Assembly: GCA_038745065.1 (NCBI GenBank)
Contig: JBCDLT010000007.1
Location: 11,320 to 75,319, forward strand
Source: Pseudomonadota bacterium
Lineage (GTDB): Bacteria > Pseudomonadota > Alphaproteobacteria > Rhizobiales > JANQQB01
DNA length: 64,000 bases
Direction: 5' to 3'
Shown here: piece by piece, positions 1 to 64,000 of the stretch
Numbering within the stretch: the first letter of the stretch is position 1
Layout: every line of letters starts with the position of its first letter
Program-made: the position numbers and the translations under genes
The notes under the pieces: model-generated
Database searches by the model: none
Told to the model about the DNA's origin: nothing
Seen by the model: the letters and a program-made list of their open reading frames with translations, nothing else

Positions 1-290
1 CGCAAGCCGCCGGCTATGGATTGCCCTTGCTGTTGTTCGGCCTGGCAGCGTTTGCCGAGATCGCCGGCGGCATTGCGTTGATCCTTGGCGGTCTTTATCG
101 CAACAACTGGATGACCGACGGGTTGACCCGCCTGGCTGGCCTGGCGATTTCGATCGTCGTCGCCGGCGTGATCGTCATGATTTATTTCGGGCCGTTCAGC
201 GGCTGGCAGCTGCAAGGCCTGCTCCTGGCCGGCGGATTGTTCTTTGTGATGCGCGGCAACGGCGACGTCAAAGGACGCGATCTCATCTGA
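1..290 (+). CDS. DoxX-like small membrane protein, C-terminal part (gene runs off the left edge)
   Basis: The frame is open from base 3 with no upstream stop. The visible 89 aa form three hydrophobic helices (AEIAGGIALILGG, LAISIVVAGVIVMIYF, LLLAGGLFFVM). The family call is by eye only. Confidence 0.4.
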   Translation, partial: QAAGYGLPLLLFGLAAFAEIAGGIALILGGLYRNNWMTDGLTRLAGLAISIVVAGVIVMIYFGPFSGWQLQGLLLAGGLFFVMRGNGDVKGRDLI

Positions 291-542
291 ATATGATCGT
301 TCAGTAATGCGCCACCCGCAAATGCGGGACGGCCTCAACGGATGGTTTCCGGGCTGCTTGCACGATCACGGCGGATGACGTCCTGATCGATAAAAGCAGC
401 CCGCTTGAGTGTGGTGATTGCGGGGTCAGTCACCGGACCACCATCCTGGCAAAGCAATAGTCCCCCGACCCGATTTCACCTGAAGATCCGGAATCGATTC
501 CGACTATAACGCTCTCTAAGTCTGGAAATGGAGCGTGGGTCG

Positions 543-1356
543 ATGAACCGATTGGATGGTAAAATCGCCGTGGTGACCGGCGGCACGCAAGGTCTCGGCG
601 CCGCGATTGCACGCCGGTTTGCCGAAGCCGGTATCGCCGGGATCGTGACCTGCGGACGCAACACGGAAAAAGGCGACGCTATTGCCGCGCGGATCGAACG
701 CGATCACGGCGTTCCGGTGCGATTTGTGACGGCGGATCTCGCCGATGTAGACGCATGTCGTGTCGTGATCACCGCGGCGGATAAGGCCTTCGGGCGTCTC
801 GATACGCTCGTCAATGCGGCAGGGCTGACGGATCGCGGCGATCTGTTGAACACCACACCCGAGCTCTTCGACCGGCTGATTGCCGTCAACGTGCGCGCCG
901 TTTTTCCTGATGCAGGAGGCTGTCCGCATGATGATCCGGGAGGGCACTGAAGGAACGATCGTCAACGTCGGCTCGACTTCGTCCCGGGCAGGACAACCCT
1001 TCATCGCCCCCTATTGCACGTCCAAGGGCGCGCTTTCGACGCTGACACGAAACAGCGGTTTCGCCTTGATGCGCAACAGAATTCGCGTCAACCAACTGGA
1101 CATCGGGTGGATGAATTCCGACAACGAGCGGTCCGTGCAGGCCGCCGAATCCGGCGATGCGGAATTCATCGAAAAAGTTGCCAGGACAATGCCGTTCGGC
1201 CGCCTGCTGGAACCCGATGAAGTGGCAAAGGCCGTCGCCTACCTCGCCTCCGACGACAGCGGCATGATGACCGGTTCCGTGATTCAGTTCGATCAGTCGA
1301 TCTGGGGTGGCTATGACGGCCAGGCCCCTACCCCCGAAAACCCGATGACCTTGTAA
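543..1356 (+). pseudogene. Short-chain dehydrogenase/reductase (SDR), split by a frameshift near 897-898
   Basis: The N-terminal half (frame of 528) carries the Rossmann motif KIAVVTGGTQGLG and NAAG. The C-terminal half (frame of 880) carries the catalytic S...YCTSK and the PFGR..PDEVA tail. The two frames overlap at gtgcgcgccg (891-900). Reading ...NVRA then PFFLMQ... requires 2 missing nt in a CG run. Confidence 0.75.
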
Positions 1357-1446
1357 AGAAGTCCTGCCATCGTTTCCGCCGTTGCCGAGTCCGCTTCAAG
1401 CCATATCGCAAGCACTTATCCTCAACCGCCCGTTTTATGCCACGCC

Positions 1447-1519
1447 AGGAAGTTGGCCATAACCGCCCATAAAGCCGGCGCATTGGAATACATCGGAAAA
1501 TGACCGGATTGCGGGATCG
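1447..1519. repeat. Left copy of a 73-bp direct repeat (displaced 3' end of the alpha/beta-hydrolase gene)
   Basis: 72/73 nt are identical to 5021-5093; the single mismatch is at 1462 versus 5036. On the minus strand it keeps the hydrolase frame (IPQSGHFPMYSNAPALWAVMANFL) and continues to its own stop at 1422-1424 (AWHKTGG*). Confidence 0.9.
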
Positions 1520-1748
1520 AGACGACAACGCCAAGGCGGGGGCTTTTGGGACACCGTCAAGAAACGCGATACTGCAATCACAGTCTTTCAGCGGGCATCT
1601 TGGCTGCGTCTCCCATTGCTTTGGACAGAAACGCCAAACCTCTGCATAGAGGGACGGCGCAACCGTATTGTGACTTGTTGCTCAACTTTTATTAAACGCT
1701 TGCACTGCTAGAATATTGACATGTTCTAATCTTAGGTCTGCACCCGTC

Positions 1749-1958
1749 ATGCAAGAAACCGGCAACCATCAAAACATCACTTCCGAAAACCTGTTGGTCG
1801 AATTGAGGGGCATACGGTTAGCGCTCGAGGCGTCCGTCGACATGCAGAAAGATCTGACGCGAATGATCGAGCGCACGAATAAGTGGGCCAGAGTTTTCAA
1901 CTTCGTTGTGTTTTTCATAATAGGTCTCGCGGCCGCTTACCTGATTGTGCCTGCATGA
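1749..1958 (+). CDS. Hypothetical small protein with a single C-terminal TM helix
   Basis: ORF 1716-1958, with the internal ATG at 1749 (MQETGNHQ...) preferred. It has a charged helical N-terminal part followed by VFNFVVFFIIGLAAAYLIV. A TAGAAT -10-like box lies about 40 nt upstream. I recognise no homology. Confidence 0.35.
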   Translation: MQETGNHQNITSENLLVELRGIRLALEASVDMQKDLTRMIERTNKWARVFNFVVFFIIGLAAAYLIVPA

Positions 1959-2166
1959 CAATCCGTCGGTTTGAATTCGAATGCTGTTTTCTGGGCCGCT
2001 GTCCGAAACCCATCGCCACAAACGAGGTTGCACGGGTTCAAAGCCTCGGCTTGCCGCCATTGGAATTCAAAAGCGGATTTTGCGCAGCGCCTTGGCGACA
2101 AAGTAGGCGCCGGGTTCCCTACGGACGGTCAGCCAACGCAACAGGTTTCCGATAAAGGGCGAATCG

Positions 2167-2499
2167 ATGGGTGCAGGTTTTATCGCTGGTGCGCTTGAAA
2201 GAATTATCTTTGATCCGCTCGCGATAGCGATGCTGATCTGTCTTTACTTTATATTCTTTTCGATCATCAAATATGCGATGGCTCGCTTCACTCTAGCAGT
2301 AATTACAACTTCACTAGTCAATTATTTTATCGAATCGACGAACGACTCATTCCATTCAATACTTAATACAAGGCTCTTAATAAAACTGACTATTTACTCC
2401 ATAATGCTAGCGATTTTTATTTTCATCTACAAATTAATCACATTGACTTACTCGCTAATCGCCAAATTAACGAGGAAGGCGTTGGCATCCCGGCGATAG
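2167..2499 (+). CDS. Hypothetical multi-pass membrane protein (most AT-rich gene in the window)
   Basis: This 110-aa ORF has 3 hydrophobic segments rich in I/L/F/Y/K/N, reflecting AT-rich codons. It sits inside the islet. No family is recognised. Confidence 0.45.
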   Translation: MGAGFIAGALERIIFDPLAIAMLICLYFIFFSIIKYAMARFTLAVITTSLVNYFIESTNDSFHSILNTRLLIKLTIYSIMLAIFIFIYKLITLTYSLIAKLTRKALASRR

Positions 2500-2714
2500 C
2501 AACGTCGGATGTTGGACCGGTGCTCCTGTAGCCCAATCATCCAGAGTTGCAATCACACTCTCACATGATCGGCTATGCCGGCGCAGCCTGCGGTCTTTGC
2601 TCGTTCTACACATCGAGCGGTCGGGGAGGACACCCCTTTGTCGTCAACCGATAGCATACACGACCCGGCGCCGCCCGAACCAGCCTTGCCACATTACCGC
2701 CGACCTTCAGCCGT

Positions 2715-3224
2715 TCATCGGAACAGGGCGTTCCGGATCGCCGTCATCAACGCAGCAGCCACTGCCATGACGAGCAGGGCCAGGGCGCAGGCGATCAACG
2801 CGTAGCCGAGTTTCCCCAAACTGGGCTTCAGATCCATGACGCGGTCTGAGGCAAGAAATCTTGACGCCAACAGCAATGCGGACAGGGGCGAGAAAATCAA
2901 AGCTTCCGTCACTCGCCATTTACCGCCCGTCTGTTCGAGAGCTTTTCCGGTCAGACCGCGTAAACACAGGTTGCGAAATATGATGATTGGCAAGAGAAGC
3001 AACCAGGCGATGATGATCCAAAGTATAATGTGAGCAAGTACATAGGCAATCAACTGCACCGTCGTCTCGCCATCGTAGCCAATACTTCTGATGAAATCAG
3101 TTAGCATATGGCCTAGCGCTAAGACGACGCCAAATGCAGACGTCACAAGGAAAGCCTGTGTCTTCGACCAGTGGATGAATCGGTTAGCACCCGATGCCTC
3201 ATCGTGCTGGACGTTATTCGTCAC
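2715..3224 (-). CDS. Hypothetical 4-TM membrane protein, paralogue of 3354-3893
   Basis: 169 aa. It shares blocks with its neighbour: FIHWSKTQAFLVT / FVHWSKRQAFFVT, LLLPIIIFRNLCLRGLTGKAL / FLLPIVVLRNLSLYGLSGQSL, GGKWRVTEALIFSP / GSKWKIKEALVFSP, and the C-terminal IRNALFR / LRNMLYR. Confidence 0.6.
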   Translation of the reverse strand: MTNNVQHDEASGANRFIHWSKTQAFLVTSAFGVVLALGHMLTDFIRSIGYDGETTVQLIAYVLAHIILWIIIAWLLLLPIIIFRNLCLRGLTGKALEQTGGKWRVTEALIFSPLSALLLASRFLASDRVMDLKPSLGKLGYALIACALALLVMAVAAALMTAIRNALFR

Positions 3225-3353
3225 GACGATCCTTATCCCTATGCATCTTGATTATGAATAACCCTGGGACATTGCGTGAGGGTCTACCGGTGGAAAATTC
3301 CGAGCAAACCACCCCAATCGGCAATCTTCGGACAGAGGCCCGACTCGACCTGT

Positions 3354-3893
3354 TCATCGGTACAGCATGTTCCGAAGCCACACCATCAAAGCGACAGCAA
3401 TCCCGATTACCAATAGGGATAAGACGCAAACGGTCAAAGCGTAAACAAGTTTACCGAAATTCGAATTCAGACCCGTTACGCTGTCTGATGCAACAACGCA
3501 GGAAGCGAATAGAAGGCTGGCTACAGGTGAAAAAACCAGAGCTTCTTTGATTTTCCATTTGCTCCCGGTCTTTGCCAGTGATTGCCCGCTCAGACCATAC
3601 AAAGACAGGTTTCGCAGAACAACGATAGGCAAGAGAAACAAACAAGCGATGACGGCCCAAACGAGTGTTTCGCTCGCGACATGAAGGATCACTTCCGATG
3701 TCTTGTCTGCTTGATGGCCGCCATTTACGATATCGGTCACGAGGGAATATCCAAGCCCTCCGACCGAGCCGGACCCCATCGTCACAAAAAATGCCTGTCT
3801 CTTCGACCAATGAACGAATTGAGTCACGCCCAAATCCCCATCATGCCGCGCAACGTCGGTCACGTCGAAGACTGCGGCCATTTCATCGTACAT
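3354..3893 (-). CDS. Hypothetical 4-TM membrane protein, paralogue of 2715-3224
   Basis: 179 aa with the same topology and conserved blocks as 2715-3224. It lies immediately downstream of the secreted-protein gene on the same strand. Confidence 0.6.
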   Translation of the reverse strand: MYDEMAAVFDVTDVARHDGDLGVTQFVHWSKRQAFFVTMGSGSVGGLGYSLVTDIVNGGHQADKTSEVILHVASETLVWAVIACLFLLPIVVLRNLSLYGLSGQSLAKTGSKWKIKEALVFSPVASLLFASCVVASDSVTGLNSNFGKLVYALTVCVLSLLVIGIAVALMVWLRNMLYR

Positions 3894-3976
3894 CCAGAGT
3901 AGGCGCGGACTTTCGCGCCACCTCCCCTGTCGTGTGTGTTGGAAAGGCTTTCAATCTGCAGATCATGAGTCACGGT

Positions 3977-4771
3977 TCAAGTACCGTCCGGCATGCTACG
4001 CAAGATTGCCAGATCATCAAATTCTCGAGATCCGGGTTGCATTAAGTCGGACTGTTTCGGGCTGGCGCAAAATCGTTTGCCGTAGGAATGAAAGAGTTCA
4101 ATGAATTCATCGACCTTGTCGTCAGAGACAAACATCGAATACTGCCTCCCGGTACTGTTACGCGGCCCCTGAGTGCTGAACCCAGCGCACCAGCGGTAAA
4201 CATCGCCCACACGCGTGTAGATCTTGTCAGTCAACTCGGCTTCAAATCTCTCTCGGAGCACCCTCATTCTTTTGTCGCCGCCCTCAGGAATACTGGCAAA
4301 CTCCTGGTCTACTATTTTCTGGGCGTCATTCTCAACCTTTTGGATTCGCTCCAATAAGCCCGGTTTGAAGTCGAAACGAATGATGGATTTTTGCGGAGTG
4401 AGTTCACTCGGACGCGTGGATTTGTGAATGCCAGGATCCGCGGTTTTCAAAAGACCGACATCAATCCGGCGGTCAACCTGCCAATAGTCAACGGCCGGAC
4501 AGTTGTTTCGATTTCTATCAAGTCTCCTTACAAGAATGCAGTCTTCAAAAAAGGCGGTTTCTCGCGATCGGACGATCCCGGCTCTTACGTTTTCCAACGT
4601 CAGCACGCCGACGATGCGGTGCTCGAGATCGGCACGCGATAGACGATCAGCCGGGGACGGAAACAGATCAAAAAAAGCGGTATCTGTTTGGCGTGATTCC
4701 ACGGCTATTGCGTTGGAAACCAACGCGGAGTGAGCAAACCAGAAAAGTACGAAGGCGAACAATCGCATCAT
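3977..4771 (-). CDS. Hypothetical secreted protein (Sec signal peptide, 4 Cys)
   Basis: 264 aa. The N-terminus MMRLFAFVLFWFAHSALVSNA/IAVE looks like a signal peptide with an SNA cleavage site. The mature part is hydrophilic, and no family is recognised. It is the first gene of a minus-strand trio in the islet. Confidence 0.6.
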   Translation of the reverse strand: MMRLFAFVLFWFAHSALVSNAIAVESRQTDTAFFDLFPSPADRLSRADLEHRIVGVLTLENVRAGIVRSRETAFFEDCILVRRLDRNRNNCPAVDYWQVDRRIDVGLLKTADPGIHKSTRPSELTPQKSIIRFDFKPGLLERIQKVENDAQKIVDQEFASIPEGGDKRMRVLRERFEAELTDKIYTRVGDVYRWCAGFSTQGPRNSTGRQYSMFVSDDKVDEFIELFHSYGKRFCASPKQSDLMQPGSREFDDLAILRSMPDGT

Positions 4772-4995
4772 AATAGAGGCCTAAACTCAGATAATTCAGA
4801 TTACGAGAATTCCAATAACTTAACGAGATATTACCTCGTTTTAAAGCCAGTCTTTTTGGCCCAAAGTGATGATACCTGTTTCCCCGAACGACGATTGGCA
4901 ATGCGTCCGGCCCCGCGGCGGCACTATGAGCTCTTATACGTTTTCCCGGGAAGGCAGGCTAGTCCTTCGTCAGGTTGCGTCAAGATCGGAAACCC

Positions 4996-5826
4996 TCACG
5001 CCCTCGCCTCCCGCCGGGACAGGAAGTTGGCCATAGCCGCCCATAAAGCCGGCGCATTGGAATACATCGGAAAATGACCGGATTGCGGGATCGGAATCAC
5101 ATCGACACCGATCGACCGAAGACGATCCAGATAGGACAGATGCTGGTTCTGCTCGCCGTGGATGAACACCCGCGGCATGGGCAGGCGGGCCATGATGTCC
5201 AGAAGCGGTTCGTTGTCCGACAGAGCGACCATTGAGGTGAAGATCGGCCGGAAGGATGTCGCCCTGACCTTCCAGGGCAACGCCGACGTATAGAGCGCCG
5301 ATGAAAATTCGGGCCGCGCCCGGACACGTTCAATGAAGCCGGCCATGAAGGCATCGGGCGTTGCGGCCGGATGGTCGATGATCTGTCGCGACAGGAAACA
5401 ATCTTCCGGCGCCAGATTGCCTTCGATGTCGATGAAGCTCAGGACACGGTCCGGATGTGCATCGGCCAGCATCAGCGCCGTCAATCCGCCCATGGAATGG
5501 CCCGACAGGTGAAACCGGTCGAGCCCAAGCGCATCGCAGGCGGCGATCGCCACGGCGACGAGGAAGGGGATCGACAATGCCTCCGGGTCATCGACCGACG
5601 ACGCGCCGCAATCCGGCGCATCCCAGAAGAACAGGGCCCGGTCCGCAAAGTCAGGATGCAGGGCCAGATCCGCATAATCCTCCTTGGTCGACCCGAAGCC
5701 ATGCAGGCAGACCAGCGGCGGGCATGTTCCGGGCCGCGTGAGGCAGGCCAACCGGACGGACCGGTCCTGGACAAGAAGGTTGAGCATTTCCGTATTCATC
5801 GCACAGAGAAAACAGTGATGATTCAT
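4996..5826 (-). CDS. Alpha/beta-fold hydrolase
   Basis: It has the nucleophile elbow GHSMGG, HGFG near the N-terminus, and a C-terminal SGHFP histidine region. Length is 276 aa, though the start could be the internal Met at MNTEML. Confidence 0.85.
   Translation of the reverse strand: MNHHCFLCAMNTEMLNLLVQDRSVRLACLTRPGTCPPLVCLHGFGSTKEDYADLALHPDFADRALFFWDAPDCGASSVDDPEALSIPFLVAVAIAACDALGLDRFHLSGHSMGGLTALMLADAHPDRVLSFIDIEGNLAPEDCFLSRQIIDHPAATPDAFMAGFIERVRARPEFSSALYTSALPWKVRATSFRPIFTSMVALSDNEPLLDIMARLPMPRVFIHGEQNQHLSYLDRLRSIGVDVIPIPQSGHFPMYSNAPALWAAMANFLSRREARA
5021..5093. repeat. Right copy of the 73-bp direct repeat (inside the intact hydrolase gene)
   Basis: See 1447-1519. It encodes IPQSGHFPMYSNAPALWAAMANFL of the 4996-5826 gene. 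Confidence 0.9.
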
Positions 5827-5880
5827 CTTCGATTCATGGAATTGATAGATGCTTCGACATAAAAATGCTAGTTCGAACGC

Positions 5881-6360
5881 ATGATCGACACCATAGATCG
5901 CGAAATCTTATCCATCCTCCTGCAGGACGCCGCCACATCAAAGGCAGAAATCGCCCGTCGCTTGGGGCTGGCAGCCTCGGCGATTTCCGAGCGCGTGCGC
6001 CGGCTTGAGGCCGACGGAATCATTGAAGGCTATGAGATCCGGATCAATCCGCGGGCGCTCGGCAAACCGCTTCTTGCCTTTGTCTTTGTGACCGACGCCA
6101 AGCCGAGCAAGGGGTTCGATACGGCCGCGGCTCTGTCAAAGGTCGCCGGCCTGGAGGAATTGCACAAGATCGCCGGCGACGATTGTTACCTTCTGAAGAT
6201 CCGCGCCTCGGGAACGGACGAACTCAATGCCATCATCGAGGGACAGATCAATCCCGTTCAGTCCGTCACACGCGTGCGCACGACCATTGTTCTTAACGCC
6301 GTAACGGAAAGACCGTGCCTTTCCGGGCATGATGTTCGCGAAGTCAATGATACGGGTTGA
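5881..6360 (+). CDS. Lrp/AsnC family transcriptional regulator
   Basis: DREILSILLQDAATSKAEIARRLGLAASAISERVRRLEADGII is the typical Lrp HTH. An AsnC-type ligand domain follows. The gene is divergent from the hydrolase gene. Confidence 0.9.
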   Translation: MIDTIDREILSILLQDAATSKAEIARRLGLAASAISERVRRLEADGIIEGYEIRINPRALGKPLLAFVFVTDAKPSKGFDTAAALSKVAGLEELHKIAGDDCYLLKIRASGTDELNAIIEGQINPVQSVTRVRTTIVLNAVTERPCLSGHDVREVNDTG

Positions 6361-6494
6361 TGGGCCGGATACCGATTGCGGCGTGACCCCTTTCGCCATG
6401 CGATGTATGATCGGTACAAAGAGGGGATACACGCAAACCGTGCCGGCACCGCAATCGGGCACCGGCAGGTGAGCGAAGACAGGCAGCGCGATCG

Positions 6495-7529
6495 GTGGCG
6501 AACAGGGCGCTCATCGACAAGACCGTGGTCGACTTTGCGGCCGCGGCGCCCGAAGACCATGACGGTCTTTGGGTCGATGCCTTACGTTCTCTCTACGCCC
6601 TGTCGCCGCTGAACGCGCAATTTCCCTCTACGCCGCGACTTGGCCAGAGCTGGCTGCTCGATCAGCTTGTGCTGAGCGAATCATGCTTCACTAACCAGTT
6701 GATCCACCGCGGCAAGCGGCACACCAACGGATTCGCCGATCTGTTATGGGTGGGCGTCCTGTTTCGCGGCGAAATCATCGGCCGTCTCGATGAACAGCAG
6801 GTTCATATCCGCCCGGGCGAAATCCATGTCATGGATTTCAGCAAGGTCTATGCCGCCAAATGCGCACCCTCCCATCTGCGCAGTCTGCTGGTTACCCATG
6901 ACCTGGTCGGCTACGACCCGAGCCGGCATCCGGCGATTATGCGGTTTTCGGAGCGTACCGCCGTCGGGCGGGTTTTTCTGCAGACATTGATGAGTGTCTT
7001 TGCCCATCTGGATCTGACCACCAAAGCCGAGGCGCCGAGCGTCTCGCGCGCGCTGATCGCACTCTTGAAAGGCGTGCTTTTCGAAGAGCCGGGCACCGAG
7101 CCGACGGCGCCCGGCTACAAGACGGCCCGTTCCGAGGCGATGCGCAGCTATATTGCGCAGAACCTGCAAAGCCCGGCGCTCGACCCGGAGACGATCGGCG
7201 CCCGGTTCCATGTTTCCCGCGCAACCCTTTATCGCGACTTCAAGGAGGACGGCGGGGTCGAGCGCTTCATCCTCGCGCGCCGGCTGGATGCCGCCCTGAT
7301 GGCACTCGCTTTCGGGCCGGCGGAGCGCGGTGTCGTCAGGCGCGTCGCGGAACAATGGGGGTTTACCGACACCGCCCATTTCAGCCGCGAATTCCGCCGC
7401 CGGTTCGGCATCACGCCGAGCGATGTCATCGGACAGAGTCCCGGTTCCGAAGACTGGCAATGGACCGGCTATACCCCCGAAGACACTGCCAGAAGGGGCG
7501 ACCTGGGAAGCTTCCTGCGCAAGCTCTGA
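6495..7529 (+). CDS. AraC family transcriptional regulator
   Basis: The C-terminal double HTH reads FHVSRATLYRDFKEDGGVERFILARRLDAA...WGFTDTAHFSREFRRRFGITPSDV. It has a GTG start and is a paralogue of 26167-27261 and 28016-29092. Confidence 0.85.
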   Translation: MANRALIDKTVVDFAAAAPEDHDGLWVDALRSLYALSPLNAQFPSTPRLGQSWLLDQLVLSESCFTNQLIHRGKRHTNGFADLLWVGVLFRGEIIGRLDEQQVHIRPGEIHVMDFSKVYAAKCAPSHLRSLLVTHDLVGYDPSRHPAIMRFSERTAVGRVFLQTLMSVFAHLDLTTKAEAPSVSRALIALLKGVLFEEPGTEPTAPGYKTARSEAMRSYIAQNLQSPALDPETIGARFHVSRATLYRDFKEDGGVERFILARRLDAALMALAFGPAERGVVRRVAEQWGFTDTAHFSREFRRRFGITPSDVIGQSPGSEDWQWTGYTPEDTARRGDLGSFLRKL

Positions 7530-7638
7530 CCGGCACGCAATCCCCTAACGCGGTTTGGCCGGTATTGAATAGGCCGTCTTGTCCCCTGCATCGCCCGGCT
7601 GAAGGCCGGCCTGCCCCTGACGGGGCCGCACATGACTT

Positions 7639-7947
7639 TCATCGGCACCGCGCCGACGAGATATCGTCGTTCCGGATCCCGAAATCCTCGACCCAGGAAT
7701 AGACGCCCGGCCGGAAACAATGCCGCGTGCCCTCATAATTGATGTGCTGATAATAGCACCAGCGCCCGCTGAGCACGACGAACGACGACATCACATCGTT
7801 GAACCGGAACTGCCTGAAATCATTGTGCCGGGACTCGATGCGATAATACTTCCCGTCGAAATCGATGTGTTCGAACACGATCATCTTGCAGGCCATGGCC
7901 GTGGACGGCGACAGCATGAGCGCGAGGGTCAACATCAAGATTCTCAT
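7639..7947 (-). CDS. Small secreted beta/gamma-crystallin-like domain protein
   Basis: I took the ATG at 7947 (AGGA about 9 nt upstream) rather than the long ORF-track start at 8274, which would overlap the TRAP gene. The signal peptide is MRILMLTLALMLSPSTAMA. Two Greek-key-like Y/FxxxxY/FxG motifs are present (FEHIDFDG, YQHINYEG), each followed by a Ser. Confidence 0.65.
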   Translation of the reverse strand: MRILMLTLALMLSPSTAMACKMIVFEHIDFDGKYYRIESRHNDFRQFRFNDVMSSFVVLSGRWCYYQHINYEGTRHCFRPGVYSWVEDFGIRNDDISSARCR

Positions 7948-8101
7948 GAGTTCAGATCCTGTTGCGATGGAACCGATCAACTCCGGCAAAGAATATTGCA
8001 CGCCGGCGACAGAGACGTCATGAGTGTAATTCACTAAATTTCCGGCACCCAATCGCATTGTGAGCGATGGACGATCCGTCGCAGCCGTAAGGCCAAGAGC
8101 C

Positions 8102-9199
8102 CTACCCTTCCGAGCGCACCGACAGATAGGTTCCGCTCGACACTGCGCCCCAGGTCGACAGGCGCGCACGCGCCGCGCGGTAGGACGCAACGATTTCGCC
8201 GCTGATCGCATCCTTGGCCGCCAGGTCGTCGAGCACCTCCTCCGATGCCGTCCGGGCGGCGGCAAGCACGGCATCGGGAAAGCGTTTCACATCGACATCG
8301 TGCTCACCGCTCAAGACGGTCAGGCGATGCGCGTTCTGCCATTCCGATTCGCCAAGCGCCAGAATGTTCTCAGCCGCGCAGGCATGGCGCACGATCGCTT
8401 GCAGATCCTCCGGCAGAGCATCGAGGGCGGCCTGCGAGACCAGCGCTTCGCCGGTGCCGTTCGGTTCATGGAAACCGGGGTAATAATAGTGCTTGGCCGC
8501 CTTGTAGAAGCCCATGGCAAAGTCGCTCCATGGCCCCAAAAACTCCGCCGCGTCGACCACACCGGTCTGCAGGGCGGTCAGGATTTCCGCCGGCGGTAGC
8601 GAGACCGGCGTCGCGCCGAGCTTGCGCGCCACTTCGCCGCCGAGCCCCGGCATGCGGATCTTCAGGCCCTTGAAATCTTCAGGTCCGGTAATTTCGGAAC
8701 GGAACCAGCCGCCCATCTGAAAGCCGGTATTGCCGCCCATGAAGGGTTTGATGCCGAACGGTGCGTAGAGCCGGTCCCACAGGTCCTGGCCGCCGCCGTG
8801 GTCGATCCAGGTGATGTGTTCGAGCGGCGTGAGACCGAACGGCGCTGCCGTAAACAGGGCCGCAGCCGGCAATTTGCCCTGCCAGAAAAAGGAGGCGGTA
8901 TGGCCCATCTCCGCGGTCCCGGCCTCAACGGCGCCGAAGACCTCGAACGGCGAAACGAGCTCTCGGGCCGCATAAAGCCGCACCGTCAGCCGGCCGCCGC
9001 TCATCGCCTCGATCCGCTCGCAGATCCGCTGCGCAGTGATGCCGGGTCCGGGCAGGTTCTTCGGCCAGGACGTCACCATCTTCCACTGAATGGCATCGGC
9101 GGCGCGGACATTCGATGCGAGCGGCACCAGGGCCGCCCCCGCAAGCCCTCCGGCAAAGACCGTGCGACGGGAAAGGTCGGACCTGCGCGTGCGTGCCAT
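8102..9199 (-). CDS. DctP-type TRAP transporter substrate-binding protein (orphan; Tat-type signal)
   Basis: The N-terminus SRRTVFAGGLAGAALVPLASNVRA is twin-arginine-like. The body (WKMVTSWPKNLPGPG, FQMGGWFR, KIRMPGLGG, DAAEFLGPWSD) matches the TRAP periplasmic component family. It starts 4 nt after the thiD stop. No DctQ or DctM gene is adjacent. Confidence 0.85.
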   Translation of the reverse strand: MARTRRSDLSRRTVFAGGLAGAALVPLASNVRAADAIQWKMVTSWPKNLPGPGITAQRICERIEAMSGGRLTVRLYAARELVSPFEVFGAVEAGTAEMGHTASFFWQGKLPAAALFTAAPFGLTPLEHITWIDHGGGQDLWDRLYAPFGIKPFMGGNTGFQMGGWFRSEITGPEDFKGLKIRMPGLGGEVARKLGATPVSLPPAEILTALQTGVVDAAEFLGPWSDFAMGFYKAAKHYYYPGFHEPNGTGEALVSQAALDALPEDLQAIVRHACAAENILALGESEWQNAHRLTVLSGEHDVDVKRFPDAVLAAARTASEEVLDDLAAKDAISGEIVASYRAARARLSTWGAVSSGTYLSVRSEG

Positions 9200-9203
9200 G
9201 GCT

Positions 9204-10010
9204 CTATCCTTTTTGCCAGAGTGCGTGAAAGTGATGCACGGGACCGTGCCCGTGCCCGATCTTGAGGCTGTCCGCCGCCCGGATGGCGCCGGTGACGTAG
9301 TCCTTGGCCGCCGCGACCGCGTCGTCGAGCGTGGCGCCGCGCGCGAGACCGGCGGCGATTGCCGACGACAGGGTGCATCCCGTCCCGTGCGTATTCAGCG
9401 TGTCGTGTCGCGGTGCCGCGAACCACGTGACGCCGGCATCGCTGACCAACACGTCGCGCGCCTGGTCGCCGTCGCCGTGACCGCCCTTCAGGAGCACGGC
9501 CGGCGCCCCGAGATCGCGCAGCCGCTCAGCCTGGTCCTGCATAGCCTCGGACGTGTCGGCGACCGGGCGTTCAAGGAGTCGCGCCGCCTCGTGCAGGTTC
9601 GGCGTGATCAGTGAGACAGTTGCAAACAGCGCCGACTTGATTACCGAAACCGCCTCGTCCGCGATCAGCGGATCGCCACTCGCTGCCACCATGACCGGGT
9701 CGAGCACGACATGGCGCGGCCTGTAGCGGGCAAGGCCCGCAGCAACCGTTTCGATGACGGCGGGTTGCGACAGCATGCCGATCTTCACCGCGTCGACAGC
9801 AAGGTCACTGAAGACGGCGTCGATCTGGGCCTCGACGAAATCAGTCGGCACGTCGTGGATCGCGGTCACGCCCTTCGTGTTCTGGGCGGTGAGCGCCGTC
9901 AGTACACTCGCCCCATAAACGCCGAGCGCGGAAAACGTCTTCAGGTCGGCCTGGATACCGGCGCCGCCGCCGGAATCCGAACCGGCCAGGGTCACGGCGA
10001 TCGCAGTCAT
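9204..10010 (-). CDS. thiD: Hydroxymethylpyrimidine/phosphomethylpyrimidine kinase
   Basis: [31 protein letters not shown] and [15 protein letters not shown] are canonical ThiD motifs. It overlaps thiE by ATGA. Confidence 0.95.
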
Positions 10011-10687
10011 GCGCCTACCTCGTCAGTGTCGACACCGTTCCGGCGGCCGCTTGCAACGGCCGTGGCGAGATCGCGCGCGGCGGCCGCTATATCGTCGGCG
10101 GCAAACAGCGCCGAGATCACCGCGACACCGTCCGCACCGGCCGCCATGACCGAACCCGCATTGCCCGCATTGATGCCGGCAATTGCGCCGATCGGAAACC
10201 GGGCACCCCGCGCCCTCAGGCGCTCGGCCATCGCTTGCAGACCGTCAAGGCCGACCGGCGGGCTCGGGTTGTCCTTGCTCGACGTGACAAACACGCCGCC
10301 AATGCAGGCATAATCGATCAGGTCGAGCGGTGCCCGGTCGACGTCTTCCGCCGTCTTGATCGTGAGGCCTATAGTGGCGGAGGGTCCCAGGAGGTTTCGT
10401 GCATCCTGCGGCGTCATATCGGTCTGACCGATATGCACCCCATCCGCGCCCGCGGCCATAGCCACGTCGACCCGGTCATTGATCAGAAGCGGTACCGGGC
10501 TGTCCGAGAGCACCTGCTTCAGCCTGCGGGCCGCGGCGATCATTTCCGCGGTTCCGCCTGTCTTGTCCCGATATTGCAGGAGCGTCAGGCCATCGCCGAG
10601 CGCAGCTTTGACACGATCGGGCATGTCGTCGCGGCCGGTCACGGCCGGATCGATGATGCCGTAGACGGACAGGTCGACGGGATTCAT
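10007..10687 (-). CDS. thiE: Thiamine-phosphate synthase
   Basis: The start is taken at [14 protein letters not shown] (ATG 10687, overlapping the thiM stop by ATGA). [25 protein letters not shown] and AIGGI-like motifs are present. Confidence 0.93.
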
Positions 10688-11433
10688 GACACCTCCTTGA
10701 GATGGCTGAGATCGGCGGGGCGGGCGGCGTAAAACGCATCGAGCAGGGCCGGCTCGAACGTACCGGGCCCCGATGCCTGCCGCGCCGCGCGTTCGCCGCA
10801 CAGACCGAACAGGACCAGACCGGCAAGCGCGGCATGGAAGGCGGACCCCGAGCGCGCCGCAAGCGCTGCCATGAGGGCGGATTGCACACAGCCTATTCCG
10901 GTGACACGCGCCATCAGGGCATGGCCTCCGTCATGGTCAATGCGGCGGCCGGCGCCGACAATCCTGTCGGTTTCACCGGTCACAACCTGAACGACCGGAC
11001 CGGCATCGGCATCCGCCTCCGGACCGCCCAGCGCCGACCACTCGGCCGCATTCGCGCGAATGATGTCGGCTTTGCGGGCTGCCAGATCCCGCGCAAACCG
11101 GGCCCGGCCGGGCGACCGGTCGACGAAGACCGGATCGAGCACGACCGGGATCCCCGCCTCCCGGGCCGCCGAAAACGCAAGCGGAATCGCTTTCATGCGC
11201 TCCGCATCGACCGTTCCAAGATTGATCAGAAGCGCATCCGCACTGCGGACAAAATCCGCGATCTCTTCCGGATTGATGGTCATGGAAGGGATTGCGCCAA
11301 CGGCAAGAAGCGCGTTGGCCGTGAATGTCTGAACGACGGAATTGGTGATGCAATGCACGCGCGGCGCGGCTTCGTGCACACCGGCAAGTACTGCCGCGCA
11401 TTGGATCAGGTCTTCGCGTGTCGGGGCGCTCAC
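10684..11433 (-). CDS. thiM: Hydroxyethylthiazole kinase
   Basis: VHCITNSVVQTFTANALLAVGAIPSM, LINLGT and VLDPV are ThiM motifs. I chose the GTG at 11433 (GGGAGA 8 nt upstream), because the ORF-track start at 11541 runs into the riboswitch. Confidence 0.9.
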   Translation of the reverse strand: MSAPTREDLIQCAAVLAGVHEAAPRVHCITNSVVQTFTANALLAVGAIPSMTINPEEIADFVRSADALLINLGTVDAERMKAIPLAFSAAREAGIPVVLDPVFVDRSPGRARFARDLAARKADIIRANAAEWSALGGPEADADAGPVVQVVTGETDRIVGAGRRIDHDGGHALMARVTGIGCVQSALMAALAARSGSAFHAALAGLVLFGLCGERAARQASGPGTFEPALLDAFYAARPADLSHLKEVS

Positions 11434-11542
11434 AAGGCATCTCCCAGGCGCCGGTCGGCGGTCGGCGTCACGCAAATAGAGGCCCTGGAAAAGGCTGCAC
11501 TCACTGATAAGGGGAAAGACGTTGATCCGTGCAAATCCCAAA

Positions 11543-11635
11543 TCCCTCCGCCGGCATGACCCGGATCAGGTTCTGGGGTTGATCACGATGATCTCTCAGC
11601 CCTGGCTTCGGCAGAAACGTCGGGCACCCCCTTGA
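11543..11635 (-). promoter_or_regulatory. TPP (THI-box) riboswitch
   Basis: The minus strand reads GGGGUGCCCG...GCUGAGAGAUCAUCGUGAUCAACCCCAGAACCUGAUCCGGGUCAUGCCGGCGGAGGGA. It therefore contains the conserved CUGAGA, ACCUGAUC.GG.UCAUGCC.GCG and GGGA elements. It sits about 110 nt upstream of thiM. Confidence 0.9.
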
Positions 11636-11719
11636 GACAGCGAATTTCGTAGAACCAAACCGGATGGATTTCAAGGAATTTCGACCGGCGACGGCTATCG
11701 ATCTTTCGCACGGGGCATT

Positions 11720-11752
11720 GCCCCTGACCGGCCGTCCGAGCCGGTCAGGGGC
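11720..11752 (-). terminator. Strong hairpin downstream of the DMT gene (terminator-like, no clear U-tract)
   Basis: A perfect 13-bp stem, gcccctgaccggc / gccggtcaggggc, with a 7-nt loop. It lies 16 nt after the stop at 11768. Confidence 0.45.
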
Positions 11753-11767
11753 GCCACGATTGTGGAA

Positions 11768-12730
11768 TCAGGCCTTGGACGGTGTCGATGCGCGACGCGC
11801 CTTGGTGCGGTCAATGCCGAGACGCTGTTCGCGGTAGATCACAAACAGACCGGCGCCGATGACGATCAGCGAACCCACGATCACTTCAAGCGTCGGGATT
11901 TCTGAAAAGATCAGCACACCGAACAACAGGACCCAGACCATGGTCGTGTAGTCGAACGGCGCGATCGTCGAGGCTTCCGCATAGCGGTAGGCCTGTGTCA
12001 GGAGGATCTGGCCCAATCCGCCGCACAGCCCGATGGAGACGAGCATCAGCGCACCGATCGCATCCGGCATGACCCAGCCGCCGAGCGGCAGGGTGAACAG
12101 CGACAGGACGGTCGAGATCAGGCTGAAATAGACGACGATGGTGGTCGTGCGTTCGGTTTCGGTAAGCTTGCGGATGGAGATCATCGCCAGCGCCATCAGC
12201 ACCGCGCTGAGGAGACACGCCATTGCGCCCCAGGCCATCGGCCCGTCCAGATCACTGGTTCCGAGATGCGGCGACAGCACGAGCAGGATCCCGAAAAAGC
12301 CGATGCCGACGGCCGACCACCGATACGCCCGGACGGTTTCGCCAAGCACGATTGCCGCGAGTGCGACCGTGATCAACGGTGCCGCATAGGAGATCGCGGT
12401 TGCGTCATGCAGCGGGAGCAGGCTGAGGGACGAAAACCACAAAAACATGGACGCCACGCCCAGAACGCCGCGCCCCAGGTGCCCGAGCGGCTGTTTCGTG
12501 GTGAAGGCCAGCCCCCATTCCCGGCGCAAGGCCACCATGGCAAAGACCGGAATCAGGGCAAAGAAGTTCCGCGCGAAAAGGATCTCACCGACCGGATACC
12601 GGTCGCTCAGAACCTTCACGAGCGTCACCATGACCGTAAAGACGAAGGCGGATGCGATTTTAAAGACAATGCCCTTGACGGGCGGCGAAAACTCAAACGG
12701 ACGCGCAAATCCTTGCGCCGACAAAGCCAT
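11768..12730 (-). CDS. DMT superfamily (EamA-like) transporter
   Basis: 320 aa with about 10 TM helices in two EamA-like halves. Typical stretches include ATAISYAAPLITVALAAIVLGE. Confidence 0.85.
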   Translation of the reverse strand: MALSAQGFARPFEFSPPVKGIVFKIASAFVFTVMVTLVKVLSDRYPVGEILFARNFFALIPVFAMVALRREWGLAFTTKQPLGHLGRGVLGVASMFLWFSSLSLLPLHDATAISYAAPLITVALAAIVLGETVRAYRWSAVGIGFFGILLVLSPHLGTSDLDGPMAWGAMACLLSAVLMALAMISIRKLTETERTTTIVVYFSLISTVLSLFTLPLGGWVMPDAIGALMLVSIGLCGGLGQILLTQAYRYAEASTIAPFDYTTMVWVLLFGVLIFSEIPTLEVIVGSLIVIGAGLFVIYREQRLGIDRTKARRASTPSKA

Positions 12731-12885
12731 TGGAAAACTGCCATTTCATGATTGGAGACGAAGATGTCGTCATCAAGGATGGGTTTTTCCCCTGCCCCCT
12801 ACAAGGCACAAGAATGCACTGCAGCCCCGCGTGGGACGCAGGTCGCCTTACCGGAAAGTAAACGCGGTCGCGCAGCCGGGTGAGA

Positions 12886-13473
12886 TCACGCTCCGGCCGT
12901 CATCGTGCATTCGCTCAAAGTGAGCGAGACCAGGTGTTCAACGAAGGCGTCCTTACGCTCGGCCGGCACGAGTTCCATCCCGAACATCTCGCTCATCCAC
13001 AAGCCCTCCATGGCGGCGCGCACGGTATAGACCACGAAAGGGTCGAGGCCGTCGGCGTGCATGGCGGAAAACAATTCCCGTTGCTTGATGCGGATCGATT
13101 CCACCAGTTCCGGCTTGTAGGCAACCGTTGACAGGAGCACACGGCCGATTTTCGGAAAGTCGGTCGCCGCCTCGTCGGCAACGGAGGCCCGGATGAAGGC
13201 GCGGGTCCAGGCACCGGGAGTCTCGTCGTCCCCCAATTCCTGTTCCAGCCTGTCCATGAAGGCCTGGTACATGCGCTCCGCGACGCCCGCGACAAGATTT
13301 TCCAGGCTTGGATAGAGGCGCCGCAGGTCGCCTTCATCGATCTCGGCCGCGGCTGCAATGTCGCCGAACGACAATTCGCCCACATCCTGCTCCTGAACGA
13401 GCAGCGCGGTCGCATCGAGAATGATCTCGCGGACAGCCGCGTCACGGCCCTCATTCGAAAATGCCTTGTTCAT
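12886..13473 (-). CDS. TetR family transcriptional regulator
   Basis: The start is taken at ATG 13473 (MNKAFSNEG...); the longer track ORF would overlap the upstream gene's end. The N-terminal HTH region is REIILDATALLVQEQDVGELSFGDIAAAAEIDEGDLRRLYPS. Confidence 0.75.
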   Translation of the reverse strand: MNKAFSNEGRDAAVREIILDATALLVQEQDVGELSFGDIAAAAEIDEGDLRRLYPSLENLVAGVAERMYQAFMDRLEQELGDDETPGAWTRAFIRASVADEAATDFPKIGRVLLSTVAYKPELVESIRIKQRELFSAMHADGLDPFVVYTVRAAMEGLWMSEMFGMELVPAERKDAFVEHLVSLTLSECTMTAGA

Positions 13474-13570
13474 GCCATTTCCCGATGCTCTTGCTTTCGC
13501 CTCGTCGGCCCCTGCCGGGGGCCGGATCGTGTGGTCTGTATTGCCGAAAGCGCGCGGTCGGACGGGACCG

Positions 13571-15883
<2,313 letters not shown>

Positions 15884-16002
15884 GGAATGGCCTCGCTGAA
15901 TGTACGGGATCGGAGCCGGACTTTGACTCTTCGGGGGGACCCTATAACACTACGTAAGAATGACGCTGCAAGATTTCGTCAGTGGACCGTCGGCGTAACG
16001 CG

Positions 16003-16063
16003 AGGACCTAGGAGCAGAAATGTAGGCTCGTTTGATGGGCAAGCATTTTTGCTCCGAGGTCCT
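16003..16063. repeat. 20-nt imperfect inverted repeat (18/20) with a 21-nt spacer in a divergent intergenic region
   Basis: aggacctaggagcagaaatg (16003-16022) pairs with catttttgctccgaggtcct (16044-16063). It lies between the molybdo-hydroxylase start (15883) and the DMT start (16141). Confidence 0.6.
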
Positions 16064-16140
16064 AGTCGCCGAGACACGCGTGATCCTGACGCCCTGTCGC
16101 CGGGAGCGGCGAGCATATTGTAGAACCGTTCCAAGCTCAA

Positions 16141-17118
16141 TTGCCGGCCCCGCCTGCGCGAAACAGGAAATGTGATTTGCTCGATCGACCGATCTCCCGC
16201 AGCCGGGCCTACTGGGAGCGATTGCCGTCAAATGCCAAGGGCATCGCCTGGATCAGTGTCGCCGCCGTGCTGTTTGCCGGGATGACGGCCATGATCAAAG
16301 CGGCCGGCGAGACGATCCATGTCACTGAAATCCTTTTGTTTCGCCAGATCGTGATGGTTTTGATCGTCGCCCCGACCATCCTTGCGGATTTTCCCGCGTC
16401 GATGAAGAGCGCACGGCTCGATCTGCACATCTGGCGTATCATGCTCGCCGCCACCGCCATGTTGTGCGGGTTCACCGCGATCATCCACCTGCCGCTGGCC
16501 GAAGCTACGGCGATCGGCTTCTCGAAGACGTTTTTTCTGACGATCTTTGCGATCCTGATTCTGAAGGAGACGGTCGGCGCCCGCCGCTGGTCGGCCACCA
16601 TTGTCGGCTTCGTCGGCGTGATCGTGATCCTGCGGCCGACCGGTGTCGACGCGTTCACCTATTACGGTCTTCTGGCCATTGCCGGGGCGGCCTGTGCCGG
16701 CATGGTGATGATCCTGATCCGCCTGCTGGCTCGGCATGACCGACCGGTCACGATCCTGACCTACCAGGCCCTGTTCGTCGGTCTGATCATGCTGCCTCCG
16801 GCGATTTACTTCTGGAAGACGCCCACGTTCGACGAATTCCTGCTTCTGGTCGCCATCGGGATCATCTCGTGGGCCGCGCAGATGTGCAACATCCAGGCCT
16901 TCAAGGTCGGCGAGGCGACCGCCATCGCCTCGGTCGACTACACCCGCCTGCTCTACGCCACGGTGATCGGCTTTGTGTTCTTCGCCGAACTGCCGGATGC
17001 GATGACCTGGATCGGCGCGGCCATCATCATCGGCGCATCGATCTACACTGCGCGCCGGGAGGCGGTGCGGGGTCGCCAGGTCGTGCGCGCGCCGAACGAC
17101 AAGGGTCTGGCCGGATAA
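16141..17118 (+). CDS. DMT superfamily (EamA-like) transporter
   Basis: 10 TM helices in two EamA halves. The TTG start from the track is uncertain, and the first roughly 25 aa are non-hydrophobic. Confidence 0.8.
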   Translation: MPAPPARNRKCDLLDRPISRSRAYWERLPSNAKGIAWISVAAVLFAGMTAMIKAAGETIHVTEILLFRQIVMVLIVAPTILADFPASMKSARLDLHIWRIMLAATAMLCGFTAIIHLPLAEATAIGFSKTFFLTIFAILILKETVGARRWSATIVGFVGVIVILRPTGVDAFTYYGLLAIAGAACAGMVMILIRLLARHDRPVTILTYQALFVGLIMLPPAIYFWKTPTFDEFLLLVAIGIISWAAQMCNIQAFKVGEATAIASVDYTRLLYATVIGFVFFAELPDAMTWIGAAIIIGASIYTARREAVRGRQVVRAPNDKGLAG

Positions 17119-17142
17119 CCCGGCACGGGTTGTCGGCCGTTC

Positions 17143-18927
17143 TCAGACGGGCGATGCCGTGATGAACACGGCGCCGAGCCCGGCCAGGATATAGATGCCC
17201 CGCCGCCACAGCGCGGCCGTGCCGATCAGGCCGAAACTGATCAGGACAAGCCCAATCCCGACCTTGGCGAACGAAAAGAAGGAAAGCGCAAAATCGTTGG
17301 CCGGCGCGATCAAGGCCGGGTTTGCGATCATGCCGAGCGGGATGATGTAGAGACCGACGCCGAGTGCCATGGCCGTCAAAGCAACTTTCAGCCAGTTTTC
17401 TCCGACCATGCCGGCCGCAATGAAAACCGCCCCGCAGACCGGTGGTGTGATCGTCGACAGGAGCGCAAACCAGAAGACGAACAGGTGGGCCATCAACGGC
17501 TCCACGCCAAGGTTCTGCAAAGCCGGCCCGGCCACCGAAACGCAGATCACGTAGGCCGCCGTCGTCGGCACCTCCATGCCGAGAATGAGACAGGCAAGCC
17601 CCGTCAGAAGCAGGGCCGGCCACAATTGGTCGCCCGACACCGACAGGATCAGCGATGTGATCTTGACGCCGAGCCCCGTCGTCCCGAGCACGCCGACGAT
17701 CAGCGAGGCACACAGGATGATCGAGGCAATGGTCGCCGTCTGCTTGCCGGCCGTCAGGCAGACGGTTTCCAGCCGGTCGAGCGTGCGCGGCCACGACAGG
17801 CTGAGCGACCGGTCGAAGAACAGCATCAGGAAAGCCGCCAGGATCGCCACGCAGGCGGCATATTGCGGGGTGAAGCCGCCGACGAACATGCGTTCCATCA
17901 GGATGGCAAACGGCACCGCAAAAAACAGGGAGGTTATAAGCACGTCACGCCCGCGCGGCTGGTCTTCCGCTTTCAGGGGCAGCAATTCGTAGCGCGTGGC
18001 ATAGGCATTGATGCCGCACCATACGGCGGCGAAATAGAGCACGGCCGGCAAAAACGCGGCGGCCATGATGCCGGTATAGGGCACGCCCGTCAGTTCCACC
18101 ATGACGAAGGCGCCGGCTCCCATGAGCGGCGGCATGATCTGCCCGCCGGACGACGCCACGGCTTCGACCGCGCCGGACAGCGTTCTCGGATAGCCAAGTT
18201 TTGTCATGGCCGGCAATGTGATGGCGCCGGTGGATGCGACGTTGGCGGATGCGGAACCGGATATCGATCCGAACAAGGCGGACGAAAGCACGGAAACCTT
18301 GGCAGCGCCGCCTTTCAGCCTGCCCGCCGCGGCTGTCGCCAGGTTCATGAATCCCTGCCCGGCCTCGCCGGCATTGAGCACCGCGCCGAAGATGACAAAG
18401 ATCGAAATGATGCTGACGGAAACCCCTGTCAACTGGCCCCAAAGCCCGCCTTCGGAGATCGTCAGGGTTCCCAGGAAACTGTTCACCGGCAGGCCGGGAT
18501 GGCCGAACTCGCCGGGCAGATATTGTCCGAAAAGACCGTAACACAGTGCCAGCGCGGCAACGGCCGGAAGCGGCCAGCCGATCGCCCGGCGCGCCGTCTC
18601 CAGCACCACGCCGATAAGGACGATCGCGACGCCCATCTGCACCGGACCGGACAGGAAACCGTACTGGTCGGACAGCGACGCCTCATTCACGGCAATGTAG
18701 AAACACGCCGCGAGGCCGACCGCGCACAGGATTGCGCCGGTCACCCGCTGCACCGATGTCTGTGCGGCAAGCACGAGGATCCACGGCAGCGCAAACGCCA
18801 TGTGCAGCGGACGTGACAGCAGGTTGGGCACAAGGCCGACGAAGATCAGCGACAGGTGGAAGCCGATCAGGCAAGCGCCCAGACCGCTCCAGAACACGCG
18901 CCCGGAGAGGCTCATTGCTGACGCCAT
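17143..18927 (-). CDS. TRAP transporter fused permease (TAXI-associated, DctQ/DctM fusion type)
   Basis: A 594-aa polytopic membrane protein immediately downstream of a TAXI binding protein. Confidence 0.88.
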   Translation of the reverse strand: MASAMSLSGRVFWSGLGACLIGFHLSLIFVGLVPNLLSRPLHMAFALPWILVLAAQTSVQRVTGAILCAVGLAACFYIAVNEASLSDQYGFLSGPVQMGVAIVLIGVVLETARRAIGWPLPAVAALALCYGLFGQYLPGEFGHPGLPVNSFLGTLTISEGGLWGQLTGVSVSIISIFVIFGAVLNAGEAGQGFMNLATAAAGRLKGGAAKVSVLSSALFGSISGSASANVASTGAITLPAMTKLGYPRTLSGAVEAVASSGGQIMPPLMGAGAFVMVELTGVPYTGIMAAAFLPAVLYFAAVWCGINAYATRYELLPLKAEDQPRGRDVLITSLFFAVPFAILMERMFVGGFTPQYAACVAILAAFLMLFFDRSLSLSWPRTLDRLETVCLTAGKQTATIASIILCASLIVGVLGTTGLGVKITSLILSVSGDQLWPALLLTGLACLILGMEVPTTAAYVICVSVAGPALQNLGVEPLMAHLFVFWFALLSTITPPVCGAVFIAAGMVGENWLKVALTAMALGVGLYIIPLGMIANPALIAPANDFALSFFSFAKVGIGLVLISFGLIGTAALWRRGIYILAGLGAVFITASPV

Positions 18928-18942
18928 CGCTTCCTTCGCGGG

Positions 18943-19899
18943 TCAGCGGGCTCCTTCGGGAACCGGCATGCCGGCCTCGTCGTAATATCTGAGCGCGCCG
19001 GGATGGACCTTGCCTCGGATATTTTCAAGCATATCGGGGGAAACGCCGTTCCACCATGCCGCATCATCACCCATCCTGGTTTTCTGGGTCCAGTAGGTCT
19101 TCGTCAGTTGATAGGCCGTTTCGTCATCCATGCCTGTTGTCGTATAGGCCACGACCGGCAATGACGTGGTGGTCGTGTCGGTATCCACGCCGGCATAGGT
19201 GCCGGCCGGGATGACAAGCTTGGTCCGCTTGGTCTTTGCGATTTGCTCTTCGGACAGCGACAGCAGATGGATTCCGGTACCGGCAGCGGCCTCGATCACA
19301 TTCGGCGCCGGGTAGGATCCTGCCGTCACAAAGCCGTCGATCTGACGGTTTTTCAGCGCCGGAACCGCATTGCTGAGTTCGACATCCGCGAGCGTGACCT
19401 TGCCTTCCAGCCCAAAGAGCTTCAGGTATTTCTCGCCTTCCCGTGCGCCGAAGGACCCCTTCCCGATCAGCACGGTCTTGCCTTCCAGGTCCGCAAAACT
19501 CGCCACTTCCACATCGCTACGCACGACAAAATGCATGGTGAGAGAGGGAATAGGAAACAGCGCGCGTATCTCGTCGAACTTCGGATTGCCCTTGTCCTCG
19601 AACATGGCCTTCGCATTTTGCGCGAGACTGACCAGCACGGGCGGCGTGGTGAAAACGTAATTTCCGGTCCGGACGGCCGCTTCCATCACGTTTTGGACGG
19701 ATCCCTGGCTTTCCTCCACCGTCACGATGATATCGCCGTCCGATCCGGCTTTCATCGCCTCGGAGATCTGCACGGCCATCTGGTAGTAGGAGGATGCCGA
19801 TTTTGCGGACTTGTAGGTCACGCGGGTTTCGGCTTGTACGGCGGATGACGTGAAGGCCATGACCCCGGCCAGCAGCGCCGCTATTCCCGTCGCTTTCAT
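18943..19899 (-). CDS. TAXI family TRAP transporter solute-binding subunit
   Basis: It has a signal peptide, followed by YKSAKSASSYYQMAVQISEAM..., ESQGSVQNV and a body of about 300 aa typical of TAXI ('immunogenic protein') receptors. Confidence 0.88.
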   Translation of the reverse strand: MKATGIAALLAGVMAFTSSAVQAETRVTYKSAKSASSYYQMAVQISEAMKAGSDGDIIVTVEESQGSVQNVMEAAVRTGNYVFTTPPVLVSLAQNAKAMFEDKGNPKFDEIRALFPIPSLTMHFVVRSDVEVASFADLEGKTVLIGKGSFGAREGEKYLKLFGLEGKVTLADVELSNAVPALKNRQIDGFVTAGSYPAPNVIEAAAGTGIHLLSLSEEQIAKTKRTKLVIPAGTYAGVDTDTTTTSLPVVAYTTTGMDDETAYQLTKTYWTQKTRMGDDAAWWNGVSPDMLENIRGKVHPGALRYYDEAGMPVPEGAR

Positions 19900-20237
19900 T
19901 GTTTTCTCCCAGACATCGACAGACGCGACGCGAGATTAGAGACTTTTGCACAGCGACGGAAGCCGCAATGTGGCGAAGGTCGGACACAATAATGTCGTTA
20001 GGGTTGAGAATTTGACCAACAAATGGCCGTAAGGTTGTAGGCCCGCAAATCTGGCGGTCCGGCGCTCCGGCCGGCGACGCTCCAATCCGACCGAAGGGGC
20101 GGCCGGTTTCACGGCCAGCTGCGGGCGCTACAGCCCCAAATCAAAACAGGCACGGTCGTTCGGGACGAACGTTCGACCCCACGCATTTGCCGGCAAGGGC
20201 GGCTCGCATGGAGCGCACCCGAAGGTGGGAAAGACGG

Positions 20238-21701
20238 TCAGTCTCGCAGTTTGACCACCACTGAGGAATCGTCCGGCTGGGTCTCGTCGTGCTCGGCGCC
20301 CGGAGCATAGCCCTCCTCGACCGACACATCGTCCTGCGGTTCCGCCGGCTCGTCGGCCGGGTCGGATGAGCCGCGCTCGAAACCGGCCGTCGCTTCTTCC
20401 ATGGCCATCTGATAGCTGGAAATCAGCGATTTCAGTTCCACGATCTGGTCTTCCGCCGTGCCGAACTTGATCCGGTATTGCTGCAGTTTCTTGTTTTCCT
20501 CGACCAGCTCTTCGATGTTTTCGGCGTAGCGCTGGTTCTGCTTCTTTTCGTGGTTCAGGTCGGTCAGCGTTGAATTGTAGCGCAGGTTGAGCTCGCGCAG
20601 TTTGGCGTTGGCGCCAAGCAATTCCGTCCGGTCGCTGTCGTGGTTCTTCTGGGCCGCATCGAGAAGGTGTTCGATTTCCTGCAGCCGGGCGATAAGGTCG
20701 CGGTTTCGTTCCTTGAGTTTCTTGTTCTCGTCGGTGACGTCCTTGAGCGTCTGGGCTCCGATCCGACGTTGCGAGCTGAGGTTCTCGATTTCCGAATTCA
20801 GCGAATAGACTTCATTGTCGTGCTTGCGCTGTTCTTCTTCGAAACGCGACTTGTTGAACTCGAGCTCGTGGGAAGCGACGTCGAGCTTCGATTTCAGGTC
20901 GATGTTCGAGTTCCGTGTCTCGGTAAGCTCGCGCTTGATCGCTTCCAGGTCGTTTGTGATCTTCTGGTTCTTGCGGATTTCTTCTTCAAGCAGCGCACTG
21001 CTTTCCGAAAGGTTCTGCTGCAACTCGGATTCACGCTTCGACAGCGCTTCGAGTTCCGCCTTCACGCTTTCGGAATGCTCTTCCAGTGAGCGGAATTTGG
21101 CCTGCAGATCCGCGTGCGAATCGGTTACCTCGGCCAGCCTTGAATTGGCGTCGACCAGCTTGGCGCTTTGCGCCCGGTACTCCTCGTTGACCTTCTTGTT
21201 GTTCTCGCGGATCGAAATGATGTCGTTACGGGCTTCCTCGAGCGCCGTGCGGGTTTCGGTTCCGCGCTTGCGCAGGGCGTGGACCTGGGCGTCGCTTTCC
21301 TGCAACTGCGTCGTCAGTGATTCGACCTGGTAGGACAGGTCCATCACATTCGTGGACAACTTGGCGTTTTCGCTTTTCAGCCTGATTTCGGTTTCCAGGT
21401 TCGACTTCGACGCTTCGATGAACTCGATCAGCGCGCCGACGCTGTTGCCCGATTCGCTGGTGAGTGCACTGATCTGCTCGAAGGCGCGATTCAGCGTACC
21501 GATACGCGCCTTCAGGCTGTCCAGTTTGCGTTGTCTTTCCTGCAGTTTCAGGGCCAGCGGCGATATCGTCTCGACATTGGACGCCGCGCCGTCCTGCCGC
21601 ATATCCGCCGGCGGCCGCATGTCGAGAGCCGCCTCTCCGACACCGACCGATCCGTCCTGTTCACTCCCCGGATCCTTGGGGGACTTTGAAAAAATGCCCA
21701 T
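20238..21701 (-). CDS. Long coiled-coil protein (hypothetical)
   Basis: The start is taken at ATG 21701 (MGIFSKSPKD...). About 380 central residues form a continuous E/K/L/Q-rich heptad-like helix. Both termini are acidic and disordered. No enzymatic motif is present. Confidence 0.7.
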   Translation of the reverse strand: MGIFSKSPKDPGSEQDGSVGVGEAALDMRPPADMRQDGAASNVETISPLALKLQERQRKLDSLKARIGTLNRAFEQISALTSESGNSVGALIEFIEASKSNLETEIRLKSENAKLSTNVMDLSYQVESLTTQLQESDAQVHALRKRGTETRTALEEARNDIISIRENNKKVNEEYRAQSAKLVDANSRLAEVTDSHADLQAKFRSLEEHSESVKAELEALSKRESELQQNLSESSALLEEEIRKNQKITNDLEAIKRELTETRNSNIDLKSKLDVASHELEFNKSRFEEEQRKHDNEVYSLNSEIENLSSQRRIGAQTLKDVTDENKKLKERNRDLIARLQEIEHLLDAAQKNHDSDRTELLGANAKLRELNLRYNSTLTDLNHEKKQNQRYAENIEELVEENKKLQQYRIKFGTAEDQIVELKSLISSYQMAMEEATAGFERGSSDPADEPAEPQDDVSVEEGYAPGAEHDETQPDDSSVVVKLRD

Positions 21702-21755
21702 GGTATGACCCCTGTTACCATCCGACCGCATTTGGGCAGCCGCCACTCCCGTTCG

Positions 21756-21771
21756 TTAACACCACGTTAAC
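21756..21771. promoter_or_regulatory. CtrA-type box TTAA-N7-TTAAC
   Basis: The sequence ttaa caccacg ttaac matches the full consensus exactly. It lies 55-70 nt upstream of the coiled-coil gene start. A further GTTAAC half-site lies near 21812. Confidence 0.4.
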
Positions 21772-22174
21772 CAATTCACCTGCAAACATCCAACGCTTTG
21801 TCTCGTGGTATGGTTAACGGCGGGACTGTTTCCGCAGGTCTTTTCACGACCCGAATCCATCGCCGATTGCCATACGATACGGATGAAGTAGCCCGGTACC
21901 CGAACCGTCCCGAGGCCATGCTTCCGGACGCCGCCACGCGTTTGGGGAGGAACAGGGTTACGCCAGCCGTTGAACGACGGTGTGCAGGCGCCATCGTTTC
22001 CGCACGCTGGCGTTAAGGATTACAGCAAAAATGTGTCGAAAAAAACGCGATGCACCGGTTTTTTAGCGGAGGGTCGCCACAATCCCCCGACAAGGGTGAA
22101 CCGGAGGTATCAACGAAAATTAAATTTTGCCCTTCGGTTGCAACGGCCGGTCACGGTCGTCTGCCCGAAAATGG

Positions 22175-22471
22175 TCAGGGACCGATCAGCACCGTGAAAC
22201 AGCCTGTCGTAATCGCACCCATTTTGGCCGTCGGATCGCCGATGCGGGCCGCCATCAGATTGTTGATGTAGACCGTCGGCGATCCCATGATGATGACGTC
22301 GACCGGCGCCGGCGGCGGACCCACGCAGGCACACCGGTCCGTCTGGCGCGCGGCGGGCAATTTACCGATGATGGTATTGAACGAAGTCGGCGGAATGATC
22401 GGCAGCCCCGGTGGCACAGGTGTCATGGGGCACATGTGCATGTCGCCAAGACGGGCGGATGGGCGTCCCAT
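22175..22471 (-). CDS. PAAR domain-containing protein (minimal, 98 aa)
   Basis: ARLGDMHMCP, GKLPAARQTD, CVGPP, SPTVYINNLMAARIGDP and TVLIG are the three PAAR-repeat signatures. GGAG lies 9 nt upstream of the ATG. Confidence 0.85.
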   Translation of the reverse strand: MGRPSARLGDMHMCPMTPVPPGLPIIPPTSFNTIIGKLPAARQTDRCACVGPPPAPVDVIIMGSPTVYINNLMAARIGDPTAKMGAITTGCFTVLIGP

Positions 22472-22583
22472 ATCATAAACTCCAACATACGGTGCGGTGT
22501 TCGTCTCTACATATCAGCACGAATTTGCAAAATTCCATAGGTCAACGCGCAATTCTATTGTGGTTATTCATGAATTGGGTTGT

Positions 22584-24236
22584 TTAGGCTGCCGAAGCAT
22601 TGCTGCGCTTTGCCGCTTCTTCTTCCACCAATTCCTTCTTCGACAGCTTTCCGACCGTGGTTTTCGGTAATTCGTCGCGAATTTCGATTTCCTCCGGGCG
22701 TTCGATTACCGACAGGTGGTCCTTAAGGAAAGCGTGCAATGCGTCGGGCGTGACGTTCCCGCCCTCGACCAGTTTGACGAACAGTTTCGGCGCCTGTCCG
22801 CGATAATCGTCGGGCACGGCAATGGCGATTGCTTCGGCGACATCCGGATGCTGATACGCCGCTTCTTCGATGACCCGCGGATAGACGTTGTAACCCGAAC
22901 AGATGATCAGATCCTTGATGCGGTCGACGAGGAAGATATAGCCGTCCTCGTCGACATATCCGACATCGCCGGTCCGCAGCCAGCCGTCTTTCAGAACGTC
23001 GCCGGTTTCCTCCGGCCGGTTCCAGTAACCGAGCATGACCTGCGGGCCGCGAATGCACAATTCGCCGCGCTCGCCTTGAGGCATCGCCTTTTCAGGATCT
23101 TCCAGGTCGCGGATTTCGATCGTCGTGCCGACCATCGGCAAGCCGATCGAGCCCTCCTTTGAGATCCCGTCGAACGGGTTGCAGGCGGCGATCGGCGAGG
23201 TCTCCGTCAGGCCGTAGCCCTCGACGAGCTTGCAACCGGACTTGCGCTCGAATTCCTGTTTGACCTCGATGGGCAGCGGCGCCCCGCCGGAAATGCAGTG
23301 ATGGATCGAGGACAGGTCGTAGCGTGCGATATCCGGCGCGTTGTTGATCGCCGTATAAAGCGTCGGTACGCCGGGAAAGATCGTCGGCTTTGTCCGGGCG
23401 ATCGTATCGAGCAATTGTTTGATCTCGAACCGCGGGAGCAGGACCATCTGCGCACCGACCAGGACGGCAAGGTTCTGGGCGCACGTCATGGCAAAGACGT
23501 GGAAGAACGGGAGCATGCAAAGTATGCGCTCCTGGCCCAGTTCTGCGGTGTGGAAGAAGGTGCGCATCTGTTCCATGTTGGCCGATACGTTGGCGTGCGA
23601 CAGCATTGCGCCTTTCGGTCGGCCGGTCGTACCGCCGGTGTATTGGAGAACGGCCACATCGCGCGCCGGATCGATTTCGACGGCCTCGCAGGCCCCGTCA
23701 TTGTCGATCAGGCTGTCATAGGTCACATGCGCTTCGTCGACCGGATATGCCGCCTTTTCCTTGCGTTTGAAGAGATTGAAGAGCAGGTTTTTCGGAAACG
23801 GCAGCGCATCCGCCATCGGACAGATGATGAGCGTCTTCAGCGCGCCTTCCCGGCGAACGGCCTCGACCTTGTCATAGATGACCTTCAGGTCGAGCGTGAC
23901 CATGATGTCGGTCTCGGAATTGGTCGCCTGAAACGTCAGTTCGCGCTCCACGTAGAGCGGATTGTAGTTCACGACCGTGCCGCCGGCCTTCAGGATCGCG
24001 AAATAGAACACCGTGAAATACGGAATGTTGGGCAGGCAAATGCCGACCTTTACGCCCTTCTTGACACCCCGGGATTGCAGACCTTTTGCGGCGCGGTCGA
24101 CCAGCGCGCCGATTTCGCCATAGGTCGTCGTCTTGCCGAAAAAGTCGGTCGCGGGTCGGTCCGCGTAGAGCCGGGCCGCATCGTCCATGTAATCGGGAAG
24201 CGGGCGCGGCACGTAGGTGTCGAGCCAATCGGCCAT
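22584..24236 (-). CDS. Long-chain fatty acid-CoA ligase (AMP-binding enzyme)
   Basis: AMP-binding motifs are present: LQYTGGTTGRPKGAMLSH, GYGLTE, TGDVGYVDEDGY and PKTTVGKLSKKEL. Confidence 0.9.
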   Translation of the reverse strand: MADWLDTYVPRPLPDYMDDAARLYADRPATDFFGKTTTYGEIGALVDRAAKGLQSRGVKKGVKVGICLPNIPYFTVFYFAILKAGGTVVNYNPLYVERELTFQATNSETDIMVTLDLKVIYDKVEAVRREGALKTLIICPMADALPFPKNLLFNLFKRKEKAAYPVDEAHVTYDSLIDNDGACEAVEIDPARDVAVLQYTGGTTGRPKGAMLSHANVSANMEQMRTFFHTAELGQERILCMLPFFHVFAMTCAQNLAVLVGAQMVLLPRFEIKQLLDTIARTKPTIFPGVPTLYTAINNAPDIARYDLSSIHHCISGGAPLPIEVKQEFERKSGCKLVEGYGLTETSPIAACNPFDGISKEGSIGLPMVGTTIEIRDLEDPEKAMPQGERGELCIRGPQVMLGYWNRPEETGDVLKDGWLRTGDVGYVDEDGYIFLVDRIKDLIICSGYNVYPRVIEEAAYQHPDVAEAIAIAVPDDYRGQAPKLFVKLVEGGNVTPDALHAFLKDHLSVIERPEEIEIRDELPKTTVGKLSKKELVEEEAAKRSNASAA

Positions 24237-24399
24237 GATGCGTTCCTCCTCGGAGCTCCCTTCGGTCCAAGAGGTCAGCCCCTGTTATTGATCCGGAACG
24301 GCCGCGCCGGCCGATCCGATTCCCCTATAATGCCTTACATAGGAGTGCGGCACAAAGTGTCGAAAACCGGGAGCGAGGAACAGGCCGGACGATCGCCGG

Positions 24400-25317
24400 T
24401 CAGGACAGGGCGGCGCCTGTCGATTCCTCGGCAAAGCTGGTGACCACGTGGTCGGCGAAGGCGCTGGCGGCCGGTCCCAGCGATGGCCCGCGTTTCAATC
24501 CCATCTGGTAGCCGCCGATCGGCGGCAGGCCATGGCGTTCGTCCAACCGTCTGAGCGGCACTTCGATCAGCGATACCGGGAACGGCGCAATCGCAAGATC
24601 GGCGAGGATGGCGGCCCGCTGTCCGGCCCAATGCGGGCTGGTATAGGCGACCCGATAGGCAAGCCCGCTGTCTTCCAGGGCCGCAAATGCCGCGACACGC
24701 CAGGAACAGTCGAAATCCGCGAGCGCCAACGGAATCGGATCGCGCCGGTGCGCGCACCCGCCGGTAAGGCCGGCCCAGACCAGTTTTTCACGAGCCACCA
24801 CTTCCACGCCGTCACTCGGTCTTTCCTCTTCGCCGAGCGTGATCAACGTCAGATCCAGTTCGCCACGGTCCATCAGATCCAGCAACCGTTTGCTCGATTC
24901 CATCGTGACGTCGACCTGGACGGCCGAATGGGTCTGCGCAAAACGGGCAAGAATGGCCGGCAGGCGCCGGGTCCCGAAATCGTCCGGCGCGCCGATCCGG
25001 ACAACGCCCTCGATGGGCGGTGAGCGAAAATGCCGAACCGCTTCCTCGTTGAGCGCCAGAATGCGCCGCGCGAATCCGGTCAATGCTTCGCCATCGCCGG
25101 TCAGATGCACGGACCGGCTGTCGCGAATGAACAGCGGCCGCTGAAGCACGTCTTCCAGTTTTTTGATCTGCATGCTCACAGCCGAGGGCGTTCGGAACAC
25201 GCAATGCGCAGCTTTTGTGAAACTACGGGTTTCGGCAACTGCCAGGAATGTGCGCAACAGGTCTATATCAAGGTCGGGAAGCGTCGAGGATTCCTGTAGG
25301 GCCATCGTTCGATCCAT
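24400..25317 (-). CDS. LysR family transcriptional regulator
   Basis: The HTH is LLRTFLAVAETRSFTKAAHCVFRTPSAVSMQIKKLE. The start is taken at ATG 25317 (alternative 25305); the longer track ORF extends into the AT-rich promoter region. Confidence 0.85.
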   Translation of the reverse strand: MDRTMALQESSTLPDLDIDLLRTFLAVAETRSFTKAAHCVFRTPSAVSMQIKKLEDVLQRPLFIRDSRSVHLTGDGEALTGFARRILALNEEAVRHFRSPPIEGVVRIGAPDDFGTRRLPAILARFAQTHSAVQVDVTMESSKRLLDLMDRGELDLTLITLGEEERPSDGVEVVAREKLVWAGLTGGCAHRRDPIPLALADFDCSWRVAAFAALEDSGLAYRVAYTSPHWAGQRAAILADLAIAPFPVSLIEVPLRRLDERHGLPPIGGYQMGLKRGPSLGPAASAFADHVVTSFAEESTGAALS

Positions 25318-25471
25318 CGATAAGATATTTTGAATAATCAGTTCAATTCTTTTCGTTTGTTTGAAACGATAGACTGACCCATATTCCGAAACAAGACAAA
25401 AAACTTCGAAATTTCCGCCTGTTACATCGCTTCGACGCGGCTTGAGCGCCTCGTCGGATAAGGAGACCGCC

Positions 25472-25744
25472 ATGGCTTACGCCCTCGACACGTCGCACTC
25501 CCCGCGCTTTGCAGACACTGGCACGGGCTCGATATTTTCACGGTTCGGCACGATTTGGGCACGGATAAAGGAATACCGCGACAGGCGAGACGCTTTTGCC
25601 GTGCTGCTGCATCTTGACGAGCGCATGCTGGACGATATCGGCCTCAGCCGCGGCGACATTCAGTGGGCCGCCCGTCTGCCGCTGAAGGTCAACGCCGCCC
25701 TCGAACTGCGCCGGATCTCGGAAAACCGGAAGTCGACTCGTTAA
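25472..25744 (+). CDS. DUF1127 domain-containing small protein
   Basis: LDERMLDDIGLSRGDI is the DUF1127 signature. The ATG at 25472 has AGGAGA upstream. The gene is divergent from the LysR gene. Confidence 0.8.
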   Translation: MAYALDTSHSPRFADTGTGSIFSRFGTIWARIKEYRDRRDAFAVLLHLDERMLDDIGLSRGDIQWAARLPLKVNAALELRRISENRKSTR

Positions 25745-25768
25745 TCGCCGACCCCTTTGGCGAAAACT

Positions 25769-25803
25769 GCCCCCGTCATCGTTCGGTGCCGGGGGCTTTT
25801 TTT
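25769..25803 (+). terminator. Rho-independent terminator
   Basis: A gcccccg ... cgggggc stem followed by a T7 run, 25 nt after the DUF1127 stop. Confidence 0.7.
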
Positions 25804-26166
25804 ATGCAAGACAATCGCCGACCCGTGAGCCGGATCCAGCCGACGACGGCAACGGATCCCGGCAACCGGTTACCGCATCGTTTGCCTGCCGGCCGTCCCG
25901 ACTTCGCAACGCCTAACGCAAGCCGCTACCCGCCTTGCGGCCATATCCCCAAAGACCTCAAACTTTTTAAAATTGAGACTGTGGTCCATTAAAGCAGCCT
26001 CGCCTCCCGTGTAACATGTAACACGTACTCACTCGCAAACTGTGCGGCTGCCACACACCGCACACGGGATCGGTAAGGCTTTGCAGGGAACACGCACAAT
26101 GTCTGTCTCGCAATCCGTAGGTGATGGCTGCTTTTGTGGCGCGCGGTCGCCGCTTGAGGAATTCGG

Positions 26167-27261
26167 TTGGTGACCGCGCAGCGCTTGCTTAAGACACAGG
26201 CAGCGCCAAGTCCGGACCCGACCCTGACGCCAACGGCCGAGCTCGACACCACGAAAGTCGAGGCGGAACGGCGTGCCGATCTCTTCCTGAGCCATTTATA
26301 CCCGGGCCTGCCGACGGTCATCGATCTAAAGGGCAAGCTCGATTTCAATGTGCAATTGCAGCAGTGGAGGCTGCCGAACATCCTGTTTTGCCGCAAGACG
26401 TCGGACGCGTTTCGAAGCGCCTATACAATCCAGACGGACCCGGCGACCAGGCTTGATATCGTTATGATCCGGATGCTGCTCAGCGGTTCGATCAAGGGCG
26501 TCGTCGGCAACAGCGTCGTCCGTGTGAACAGCGGCGATATGTATGTGATGGACTACAACGCGTCGGCTACCATGTCCGTATCGGCGTCTGAGATGATGAC
26601 GCTTTACCTGCCCTACGATGCCATCGGATACGACCCGGATCCATCCTGCCCGTTCCGGCACATCGGCGCCGATACATCCGTTGGCCGCGTGCTTTCGAGC
26701 ATCATGCAGGGTTTTGCATCGGCGCTGCCCGACACTGCGCTCTCGGATGTCGGGCGTCTGGAACGCAGCGTCCTGAACGCGACGACCGCGCTGCTTGCCA
26801 ACGCGGAAGCGCCGGACGGCACGAGCACGGCGCCGGCTGACAGCCGGCGTTCGGCAATCGCCGATCATATCCGGCAGACGCTTGGCGCCGAGCAGGTCGA
26901 TGTCGAAGCTCTATGCCGCAAGTTCTCGATTTCGCGCGCGACGCTTTACCGGGACATGGCGCCGTTGGGCGGCGTTGAAAAGTTCGCTGCCGAGTGCCGG
27001 CTTGACGCCGCCTATAGGGAACTGGCGGGTGGACCGGCCCGCCGCGGCATGATTCGCGCCATTGCGGAACGCTGGGGATACTTCGATCCCTCCCACTTTA
27101 ACCGGTGCTTCCGACAGAAATTCGGCATCTCTCCGTCCGACGTGCCGCTCGCCGAGTACGACATCGCGGCCCGGCGCTACACCGGAACGCCTGTGATAGG
27201 AGAGATGGGCTCCCTGCCGCATATGCTGTATTCAATCCACCGGCACAGGAAGACGGCTTGA
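26167..27261 (+). CDS. AraC family transcriptional regulator
   Basis: The C-terminus reads FSISRATLYRDMAPLGGVEKFAAECRLDAA...WGYFDPSHFNRCFRQKFGISPSDV. The TTG start from the track is uncertain. Confidence 0.78.
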   Translation: MVTAQRLLKTQAAPSPDPTLTPTAELDTTKVEAERRADLFLSHLYPGLPTVIDLKGKLDFNVQLQQWRLPNILFCRKTSDAFRSAYTIQTDPATRLDIVMIRMLLSGSIKGVVGNSVVRVNSGDMYVMDYNASATMSVSASEMMTLYLPYDAIGYDPDPSCPFRHIGADTSVGRVLSSIMQGFASALPDTALSDVGRLERSVLNATTALLANAEAPDGTSTAPADSRRSAIADHIRQTLGAEQVDVEALCRKFSISRATLYRDMAPLGGVEKFAAECRLDAAYRELAGGPARRGMIRAIAERWGYFDPSHFNRCFRQKFGISPSDVPLAEYDIAARRYTGTPVIGEMGSLPHMLYSIHRHRKTA

Positions 27262-27326
27262 GCGCCGGGCGCCTGTGCAGGACGGGATCGCCACGGTTGG
27301 AGTAAAACAACCGACCGGCAGAACGA

Positions 27327-27899
27327 TTATGCGCGGCCATGCCCGAGACAGGTCTGTGTGACGGGCTTGATCAATTGCCAGGCAATCAGATCGAAGGAAT
27401 CCGGATCGTTCATGTTCTTGACTGTGACGAGCGCTCCGCAAAGGCTCGCGATCACTGCAGCCGGATGTTTGTCTTCGTGCTTGCAACGAAGCGCCCGCCG
27501 GATCCACTCTGCCAGTTTTCGGTAATAGTCCCGCGTCACCCGCGCGACGGAAGGCGGTAATCCTGTCACTTCCGCGCCATACAGACTGCACAGGCACATT
27601 TCGCCATCCTCTGCCGCGGCATTCGAGTACGCAGCGACAAGGCGTTCCATGGCGTCTTGCGCGCCTGGATCGCCGAGGATGTCGATAGTTTGGCTCGTAT
27701 AGCGCTCGACCAGGGCGGCGGACAGGTCCGACCTGTCCGCGAAATGCCGAAGGACGTCGGCCTCGCCAATCCCGCACCTTTCAGCCGTGTCGGCTACGCT
27801 GAAACCGAAATACCCGAAACGTCGGGCGAGCGGTTCAGCGGCATCCAGAATACGGGTCCGTTCCGAAAGGGCATCCGGAAAATCGGTTGACGAAGACAT
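27327..27899 (-). CDS. TetR/AcrR family transcriptional regulator
   Basis: The N-terminal HTH is RILDAAEPLARRFGYFGFSVADTAERCGIGEADVLRHF. Length is 190 aa. Confidence 0.8.
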   Translation of the reverse strand: MSSSTDFPDALSERTRILDAAEPLARRFGYFGFSVADTAERCGIGEADVLRHFADRSDLSAALVERYTSQTIDILGDPGAQDAMERLVAAYSNAAAEDGEMCLCSLYGAEVTGLPPSVARVTRDYYRKLAEWIRRALRCKHEDKHPAAVIASLCGALVTVKNMNDPDSFDLIAWQLIKPVTQTCLGHGRA

Positions 27900-28015
27900 C
27901 GATTGGCACCCTCAATACCTGAAAATCGGATTGCAGGCGCCGGTCAATGCCTGCGATCTTGTTCCAGGCATATGACTACGAGATTAGGGATAGGTAAAGC
28001 CCGGCAGGATTGCGT

Positions 28016-29092
28016 CTAGCGACTGTTGAGCCAGTCTTCAAGACGAATTCCACCTGTTACGGTGTTACGTTCGGTGCATTCCGCTTGCTCTGCCGTCCGT
28101 GCCCCTGTCGCGGCCGCCTCGCCGAGAAAATCGATCGGCGGCGCACCGTAATGGCTCCTGAACGCGTTTGAAAAACGGCTCAGATCGGTAAACCCGCATG
28201 CACGGGCGACGCGTCCTACCTGTCCCCGGCGTGCCGGCCCCTTGGCCAGTTCGAGAAGGGCCCGGTGAAGGCGTTGAACGAGGATGTACCGGCCAATGCC
28301 GCCATCGGCATGAAACTCCCGGTACACCGTTGCACGGGATGCGGCAAAGGCGGCACAGACCGATCGGCAATTCAGGTCCGGATCCGAAATGTTCTCGCGT
28401 ACAAACGTGCGCAGTGCGCGGCTCCGGGCCTGATGCAAGAGCGCCTGGGCTTCCCCGCACCGCCATTGGCCGTCGATCGCCGCGCGTACGATGCCGGCAA
28501 AGGCGTTGCCGAGCTTACGTCCGGTTTCCGGCGTCGTCTCCGACAATTGCGACAAGGTCGCGTCGAGCGCGTTTTTGATGACCTTGCCCAGGCCCGACGT
28601 CTCCTGGAACCGGCGTTGCCCGATCTGGTTCGCTGAAGCCACGCCGACAGCGTCATACGGCAAATAGACCGTCACCTGTTCCAGGTCTCCGGTCACCGTG
28701 TCATAGCGGCCGCTATGCGGGTGGATATGGATATCGCCGGTCTGAAGCCGCACGGGCTCGTCGTCGAGCAGGCCGAACAGCCTGGCTTTCTGGAAATAGC
28801 TCAACACCAGCGTTTCGGATGCCGGCCGCCGCGATTCGATTTTGTATCGCCGATCCTTTCCAGGCAGGAAGCGGGTCTGCGAGAATGTGACCGCGCCGGT
28901 ACGCCAGGCATCCAGGGACGCATCCAGAGACGGCGAATGGTTGCTCAAGGGGCTGATATGGAAGCCCGGCTGGTTCAAGTCGTGCCAGAACTCAAACTGC
29001 TGTTCGGCCGGAACATCTGAAGTTTTCAGAGACAGACGAGGGATACCATGAGACGCGGCACCCTCATAATCGATAACCGTCACGTCATACAC
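28016..29092 (-). CDS. AraC family transcriptional regulator
   Basis: The C-terminus reads AFAASRATVYREFHADGGIGRYILVQRLHRA...CGFTDLSRFSNAFRSHYGAPP. The first roughly 105 aa of the track ORF look non-coding. I propose the GTG at 29092 (VYDVTVIDYEG...), but the start is uncertain. Confidence 0.7.
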   Translation of the reverse strand: MYDVTVIDYEGAASHGIPRLSLKTSDVPAEQQFEFWHDLNQPGFHISPLSNHSPSLDASLDAWRTGAVTFSQTRFLPGKDRRYKIESRRPASETLVLSYFQKARLFGLLDDEPVRLQTGDIHIHPHSGRYDTVTGDLEQVTVYLPYDAVGVASANQIGQRRFQETSGLGKVIKNALDATLSQLSETTPETGRKLGNAFAGIVRAAIDGQWRCGEAQALLHQARSRALRTFVRENISDPDLNCRSVCAAFAASRATVYREFHADGGIGRYILVQRLHRALLELAKGPARRGQVGRVARACGFTDLSRFSNAFRSHYGAPPIDFLGEAAATGARTAEQAECTERNTVTGGIRLEDWLNSR

Positions 29093-29508
29093 CTTCCGGG
29101 GGAGTTGCGCTTCTTGTTTTACCGCCGGGCACTTTCCACACCAGTGCAGCCTGGTCACACCTACTTCTGATGGCTGCGCCTGACCCGCAGGTGGAATCTT
29201 GGATCGATCGGTATCGTGTCGATCGCTGCCCCCACCTGCGGCACCGACACAGTAAGACCAGAGGAAGCCGAAACAAACAAGCTCGGTATTTCCCGTGCGG
29301 AACCGCCCGACCAGCCCCGCATATTGTACTAACACGACCCTGCCCGTTGAGTCGGAATTTACACTATTTACGCGAATTGTCGGCAGGTTGATTGTAAAAA
29401 ACGTAGAGAGCAAAAATTGTCAAGAACAACTGACGGTTTTCCTGACATATGGGGCCACTGTCTTTGGCCATGGCAACGAGGCTGCAGCGCCTGGAAGCGA
29501 CACAACGG

Positions 29509-30135
29509 TCAGACGACCAGCCGTTCTCCGGAGACGGGCACCTGTTCCGGCAATCCGAATTCGCGCCCGCATTCCGCGATCAGGCACCACAGGTAATCGG
29601 CCATCGACCAGCGCACGATAATGTCGAAAACCGGTCCGCCTTCGGCGCCGTCGCCGCCGCTCTGGTAGAGCACGGCCTGGGTGTGCATAAGCAGGGTCCC
29701 GCGCACTTCACCGGCCTTGAATGCTCGTTCGTGCAGGTCGAGCATCGTCAGCTTCATCAGGATTTCCCGCGCACGGGGGCCCGATAGCGCAAGGATCGTA
29801 TAATAGTCGGTGACGTCGGCGATCTGATGGTGCGCCCCGGACAGAGCCTGTGCGAGGGCATGCTGCACGCCCGCCTCCTCGCCTTTGCCGGTCAGCACCA
29901 TCCACTGGTCCGGGCTCAGCCACAAAAGGGTCGCGGAGGAGCCCGAAGCGGTTTCCGGCGATTTCTCCGGCAGCGTTATGCCGAGGGCCTTGTCGACACC
30001 CGCCCGCACCTGATCGGGTTTGCCGCGCAGGATTAATTTGCCGGGAAAGTCCCGGATCTCCAATCGGGCACGCCCGGCCGGATCGGCCAGCGTTTCGCGT
30101 CCTTCGAGCGGCGAGCGGCGCACGGGCGGGGTCAT
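29509..30135 (-). CDS. soxG: Sarcosine oxidase subunit gamma
   Basis: 208 aa, overlapping the soxA stop by ATGA. It is the last gene of the soxBDAG order and has the typical SoxG length and composition. Confidence 0.85.
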   Translation of the reverse strand: MTPPVRRSPLEGRETLADPAGRARLEIRDFPGKLILRGKPDQVRAGVDKALGITLPEKSPETASGSSATLLWLSPDQWMVLTGKGEEAGVQHALAQALSGAHHQIADVTDYYTILALSGPRAREILMKLTMLDLHERAFKAGEVRGTLLMHTQAVLYQSGGDGAEGGPVFDIIVRWSMADYLWCLIAECGREFGLPEQVPVSGERLVV

Positions 30136-33100
30136 GCCGTTTCCTCCGCAGGCGCCAGAAAGTCCGTCTCGGTGATTCGCGCTGCGACCGGTTTTCCGCC
30201 GCTGCGGCTTACATGGACGACGTCACCCATGCGCGCGCCTCCGCTTTCGACGAGCGCCAATGCAATGGAGCGCTCCAGATTGGGGCTGTAATAGCTGGAC
30301 GTCACCCATCCCAGCATCGGCACCGGCGGCTGCGGTTCGGATGCGTTGCCGATGACCTGCGCGCCCTCCGCAAGCACGGTTTTCGGATTCTCGGTCAACA
30401 AACCGACCAGCTGTTTCCGGTCGGACCGGCACGTGTCTGACCGCAGCAAGGACCGCTTGCCGATGAAATCGCCCTTCTTCATGTTGACGATCCAGTCCAT
30501 ACGCAGGTCGAGCGGCGTGACCGTGCCGTCGGTCTCCTGTCCGACGATCACGAAACCCTTCTCGGCCCGCAGCAGGTGCATGGCCTCGGTCCCGTAAGGC
30601 GTAATGTCATAGGCCTGCCCGGCCTCCATCACCTTTTCCCAAAGCCACAATCCGTAACTCGCCGGAACGTTGATCTCGAAAGACATCTCGCCGGTGAAGG
30701 AAATCCGGAAGACCCGCACCGGAATGCCGTCCACCTCAGCATTCTGCCAGCTCATGAAAGGCATGCTCGCCGGATCGTCCGGCAGGCCGGTGCACAATTC
30801 CTTCACCAGGTCCGGACATTTCGGGCCGCACAGCGACACCACCGCCCAGTGCTCGGTCGTCGTGGTGAGAAAGACGTCCAGATCCGGCCATTCGGTCTGC
30901 AGATAATCCTCAAGCTGGCCAAGCACCCGCGCGGCACCGCCGGTGGTCGTCGTCATGTGAAAATGATCGTCGGCCAGACAGGCGGTCACCCCGTCGTCGA
31001 TGATCATGCCGTCCTCGCCGAGCATGAAACCGTAGCGGCAGCGCCCCGGCGCCAGTTTCGACCAGGCATTGGTATAGACACGATTGAGGAAGGTGCGCGC
31101 GTCCTTGCCGCGCACGTCGATCTTGCCGAGCGTGGAGGCATCCAGAACGCCGATACCGGTGCGGGCGGCTTTCGATTCCCGTTGGACGGCCTGATGGAAG
31201 CTCTCTCCGGGCCGGGGATAGGTTCGGGCGCGGATCCAGTCCCCGACCGGTTCGAAAATCGCGTCCTGACGGCGATGCCAGTCATGCATCGGCGTGGTCC
31301 GGCGCGGCAGGAAATGCGCGCCGACATGCTGACCCGCAAGCGCGCCGAATGTCACCGGCTTGAAAGGCTGGCGAAACGTGGTGACACCGACATCCGGGAT
31401 CGGCTTGTCCATGACGCCGGACAGGACACCAAAGGCGTTCATATTGGCAATCTTGCCCTGGTCGGTACCCATGCCTGTCGTCGTATAGCGTTTGATATGC
31501 TCGACCGACCGGTAGCCTTCCTTATAGGCCAGATGCAGATCCTTGGTCGTGACATCGTCCTGCAGGTCGACAAAGGCGCGGCTCTTGGAGAAGTCGCCGA
31601 GCACCGGAACTTCCCAGATCGGCTCCACGGCAACGCCCTCGGGGATCGTCACGGAGAGCTCGGGACTGGTTTTGCGGACCCGCTTGAGACCGGCATCCTT
31701 GGCTGCCGCGAGCCCGGCCTCCGTACCCTCGGCCAGCGCATCGGCCAGCGTCGTCGTGCCGTTCGCCGCGCCGGCGGACCGTTCCGCCTGGAAAGACGGC
31801 CCGGGTCGAAAACCGGCAAGATCGGCATCATAAGACAGCTTGCCGCGAGACTGCGCGAACAGCGCCACGTTCGGCGTCCAACCGCCGGACGTCGCCAGGA
31901 GATCCATGGCCACTTCTTCCGGCGTCCCGGTCAGGCCCGTTCCGCCGGGCGCGAGCGGCATGACATCCGCGCTGGTGATGCGATGACGACCGTCGGTCGC
32001 GACGATCGCCGATTGCAGTCGCACCGGAATGTTGCGCTCGGCCGCCATGCGCAGAAGCGTGGCGTCGACCTCGGCGCGCGTATCGACGACGGTCACGACG
32101 CTGGCGCCCGCATCGGCCAGATCAAAAGCGGTCTGCCATGCCGTGTCGTTGTTGGTGAAGATGCCCGCGCGTTTTCCGGCAAGCACGCCGTACCGGTGGA
32201 GGAACGTGCGCACGGCACCGGCAAGCATGACGCCCGGCCGGTCGTTCTGGTTGAAGACCAGCGGCCTTTCCAGCGCTCCGGTCGCCAGGACGACCTGTTT
32301 CGCCCGTACCCGCCAGATGCGCTGGCGGATCGTATCCGGCGTGCGCTGGGTCGGCGACAGGTGGTCGGCGGCGCGTTCCCACAATCCGACGAAGTTGTGC
32401 CCGTAATAGCCAAAGGCCGTGGTGCGCTTGAGAACCGTGACGTCCGGGTTTTTTTGCAGTTCGTCGATAGCATCGAAAGCCCAGGCGCGCGCCGGTTGCT
32501 CCTTGATGAGCGCATCGGAGCGCGCCATCGACAACAGATGCCCGCCGAAATGCGCGGTTTCCTCGGCAAGGATTACCCGGGCTCCGCAGCGGGCGGCCTG
32601 ATAGGCGGCCGCGATACCGGCAAGACCGCCACCGGCGACCAATACGTCGCAATGCCGATTGACGGCTTCGTAGCGGTCGGGGTCCGGTCCTTCCGGGCAG
32701 GTACCGAGACCGGCCGCGGCCCGGATGTGCTTTTCAAAAAACATCCAGTTCAGCGGCGGACCCATGAAGGTCTTGTAGTAAAAGCCGGCCGGAAAGAAGC
32801 CCGCCAGCAGGTCGTTTACGGCCCCGACATCGAAACCGAGCGACGGCCAGCAATTCTGCGGAACCGCTTCCAGGCCATGGTAGAGTTCCTGTTCGCTCGC
32901 CCTGGTATTGGGATCGGTGCGCCGCGGATCCTTGCCGATCTGGACGAGGCCTGCCGGATCGTCCGATCCGGCGCCGACAATGCCGCGCGGCCGGTGATAC
33001 TTGAACGACCGGCCGACCATGTGCACGCCGTTTGCAAGCAGGGCCGAGGCCAGCGTATCGCCGAGAAACCCCTCATAGGCCTTGCCGGCAAAACTGAATT

Positions 33101-33158
33101 GCAGCGGCCGGTTCCGGTTGACCAGTCCCCGGTCGTACAGGCGGAACGGTTGCGTCAC
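30132..33158 (-). CDS. soxA: Sarcosine oxidase subunit alpha
   Basis: 1008 aa. It has an N-terminal 2Fe-2S-like region, the NAD/FAD fold DVLVAGGGLAGIAAA, and a C-terminal GcvT-like folate-binding domain. It has a GTG start overlapping the soxD stop (GTGA). Confidence 0.93.
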   Translation of the reverse strand: MTQPFRLYDRGLVNRNRPLQFSFAGKAYEGFLGDTLASALLANGVHMVGRSFKYHRPRGIVGAGSDDPAGLVQIGKDPRRTDPNTRASEQELYHGLEAVPQNCWPSLGFDVGAVNDLLAGFFPAGFYYKTFMGPPLNWMFFEKHIRAAAGLGTCPEGPDPDRYEAVNRHCDVLVAGGGLAGIAAAYQAARCGARVILAEETAHFGGHLLSMARSDALIKEQPARAWAFDAIDELQKNPDVTVLKRTTAFGYYGHNFVGLWERAADHLSPTQRTPDTIRQRIWRVRAKQVVLATGALERPLVFNQNDRPGVMLAGAVRTFLHRYGVLAGKRAGIFTNNDTAWQTAFDLADAGASVVTVVDTRAEVDATLLRMAAERNIPVRLQSAIVATDGRHRITSADVMPLAPGGTGLTGTPEEVAMDLLATSGGWTPNVALFAQSRGKLSYDADLAGFRPGPSFQAERSAGAANGTTTLADALAEGTEAGLAAAKDAGLKRVRKTSPELSVTIPEGVAVEPIWEVPVLGDFSKSRAFVDLQDDVTTKDLHLAYKEGYRSVEHIKRYTTTGMGTDQGKIANMNAFGVLSGVMDKPIPDVGVTTFRQPFKPVTFGALAGQHVGAHFLPRRTTPMHDWHRRQDAIFEPVGDWIRARTYPRPGESFHQAVQRESKAARTGIGVLDASTLGKIDVRGKDARTFLNRVYTNAWSKLAPGRCRYGFMLGEDGMIIDDGVTACLADDHFHMTTTTGGAARVLGQLEDYLQTEWPDLDVFLTTTTEHWAVVSLCGPKCPDLVKELCTGLPDDPASMPFMSWQNAEVDGIPVRVFRISFTGEMSFEINVPASYGLWLWEKVMEAGQAYDITPYGTEAMHLLRAEKGFVIVGQETDGTVTPLDLRMDWIVNMKKGDFIGKRSLLRSDTCRSDRKQLVGLLTENPKTVLAEGAQVIGNASEPQPPVPMLGWVTSSYYSPNLERSIALALVESGGARMGDVVHVSRSGGKPVAARITETDFLAPAEETA

Positions 33159-33523
33159 GAGCGGACCTCCTCGTGCGAGGCCACCACCTTGACGGCATCA
33201 TTGCCCGATCCGAGCGCTTCGCCGGACGGTGTCGCAGGAAGTCGTGCGGCAACCTTCGGCGGCTCGGACCCGATCTCGTAGACGGCCAGGATCTCGTCGG
33301 TGGCGGTGTTGCGTATGACATTGAAGAACTTGCCGCAGCCAGCGGTATGCACCCACCGTTCCGCGTACACGCCTTTCGGATTGCTGCGCATGAAGACGAA
33401 TTCGGCCCATTGTTCGTCCGTCATCGCGTCATCCCATTCCGGGCGCGCAATATGCGCTTCGCCCGCATATGTGAACTCGGACTGGTCACGCTCGCCGCAA
33501 TAGGGACAGGGGATCACGAACAT
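33155..33523 (-). CDS. soxD: Sarcosine oxidase subunit delta
   Basis: MFVIPCPYCGERDQSEFTYAGEAHIARP...WVHTAGCGKFFN is the Zn-ribbon SoxD signature. Confidence 0.9.
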   Translation of the reverse strand: MFVIPCPYCGERDQSEFTYAGEAHIARPEWDDAMTDEQWAEFVFMRSNPKGVYAERWVHTAGCGKFFNVIRNTATDEILAVYEIGSEPPKVAARLPATPSGEALGSGNDAVKVVASHEEVRS

Positions 33524-33553
33524 GCTGGCCTCTTAGGGTACGCGACGGATAGA

Positions 33554-34804
33554 TTAGTGGGCAACGGCCGCGGCGCCGTGTTCGGCGACCAGCCGGCCGG
33601 AATGGAAGCGGTCGATGGCAAACGGAGCCGCAATCGGATGCGGATCGTCCTTGGCGATGGTGTGGGCGAAGACATGCCCGGATCCGGGCGTCGCCTTCCA
33701 GCCGCCGGTGCCCCAGCCACCGTTGACGTAAAACCCCTTGACCGGGGTCTTGGAAATGATCGGGCTGGCATCGGGACAGACATCCACGATCCCGCCCCAT
33801 TGCCGCATCATGCGCAACCGCGAGAACATCGGAAAGAGTTCCACGAGGGCCGCCATCTGGTGCTCGATAATGTCCAGGCTGCCGCGCTGCGTATAGGAAA
33901 TGTAGGGATCGATACCGGCGCCGATCACCAATTCGCCCTTGTCCGACTGGCTGCAATAGACGTGGATGGCGTTCGACATGACGACGCAGGGATGGATCGG
34001 CTTGATCGGCTCCGACACCAGCGCCTGGAGAGGATGGCTTTCGATCGGCAGGCGCAGGCCGACCATGCTGGCGATCACGCTGGTATGGCCAGCCGCGACA
34101 CTTGCCACCTTCGGGGTGCGGATCGATCCGCGGGTCGTTTCCAGGCCGACGACCGCTCCGGCTTCGACCCGGATGTCGGTGACTTCGCATTGCTGGATGA
34201 TGTCGACGCCCAGATCGTCGGCCGCGCGCGCATAGCCCCAACATACCGCGTCGTGGCGGTTGACGCCGCCCCGGCGCTGCAGCGTGCCGCCGAGCACCGG
34301 ATGCCGGATGTCCGGCGAGGCATTCAGGATCGGGCAGAATTCCTTGACCTGCTTGGCGTCGAGCCATTCGGCATCGACCCCGTTCAGCCGGTTCGCCTCG
34401 ACGCGCCGTTTGAGCTGCCGCATCTCGCCGTCGTCGTGTGCCAGGTTGATGACGCCGCGATGGCTCATCATGATGTTGAAATTGAGCTCGCGGCTCAGGC
34501 CCTCCCAAAGGTGCAGCGCATGATTGTAGATCGCCGCGCTTTCGTCATAGAGATAGTTTGACCGGATGATTGTGGTATTCCGGCCGGAATTGCCGCCACC
34601 AAGCCACCCCTTTTCAACCACGGCAATGTTGGTCATGCCATGCAGCTTGGCCAGGTAATATGCCGTCGCGAGTCCGTGCCCCCCGCCACCGATGATCACA
34701 CAATCATAGGCTGCTTTCGGTTCGGCATCGCGCCAGACCGGCTTCCAGCCGGAATGGCCGCGAAGGCCTTCACGGATGAGCGAAAAAACCGAATAACGGT
34801 TCAT
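33554..34804 (-). CDS. soxB: Sarcosine oxidase subunit beta
   Basis: 416 aa. It carries the FAD fold [19 protein letters not shown] and the typical heterotetrameric SoxB body. Confidence 0.93.
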
Positions 34805-34999
34805 GGTCCTTCCTCACGAACGGCGGGGCCCCGACGGAACGGCCGGTCCGCACGGTCCGTCCCGACCGAAGCCCATAGCCAATGCGGCGAAGCGTTGCAA
34901 TCGCAGGCGCGTCGCATCATGTCGCAATGGGACGGATACCAGCCGGCCGGAGCCGGCGGGTCCGTTTCGAACGCGCTGCCGAGGAGTCTCTGTTCCGGC

Positions 35000-36676
35000 T
35001 CAGAAAAGCCCCTCGATCAGGCCCGCATCGTTGATATGGATGGCTTCGGCCGCCGGGACCCTCGGCAATCCGGGCATGGTCATGATTTCTCCGCAGATCG
35101 CCACGACAAAGCCGGCGCCGGCCGACAGGCGCACTTCCCTGACCGGAACGGCATGGCCGGTCGGCGCGCCGCGCAGGTTCGGGTCCGTCGAAAACGAATA
35201 CTGGGTCTTGGCCATGCAGACCGGCAGATCGCGGAAACCTTGCTCTTCCCATTGCAGCAACTGGTCGCGGATCTTCTTGTCGGCGATGACCTCGTCGGCC
35301 CGGTAGATCTCTTTGGCAATCGTCTCGATCTTGTCGAACAATCCAAGATCGTCCCCGTAGAGCGGCGCGAATGCCGCCGCCCCGCTGTCTGCGATTTCCA
35401 CCACGCGGCGGGCCAGGTCCTCTGTGCCCTCAGAGCCTTTCGCCCAGTGCTTGCACAGGATCGCTTCGGCGCCGAGGCCGGCCACATAAGCCTTGACCGC
35501 CTCGACTTCCGCATCCGTGTCGGTAACAAAATGGTTGATCGCAACGACAGCGGGCACGCCGAACTTCTTGATGTTCTCAACATGCCGCCCGAGATTGGCG
35601 CAGCCTTTTGTGACGGCGTCGACATTCTCGGCTCCGAGGTCGGCCTTGGCGACGCCGCCATTCATCTTCATGGCCCGGATGGTGGCGACGATCACCACGG
35701 CGTCGGGTGCCAGACCGGCCTTGCGGCATTTGATGTCGAAGAACTTCTCGGCGCCGAGATCGGCGCCGAAACCGGCTTCCGTCACCACGTAGTCGGCAAG
35801 CTTCAGAGCAGTGCGTGTCGCCACCACGGAATTGCAGCCATGTGCGATGTTGGCGAACGGCCCGCCATGAATGAAGGCGGGGTTGTTTTCCAGCGTCTGA
35901 ACGAGATTGGGCTGCATGGCCTGCTGCAGAAGGACCGTCATCGCACCGTCCGCCTTGATGTCGCGGCATGTGACCGGCGTGCGGTCGCGCCGATAGGCGA
36001 CGATAATATCACCGAGCCGTTTCTGCAGATCGTCGAGATCGGCGGCCAGGCACAGGATCGCCATGATTTCCGAGGCGACGGTGATGTCGAAGCCGCCTTC
36101 GCGGGCAAAGCCGTTGGCAACTCCGCCCAGACCCACGGCGATCTCGCGCAGCGCCCGGTCGTTCATGTCCAGCACCCGGCGAAACACGACGCGTCGGGAA
36201 TCGATCTCGCAACTGTTTCCCCAGTAGATGTGATTGTCGATCAGCGCGGCCAACAGGTTGTGCGCCGATGTGATCGCGTGGAAATCGCCGGTGAAGTGCA
36301 GGTTGATGTCCTCCATCGGAACGACCTGGGCGTATCCGCCGCCCGCAGCGCCCCCCTTCATGCCGAAACACGGTCCGAGCGACGGTTCGCGCAGGCAGAT
36401 CGCCGCGCGTTTGCCGATCCGGTTCAGCCCGTCGCCAAGTCCGACCGTCGTCGTCGTCTTGCCTTCGCCGGCCGGCGTCGGGTTGATGGCGGTTACCAGG
36501 ATGAGCTTGCCGTCCGGCCGGCCCTGCACCGATTTGATGAAATCCGCGGATACCTTGGCCTTGTCATGCCCGAAGGGAAGCAGATGTTCAGGCGGAATGT
36601 CGAGTTTTTCGCCGATCTGCTGGATCGGACGTTTGGAAGCCTCGCGAGCGATTTCGATGTCGGATTTCACGGACAT
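35000..36676 (-). CDS. fhs: Formate-tetrahydrofolate ligase
   Basis: The start is ATG 36676 ([10 protein letters not shown]..., GAGGA upstream). [23 protein letters not shown] and [13 protein letters not shown] are canonical FTHFS motifs. Confidence 0.95.
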
Positions 36677-36996
36677 TGTGGGGATTCCTCGGCATGGGTG
36701 GGCGGGGGCATGGGTCGGCGAGGTCGAATGCCAAAGGCGGGCGGCACCGACCCGCCGGATCGGCGGGGTCTGTGAGATGGTGCGCACCCTGCTTCGAAAG
36801 TGCGGGACGTGCCGATTTCCGGCCGACCGATTCAGGCTCATACACGACATTGCGGGCCGTGTCTCATGCTCCGTCGGATCGCGATTGCAGGACCTGGAAC
36901 CACTTTAGAACCGCTTTAAATGTGTCATTGCCCGAACGTCCTTATGAGGCTAGTTTTCCGGAAGAAAACCGCGAAGCTGAGAGAGCCTGAACGGTC

Positions 36997-37998
36997 GTGA
37001 CCCCCTTGGCGCCAGCAGCACCGAAGACCATCGTCTTCGTCCTGATCCCGAACTTTTCGCTGATCGCGTTCGGGTCGGCCATCGAACCGTTGCGGGTCGC
37101 CAACCGGATTTCCGGCCGGTCGCTTTACCGCTGGACGATCGTTTCGCCCGATGGCCGGCCGGTCCGGGCCAGCAACGGCCTGGAGGCCAATGTCGAAGGG
37201 TCGATTCTGGATCTTGGCACCGCCGCGATCGACATCAATCGGCCGGATTTTGTGATCGTCTGTTCCGGCCTCGACGTCGAAACGTTCCAGCATGCCGGAT
37301 TTTCCGGCTGGTTGAGGCGCCAGCACGAAAAGGGATCGTCGATCGGCGGGCTGTGTACGGGCGCATGGCTCCTGGCCAAGGCCGAGCTGCTGGAAGACCG
37401 ACGCTGCGCAATCCATTGGGAAACCCTGCCCGCCTTTGCCGAACGTTTTCCGGAAGCCGACGTTCATGCCGACCTCTTTGAAATCGACGCCGGGCTCTAC
37501 ACCTGCGCCGGCGGCACCGCTGCGCTCGACATGGTGCTGCAGGTCATCGGCGAACAGCATGGCGACGACCTGGTCGCCAAGGTATGCGAGCTCTGCCTGG
37601 TCGACCGGGTACGGTCGTCCCAGGACCGCCAGCGACTTCCTTTGCGCGCCCGCATCGGCATCCACAACAGCAAACTTCTGATGCTGATCGAGATGATGGA
37701 GCGCAACATCTCAATCCCCGTGACTCTGGAGGAGATGTCGCGCGAGGCGCGTTTGTCCCGCCGCCATGTGGAACGCCTGTTTCGGCAGAATCTCGGACGC
37801 TCGCCGGCCCGGTATTATCTGGAATTGCGGCTGGAGCGTGCCCGCCAATTGCTGATGCAATCCGATATGCCGATCGTCGATGTGGCGATTGCCTGCGGCT
37901 TCGTTTCCGCGTCGCATTTTTCCAAATGCTATCGCGGCCTGTTCGGCCGGTCGCCGCAAAGCGACCGGCGCCAGCGCACGGTGGCCGAAGCGGTCTGA
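36997..37998 (+). CDS. GlxA-type transcriptional regulator (DJ-1/PfpI-like domain + AraC HTH)
   Basis: The N-terminal amidotransferase-like domain reads IVFVLIPNFSLIAFGSAIEPLRVAN. The C-terminal HTH reads EARLSRRHVERLFRQNLGRSPARYYLELRLERARQLL...ACGFVSASHFSKCYRGLFGRSP. The gene is divergent from fhs-sox. Confidence 0.85.
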   Translation: MTPLAPAAPKTIVFVLIPNFSLIAFGSAIEPLRVANRISGRSLYRWTIVSPDGRPVRASNGLEANVEGSILDLGTAAIDINRPDFVIVCSGLDVETFQHAGFSGWLRRQHEKGSSIGGLCTGAWLLAKAELLEDRRCAIHWETLPAFAERFPEADVHADLFEIDAGLYTCAGGTAALDMVLQVIGEQHGDDLVAKVCELCLVDRVRSSQDRQRLPLRARIGIHNSKLLMLIEMMERNISIPVTLEEMSREARLSRRHVERLFRQNLGRSPARYYLELRLERARQLLMQSDMPIVDVAIACGFVSASHFSKCYRGLFGRSPQSDRRQRTVAEAV

Positions 37999-38028
37999 CG
38001 AGACGCGGGTCTTATCGCGTGCCGGGCA

Positions 38029-40101
38029 TCAAACCAGCGGCAGATCGTCGTTTTCCGACAATACCGGATCCGGCGCCGGTGCATTGGGGGCCGCGCCGCC
38101 GGGGGCGATGGTGAAGTCGATATCCAGCGAATCCAGAAGCGCTCCGCCGCCGCCGTTCTGGCTGTACAGGTCCAGGTCGAGGTCGTAGGTGCCGTTGGCG
38201 AACGTCACGCCCCAAAAGTCGCCGGCCGCATCGCCGAACAGGGCATAGGGTTCGATGTTTTCCAATTGCGTTCTGGCGCCGTCGTTCAGATCGAACCGGA
38301 TGCTCTCGACACGATCCGCACCGTTGGTGACCTCTGCGGTCAAGGTAAGACGGCGTCCGGCAACGAGCGCCGCATCGATCGTGTCGCCGTCTTCGACCGT
38401 CGTGATCACCTGACCGGTATCTGCATCGACCATCCGCACGATGACGTCGATGGCCGGTCCTGATGCGATGGTGAAATCGATATCGACACTCGACAGGCGC
38501 TGACCGCCGCCCTGTTGCTGGCTGAAAGCATCGACGGACACATTGTAGGTCCCGATACCGAACGGCTTGCCCCACATGTCGCCCTGACTGTCGCCGAACA
38601 GCGCGTAGGGCAGCAGGTTTTCCGTCTGAACCCTTTCACCGTCGTTCAGGTCGAACCGCACGCTCTCGACCTTGTCCCCGCCGGTGGCGGTTTCAGCCGT
38701 GATCGTCACGCGCCGGCCGGCAACCACACCGGGATCGATGCGGGCACCGGATTGCAACTCCGACAGAACCTCGCCGGTATCCGCGTCGACCAGGTTGACG
38801 CGGAGGTCCACATTGTCTGACCCGGACGTGGTGGTCGCGATCAATTCGTCGACGTCCCAGGACCGATCTGAAAAGAAAACCGTTTCGATCGTATCGGACA
38901 CGTAGTCCACGGCGCTGCCGATCACTTCCAGGAATGCGTTGGCGACGCCGAACGAGTAATCGCCATAGGCGTTGTCGAAATAAACAGAATCGGTGCCCGA
39001 TCCGCCGACATAACGGTCGGATCCGGCCCCGTCATGAAACACGTCATTGCCGCCGCCGCCGGTCAGCACGTTGTTCGCGGCATTGCCATAAAAGACGTCG
39101 TTGGCACTGCCGCCGATCGCGTTTTCGATGATCGCGCTTTTGGCAATGCCGATGTTGTAAGTCATGGAGTTCGACACGCCGCCCGCCGACGAGTACGTGC
39201 CGGGCGCCAGGTTGACGATGGCGCGCTGGGAGAATCCCGACAGATCGAGCGTATCGATGCCGCCCGCGTCGTAGATCGTCAGCACGGGCGTGTCGTTCAG
39301 CGAGAAATCGTAGACGGAATTTCCGGCATTGCTGTTGAAGCCGTATACGGTGTTGCCCGTCCGCGTCGTCGTATCGGCGCCGTACATGTCCTGAATGGTC
39401 AGGATGTCGTGCACCATCGGGGTCTGGGCATATTGCCAGCCGGTCCCGCCGTTCCAGTCCGCGCCGGTATTGGAGGCGCTGAAATACGACATGACCGTCC
39501 ACTGATGGGTGTCCTGCGCGTAGATTGCGTCATTGGCGTAGGTCGGGCTGCCGCCATTGTAGTTTCCGGGATGGCTGAGACCGATCGCGTGGCCGACCTC
39601 GTGCAGGATGGTCATGAAAGCGTAGGATCCGGAATTCGGCGAGTACAAAGACGTGTAGGTGTCCGAATTGAGCCAGACCGACCCCGACCAGTTCGAACCG
39701 CCCGGGTAATAGGCATGGGCATAGCCGATATTGGTTGTTGTATTGGCGAAGGTGACGTTGGCGAACTGGGGCGAACTGGTCACCTCGTTGAAAGACGGAA
39801 CGATCAGGTCGTCCCAAAGCTCCATGACATCCCGGGTTGCCGCTTTTTGCGCATTCGAAAAGCGTGAGAAACCGTTCCCCTCGCCGCCGAGCGTCCAACT
39901 CGGCGCGGAATTCAAAAAGGCGTAGGAGATGGTCGACCCGGACCATTCGCGTCCGGAATCAATCTGGCCGATCACCTGATCGTCGTTGAAGAACGGCGCC
40001 ATTTGCGGCGTGGCCTGAGCGGGGTCGACGACCGCCTCGCGTTCGGCCAGGGAATGGCAGATCGCGCAGGTACAGATATCGGCTTGTGGATCGAATGACA
40101 C
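38029..40101 (-). CDS. Serralysin-like (M10) zinc metalloprotease with RTX Ca-binding repeats and two C-terminal tandem 114-aa repeats
   Basis: The GTG at 40101 has GAGGAAGGGG 7 nt upstream. There is no signal peptide. The zinc site is ILHEVGHAIGLSHP, followed by a Met-turn region. About five GGxGxDxUx nonapeptides are present (GGSANDVFY GNAANNVLT GGGGNDVFH DGAGSDRYV GGSGTDSVY). Tandem repeats lie at 38458-38799 and 38098-38439. Confidence 0.85.
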   Translation of the reverse strand: MSFDPQADICTCAICHSLAEREAVVDPAQATPQMAPFFNDDQVIGQIDSGREWSGSTISYAFLNSAPSWTLGGEGNGFSRFSNAQKAATRDVMELWDDLIVPSFNEVTSSPQFANVTFANTTTNIGYAHAYYPGGSNWSGSVWLNSDTYTSLYSPNSGSYAFMTILHEVGHAIGLSHPGNYNGGSPTYANDAIYAQDTHQWTVMSYFSASNTGADWNGGTGWQYAQTPMVHDILTIQDMYGADTTTRTGNTVYGFNSNAGNSVYDFSLNDTPVLTIYDAGGIDTLDLSGFSQRAIVNLAPGTYSSAGGVSNSMTYNIGIAKSAIIENAIGGSANDVFYGNAANNVLTGGGGNDVFHDGAGSDRYVGGSGTDSVYFDNAYGDYSFGVANAFLEVIGSAVDYVSDTIETVFFSDRSWDVDELIATTTSGSDNVDLRVNLVDADTGEVLSELQSGARIDPGVVAGRRVTITAETATGGDKVESVRFDLNDGERVQTENLLPYALFGDSQGDMWGKPFGIGTYNVSVDAFSQQQGGGQRLSSVDIDFTIASGPAIDVIVRMVDADTGQVITTVEDGDTIDAALVAGRRLTLTAEVTNGADRVESIRFDLNDGARTQLENIEPYALFGDAAGDFWGVTFANGTYDLDLDLYSQNGGGGALLDSLDIDFTIAPGGAAPNAPAPDPVLSENDDLPLV

Positions 40102-40419
40102 GGTGGGCCCCTTCCTCGTGTTGGTCGGGCCCCGGTTCTGTGGATCATGCCGCCGGATCGCCCGGATCACCCGGCATTTCGAAAGCGTGGCCGAAATGCA
40201 TTCGGGAGGATCGACTGTGATGACAGGACGGGTCGGCAGGAACCAGGATCGCCGCCCCGGGCACCACCTGGCCGTCAAGCGCCTGTAGAGTCAGGGAAAG
40301 CCGTGGTGATAATATGACCGGTCTTGGGCAATCCGGCAGCATCGCGAGGCGAATTTGTGATTATGGTTAACCGGCAAAATGCGCGTCGATCGTCATGAAT
40401 GCGCCGGATCCGCGGATCG

Positions 40420-40448
40420 AAAACAAAAACGGGGCCGTCCGGCCCCGC
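40420..40448 (-). terminator. Rho-independent terminator after the MTHFR-like gene
   Basis: The minus strand reads GGGGCC-ggac-GGCCCC followed by GUUUUUGUUUU, 30 nt after the stop at 40477. Confidence 0.65.
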
Positions 40449-40476
40449 TTCACTGTCGTAAATCGACGACGCGGCG

Positions 40477-41469
40477 TCACGTGTATTGAACGATGTCGAA
40501 ACCGGTCTGTTTCTTGTTGATCTTGAACCGGCCTTCCAGCACCGCGTCGATCCAGTCGACGGACCGCACGAGGCCGCCGAACGTATAAAAATGCGGCGCG
40601 GTGATGAGCATGTCCGGATCATCGACCACAGCCTGGGCAAGCCCGATGACCAGGTCGTCGGGTGCCCGGTCACGCACCAGTTTCGTGACCACGCCGAGAT
40701 TGCGCTTCACGAAGCCCATCGAGGCACCGACACCGCACATTGCCGCGAACTTCAAGAGCGTCTTCATGGAAGCCGGGCCGGCGAGCCCGATATTGATGGG
40801 CATGGTAATGCCGGCGTCGCGCAAGCCGCGCTCCCAATCGACAATGCCGTCCGTGGAGAAAGAGAATTGCGTCACGATCCGCAGGTCGGCCTGCTTGTCG
40901 ACGGCGTAGGCGTTTTTGACCTTCAGAGCGTCGAGCGCCATCGCATCGGAAAAGAACGGATTGGTTTCCGGATGCCCGGCGACCGCGATCGAACGGATGC
41001 CGTGTTTTTCCAGAAGCCCGTCTTCCAAGAGCTCCAGCGTATCCTTGTAGGGACCGGCCGGCTGTTCGATATCGCCGGCGATCAGCAGGATATCGGTGAC
41101 CTGCGCCCGTTCGCGCAGTTCGGCCAGGTTGTCATCGAGCTCGGACCGGTCGGCCACCCGCCTCGCCGCGATATGCGGCACCGGTTCCATCGCCTCGGAG
41201 CGCAACCGGGTTGCCAGCGGCAGGGCGTCCGCGAGCCGGGCACCGGGCAGCCAGGGCAGATAGATCCTTGTGCCCTCCGGAACGTGATCGCCGAAATGCG
41301 CGATCTTGCCGGCAGCCTGGGGCGCAATCTCGATAGAGAAGCCCGCCATGAAATCGACGATACGATCCTCGAGCGTTTCGGTCGCTGTCCGTTCCCGGTC
41401 GACCGGCGCGGATGGTCGGTCCGTCGGCAGGCCGGCAGCGGCGATCGGTGTGGTGGCCGGTTTGTTCAT
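40477..41469 (-). CDS. Methylenetetrahydrofolate reductase family protein
   Basis: The start is ATG 41469 (AGGAG upstream). It has a TIM-barrel MTHFR-like pattern (FSIEIAPQ, LLIAGD, AVAGHPE, VTQFSF, INIGLAGP). It lies in a folate-linked demethylation cluster. Confidence 0.7.
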   Translation of the reverse strand: MNKPATTPIAAAGLPTDRPSAPVDRERTATETLEDRIVDFMAGFSIEIAPQAAGKIAHFGDHVPEGTRIYLPWLPGARLADALPLATRLRSEAMEPVPHIAARRVADRSELDDNLAELRERAQVTDILLIAGDIEQPAGPYKDTLELLEDGLLEKHGIRSIAVAGHPETNPFFSDAMALDALKVKNAYAVDKQADLRIVTQFSFSTDGIVDWERGLRDAGITMPINIGLAGPASMKTLLKFAAMCGVGASMGFVKRNLGVVTKLVRDRAPDDLVIGLAQAVVDDPDMLITAPHFYTFGGLVRSVDWIDAVLEGRFKINKKQTGFDIVQYT

Positions 41470-41501
41470 CTGACCTAACTCCTCAAAGGACGGTCCGGGG
41501 C

Positions 41502-44018
41502 TCAAGCCCGGAGACGCTCGTTTTCAGGATCAAACGGAGATTCCGGAATGACCGTCGCCGTGTGACGGGTTCCGAGGATGCTGACGTCCAATTGCTGACC
41601 GATTTCTCCGAGATCGGGACGCACCATGGCCAGCGCAAGGCTCTTGCCCAGTCGCCAGCCATATCCGCCGGACGTGCAGCGTCCGACAAGCACATTGTCG
41701 TGATAGATCGGCTCCGACCCACGGGCGTCCGCATCCGTCACGTCGTGCACTTCCAGCGTGACGAAGCGCCAGGCTTCGCCCTTCTCGCGCCATTCGACGA
41801 GCGCGTCGCGACCGATGAACTGTCCCTTGTTCGGGTGCACGAAGCGGTCGAGAGCGGATTCGTAGGCCGAGTATTCGATCGACAATTCGCGCGGAATGAG
41901 CCGGTAGGATTTTTCCAGCCGCATGGAATCCATGGCCCGGATGCCAAAGGGTTTCAGGCCGAATTCCGCGCCCGCGCCCATCAGCGCGTCGAACAGCGCG
42001 GTCTGCATTTCGATCTCGTGGTGCAATTCCCAGCCGAGTTCGCCGACGAAGTTGACCCGAAGCGCATGCGCTCGCGCGGTCCCGACGGAAATCATCTTGC
42101 CGGACAGCCAGGGGAACGCCGCGTTCGACAGGTCCGCATCGGTCAGTTTGGCAAGGATGTCCCGCGCCTTCGGGCCGGCAAGAACCAGAACGCCGTACCG
42201 TCCGGTGACGGGCTGCAACGTGACACTGCCGTCCGTCGGACACAGTTTCTGCAAACAATCGTGATCGTGGCGCTCGAACGCACCGGCAGAGACCAGGTAG
42301 AAGGCGTCCGGCGCATACTCGTAGACGGTAAACTCGCTGCGCACCCCGCCCCGCGTCGTTAGGACATGGCAAAGCCCGACCCGACCGCGCTTTTTCGGAA
42401 CCCGGTTGGCAAAAAGGGATTCCAGCCAGTCCCGTGCGCCGGGACCGGTAACCTTCATCTTGGCAAACGCCGTCATGTCGAGAAGGCCGGCCCTTTCGTG
42501 CACATTCCGGCATTCAGTGCCGACATGGTCGAAATAATTGGATCGCCGGAACGACCAGAGCTCGCGCACTTTCTCGCCGTCCGCCACGGGTGCGTGGTTT
42601 TCCTTCATCAGCACATCGGGCCGTTCCGCCTCGATGGCCGCCGCCTCGAAACCGTATCCGTCCGGCGCAAACCAGTTCGGCCGTTCCCAGCCGTAGACCG
42701 ACCCGAAGACGGCGCCAAGCGCCTTCATCCGGTCGTAACACGGGCTGCGTTTCAACGGCCGGCCGGCCGCACGTTCCTCATCGGGATAGTGCACGGTGAA
42801 GACGTTGGCGTAGGCTTCTTCGTTCTTGACCCTAAGATAACCGCGCGATGCATAGGGCCCAAACCGGCGCGGGTCGACGCCCATCATGTCGATCGTGGGC
42901 TCTCCCTCGACGATCCATTCCGCGAGTTGCCACCCGGCGCCGCCGGCGGCCGTCACCCCGAAGGAATGGCCTTCGTTCAGCCACAGGTTTTTTCGGTCCC
43001 AGGCCGGACCGATGATTGGGGAGCCATCGGGCGTGTAGCAGATCGCGCCGTTGTAGACCTTCTTGATTCCGACCTCGCCGAATGCCGGCACCCGATTGAT
43101 GGCGGCCTCGATATGCGGCTCGAGACGTTCCAGGTCGTCCTGGAACAGTTCGTATTCTGCGTCCGGCGACGGACCGTCCACATAGCAGCAGGGCGCGCCC
43201 TTTTCGTACGGGCCGAGGATCAGGCCGCCATTTTCCTCGCGCATGTAATAGGAGGCGTCGGATTCCCTGAGCACGCCCATCTCGGGCAGCCCCTGTTTCT
43301 GGCGCTCCAGAATCTCCGGGTGTGGTTCGGTGACGATGTACTGGTGTTCGACCGGGATGACGGGAATGTCGAGGCCGAGCATCTCGCCGGTCTGACGCAC
43401 GAAATTGCCGGTGGCGGTGACGACGTGTTCGCAGACGATGTCACCCTTGTCGGTCTTGACGGTCCATTCGCCGGAGGCGGCCTGCTCGATCGCGGTTACG
43501 GCCGTATGGCGCACAATCTCGGCTCCGAGCGCCCTTGCACCACGGGCAAAAGCCTGTGTCAGATCGGCCGGCTGGATGTATCCGTCGTCGGGATGCTGGA
43601 TCGCGCCGAGCAATCCCTCGGTATTGCAGAGCGGCCAGATCGCCTTGACGTCCTCAGGCGTCAGCACGCGTACGTCGACGCCGATCGTCTCCGCGACACC
43701 GGCGTAGTACATGTATTCATCCCAGCGGTCGCGGGTGCAGGCAAGGCGGATATTGGAGACCTGCCGGAAACCGACATTCTGGCCGGTTTCGGCTTCGAGG
43801 CCATTATAGAGCTTGACGGAATATTTGTGGATCTGGCCGACCGAATAGCTCATGTTGAACAGCGGCAGCAATCCGGCCGCATGCCAGGTCGAGCCCGAGG
43901 TCAGTTCGTGCCGCTCGATCAGCACGACGTCGCTCCAGCCTTTTTTCGCGAGATGGTACAGCGTCGATACGCCGACCACGCCTCCGCCGATGACGACTGC
44001 CCGTGCCTGTGTCCTCAT
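41502..44018 (-). CDS. Dimethylglycine/sarcosine dehydrogenase family protein (FAD oxidoreductase fused to a GcvT-type folate-binding domain)
   Basis: The start is ATG 44018 (MRTQARAVVIGGGVVGVSTLYHLAK). The DAO-type N-terminal domain contains GSTWHAAG, and the C-terminal aminomethyltransferase-like domain has the expected length (838 aa total). Confidence 0.88.
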   Translation of the reverse strand: MRTQARAVVIGGGVVGVSTLYHLAKKGWSDVVLIERHELTSGSTWHAAGLLPLFNMSYSVGQIHKYSVKLYNGLEAETGQNVGFRQVSNIRLACTRDRWDEYMYYAGVAETIGVDVRVLTPEDVKAIWPLCNTEGLLGAIQHPDDGYIQPADLTQAFARGARALGAEIVRHTAVTAIEQAASGEWTVKTDKGDIVCEHVVTATGNFVRQTGEMLGLDIPVIPVEHQYIVTEPHPEILERQKQGLPEMGVLRESDASYYMREENGGLILGPYEKGAPCCYVDGPSPDAEYELFQDDLERLEPHIEAAINRVPAFGEVGIKKVYNGAICYTPDGSPIIGPAWDRKNLWLNEGHSFGVTAAGGAGWQLAEWIVEGEPTIDMMGVDPRRFGPYASRGYLRVKNEEAYANVFTVHYPDEERAAGRPLKRSPCYDRMKALGAVFGSVYGWERPNWFAPDGYGFEAAAIEAERPDVLMKENHAPVADGEKVRELWSFRRSNYFDHVGTECRNVHERAGLLDMTAFAKMKVTGPGARDWLESLFANRVPKKRGRVGLCHVLTTRGGVRSEFTVYEYAPDAFYLVSAGAFERHDHDCLQKLCPTDGSVTLQPVTGRYGVLVLAGPKARDILAKLTDADLSNAAFPWLSGKMISVGTARAHALRVNFVGELGWELHHEIEMQTALFDALMGAGAEFGLKPFGIRAMDSMRLEKSYRLIPRELSIEYSAYESALDRFVHPNKGQFIGRDALVEWREKGEAWRFVTLEVHDVTDADARGSEPIYHDNVLVGRCTSGGYGWRLGKSLALAMVRPDLGEIGQQLDVSILGTRHTATVIPESPFDPENERLRA

Positions 44019-44358
44019 GTATTCCGCACTCCGATTCCGCGACCGCACTTTCGGCGACCGAAGACGGACAATGACGCAAACGCGCTATCGCCATCCTATC
44101 GGTTTGCGACAGCCGACCGTTGTTAAACGACATCGTGACGCAGGGTATGTGCCCCGCATGGGCGGAAAATCCGATGCAAGTTTCGGCACATGCACATCTT
44201 TTGCCCTTGATTTTCCGAACCGCCATTTGCACGATGCGCGCCTGTGGGGTGGCTTAGGACCGACGGCAAGGATCGCATCCGGTCCGGACCGCGAAGCCGC
44301 GAAAAAGCAGAACAGCGCAAAAAAGCGCAGAGCGACCAGAGGCGCAAAGACAATCGGG

Positions 44359-45471
44359 ATGCCAACAGAGCCTGGGAACGGCAGCGACATTTACGTCAAA
44401 TTCGAGAATGTCCAAAAGAGCTACGACGGCGAAACGCTTGTTGTGAAAAATCTCAATCTGGACATTCAGCGGGGCGAATTCCTGACCATGCTCGGCCCGT
44501 CCGGATCCGGCAAGACCACGTGTCTGATGATGCTCGCCGGGTTCGAGACCGCGACCCATGGCGAAATCTATCTCGGCGGAACGCCGATCAACAACGTGCC
44601 GCCGCACAAGCGCGGCATCGGCATGGTGTTTCAGAATTACGCTTTGTTCCCGCACATGACCGTCGCGGAGAACCTGGCCTTTCCCCTGCAGGTGCGAAAA
44701 CTCGACAAGGCGACGATCGAAGGCAAGGTCCAGCGCGCGCTCGACATGGTCGAACTCGGCATTTTCGGACAGCGCATGCCGGCGCAATTGTCCGGTGGCC
44801 AGCAGCAGCGCGTCGCGGTGGCGCGGGCGCTGGTGTTCGAACCGGACCTTGTCCTGATGGACGAACCGCTGGGCGCGCTCGACAAGCAATTGCGCGAGCA
44901 GATGCAGTTCGAGATCAAGCACATCCACGAGAATCTCGGCGTCACTGTGGTCTACGTGACTCACGACCAGTCCGAAGCGCTGACCATGTCGAACCGCATT
45001 GCAGTGTTCAACGACGGCATCATCCAGCAATTGTCCGAGCCGAGCGTGCTTTACGAGAAGCCGGAAAACAGCTTCGTCGCCCAGTTCATCGGCGAGAACA
45101 ACAAGCTGACCGGCAATGTGGAATCGGTCGAGAACGGGTCATGCCGCATCAAGCTTCCCGACGGCCGGTCCGTCGGCGGACTGGCGGTGAACATTGCCGG
45201 TGTCGGCTCGCAATCGACCTTGTCGATCCGACCGGAACGGATCGAGATCGATCCGACCGACGATACGGTGTCGAACCGGCTCGAAGGCACGATCGCCGAA
45301 CTGATCTATCTGGGCGACCATATCCGGACGCGCCTGATCGTGGGCGACAACGAAGACTTCATTGTCAAGATTCCGAACAAGGACGGCCAGCGCCAGTTGA
45401 GCGAGGGCGCCAGTGCCACGGTTGCGTGGCGGACAGAGGATTGCCGGGCTCTGGACCCGATGACCGGGTGA
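44359..45471 (+). CDS. ABC transporter ATP-binding protein (PotA-like)
   Basis: Walker A is GPSGSGKTT, the signature is LSGGQQQRVAVARAL, and Walker B is LVLMDEPLGALD. A C-terminal TOBE-like domain follows. Confidence 0.9.
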   Translation: MPTEPGNGSDIYVKFENVQKSYDGETLVVKNLNLDIQRGEFLTMLGPSGSGKTTCLMMLAGFETATHGEIYLGGTPINNVPPHKRGIGMVFQNYALFPHMTVAENLAFPLQVRKLDKATIEGKVQRALDMVELGIFGQRMPAQLSGGQQQRVAVARALVFEPDLVLMDEPLGALDKQLREQMQFEIKHIHENLGVTVVYVTHDQSEALTMSNRIAVFNDGIIQQLSEPSVLYEKPENSFVAQFIGENNKLTGNVESVENGSCRIKLPDGRSVGGLAVNIAGVGSQSTLSIRPERIEIDPTDDTVSNRLEGTIAELIYLGDHIRTRLIVGDNEDFIVKIPNKDGQRQLSEGASATVAWRTEDCRALDPMTG

Positions 45472-45535
45472 CCCGGGCCGGCGATGACACTGCCTTTTGT
45501 TTGAAAGAGGCGGCAAACACAACGGGAGAGACTTT

Positions 45536-46624
45536 ATGACTCGCACGAACCTTTTGGCCACCGCGGCCCTGGGTCTAGCGCTCGGCCTGTCGGCCGGCGC
45601 GGCACAGGCCTCGGATTCCATCACCGTCGTCTCGTGGGGCGGCGCCTATACCAAGAGCCAGGTGGAAGCCTATCACAAACCCTGGATCGCCAAGACCGGC
45701 AATCAGATCAAGTCGGAAGACTATAACGGCGGCATCGCCGAGATTAAGGCCCAGGTCGAGGCCGGCAACGTCACCTGGGACATCGTCGACGTCGAATTGT
45801 CGGATGCTGTCCGGGCCTGTGACGAAGGCCTTGTCGAGCCGATCGACCATTCGATCCTGCCGGCCGCCCCCGACGGCACACCGGCAACCGAGGACTTCAT
45901 CGAAGGCACGCTGCACGAATGCGCAGTCGCAAACATCGTCTGGTCGACGGTCTTTGCCTATGACAGCTCCAAGATCGAGGACGGCCCCAAAACCATCGCT
46001 GATTTCTTCGATACGGAAAAATTCCCCGGCAAGCGCGGCCTGCGCAAGAACCCCAAGGCCAACCTTGAAATGGCGTTGATGGCCGACGGCGTTGCGCCGG
46101 ACCAGGTCTACGAAGTGCTTGGCACGCCCGAAGGCGTCGACCGCGCCTTCGCCAAGCTCGACAGCATCAAGGATTCAGTCGTTTGGTGGGAAGCCGGTGC
46201 CCAGCCGCCGCAATTGCTGGCGGACGGCGAAGTCGCCATGACCACCGCCTATAACGGCCGCATCTTCAATGCCGTGGCCGCGGAGAAAAAGCCCTTCAAC
46301 ATCGTTTGGGACGGCCAGATCTGGGACCTCGACCTGTGGGTCATTCCAAAAGGCGCCCCGAACAAGGAAGCGGCAATGGACTTCCTGAAGTTCTCCACCG
46401 ACACGCAGCGTCTGGCCGACCAGGCCTCCTGGATCGCCTATGGTCCGGCGCGCAAGTCGTCCGCACCGCTGGTCGGCAAGTACCATGACGGCACGATCGA
46501 CATGGGCCCGCAAATGCCGACGGCACCGGAAAACCTGACCAAGGCCCTGCAGAACGACTTCGAGTTCTGGGCGGACCGTCAGGACGAACTGAACGAGCGG
46601 TTCAACGCCTGGCTCGCCGGCTAG
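45536..46624 (+). CDS. ABC transporter periplasmic substrate-binding protein (PotD/PotF-like)
   Basis: The ATG at 45536 has GGGAGAG upstream. The signal peptide is LLATAALGLALGLSAGAAQA, followed by ITVVSWGGAY. Confidence 0.88.
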   Translation: MTRTNLLATAALGLALGLSAGAAQASDSITVVSWGGAYTKSQVEAYHKPWIAKTGNQIKSEDYNGGIAEIKAQVEAGNVTWDIVDVELSDAVRACDEGLVEPIDHSILPAAPDGTPATEDFIEGTLHECAVANIVWSTVFAYDSSKIEDGPKTIADFFDTEKFPGKRGLRKNPKANLEMALMADGVAPDQVYEVLGTPEGVDRAFAKLDSIKDSVVWWEAGAQPPQLLADGEVAMTTAYNGRIFNAVAAEKKPFNIVWDGQIWDLDLWVIPKGAPNKEAAMDFLKFSTDTQRLADQASWIAYGPARKSSAPLVGKYHDGTIDMGPQMPTAPENLTKALQNDFEFWADRQDELNERFNAWLAG

Positions 46625-46753
46625 ACCGACGCACCGACAGCGTCCTGCCCGATCTGTGCGTCGGGCAGGACGGACATGCGGCCTCCGCCCGATAGCGGGA
46701 GCCGTGATCCCGGAGGGCGCCACGCACCGGGAAAACCAGGGGGCAGGCCAGAT

Positions 46754-48055
46754 ATGGCGGACATCACGATGGGTTCGGCACCGGCCGCGGCGACCGATAC
46801 GGACACGGTCCTGCGCACCGCCGACGGCACGCCGCTCCGGCGCAAGCTTGCCCAGTCGACCCGTCGCGCCCGGATGCGCGCGCTACTTCTCACCCTGCCG
46901 CTTCTGATCTTCGTTCTCATCACGTTTGTCGCGCCGATCGGTCAGATGCTGTTCCGCGGTGCCCATAATCCGACCTTTGCCGACGTCTTGCCCAATCTTG
47001 CAGAGGCCTTGCGCGAGTGGGACGGCGGCGGCGTGCCCGACGAGGACATTTTCGAACTGCTCGTCAAGGATCTCCAGTTCGCCCGGGCCAACCGCGAGGT
47101 CGGGCGCACGGTGGGCAATGCGGCAACCCGGGTGAACTATGAAATGCCGGGCACCCGCAGCCTGTTCACCTCAACTGCACGCAGGGCGCGGCGCATCGAG
47201 GAAGGCCCCTACAAAGAGGCCGTCCTCGACATCAACGCCAAATGGAACGACCCGGCCCTGTGGGCGGTCCTGAAACGTGTGTCGAACGACTATACCAGCG
47301 CCTTTTATCTTGCCGCGGTGGACCGCCAGATCCTGGAGGACGGCTCGATCGCCGCCCAGGACGAGACGCGTCGGATCTATGTGCAATTGTTCGTGCGCAC
47401 CTTCTGGCTGTCCGCGCTGATCACGGGCATCTGCGTGCTCTTGGCCTATCCGGTCTCCTATCTGTTGTCGACGTTGCCGCTTCGATTATCCAATCTCCTG
47501 ATGATCCTGGTGCTCCTGCCCTTCTGGACGAGCCTTTTGGTGCGCACCACCGCCTGGATCGCCATGCTGCAGAGCCAGGGCGTGATCAACAACATCCTCG
47601 CCTGGTTCGGGGTCATCGGCGACGACCAGCGGCTGCAGATGATCTACAACCAGACCGGCACGATCGTCGCCATGGTGCACATCCTGCTGCCATTCATGAT
47701 CCTGCCGCTCTATTCGGTGATGAAGACGATCCCACCAAGCTACATGCGCGCCGCCCGCTCGCTCGGAGCGACGCCGCTCACGGCCTTTACCCGGGTGTAT
47801 TTTCCGCAGACCCTGCCCGGCATCGCCGCCGGCACGCTGCTCGTCTTCATTCTGGCGGTCGGCTATTACATCACGCCCGCGCTTGTCGGCGGCCAGTCCG
47901 GTCAGTTGATCTCCAACCTGATCGCCTTCCACATGCAGCGGTCGCTGAACTGGAGCCTGGCGGCTGCGCTCGGCGGCCTGCTGCTCGCCAGCGTCCTGAT
48001 CCTGTATTGGCTGTACAACAAGCTGATCGGGATCGATAAGCTGAAGTTCGGGTGA
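46754..48055 (+). CDS. ABC transporter permease
   Basis: The start is taken at ATG 46754 (MADITMG...). It is a 6-TM permease with the EAA-like loop MRAARSLGATPLTAFTRVYFP. Confidence 0.82.
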   Translation: MADITMGSAPAAATDTDTVLRTADGTPLRRKLAQSTRRARMRALLLTLPLLIFVLITFVAPIGQMLFRGAHNPTFADVLPNLAEALREWDGGGVPDEDIFELLVKDLQFARANREVGRTVGNAATRVNYEMPGTRSLFTSTARRARRIEEGPYKEAVLDINAKWNDPALWAVLKRVSNDYTSAFYLAAVDRQILEDGSIAAQDETRRIYVQLFVRTFWLSALITGICVLLAYPVSYLLSTLPLRLSNLLMILVLLPFWTSLLVRTTAWIAMLQSQGVINNILAWFGVIGDDQRLQMIYNQTGTIVAMVHILLPFMILPLYSVMKTIPPSYMRAARSLGATPLTAFTRVYFPQTLPGIAAGTLLVFILAVGYYITPALVGGQSGQLISNLIAFHMQRSLNWSLAAALGGLLLASVLILYWLYNKLIGIDKLKFG

Positions 48056-48972
48056 TCGCCATGGCCCTGCCCCCCTACACGACCCCGCTCGAACGCACCT
48101 GGCACTATTCGTATCTCGCGATCTGCACGGCGATCTTCATCTTCCTGATCGCGCCGATCCTGATCATCGTGCCGCTTTCCTTCAATGTGGAGCCATACTT
48201 CACCTTCACGGAAGGTATGATGACGCTCGATCCGGACGCCTATTCCACGCGCTGGTACGAGGACATCGTGCGCAACGGCATGGGCGCGCCGGACGCGGCG
48301 TTTTCCAGTGCCTGGTTCAGCGACATGTGGAACAACGCGCAATGGATCCGCTCGACCCGCAATTCGTTTTTCATCGCCTTTTGCTCGACCGTCCTGGCGA
48401 CCATTCTCGGGACGCTCGCCGCGCTTGGCCTGTCGCGTCCGGAAATGCCCTATCGCTCGGCCATCACGGCGATCCTGATCTCGCCGATGATCGTGCCGCT
48501 GGTGATCACGGCCACAGGCATGTTTTTCTTCTATTCGCAGATCGGCATCGCCAAGACCTATATCGGGATCATCCTGGCGCATACCACGCTCGGCATTCCG
48601 TTCGTCATCATCACGGTCACGGCCACGCTGGTCGGCTTCGATCGCAGCCTGATCCGGGCAGCCGCCAATCTCGGGGCCGATCCCACGACGACCTTTTTCA
48701 AGGTGATCATGCCGCTGATCCTGCCAGGCATGATTTCCGGCGCCCTGTTTGCCTTCATCACCTCGCTCGATGAAGTGGTCGTGGTCCTGTTCCTCGCCGA
48801 TGTCGAACAGCGTACCATCCCGCGGCAGATGTGGTCCGGGATCCGCGAACAGATTTCGCCGACCATTCTGGCCGTCGCAACCATCCTGGTCTGTATTTCG
48901 ATCGCGCTGCTGACCACCGTGGAATTGCTGCGCCGCCGGTCGGAACGGCTGCGGGGCATCGCGCCGCAATGA
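48052..48972 (+). CDS. ABC transporter permease
   Basis: It overlaps the previous stop. The EAA loop is LIRAAANLGADPTTTFFKVIMP. Confidence 0.85.
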   Translation: MIAMALPPYTTPLERTWHYSYLAICTAIFIFLIAPILIIVPLSFNVEPYFTFTEGMMTLDPDAYSTRWYEDIVRNGMGAPDAAFSSAWFSDMWNNAQWIRSTRNSFFIAFCSTVLATILGTLAALGLSRPEMPYRSAITAILISPMIVPLVITATGMFFFYSQIGIAKTYIGIILAHTTLGIPFVIITVTATLVGFDRSLIRAAANLGADPTTTFFKVIMPLILPGMISGALFAFITSLDEVVVVLFLADVEQRTIPRQMWSGIREQISPTILAVATILVCISIALLTTVELLRRRSERLRGIAPQ

Positions 48973-49712
48973 CGACCGCGGGCAACGGACCGCTTCACCA
49001 CCCGAATCGCTGGCTGGTCTGGCCGCTCCGCGCGGTCGTGCTGGTCCTGGTCGTCATCGGGCTGGCCCGCTCGGTGACGGCCCAGCGCGCCGAACCCACC
49101 GTCGACCTCAACCTGGTCCTGGCCATCGATTGCTCCTATTCGGTCGACAGCACCGAATTCGGCCTGCAATTGCAGGGGATTGCCAACGCGTTCCGAACCC
49201 CGGAAGTATTGGAGGCGATCGGCGCCGGCCCGCATGGCGCGATTTCCGTCTCCGTGGTGCAATGGTCGAGCCAGGAAAGCCAGATCGTGGCCGTGCCCTG
49301 GCGACTGGTGAACGACGCCGCCTCGGCGTCTGCGCTGGCAGACGAGATATCCGGACTGGCCCGGCTGACCGCCGAAGGCGCGACCTCGATTTCCACATTG
49401 ATCACCTTCAGCATCGACCTGATTGCCGCGAGCCCGGTCAAGGCACGGCGCAACGTCATCGACGTTTCGGCCGACGGCGCCAACAACAATGGCATCCGGG
49501 TCGATCTCGCCCGGGATTTCGCGATTGCGCAGGGAATTGTCGTAAACGGACTGACCATCCTCAACGAAGTCCGGCATCTGCATTATTACTTCCGGAACCA
49601 CGTTGTCGGCGGCACGGGGGCCTTCGTCGAAATTGCCGACGATTATGCCGACTTCGGACGCGCCATAAGAAAGAAACTGCTGCGGGAAATCAGGGCCAAT
49701 TACGTGTCCTGA
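48969..49712 (+). CDS. DUF1194 (vWA-like) domain-containing protein
   Basis: The ATG at 48969 overlaps the permease stop (ATGA). An N-terminal TM/signal segment is followed by LVLAIDCSYSVD...TSIS...DVSADGANNNG...VNGLTIL, typical of DUF1194. Confidence 0.78.
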   Translation: MTTAGNGPLHHPNRWLVWPLRAVVLVLVVIGLARSVTAQRAEPTVDLNLVLAIDCSYSVDSTEFGLQLQGIANAFRTPEVLEAIGAGPHGAISVSVVQWSSQESQIVAVPWRLVNDAASASALADEISGLARLTAEGATSISTLITFSIDLIAASPVKARRNVIDVSADGANNNGIRVDLARDFAIAQGIVVNGLTILNEVRHLHYYFRNHVVGGTGAFVEIADDYADFGRAIRKKLLREIRANYVS

Positions 49713-49740
49713 CGGCCCGCCAAAAACAATGGAGTCATCA

Positions 49741-50964
49741 ATGACCGACGACATGGTCCATGTCGCGCACTGGCATTACGGCGACAAATCCTGGTCTCCC
49801 TTTTCCGCCGAAGAAATGGCCCGCCGCCAGAAAGCGATGCGCGGATACATGGCCGACCATGCCATCGACGCGGTCCTTTTCACCTCCTATCACGGCGTCT
49901 GTTACTATTCCGGCTTTCTGTACTGTCAGTTCGGCCGTCGGTACGGATTCGTCCTGACCGGGGACCAGGCAACGACGGTCGCCGCGGCGATCGACGGCGG
50001 TCAGCCCTGGCGCCGCACCTTCGGCAACGCCCTGACCTATACCGACTGGCGCAAGGATTCCTATTTCTCCGCCCTGAAACAATTGATGCCGGGCGTCCGC
50101 CGACTTGGCGTGGAATTCGACCATGTCAGCCTGGATCTCAAAGAACAGCTTGAAGCGGCCTTTCCCGGCATTGAACTGGTTGATATCGCTGCGGCCTCCA
50201 TGACCATGCGCCTCGTCAAGTCGCCGGAGGAACACGCATTGATCCGCGAAGGCGCTCGCATCTGCGAGATCGGCGGACAGGCCGTGGTCGACGCCGTTGC
50301 CCCGGATGTTTCCGAACACGAGGTTGCGCTCGCCGCGACCGGCGCCATGGTGCGCGAGATCGCCGGCGCCTTCCCGTTCGTGGAGCTGATGGACACCTGG
50401 ACCTGGTTCCAGTCCGGCCCGAACACGGACGGCGCACACAACCCGGTCACCAATCGCCGGATCGAGGCCGGCGACATTCTGAGCCTCAACACGTTCCCGA
50501 TGATCTTCGGGTATTACACCGCGCTCGAACGCACCCTGTTCTGCGGCCATGCCTCGGACGCCCATCTCGACCTTTGGGACAAGAACTGCGCCGTGCACCG
50601 GCACGGTCTCTCGCTGATCCGCCCGGGCCGCTCCTGTGCCGAGATCGCGCTGGAACTCAACACGCTCTATCGCGACTGGGATCTGCTTAAATACCGATCC
50701 TTCGGCTACGGCCATTCCTTCGGAGTGCTGTCGCACTATTACGGGCGCGAGGCAGGCCTGGAGTTACGCGAGGATTGCGAGACAGTCCTCGAACCCGGCA
50801 TGGTCGTCTCGATGGAACCGATGATCATGATCCCGGAGGGTCAGCCCGGCGCCGGCGGCTACCGGGAGCACGACCTCCTGATCGTGACCGACGACGGCGC
50901 CGATCTCCTGACCACGTTCCCGTTCGGTCCCGAACACAACATCGTCCCGCTGCCCGCCGCGTAG
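49741..50964 (+). CDS. Creatinase (creatine amidinohydrolase)
   Basis: It is near-colinear with the creatinase sequence as I recall it: IDGGQPWRR, YTDW, ELMDTWTWFQSG.NTDGAHNPVT, GDILSLN.FPMI.GYYTALERTLF, FGYGHSFG.LSHYYGREAGLELRED, and VLEPGMVVSMEPMIM.PEG.PGAGGYREHD. GGAG lies 8 nt upstream of the ATG at 49741. Confidence 0.9.
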   Translation: MTDDMVHVAHWHYGDKSWSPFSAEEMARRQKAMRGYMADHAIDAVLFTSYHGVCYYSGFLYCQFGRRYGFVLTGDQATTVAAAIDGGQPWRRTFGNALTYTDWRKDSYFSALKQLMPGVRRLGVEFDHVSLDLKEQLEAAFPGIELVDIAAASMTMRLVKSPEEHALIREGARICEIGGQAVVDAVAPDVSEHEVALAATGAMVREIAGAFPFVELMDTWTWFQSGPNTDGAHNPVTNRRIEAGDILSLNTFPMIFGYYTALERTLFCGHASDAHLDLWDKNCAVHRHGLSLIRPGRSCAEIALELNTLYRDWDLLKYRSFGYGHSFGVLSHYYGREAGLELREDCETVLEPGMVVSMEPMIMIPEGQPGAGGYREHDLLIVTDDGADLLTTFPFGPEHNIVPLPAA

Positions 50965-50971
50965 CCGACGC

Positions 50972-51658
50972 CTATCCGGCGGCGCGGGCTTCCAGACGCG
51001 CAACGATCGCCTCTCGCGCATCGACGCTTGGCCGCACGGTTTCCCGGGCGGTCGCGACAATCGCATCCGGCGCCTCGCTCGGATGACCGGACGCAAACGG
51101 CGGCTCGGGCGCGTATTCCAGGTAAAGCTGAACGGTTTCCGCCGCTTCGCGGCCGCGCAGCGCTTCCACGACACCGAGCGCCATGTCGATCCCGGCGGTC
51201 ACGCCGCCCCCGGTCCAGATCGGTCCGTCCCGGACCACCCGGGCCTCGACCGGTTCCGCGCCGAGGCGCGACAAAAGGTGGTGACTGGCCCAATGGGTGG
51301 TCGCGCGCCGTCCTTTCAAAAGACCGGCGGCGCCAAGCACAAGGGAGCCCGTGCAGACGGAAGTGATGTATTTGACGGCCGCGGCCTGCGCGCGGATGAA
51401 GGCGAGCACTTCCTCGTCCTCCATCAGGGCGTTGACGCCCGGTCCGCCGGGCACGCACAGGACATCGAATGCCGGTGCGGTGTCGAATGTCTGATTGGCC
51501 TCAATAACCATCCCCGTCACGCTTTCGGTCGGTCCTGTCGTCTTCCAGACCAGCGAGACCTCGGTGTCGGGCAGCGTGGCAAAGACCTCGTAGGGTCCGG
51601 TCAGGTCGAGTTGCTGGACTTTTGGAAAGATCAGGAGTCCGACGCTGAGTGAGGCCAT
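50972..51658 (-). CDS. DJ-1/PfpI family protein
   Basis: IFPKVQQLDLTGPYEVF, DVLCVPGG and the nucleophile elbow SVCTGSLVLGAAGLL are present. Length is 228 aa. Confidence 0.85.
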   Translation of the reverse strand: MASLSVGLLIFPKVQQLDLTGPYEVFATLPDTEVSLVWKTTGPTESVTGMVIEANQTFDTAPAFDVLCVPGGPGVNALMEDEEVLAFIRAQAAAVKYITSVCTGSLVLGAAGLLKGRRATTHWASHHLLSRLGAEPVEARVVRDGPIWTGGGVTAGIDMALGVVEALRGREAAETVQLYLEYAPEPPFASGHPSEAPDAIVATARETVRPSVDAREAIVARLEARAAG

Positions 51659-51694
51659 AATCTGTTTCCTTCTTTGTGATGGAAGTCGAACGCG

Positions 51695-52984
51695 TCAGGT
51701 TTCCGCGGTCGAGTGCAGGACCGGCTGCAGGCCGAAAAAACCCACCGACACTGCCAATGTGTAAGCCGTCATCGCCAGGAACTGGCTTTCCAGCGTGATG
51801 CCGCCGTCGATCAGCCAGCCCATGATGCCCGGAGCAAGCGCGGTTGCAAACACCATTTGCGCCATCGCCAGGGCGCGGATCGCGCCGATGTGACGTGTCC
51901 CGTACAGTTCGGCCCAGATCGCGCCCAGCATGGACGAAGCGGCGCCCGCCGTCATGCCGAGCAGCGCCATGGCGACCGGCGCGGCGGCATGTGCGGAAAA
52001 CCCGGCCAGAACGAGCAGCGCGGCCGCCATTGGCATGAGAAAAAACGGCAGGAGACGCCGCGCGGTAAACCGGTCGACCAGAAAGCCGGTGACAAAGGCC
52101 GTCAGCACCGAGGCGACCGGATAGGCGGCAAAGCTGGCCGCGAAGAAGCGCAGCGTCCAGCCCTTGACCTCGACCAGATAGGCCTGATGGAAGATCACGC
52201 CGGTACCGATGAACGGCGAGGCGATCAGCCCGGGCATGAGCAGGTAGAACAGCGGCGAGCGCAGCACGGCGGCCCGCGTCCATTGGGTCTTTGCGGAATT
52301 GCCGGCGTCGTCATGCCCGGCCGCGTCGCGGGGCGAGGCCGGTTTTCCGGCCAGAAGCAGGGTAAAGACCGGGATCAGAACCAGAACCAGAAAACCGGCG
52401 GCCGTCAGCCAGGTCTCCCGCCAGCCGATCGCCAGGATCAGCGCCACCACGACGCTCGGCCAGATCGCTTCGCCGACGGGGTAGCCGAGGCTCGAAATCG
52501 CAAGGGCCTTGCCGCGATCCTTGTCGAACCAGCGCGCCGCCGCGGTCATGGAAATGTGCGTCAACATGCCCTGCCCGAACAGGCGCAACGCGAAAATAAC
52601 CGGAATCAGCATCCACCAGGCCGTCACCGACGCCATGCCGACCGCCGCAACAGCGAGTGCCAGAATGGTGGCGATGCCAAGCGTGATCACCCGGAAGTTG
52701 TCGGCCGTCTTGCCCAGCCAGATCAGCACGGCGGCGCTCAGCACCGTACCTGCCAGATAGATCTGGCCGAATTCGCCATGGCTCAGACCGAATGACGATC
52801 GGATCTCCGCACCGAACAGCGAGATGAAGAAAGTCTGTCCGAAACTGGAGGCGAAAGCCAGGAGAAACGTCGCGAAAAGCCAGGACGCCGAGCGTCGGAA
52901 GAAGGACAGGTCGATCATGTCGGGATCCGGGTCGTCGTGTTCGCACGGCACTGAAGACGGTAGAGACGCGCCCGGATTACCCAC
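51695..52984 (-). CDS. MFS transporter
   Basis: 12 predicted TM helices. The start is either the GTG at 52984 or the ATG at 52918 (MIDLSFF...), and neither has a clear SD. Confidence 0.82.
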   Translation of the reverse strand: MGNPGASLPSSVPCEHDDPDPDMIDLSFFRRSASWLFATFLLAFASSFGQTFFISLFGAEIRSSFGLSHGEFGQIYLAGTVLSAAVLIWLGKTADNFRVITLGIATILALAVAAVGMASVTAWWMLIPVIFALRLFGQGMLTHISMTAAARWFDKDRGKALAISSLGYPVGEAIWPSVVVALILAIGWRETWLTAAGFLVLVLIPVFTLLLAGKPASPRDAAGHDDAGNSAKTQWTRAAVLRSPLFYLLMPGLIASPFIGTGVIFHQAYLVEVKGWTLRFFAASFAAYPVASVLTAFVTGFLVDRFTARRLLPFFLMPMAAALLVLAGFSAHAAAPVAMALLGMTAGAASSMLGAIWAELYGTRHIGAIRALAMAQMVFATALAPGIMGWLIDGGITLESQFLAMTAYTLAVSVGFFGLQPVLHSTAET

Positions 52985-53139
52985 CGGCCGAACGTCAGAA
53001 TCGGGCGGAACGAGCAGCGTTGCGATCCTACAGCGCGTGGCAAGAAAGTGTCAGGAAACTTCGAAGTATTGCAAAAAATGCATACCTGTCATGCGGCCGA
53101 AAACCTTGTTTCCGACCCTCCTGGGATCCATATCACTGT

Positions 53140-53269
53140 CAGGCTGATTGAGACGACGACGGAACCCTCCCAGTCCCTAGTCGTAGCTGCCAGCTGTTCC
53201 CCTCTGGAAGGTGATTGCGCATTTTGCGCACACTCGACACTGGCCGGGCTCTTGCCCGGCCATTTTTTT
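53140..53269 (+). ncRNA. Candidate small RNA (boundaries approximate)
   Basis: A plus-strand intrinsic terminator lies at 53242-53269 in a gap flanked by two minus-strand genes. A promoter-like CTTGTT-N17-CCATAT lies at 53105-53133. C/U-rich CCCUCCC (53165-53171) and CCCCUCU (53199-53205) sit in putative loops. A small hairpin, TGCGC-auuuu-GCGCA, lies at 53216-53230. No credible ORF is present. Confidence 0.3.
53242..53269 (+). terminator. Rho-independent terminator oriented on the plus strand
   Basis: An 8-bp GC stem ggccgggc-tctt-gcccggcc followed by a, then T7. The reverse orientation has no U-tract. Confidence 0.65.
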
Positions 53270-53300
53270 GCTCGAGTCTCTCTGCGTCAGACGCGCGTCC

Positions 53301-54257
53301 TCACATGAACAGCTTTTCGTCCTGCAGGTCGGCATAGAGGTCGGCGACATAGTCGCCATAGCCGTTGTAGATCACGGTCGGGATGCGCTCGTCGGTGCCC
53401 AGCACCCGTTCCGTCGACTGGGCCCAGCGCGGATGCGGCACGCCCGGATGCACATTGGCCCAGAAGCCGTATTCCCGGCCCTGGATCTCTTCCCAGAACG
53501 ATACCGGCCGTTCCTCGGTGAAGGAGAGGCGCACAATCGACTTGATCGACTTGAAGCCGTATTTCCACGGCAGCGCCAGGCGGATCGGCGCGCCGAACTG
53601 CTTGGCGAGCGGCTTGCCGTAGGCGCCGGTCGCCATGAAGGCCAGTTCGTTGGTCGCCTCTTCGATGGTCACGCCCTCAACATAGGGCCACGGATACCAG
53701 GATTGCCGTTGGCCGGAGGCAACGTCCGGATTGAGGAAGGTCTCCATGCGCACATATTTGGCCGAGCCGAGCGGCTTCGCGAAATCGACCAGCGCTTTCA
53801 TCGGAAAGCCCGACCAGGGAATGGTCATCGACCAGGCTTCGACGCAGCGATGCCGGTAAAGCCGCTCCTCGAGCGGCATCTGTTTCAGGAGATCGTCGAT
53901 GGAAACGGTCTTTTCCGCTTCCACAAGCCCGTCGATGCGCACATCCCACGGTCGGATCGGCAGCGCCTGCGCAGCTTTGAAGATCCGCTTGTGCGATCCG
54001 AATTCGTAGAAATTGTTATAGGTCGAATTGATCTCTTCGGGCGTGATCGGTCGTTCGATCGTATAGGCCTCGTTGCGCGGCACCGGATACAGCGAAGCAC
54101 TCGGGTCCTCGTCGGCGGCACGCGCTGCGCGCGGCAACAGGCCGGCGCCTGCGGCGATCGCGCCGCCGGCCAGCAATTGCCGTCGGTTGAAGAACACGGA
54201 TTCCGGCGTTGCCCGGGATTCGGGCAATTCCCAGCCGCGGAATCGTTTGATCAGCAT
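53301..54257 (-). CDS. msrP: Protein-methionine-sulfoxide reductase catalytic subunit MsrP (YedY)
   Basis: The ATG at 54257 has GGAGGA upstream. The Tat signal is NRRQLLAGGAIAAGAGLL. NNFYEFG, RHRCVEAWSM.IPW.G and LPWKYGFKS.KSIV are MsrP signatures. Confidence 0.9.
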   Translation of the reverse strand: MLIKRFRGWELPESRATPESVFFNRRQLLAGGAIAAGAGLLPRAARAADEDPSASLYPVPRNEAYTIERPITPEEINSTYNNFYEFGSHKRIFKAAQALPIRPWDVRIDGLVEAEKTVSIDDLLKQMPLEERLYRHRCVEAWSMTIPWSGFPMKALVDFAKPLGSAKYVRMETFLNPDVASGQRQSWYPWPYVEGVTIEEATNELAFMATGAYGKPLAKQFGAPIRLALPWKYGFKSIKSIVRLSFTEERPVSFWEEIQGREYGFWANVHPGVPHPRWAQSTERVLGTDERIPTVIYNGYGDYVADLYADLQDEKLFM

Positions 54258-54454
54258 GATTTCCTCCAGAAAGAAATCGGAAAAGGACATCGTCTCGCGC
54301 GTGCCCGCGCAAGCTCATGCATGTTCCATACGGGAAAACGCTGAAGAATGCGTCCCGGATGCCCACAATCCGAATAACTTTTGCGAGAGGTTCCGATGTG
54401 GAACCGGATTTGCAAGCGGGGCGGTCGACATGCGATCGCCCCGCCCGCCCTCTG

Positions 54455-56521
54455 TCAGGCCGCCTCGCTCGCGTGCTGCTGCAGCACGTCATCGGCAAGC
54501 CGGCCAGTCAGCTCCGAAAGATGATCGAATTCATAGGAATACGTCCCGACACCGGCGGTCGCCGACCGCAATTCGATGATCAGGTCCTGGACTTCCGCGG
54601 CCGGCATCATGGCCTGGACCTCGTCCCAGCCGGACCAGCCCTCGCGGGCATCGAAACCCATGATCTGGCCGCGTCGGCCCGACAGGATCGCGTTGATCTT
54701 GGCCGTATCCTCCGAGGGGCAATGCACGCTGACCCGGTAGATCGGTTCCAGGAGCACCGGCTTGCACTCCGCCATGCCCTCGCGCATGGCGATCTGGGCC
54801 GCCGTCTTGAAGGCCTGGTCCGAGGAATCCACCGTGTGGTACGAGCCGTCGGTCAGCGTGACGCCGACATCCACGACCGGAAAGCCGAGTGGCCCGGACA
54901 CCAGATATTCCTCGATACCGTGCTTCACCGAGGGAATGTACTGCTTGGGCACCACGCCGCCGGTAATCGTGTCGTCGAAGGCAAAGCCCTCGCTGCGCCC
55001 GAGCGGACGGATATCGAGCACTACGTCGCCGAACTGGCCGTGCCCGCCGGATTGTTTCTTGTGACGGCCGCGCTGGGTGGTCTTGCCGCGAATGGTCTCC
55101 TTGTATGGCACTTTCGGCGTGCCGGTCTCCACCGTGATGCCGTACTTGCCGGTCAGCCGCTCAACCGCAACACGCAGGTGCATCTCACCCTGTCCACCGA
55201 CCAGCGTCTCGCCGGTATCCTGGGAATGCACCACCGACAGCGAGGGATCCTCTTCCGCGATCCGATGCAGCGAGGAAGAGAGTTTTACTTCGTCCTTGCG
55301 CTCCAGCGGCCGCACCGACCAGGCCATCACCGATTGCGGGATAACCGGCGTGAACAGCGCATCGAAGCCGGCCTTGCCGGTCGACAGCGTCATGCCGGTC
55401 GCAGCCGAATCCACCTTGCCGAGCGCCACTGTCTCGCCGGGCCCGGCGGTACCGGTCTTCGTCGCCTGCTGGCCGAAGACCTTGAACAGGCTTGATATCC
55501 GGTCGCTATCGCCGCCGGGCGTTGCGGCAATATCGCCTTCCGACACCGAGCCGCGCAGGACCCGGGACACCGACATCTTGCCGCCATGCGCGGTATGCAG
55601 CGTCTTCATGACATGCAAGAGCGGCTCGCCGTCTTCTTCCACGCCGAGCCGGTCGCGGGTCTCTGCAATGCCTGGCGCCTCATGCCGCAAGGCCTTCAAG
55701 AGGCGCAGGATGCCGTTGCCGTGCAACGCCGACCCGATGAAGACCGGGCAGATCTGTCCGGCGCGGGTCTCCGCCACCAGGTCGTGGAATACCTGATCGG
55801 CCGGCGGATCGATTTCCTCCAGCAATTGTTCCATCAGGGAATCGTCGTAATCGGCAAGCGTTTCCAGCATGGAAAACCGCGCCTCGACCTCGCGCGCCTG
55901 CTCGTCGTCGGGGATCGGGATGACTTCGCTTTCCGCATGCTCGCGATAGATATGCGCCCGCTCCAGCGCCAGGTCGATGAAACCCGTCGCTATGCCGTTT
56001 TTCCAGATCGGGATCTGGCGCAGCACCATCGGCAGGCTCGAGGCCGGCTGCAGAAATTCCAGCGTTTCCCGCACGCGGCTGGTCGCCTTGTCGATCTTGT
56101 TGAGGAACAGCACATGCGGAATGTTCTGGTCCTCCAGCCGCTTCAGGATGATCTGCAGGGCCGGGACCTTCTTTTCATCGGGTTCGCACACGACGATCGC
56201 AATGTCGCTGCCGGCCAGCACGCTGTGCGCTTCGAAAGCGAATTCGATGGATCCGGGGCAATCGACGAACGTGTATTGGTCGCCCATGAACTCCGCCGTT
56301 GCGACGTTGGCCTCGACCGTCATCGTATGGGCGCGGGCTTCCGGCGACCCGTCGCCGACGCTCGTACCCTGATCCACGCTTCCCGGCCGCGCCACTGTGC
56401 CGGTTCGCGCCAGGATGGCTTCCAGGAGTGATGTCTTTCCGCTGGCAAAGGGCCCAACAAGCGCTACGCATCTTGGGCCCTCAGCCCTGCCTCCCCCTGT
56501 GTTTCCGTTTCCATCGCCCAT
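54455..56521 (-). CDS. Elongation factor G-like GTPase (EF-G paralogue)
   Basis: The ATG at 56521 has GGAGGG upstream. G1 is GPFASGKTS, G3 is DCPG and G4 is NKID. The downstream EF-G domain II-V architecture is present (688 aa). Confidence 0.82.
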   Translation of the reverse strand: MGDGNGNTGGGRAEGPRCVALVGPFASGKTSLLEAILARTGTVARPGSVDQGTSVGDGSPEARAHTMTVEANVATAEFMGDQYTFVDCPGSIEFAFEAHSVLAGSDIAIVVCEPDEKKVPALQIILKRLEDQNIPHVLFLNKIDKATSRVRETLEFLQPASSLPMVLRQIPIWKNGIATGFIDLALERAHIYREHAESEVIPIPDDEQAREVEARFSMLETLADYDDSLMEQLLEEIDPPADQVFHDLVAETRAGQICPVFIGSALHGNGILRLLKALRHEAPGIAETRDRLGVEEDGEPLLHVMKTLHTAHGGKMSVSRVLRGSVSEGDIAATPGGDSDRISSLFKVFGQQATKTGTAGPGETVALGKVDSAATGMTLSTGKAGFDALFTPVIPQSVMAWSVRPLERKDEVKLSSSLHRIAEEDPSLSVVHSQDTGETLVGGQGEMHLRVAVERLTGKYGITVETGTPKVPYKETIRGKTTQRGRHKKQSGGHGQFGDVVLDIRPLGRSEGFAFDDTITGGVVPKQYIPSVKHGIEEYLVSGPLGFPVVDVGVTLTDGSYHTVDSSDQAFKTAAQIAMREGMAECKPVLLEPIYRVSVHCPSEDTAKINAILSGRRGQIMGFDAREGWSGWDEVQAMMPAAEVQDLIIELRSATAGVGTYSYEFDHLSELTGRLADDVLQQHASEAA

Positions 56522-56640
56522 GATCGCACCCTCCGTTCTTGATATGTTCTCCCGCACGCGATGCGACGCGACGCGTCCGGGATCCGTTGTTTGCCGCGCA
56601 AGAAAGGATGGTCTCAATGGATAGGGGACTTGGCAAGGAC

Positions 56641-56672
56641 AAATTGGGGTGCGGCGCAGCATGCCGCGCCCC
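56641..56672 (-). terminator. Terminator-like hairpin after the DUF992 gene
   Basis: A 10-bp stem ggggtgcggc / gccgcgcccc (one G-U pair) with a 7-nt loop. On the minus strand it is followed by AAUUUGU. Confidence 0.45.
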
Positions 56673-56724
56673 ACGCCTCCTGTGTTCGGCCTTTGTTCCC
56701 TGAATGCCGGGCTTTAGCGTTCTG

Positions 56725-57201
56725 TCAATTAACCGAAAGGCGCAACGAGGCGACACCGGCGGCGATGTTCAGGCCGCCCTGCTGGCTCTGCAGGCTGATC
56801 GGGTTGAGCGTGATCGACCGGTTGAAGCCGCCGATCAGCGCGGCGGCGCCGACGCCGACGCCGGCCGTCGCCTCGCCGGAGACGCCGACATAGGTACCGG
56901 AGAGCGTGCCCTTGTCGAAATTGACCGTCGGTGCGAACACGCCCCAGATCAGGAAGGTCTGACGGGCTTTGCCGATTTCGATACCGAACCGGTCGATCGT
57001 GCCGGCATAGGTCTCGCGGAAGCCGTCGACCCCCTTGAACTCGCAGGTCAGATCCTTCGTCGTAGCAACAATGAAGCCGCTGCCGCCGGTCACCTGGCAT
57101 TCCAGCACGCCGACCTCGACACCGCCCTGGGCGTGCGCGTGCGCGGCGGGCAAGAGGGTCGCCGCCGCAAGGCCTGCGAGCAGGCAAAAGACTTTTTTCA
57201 T
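56725..57201 (-). CDS. DUF992 domain-containing secreted protein
   Basis: A signal peptide is followed by VGVLECQV.GGSGFIV...DL.C.F and a Gly-rich C-terminus, typical of DUF992. Confidence 0.78.
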   Translation of the reverse strand: MKKVFCLLAGLAAATLLPAAHAHAQGGVEVGVLECQVTGGSGFIVATTKDLTCEFKGVDGFRETYAGTIDRFGIEIGKARQTFLIWGVFAPTVNFDKGTLSGTYVGVSGEATAGVGVGAAALIGGFNRSITLNPISLQSQQGGLNIAAGVASLRLSVN

Positions 57202-57372
57202 GTCAGTCTCGCTGATTGGGTTTAGTCAGGCTTCATATGGGCATGGACCGATGCTGGCCAAAACAACAAGCTGTCAGGGGCCGCAGCGCCTGCTTTCGTT
57301 GCGCCGCCCGTTCCCATTCCTGCCGTGTACCCTAGCTAAACGGCTTACAAGAACCCCGAATTGAGGCATATC

Positions 57373-58233
57373 ATGTCCATCGCCCTTCGTTTCGCCCTTG
57401 CGGCCGCCCTGTCGACATCCCTTCCCGGCTTCGCCGTTGCCGAACAGGCACAGGCCCGCGCGGTCGACGCTCCCTATGCCTCCAACACCTCGATCAAATG
57501 CGAGGTCGGCGAAATCCCGGACACCAGCATCCGACGCCTCGCCCATTGCGATTCCGCCCGTTTCGTGTCCTTCAGCGACGGCGCGCCGGAGCGCGACATC
57601 GTTCGCTTCGAGATCCGGCCCGAGGACGAGAAGATTTCCAACGGCAACCGGGCCGAATTGCGCGACATGCATGAGGCCGTCAACGGCCAGGAAGTCTGGT
57701 ACCGGCTGTCCACCATGCTGCCGGAGGATTTCCCGATCGATGCCACCCACCGCCTCGTGCTCGCGCAATGGCACGAGCGCCTGCCGGAGGGGACCCCGAG
57801 CCTGCGCCCGCCGCTGTCGCACCGGCTTTGGAACGGCCGTTTTGTCATCACCTTGTGGAACCAGGACATCATCGACGCCCGCGGCCGCAAGGGCGATGGG
57901 GAAATCCTGTTCGACCTGCCGGAACTGGAACGCGGCATGTTCCACGACTTCGTCTACCGCGTCATCTGGTCCACCGGCGAGAAGGGCCGCATCCTCGGCT
58001 GGAAACGCACATGCCCGGCCCCCGGCGATGATTGCGACGGCGCCGAATGGAAGCGCATCGTCGATTTCAACGGCCCCACCGGCTATGACCAGGCGATCGG
58101 CTATTATTTCAAATACGGCCTCTACACGGTGTCCGAATTCGACGCGACGTTCACCGCCTATCACCGCGACGCCCGAATCGGCGCGACGCCGGAAGAAATC
58201 GGCGCCGATCCGGTAAAGGGCACCATACAGTAA
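57373..58233 (+). CDS. Secreted polysaccharide-lyase-like (concanavalin-type) protein
   Basis: It has a signal peptide. NRAELR, AQWHE, PPLSHRLWNGRF and YYFKYGLY resemble the heparin-lyase-I-like 'Polysacc_lyase' family. The call is by eye. Confidence 0.55.
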   Translation: MSIALRFALAAALSTSLPGFAVAEQAQARAVDAPYASNTSIKCEVGEIPDTSIRRLAHCDSARFVSFSDGAPERDIVRFEIRPEDEKISNGNRAELRDMHEAVNGQEVWYRLSTMLPEDFPIDATHRLVLAQWHERLPEGTPSLRPPLSHRLWNGRFVITLWNQDIIDARGRKGDGEILFDLPELERGMFHDFVYRVIWSTGEKGRILGWKRTCPAPGDDCDGAEWKRIVDFNGPTGYDQAIGYYFKYGLYTVSEFDATFTAYHRDARIGATPEEIGADPVKGTIQ

Positions 58234-58283
58234 GACCGTTCAACGGGCGGCGCATGCCGCCGCCCGCCTGGGGCCGATCCGCG

Positions 58284-59711
<1,428 letters not shown>

Positions 59712-59714
59712 TCA

Positions 59715-59732
59715 TTTAACATTTTTGTTAAA
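59715..59732. promoter_or_regulatory. Perfect 7-bp inverted repeat TTTAACA-N4-TGTTAAA abutting the ArsR start codon (possible autoregulatory operator)
   Basis: This AT-rich palindrome lies in an otherwise GC-rich region. Its last base is the A of the ATG at 59732. Confidence 0.4.
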
Positions 59733-60121
59733 TGATGAACGAAGCCCTCTGCACAACCTTCGCCGCGCTCTCCGACCCGATCCGCCTGTCCATCGTCGAA
59801 CGGCTGGCGGAAAGCGGCGAATTATCGGCCGGCGAGATTTCCGACGCCTATGCGGTCAGCCGTCCGGCCATTTCCCGTCATCTGAACGTGCTCGAACAGG
59901 CTGGCCTCGTGGAGCGCCGCGTCGACCGAAAGTTCCGCAAGTTCCGGCTGCGGCCGCAGGCGGTCGATGACGCCCAGGACTGGTTCGACCGCACCGCCCG
60001 GTTCTGGGAGAGCTCGCTCGACCGTCTGGAAAAAGTTCTGGCCGAGGCCGGCTCAGACACGCCGGCCGTCCCGCCGCCCGAAGGAAAGGACAAAGACGAT
60101 GACCCCGCCTCCCAGACTTGA
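59732..60121 (+). CDS. ArsR/SmtB family transcriptional regulator
   Basis: FAALSDPIRLSIVERLAESGELSAGEISDAYAVSRPAISRHLNVLEQAGLV is a canonical ArsR winged helix. Confidence 0.88.
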   Translation: MMNEALCTTFAALSDPIRLSIVERLAESGELSAGEISDAYAVSRPAISRHLNVLEQAGLVERRVDRKFRKFRLRPQAVDDAQDWFDRTARFWESSLDRLEKVLAEAGSDTPAVPPPEGKDKDDDPASQT

Positions 60122-60548
60122 GATCAGACGTCGCCTGAAGGCCGCGCCCCATGCCGTTTATGCCGCCTGGACCCAGCCGGAAATCATCGCGCGCTGGTGG
60201 GGGCCGGAGGGCTTGCATCTCGGCGTTTCCAGCTTCGATTTTTCCGAGGGCGGTCATTGGCGCACCGAAATGTGCGGTTCCGAAGGACAGTCGCATATCG
60301 TTGCCGGCATCTACCGCGAGCTCGACCCGCCCCGGCGCCTCGTCACGACCTGGGCCTGGGAGACAGACGGAGTCGCGGGCCATGAGAGCCTTTTGACGGT
60401 GACTTTCGAGCCGACCGGCGACGGCACCCTTCTGACGCTGGTGCACGAAAACCTGCCGGACGAAGCCACCGCCAAGTCGCACGAAGGGGGCTGGACGTCC
60501 TCCCTCAATTGCCTCGAAGCCCTCTGGGTCGAAGCCGCATCAACCTAG
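60099..60548 (+). CDS. SRPBCC (AHSA1/Aha1-like) domain protein
   Basis: The ATG at 60099 has AAGGAAAGGA upstream and overlaps the arsR 3' end. VYAAWTQPEIIARWWGPEG...THE.LP......HE.GW is typical. Confidence 0.8.
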   Translation: MTPPPRLEIRRRLKAAPHAVYAAWTQPEIIARWWGPEGLHLGVSSFDFSEGGHWRTEMCGSEGQSHIVAGIYRELDPPRRLVTTWAWETDGVAGHESLLTVTFEPTGDGTLLTLVHENLPDEATAKSHEGGWTSSLNCLEALWVEAAST

Positions 60549-60562
60549 AATGGGAGACGACA

Positions 60563-61243
60563 ATGCAGACCCGCCTGCCCCATCCGCTTCCGAACGAGAC
60601 CGAGGAATACCGCGCCGCGAGGAATGCGCTGCTCGACGCCGAAGCCGAACTGCGCGCTGCCGTCGAGGCGGTCGCGGAAAAGCGGCGCTCCCTGCCGCCC
60701 GGCGGCGCGATCCCGGAGGATTATGCCTTTACCGAGTGGCACGACGACGGCCCGCGCACGACACGCCTGTCCGACCTGTTTGCGCCCGGCAAGGACAGCC
60801 TGATCCTCTACAGCTACATGTACGGCCCGCAAAACGAGGCGCCCTGCCCGGCCTGTACCTCGCTGCTCGACGGCTGGAACGGCATCGCCCCGCATGTCCG
60901 CGCCCGCGTCAACCTTGCCATCGTCGTCGGTTCGCCGGTCGAGCGCCTGCGCGACATTGCCAGGCAGCGCAACTGGACCGGCTTCCGCCTGCTCTCGGCA
61001 ATGGAAACCACCTACAATGCCGACTACATGGGCGAGAACCCTGACGGCGATCCGGTGCCCATGTGCACCGTCTTCCAGCGCACCGGCGATAGCATCAGAC
61101 ATTTCTGGAGTTCCGAATTGCTGTTCGCCGAGGCACCCGGTCATCCACGGCACATGGACCAGACCTGGCCGTTGTGGAACATGCTCGACCTTGTGCCGGA
61201 GGGCCGCGGCAGCGATTGGGGGCCGCGCCTCAACTACGATTGA
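60563..61243 (+). CDS. DUF899 (thioredoxin-like) domain protein
   Basis: The ATG at 60563 has GGGAGA upstream. EYRAARNALLDAEAELR, LILYSYMYGP, CP.CTS..DG and FRLLS are DUF899 signatures. Confidence 0.8.
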   Translation: MQTRLPHPLPNETEEYRAARNALLDAEAELRAAVEAVAEKRRSLPPGGAIPEDYAFTEWHDDGPRTTRLSDLFAPGKDSLILYSYMYGPQNEAPCPACTSLLDGWNGIAPHVRARVNLAIVVGSPVERLRDIARQRNWTGFRLLSAMETTYNADYMGENPDGDPVPMCTVFQRTGDSIRHFWSSELLFAEAPGHPRHMDQTWPLWNMLDLVPEGRGSDWGPRLNYD

Positions 61244-61372
61244 TACCAAGCCGGCGCCTCCATCGCCATGGTGTTAGCCGATCCTTGATTTTATACCGCC
61301 GGCCGCCCACAACGGGCGCGAGCGGGGAGCCGCCCGAGTTTCGGATGGCTCCCCGCTTGGGGGTGCTGACAC

Positions 61373-62110
61373 ATGCCATTCATCGGGGGCGTCGAAATCC
61401 TGATCGTCATCGGCGCGGTGCTGGGCGGCTTCGTGTCCGGTCTGACCGGGTTCGGGACCGGCATCACGGCTCTGCCGGTCTGGCTTTATGCGGTGTCGCC
61501 GGCGCTCGCCGCCCCGTTGGTCGTCGTCTGCTCGCTCGCCGCCCAGCTTCAGACCATCCATCGCATTCGTCACGCCATCGATTGGCGCCGCATCCTCCCC
61601 TTCATCGCGGGCGGCGCACTCGGCGTGCCGATCGGCACGGCCATTCTCCCGCTGGTCGAGGTCGAGCCGTTCCGACGCTTCGTCGGCCTGCTCCTGATTA
61701 CGTATTGCGTGGCCCTCATCGCAACGCGTACCGGCACAATGCGCCTTGCTGCCGGGCGTTTCGCCGACGGCTGTGTCGGCCTTGCCGGCGGTGTGCTCGG
61801 CGGGCTCGCGGGCCTGTCCGGCATCCCGCCGATCCTTTGGTCCCGCTTCCGATCCTGGGACAAGGATGCGCAACGCAGCCTTTTTCAAGTCTTCAACCTG
61901 ACGATCCTAGCCCTGTCCGGCGTGTCGATGGCTGTCGCCGGTTTTGTCACGGGCGACCTGGTCCTATTGGCGCTCGTCGCCCTGCCCGGCACGATCCTCG
62001 GCGCTTTCATCGGCCGGCGTCTTTACGACCGGCTAGAGACCGACAGGTTCAACACCATCGTGCTCGCCCTGCTCGGCATCGCCGGACTGACGCTCGTTCT
62101 CAATCCCTGA
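61373..62110 (+). CDS. TauE/SafE family sulfite exporter-like membrane protein
   Basis: It has 7-8 TM helices, with GFVSGLTGFGTGI and GGVLGGLAGLSG repeats. Confidence 0.82.
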   Translation: MPFIGGVEILIVIGAVLGGFVSGLTGFGTGITALPVWLYAVSPALAAPLVVVCSLAAQLQTIHRIRHAIDWRRILPFIAGGALGVPIGTAILPLVEVEPFRRFVGLLLITYCVALIATRTGTMRLAAGRFADGCVGLAGGVLGGLAGLSGIPPILWSRFRSWDKDAQRSLFQVFNLTILALSGVSMAVAGFVTGDLVLLALVALPGTILGAFIGRRLYDRLETDRFNTIVLALLGIAGLTLVLNP

Positions 62111-62525
62111 GCCAGGATGGTTCGCGGATTCGTTGGTATGAATCATCGAGCCGACCGAACGGAAACGGGCGCGCCTTCCGGCGCGCCCGATAACGGCAGA
62201 CCCCCTTTGTGGTTTTCGTTCGGCCCTGCCTTGTCCTGTATTCTCGCTACCGCCGATATCCCGGAAAACCGCGCGCTCGCGCCCGTTTCCCTTGCCGGCT
62301 CGAATTCCGATGCCGTGTTAACTCTTTGAAAACCAAATGAACGATCGGAGCCTCTCCGCCCCGGCCGATCACACTTTGGACACAAAAAAACCTAGGACGC
62401 GCCGGATTGGATACCTACATGCCTTCTGGGAGCGAACCAAAGATCCGATCGGGACACGCTCGGGGAGACAGGACATGGTCGGCACGCGGGAACGCAACTC
62501 CGAGCCTCAACCATCGGGGCACGGG

Positions 62526-63008
62526 ATGGCGAACAAAAGGCCCAAACGCGGCAAAACTGAGATTTGCACGCTGTTTTTGGCGGGCATGCTGGCACTCGCC
62601 GCCCCCGCTGCCGCAACCGCCGAAGCGATTCAAGGGACGCCGGCGCCGACGGACGGCACTTTTTGGCCGGTCTACAGTGTTGCCGACACAGCGCCGCTCG
62701 ATCATCTCGCCCCCTACCGGTCCGAGAAAAGCCAGGCCGTCGACACCGTGACAAAGCCCTCTGTCATGGCCGCCAACGCCAATGTCCGCTGGTACGCCGC
62801 GACGATACGCGGCGCCGGCTCGCAAGCGGCCAATCCTGCCGCCCACGTGACCGTCAAGGTCGGCAATCCGTCCGGCACCGGGTCCATGCTCCTTGCCTTC
62901 GCCATCGCCCTCTTCACCATCAGCGCCTCCGGCGTGATGCTGATGTGGAAACAGGTGGCGCAGCCGCAGCGGTCCGACCGGCCGGGTTGGGAGAAGTGGC
63001 AGAGATAG
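62526..63008 (+). CDS. Hypothetical protein with a signal peptide and a C-terminal TM anchor
   Basis: The start is taken at ATG 62526 (MANKRPKRGKTEICTLFLAGMLALAAPAAATAEA). A C-terminal helix MLLAFAIALFTISASGVMLMW is followed by a charged tail. No family is recognised. Confidence 0.4.
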   Translation: MANKRPKRGKTEICTLFLAGMLALAAPAAATAEAIQGTPAPTDGTFWPVYSVADTAPLDHLAPYRSEKSQAVDTVTKPSVMAANANVRWYAATIRGAGSQAANPAAHVTVKVGNPSGTGSMLLAFAIALFTISASGVMLMWKQVAQPQRSDRPGWEKWQR

Positions 63009-63415
63009 GCTACGGCTGCATTAGAAAGAGCAGTCCCTTTCGGCTAAGGCTCACCATCCGATAAAGGGTCGCCACACCCGTTTATTCGCCCTGGCTCGAT
63101 GTACGGACCCTCATGTGCAGGGGCTTATCTCCTGGGATCCCAAGCAGCGTGACATCCGCCGAATAGGCCCGATCACAATCAGACACCGTTCCCACGCATT
63201 CATCCGGTGTTCTGCCTGGCCCGATAGCAGCGGCGCTTGGCTTCACAGCTCTTGAACTGGATCGTTGTTTCCGCACCACAGTATTTCGGCGCCACACGGA
63301 CAAATTTCCGCATTTCGTCGCATTGCTGACGCCTGATTTGACTGTTGTCGCGTGCTCGCCACTGTTTTATTACACGAAGTCAGTTAGATTTTTTTCAGAT
63401 ACTTAGAGTAGAAGT

Positions 63416-63883
63416 ATGGCGAAACTCGACCAAATCATTGACGATCCCTCCATTACGCCTGTGATCTTCAACCTGCATGCAGCGGTCGGCCAAGGTTTCG
63501 CGCGCAATCTGCCTGAGGATGTTCTTCTCATCCAGACCTATCTCAGTTTCCTGAGCACAATGACATCGGACACCGAGTTGAAGAAAGCTGCGTCAGGCAT
63601 CAGGATCACGGGCGTCATGGACACCGCAACGCAGGATTCCATTCTGGTCTATCAGACCAGGATGCACGGCAAGGGACTTGGTGCCCGCCCCGACGGAAAG
63701 GTGAGCCCGACAAATCGGGCACGCTATGGGAGTTACTGGTTCACGCTGCCGATGATGAGCATAACCGTGAGGAAATATTGCCCGCATGTCTGGCCGAGAA
63801 TTGACAAGATCCCCGGTGCCCAGGTGGCGATCAGCCAGCTTGTCGAGCGTGAACTGACCGGCAAATCGACAACGACGGTGTAG
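63416..63883 (+). CDS. Hypothetical protein with a possible peptidoglycan-binding-like segment
   Basis: This 155-aa ORF lies in a lower-GC stretch behind an AT-rich upstream region. VLLIQTYLSFL...ITGVMDTATQDSILVYQ loosely resembles a PG_binding_1 helix pair. The call is weak. Confidence 0.45.
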   Translation: MAKLDQIIDDPSITPVIFNLHAAVGQGFARNLPEDVLLIQTYLSFLSTMTSDTELKKAASGIRITGVMDTATQDSILVYQTRMHGKGLGARPDGKVSPTNRARYGSYWFTLPMMSITVRKYCPHVWPRIDKIPGAQVAISQLVERELTGKSTTTV

Positions 63884-64000
63884 GGCGCCAGCCTGCCATG
63901 TCCGCCGGTCAGGTACGGGACTCCGCAAGGACCGGCGCTGCTCGCCGCCCGGCATGTTGGCGCAGATAAACAAAGCTCTCGATCGTTGGGCCTTGCGGCG

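Follow-up and report, generated by a model that had tools for sequence, protein, structure and literature searches.

The window, a 64,000-nt stretch of a bacterial MAG (G000), contains a low-GC islet with three minus-strand genes, which we refer to as sec, memA, and memB, and two small putative ORFs (Table 1). A sequence-only reading had described the three genes as an orphan module on horizontally acquired DNA, consisting of a secreted protein and two tandem paralogous membrane proteins, and had proposed a toxin/immunity or other envelope-acting function. The gene coordinates and product sizes given there were exactly right, and an envelope location is supported for all three products. Foreign origin is also borne out by composition: the genes have a GC content of 0.50–0.53 compared with 0.615 for the window, and the GC3 of the trio is 0.55–0.64 compared with 0.68–0.79 in neighbouring genes. 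The sister species referred to throughout is G001, labelled Rhodobiaceae.

Table 1. Coordinates of the islet, its repeats, and its genes within the window
Feature	Position	Strand	Description
distal direct-repeat core, 74 nt	1446..1519		99% identical to proximal core; extended repeat 1420–1533
islet	1520..5019		~3.5 kb of low-GC DNA between the repeat cores; cargo sec, memA, memB, orf110, orf80
orf80	1716..1958	+	small putative ORF in the distal islet part; a single TM segment at the C-terminus; only in the present genome
orf110	2167..2499	+	AT-rich, hydrophobic putative ORF in the distal islet part; only in the present genome
memB	2715..3224	-	169-aa memA paralogue (46% identity); topology as memA
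memA	3354..3893	-	179-aa inner-membrane protein; 4 TM, N-in/C-in; cytoplasmic FVHWSK motif; basic loop 2
sec	3977..4771	-	264-aa exported protein; Sec signal peptide; mature part ~240 aa, highly charged, four conserved Cys
signal peptide of sec, residues 1–23	4703..4771	-	predicted signal-peptidase I site A-I-A|V
alpha/beta-hydrolase gene	4996..5826	-	islet apparently integrated at its 3' end
proximal direct-repeat core, 74 nt	5020..5093		within the alpha/beta-hydrolase 3' end; extended repeat 4994–5107

The repeats that bound the islet suggest how it arrived. The distal repeat keeps an in-frame alternative C-terminus for the hydrolase (...ANFLAWHKTGG*), with its stop at the matching position, and we infer that the hydrolase gene received the islet at its 3' end, beside an XrtT exosortase cassette. 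It is the repeats that carry this model, since no integrase, recombinase, or other mobility gene was found among the islet ORFs and no empty site was found: the one other family genome available for comparison, that of the sister species, has the islet's proximal part without the distal repeat. Phage and conjugation genes are absent from the islet, its DNA had no blastn match among plasmids and phages, and no tRNA or Rfam family was detected at the islet or contig boundaries. With small integrative islets whose insertion site is a gene's 3' end, the locus shares the 74-nt, 99% identical repeat, the in-frame replacement C-terminus, the atypical GC and GC3, and an ORFan cargo, but it differs from them in having no mobility gene and no empty site in a relative.

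All three genes are under purifying selection. Compared with the sister species, dN/dS was 0.26 for sec, 0.23 for memA, and 0.32 for memB, which indicates that the three ORFs are real coding genes. The ribosome-binding sites of sec and memA are weak, the locus shows neither a convincing sigma-70 promoter nor a convincing intrinsic terminator, and the adjacent SDR gene looks frameshifted. These observations, together with the missing recombinase, are in keeping with the ORFs being decaying, non-functional leftovers with no current role. We regard such decay as highly improbable, because the present genome and its sister species both keep all three frames open at dS 0.4–1.4 and dN/dS 0.23–0.32, and because the four membrane proteins and the six sec proteins have invariant motifs.

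As the sequence-only reading had anticipated, profile searches matched no well-characterised family. Pfam, NCBIfam, PADLOC, and PHROGs gave no curated match for sec, memA, memB, orf110, or orf80, and profile searches of PDB sequences returned only noise (E ~0.5–1). The sole match of memB to Pfam (hmmscan, E<=1) was a sub-threshold one to GPDPase_memb. The label of orphan nonetheless holds only for the membrane pair, as sec belongs to a small, sparse family. Both the sec family and the membrane family are new to databases.

The proposed paralogy of memA and memB is clear from a gapless alignment over 169 aa (46% identity, E 1e-33). All four sequence blocks that had been quoted as shared, F(V/I)HWSK.QAF.VT, LLPI...RNL.L.GL.G..L, G.KW...EAL.FSP, and (L/I)RN.L(Y/F)R, are present, and they are also kept in both sister-species orthologues. 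The 4-TM topology is supported by four hydrophobic segments in the hydropathy profile and by four long helices in a low-confidence AF2 model. Charge distribution and conservation together point to an N-in/C-in orientation. The conserved surfaces, made up of the HWSK motif near the N-terminus and of basic loop 2 leading into TM3, would then be cytoplasmic, and the loops on the periplasmic side are short and vary in sequence. A Foldseek search of the low-confidence memA model (pLDDT 51.6) against the PDB gave only generic helix bundles, none of them below E 0.1.

The membrane family is extremely narrow. A profile search of 1.84e9 representative proteins and scans of raw contigs placed it only in the present genome and the sister species, amounting to four proteins in two species among ~15 billion predicted proteins. 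Genome, metagenome, and viral contig scans gave no further match, and neither did a tblastn search of plasmids; viral contigs and JGI metagenome contigs contained neither this family nor that of sec. We also considered whether the pair is a diverged copy of a neighbour and rejected this, as hhalign probabilities against XrtT, DoxX, and orf110 were <=0.4%.

The sec protein has the n/h/c signal sequence that had been predicted at its N-terminus. The cleavage region had been placed around SNA/IA; the region stands, but cleavage is likelier after A-I-A (Ala23) than after SNA, because an AxA motif occupies one alignment column across all six homologues. The four cysteines that had been noted are at positions 78, 91, 195, and 235. 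Three of them (C78, C195, and C235) are invariant in 6/6 family members and C91 in 5/6, the Salipiger protein having a nearby Cys instead. The cysteines probably form two disulfides, in a protein that would fold in the periplasm. The C-terminus is hydrophilic and unconserved, and sec contains no hydrophobic hairpin. An AF2 model of sec was of low confidence (pLDDT 42.4), and Foldseek of this model against the PDB found nothing below E 0.1. The AF2 runs for sec and memA predate the more diverse sec alignment; with models this poor (pLDDT 42 and 52), the fold searches are uninformative and we assign no fold.

The sec family is sparse and alphaproteobacterial, with six known members, and has links to mobile elements. 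One member adjoins a TraA-type relaxase (MobA/VirD2-plus-helicase) and one is on a Salipiger plasmid. The latter (WP_157374368.1, plasmid NZ_CP014597.1 of Salipiger sp. CCB-MM3) is an uncharacterised protein that aligns with 74% of sec at 27% identity (E 2e-11). It resembles sec in signal peptide, Cys framework, and length class, but does not share the conserved IPEGGDxRMRVL block. The gene has unrelated neighbours: upstream, a 560-aa orphan; downstream, a SHOCT protein. No relative of the membrane pair adjoins the sec homologues at 70%, 42%, and 27% identity (L003, L056, and the Salipiger plasmid, respectively), and the L003 homologue has no membrane-protein neighbour of any kind, although L003 is a 1.8-kb Logan contig in which misassembly is possible. 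A further contig, L057, stops 227 nt past its sec gene and is not counted among the three members clearly lacking the pair.

Divergence between the present genome and its sister species changes abruptly within the trio. Nucleotide identity is 82–90% in sec and the flanks and drops at the sec/memA boundary to 57–76% in the membrane pair. Likewise, dS is 0.95–1.36 for the membrane genes compared with 0.41–0.46 for sec and the flanks, and dN/dS is 0.2–0.5 across every region compared. The slowly evolving partner is thus sec, which is conserved to the same degree as the flanking genes. At synonymous and non-synonymous sites alike, the membrane pair is far more diverged than the flanks, and so behaves as a replaceable cassette. 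Weaker codon bias in the membrane genes could account for part of their raised dS, yet sec, whose GC3 is just as low, has a normal dS. These comparisons indicate that sec and the membrane pair have different evolutionary histories inside one locus.

The claim of a three-gene module, whether toxin/immunity or other, is not supported by these results. Among the loci compared, the trio is co-conserved only in the single sister species, sec homologues occur without the pair, and the two histories differ. We therefore lean, with slightly better than even confidence, towards reading the trio as two independent orphan units that lie side by side as islet or mobile-element cargo.

The alternative that had been proposed makes sec a secreted toxin of bacteriocin type, or an effector, and memA and memB its two immunity proteins. 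The gene order fits, as the exported protein is encoded on foreign DNA ahead of two duplicated, co-oriented genes for small polytopic membrane proteins, and the membrane genes evolve fast. The 4-TM, ~175-aa, N-in/C-in format also resembles that of A-type pore-forming-colicin immunity proteins (Cai/Cbi type; Colicin_im), which are ~170–180 aa long with four TM segments, have both ends in the cytoplasm, and are found on mobile DNA. The likeness to memA and memB is one of size, segment number, cytoplasmic ends, and mobile DNA; there is no sequence similarity to colicin immunity families in Pfam (E<=1) and no adjacent pore-forming toxin gene. Unlike in the colicin systems, the exported protein encoded upstream lacks a hydrophobic hairpin and is found elsewhere without the pair, which is missing beside homologues as close as 70% identity as well as those at 42% and 27%. 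Homologous toxins are occasionally accompanied by non-homologous immunity genes, so this absence is no strict exclusion of a cognate pairing here. Yet sec evolves slowly, like the flanks, and searches of Pfam, NCBIfam, and PDB sequences, with the single sequence and with profiles, found no toxin domain in it. A Sec signal alone is insufficient for crossing the outer membrane, and the islet contains no T1SS, T5SS, T6SS, or lysis gene. Finally, in the membrane proteins it is the cytoplasmic side that holds the conserved residues, whereas sec would be in the periplasm. Taken with the differing histories, this makes a cognate toxin/immunity system quite unlikely.

The membrane pair could instead be what is left of a decayed prophage or ICE, with a role in phage defence, abortive infection, or superinfection exclusion, and sec would be an unrelated passenger. 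A repeat-bounded islet without a recombinase would suit such an origin, as would a cargo made up of envelope proteins, a pair that is duplicated, fast-diverging, and narrowly distributed, and a sec family linked to mobile elements. Against it, PADLOC returned only noise (E 0.5–0.9), PHROGs gave no match, phage, viral-contig, and plasmid collections contained no match, and the islet is devoid of phage and conjugation genes. We consider this origin unlikely.

The neighbouring exosortase cassette offers another possible context. XrtT (NCBIfam NF033770; 625–631 bits in the sister species and the present genome) lies directly downstream of the trio and belongs to a four-gene cassette of XrtT, a VIT-vWA PEP-CTERM cargo, an OmpR-type regulator, and a histidine kinase. 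The VIT-vWA protein bears the PEP-CTERM signal ...PEPEALFGLIAVLLLVLARFRK..., and sec, with or without the membrane pair, might aid its processing or anchoring as a lineage-specific XrtT accessory. In all three close relatives (3/3), sec is upstream of XrtT. In L003, 105 nt separate it from the conserved leader element of XrtT, and the gap between sec and XrtT equals the width of the membrane pair in the sister species, with a further ~3.1 kb in the present genome. The shared ancestry of the three close relatives explains this adjacency. Outside them, none of 15 XrtT loci of other genera has a relative of the trio (hmmsearch/phmmer --max), on which ground we reject the trio as a conserved XrtT accessory. 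Genes upstream of XrtT vary between genera, and the distant sec homologues (L056 and Salipiger) have no XrtT nearby. The trio is a physical neighbour of the cassette, but in other genera it is outside the conserved cassette; it differs from XrtT in composition and carries no PEP-CTERM signal or, in sec, PEP-CTERM tail, and XrtT has its own conserved leader element. A lineage-specific accessory role is thus very unlikely, and a literature search on XrtT found nothing.

Returning to two independent units, the following scheme would accommodate the data. The sec protein would be exported by the Sec pathway, cut after Ala23, and folded in the periplasm with two disulfides. Its family may spread on plasmids and mobilisable elements, and sec would work without the membrane pair. 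The memA/memB pair, restricted to the genus, would be a tandem duplication of 4-TM inner-membrane proteins that probably hetero-oligomerise, and would form a cassette that may be swapped within an otherwise conserved locus. Our best guess for the pair is a protective, exclusion- or immunity-like function against something other than sec. A more specific joint reading, which we hold to be doubtful, is that memA and memB represent a new inner-membrane immunity or exclusion family, duplicated and swap-prone, that guards against an external membrane-targeting agent, and that the sec family is, independently of them, a new kind of periplasmic factor with disulfide bonds, carried among marine and soil Alphaproteobacteria by plasmids and mobilisable elements. 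If that were true, two new envelope-acting accessory families would lie within one islet.

The locus leaves the current understanding of exosortase systems and bacteriocins unchanged. If the composite reading of the trio is true, gene order alone would be a weak predictor of toxin/immunity systems, and a handful of homologues was enough here to separate the two units. The sharp divergence of the membrane pair within a conserved locus resembles that of loci under conflict, which makes the pair a reasonable, if low-priority, target for work on protection or exclusion.

The sequence-only reading placed three open reading frames on the minus strand, an exported-protein gene (sec) followed by two tandem paralogous membrane-protein genes (memA and memB), and each lies precisely where that reading put it. 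The window (G000:C7:11320-75319) belongs to a 6.6-Mb metagenome-assembled genome (MAG; G000) of 145 contigs and 93.5% completeness, which we compared with that of a sister species (G001), the sole other member of its family in the genome collection. Relative to the G001 orthologues, sec, memA and memB have dN/dS ratios of 0.26, 0.23 and 0.32, respectively, and we therefore interpret all three as real genes under purifying selection. The protein features described from sequence also held. The sec product has an N-terminal signal with n, h and c regions and four cysteines (78, 91, 195 and 235), while memA and memB encode diverged paralogues (46% identity in a gapless alignment, E 1e-33), each with four hydrophobic segments in hydropathy analysis. 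The blocks quoted for the paralogues, F[VI]HWSK.QAF, LLP...RNL.L, G.KW...EAL.FSP and RN.L[YF], were found and remained invariant once the two G001 orthologues joined the alignment.

The sequence-only reading had recognised no family, and profile searches of curated libraries were empty, with zero matches for any of the three proteins in Pfam, NCBIfam, PADLOC or PHROGs and only noise against PDB sequences. Alignments of few sequences gave AlphaFold2 models of poor quality, with pLDDT at 51.6 (memA) and 42.4 (sec), and Foldseek searches with them returned nothing better than E 0.1; we withhold conclusions on fold. Both the sec family and the membrane-pair family are new to the databases.

The genes lie in an islet of foreign composition. 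GC content falls from ~0.60 to ~0.50 over roughly positions 1500–5000, with islet genes at 0.50–0.53 (window, 0.615) and at GC3 values of 0.55–0.64 (neighbouring genes, 0.68–0.79). The islet is bounded by a direct repeat with a 74-nt core that is 99% identical between copies. The proximal copy forms the 3' terminus of an alpha/beta-hydrolase gene (...ANFLSRREARA, then stop), and the distal copy keeps the hydrolase frame and stop position with a different tail (...ANFLAWHKTGG, then stop). This is the footprint expected of an element that integrates at a gene's 3' end and supplies a substitute end. No recombinase was found among the islet genes, which comprise sec, memA, memB and two small, hydrophobic plus-strand frames, orf110 and orf80. 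The product of orf110 weakly resembles MCR/EptA-type phosphoethanolamine transferases in their N-terminal transmembrane region, far below the threshold (E 1e-4; 21 bits, cut-off 1250), and this frame may represent part of a gene or an artefact of composition.

Coordinates of features at the locus and in related sequences (L010, contig region just left of the window; L001, G001 locus; L003 and L057, metagenomic contigs with sec homologues)
Feature	Location	Strand	Remarks
sec	window 3977-4771	minus	264 aa
memA	window 3354-3893	minus	179 aa
memB	window 2715-3224	minus	169 aa
memA-memB spacer, G000	window 3225-3353		129 nt
memA-memB spacer, G001	L001:11425-11811		~387 nt
orf110	window 2167-2499	plus	most AT-rich stretch, GC ~0.45, GC3 0.46
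Direct repeat	window 1420-1533 and 4994-5107		core 1446-1519 and 5020-5093
Short-chain dehydrogenase gene	window 528-1356	plus	two overlapping frames, 528-950 and 880-1356
XrtT and VIT-vWA region	L010:7282-10910 (G000:C7)		tail of VIT-vWA protein ...PEPEALFGLIAVLLLVLARFRK...
Leader element	L010:10934-10966	minus	AAATCTCCTGAAAATCTGG..., two AAATCT half-sites 11 bp apart
Leader element	L001:12473-12505		as above
Leader element	L003:1650-1686		as above
Leader element core	L030:3338-3356; L042:7747-7765		
Orphan frame	L010:5849-6592	minus	
Orphan frame	L010:3305-4063	plus	
Relaxase, 280-aa protein and sec homologue	L057:3-3794		

Gene order in G001 is hydrolase, sec, memA, memB, 194 nt, exosortase T (XrtT) and a VIT-vWA gene. 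In G000, XrtT (NF033770, 631 bits) and the adjoining VIT-vWA protein with a PEP-CTERM-like tail lie just left of the window edge, with XrtT about 3.1 kb from memB. The intervening stretch contains orf110, orf80, the distal repeat, a frameshifted short-chain dehydrogenase gene and DoxX, and apart from the repeat it has no counterpart in G001. The apparent frameshift marks either a pseudogene or a MAG assembly error.

Divergence between the two genomes was uneven across the locus. Nucleotide identity was 82%–90% over the AsnC regulator gene, the hydrolase gene and sec, compared with 57%–76% over memA and memB, the change falling at the sec/memA boundary, and dS was 0.95–1.36 in the membrane genes compared with 0.41–0.46 in sec and the flanks. 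The memA-memB spacer also differs in length, by an indel of ~258 nt within this hyper-divergent block. Since dN/dS was between 0.2 and 0.5 in every sub-region, the excess divergence is not simply positive selection; memA and memB look like an older or replaced allele, in effect a cassette whose recombination is independent of the flanking genes. Weaker codon bias may contribute to the high dS, but in sec an equally low GC3 goes with a normal dS.

The two units also differed in distribution. Homologues of sec were found by word-based search in G001 (81% identity) and on L003 (70%), and a profile search added P0005 (42%, contig L056) and P0006 (41%, contig L057). A 316-kb Salipiger plasmid encodes a 27%-identical homologue (tblastn, E 2e-11). 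All six family members share the signal peptide, the cysteine framework and an AxA site at one alignment column, and an IPEGGDxRMRVL block is invariant in the five closer ones. The family is very sparse, with no member in a class-wide sample of 400 other genomes. For the membrane pair, HMMER with a four-sequence profile against 1.84 billion representative proteins returned the window's own protein only, back-translated patterns over genome, metagenome and viral contigs found G001 only, and tblastn against plasmids gave no match.

Co-conservation of the three genes as a module was not borne out, as sec homologues on L003, L056 and the Salipiger plasmid occur without the membrane pair. On L003, 105 nt separate the sec stop from the XrtT leader element, AAATCTCCGGAAAATCTGGTCATCACCTGAGAAG, and the sequence preceding this element is unrelated to the sec-memA spacer, leaving no space for membrane genes. 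The gene after sec on L056 encodes an unrelated single-TM coiled-coil protein (hhalign probability 0.2%), with no membrane-pair relatives on the 11.9-kb contig, and the plasmid homologue is flanked by a 560-aa orphan and a SHOCT protein. L057 is a mobile-element context. There, a TraA-like relaxase that combines a MobA/VirD2 nuclease with an AAA_30/RecD-type helicase and is truncated by the contig end precedes an orphan Cys-rich exported protein of 280 aa and, after it, the sec homologue; this contig stops 227 nt past sec. From these contexts, sec is a sparse, mobile-element-linked family that does not need the membrane pair.

Proximity to XrtT does not appear to define a larger unit either. 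A sample of 401 genomes from the order yielded XrtT in 17. Across 15 loci from other genera, it forms a conserved unit with VIT-vWA cargo, an OmpR-type regulator and a histidine kinase. Genes upstream of XrtT at these loci vary by genus and include no relatives of the three genes. Unlike at those loci, the regulator and kinase are not adjacent in G000, where a series of orphan frames follows the VIT-vWA gene. Two orphan frames beyond the cassette have weak, sub-threshold matches, one to an AHH nuclease toxin domain (E 0.003) and the other to a C48 peptidase (E 0.005), and the region may be another variable one. In G000 and G001 the conserved leader element is located 30–60 nt ahead of the XrtT start. 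It is present as a single copy in the entire G000 genome, and three other genomes of the order carry its core form upstream of XrtT; it may be a binding box for the OmpR-type regulator of the cassette. Shared ancestry best accounts for the sec-XrtT adjacency, which is seen in three close relatives.

Charge distribution in the four membrane proteins (memA, memB and the G001 orthologues) fits the positive-inside rule and so predicts an N-in/C-in topology. The TM2-TM3 loop carries +5 to +9 in all four and the C-terminal tail +1 to +2, with the remaining two loops short (10–12 residues) and acidic or neutral. Invariant residues concentrate on the predicted cytoplasmic side, in the HWSK motif before TM1 and in loop 2 running into TM3 (18 of 43 positions). 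Variability is highest in TM1, TM2 and the periplasmic loops; in the two loops, 1 of 10 and 2 of 12 positions are invariant.

These patterns bear on the earlier suggestion that the layout of an exported protein beside duplicated membrane proteins represents a toxin with its immunity proteins. We consider such a cognate pairing improbable because sec is found without the membrane pair, is the slower-evolving partner, and has neither a toxin domain nor an export partner, and because the conserved side of the membrane proteins would face the cytoplasm. Instead, the supposed module is more likely two independent orphan units juxtaposed in what looks like an integrative islet that has decayed. Our best guess for the membrane pair by itself is an exclusion- or immunity-like role, which would act against some external agent.
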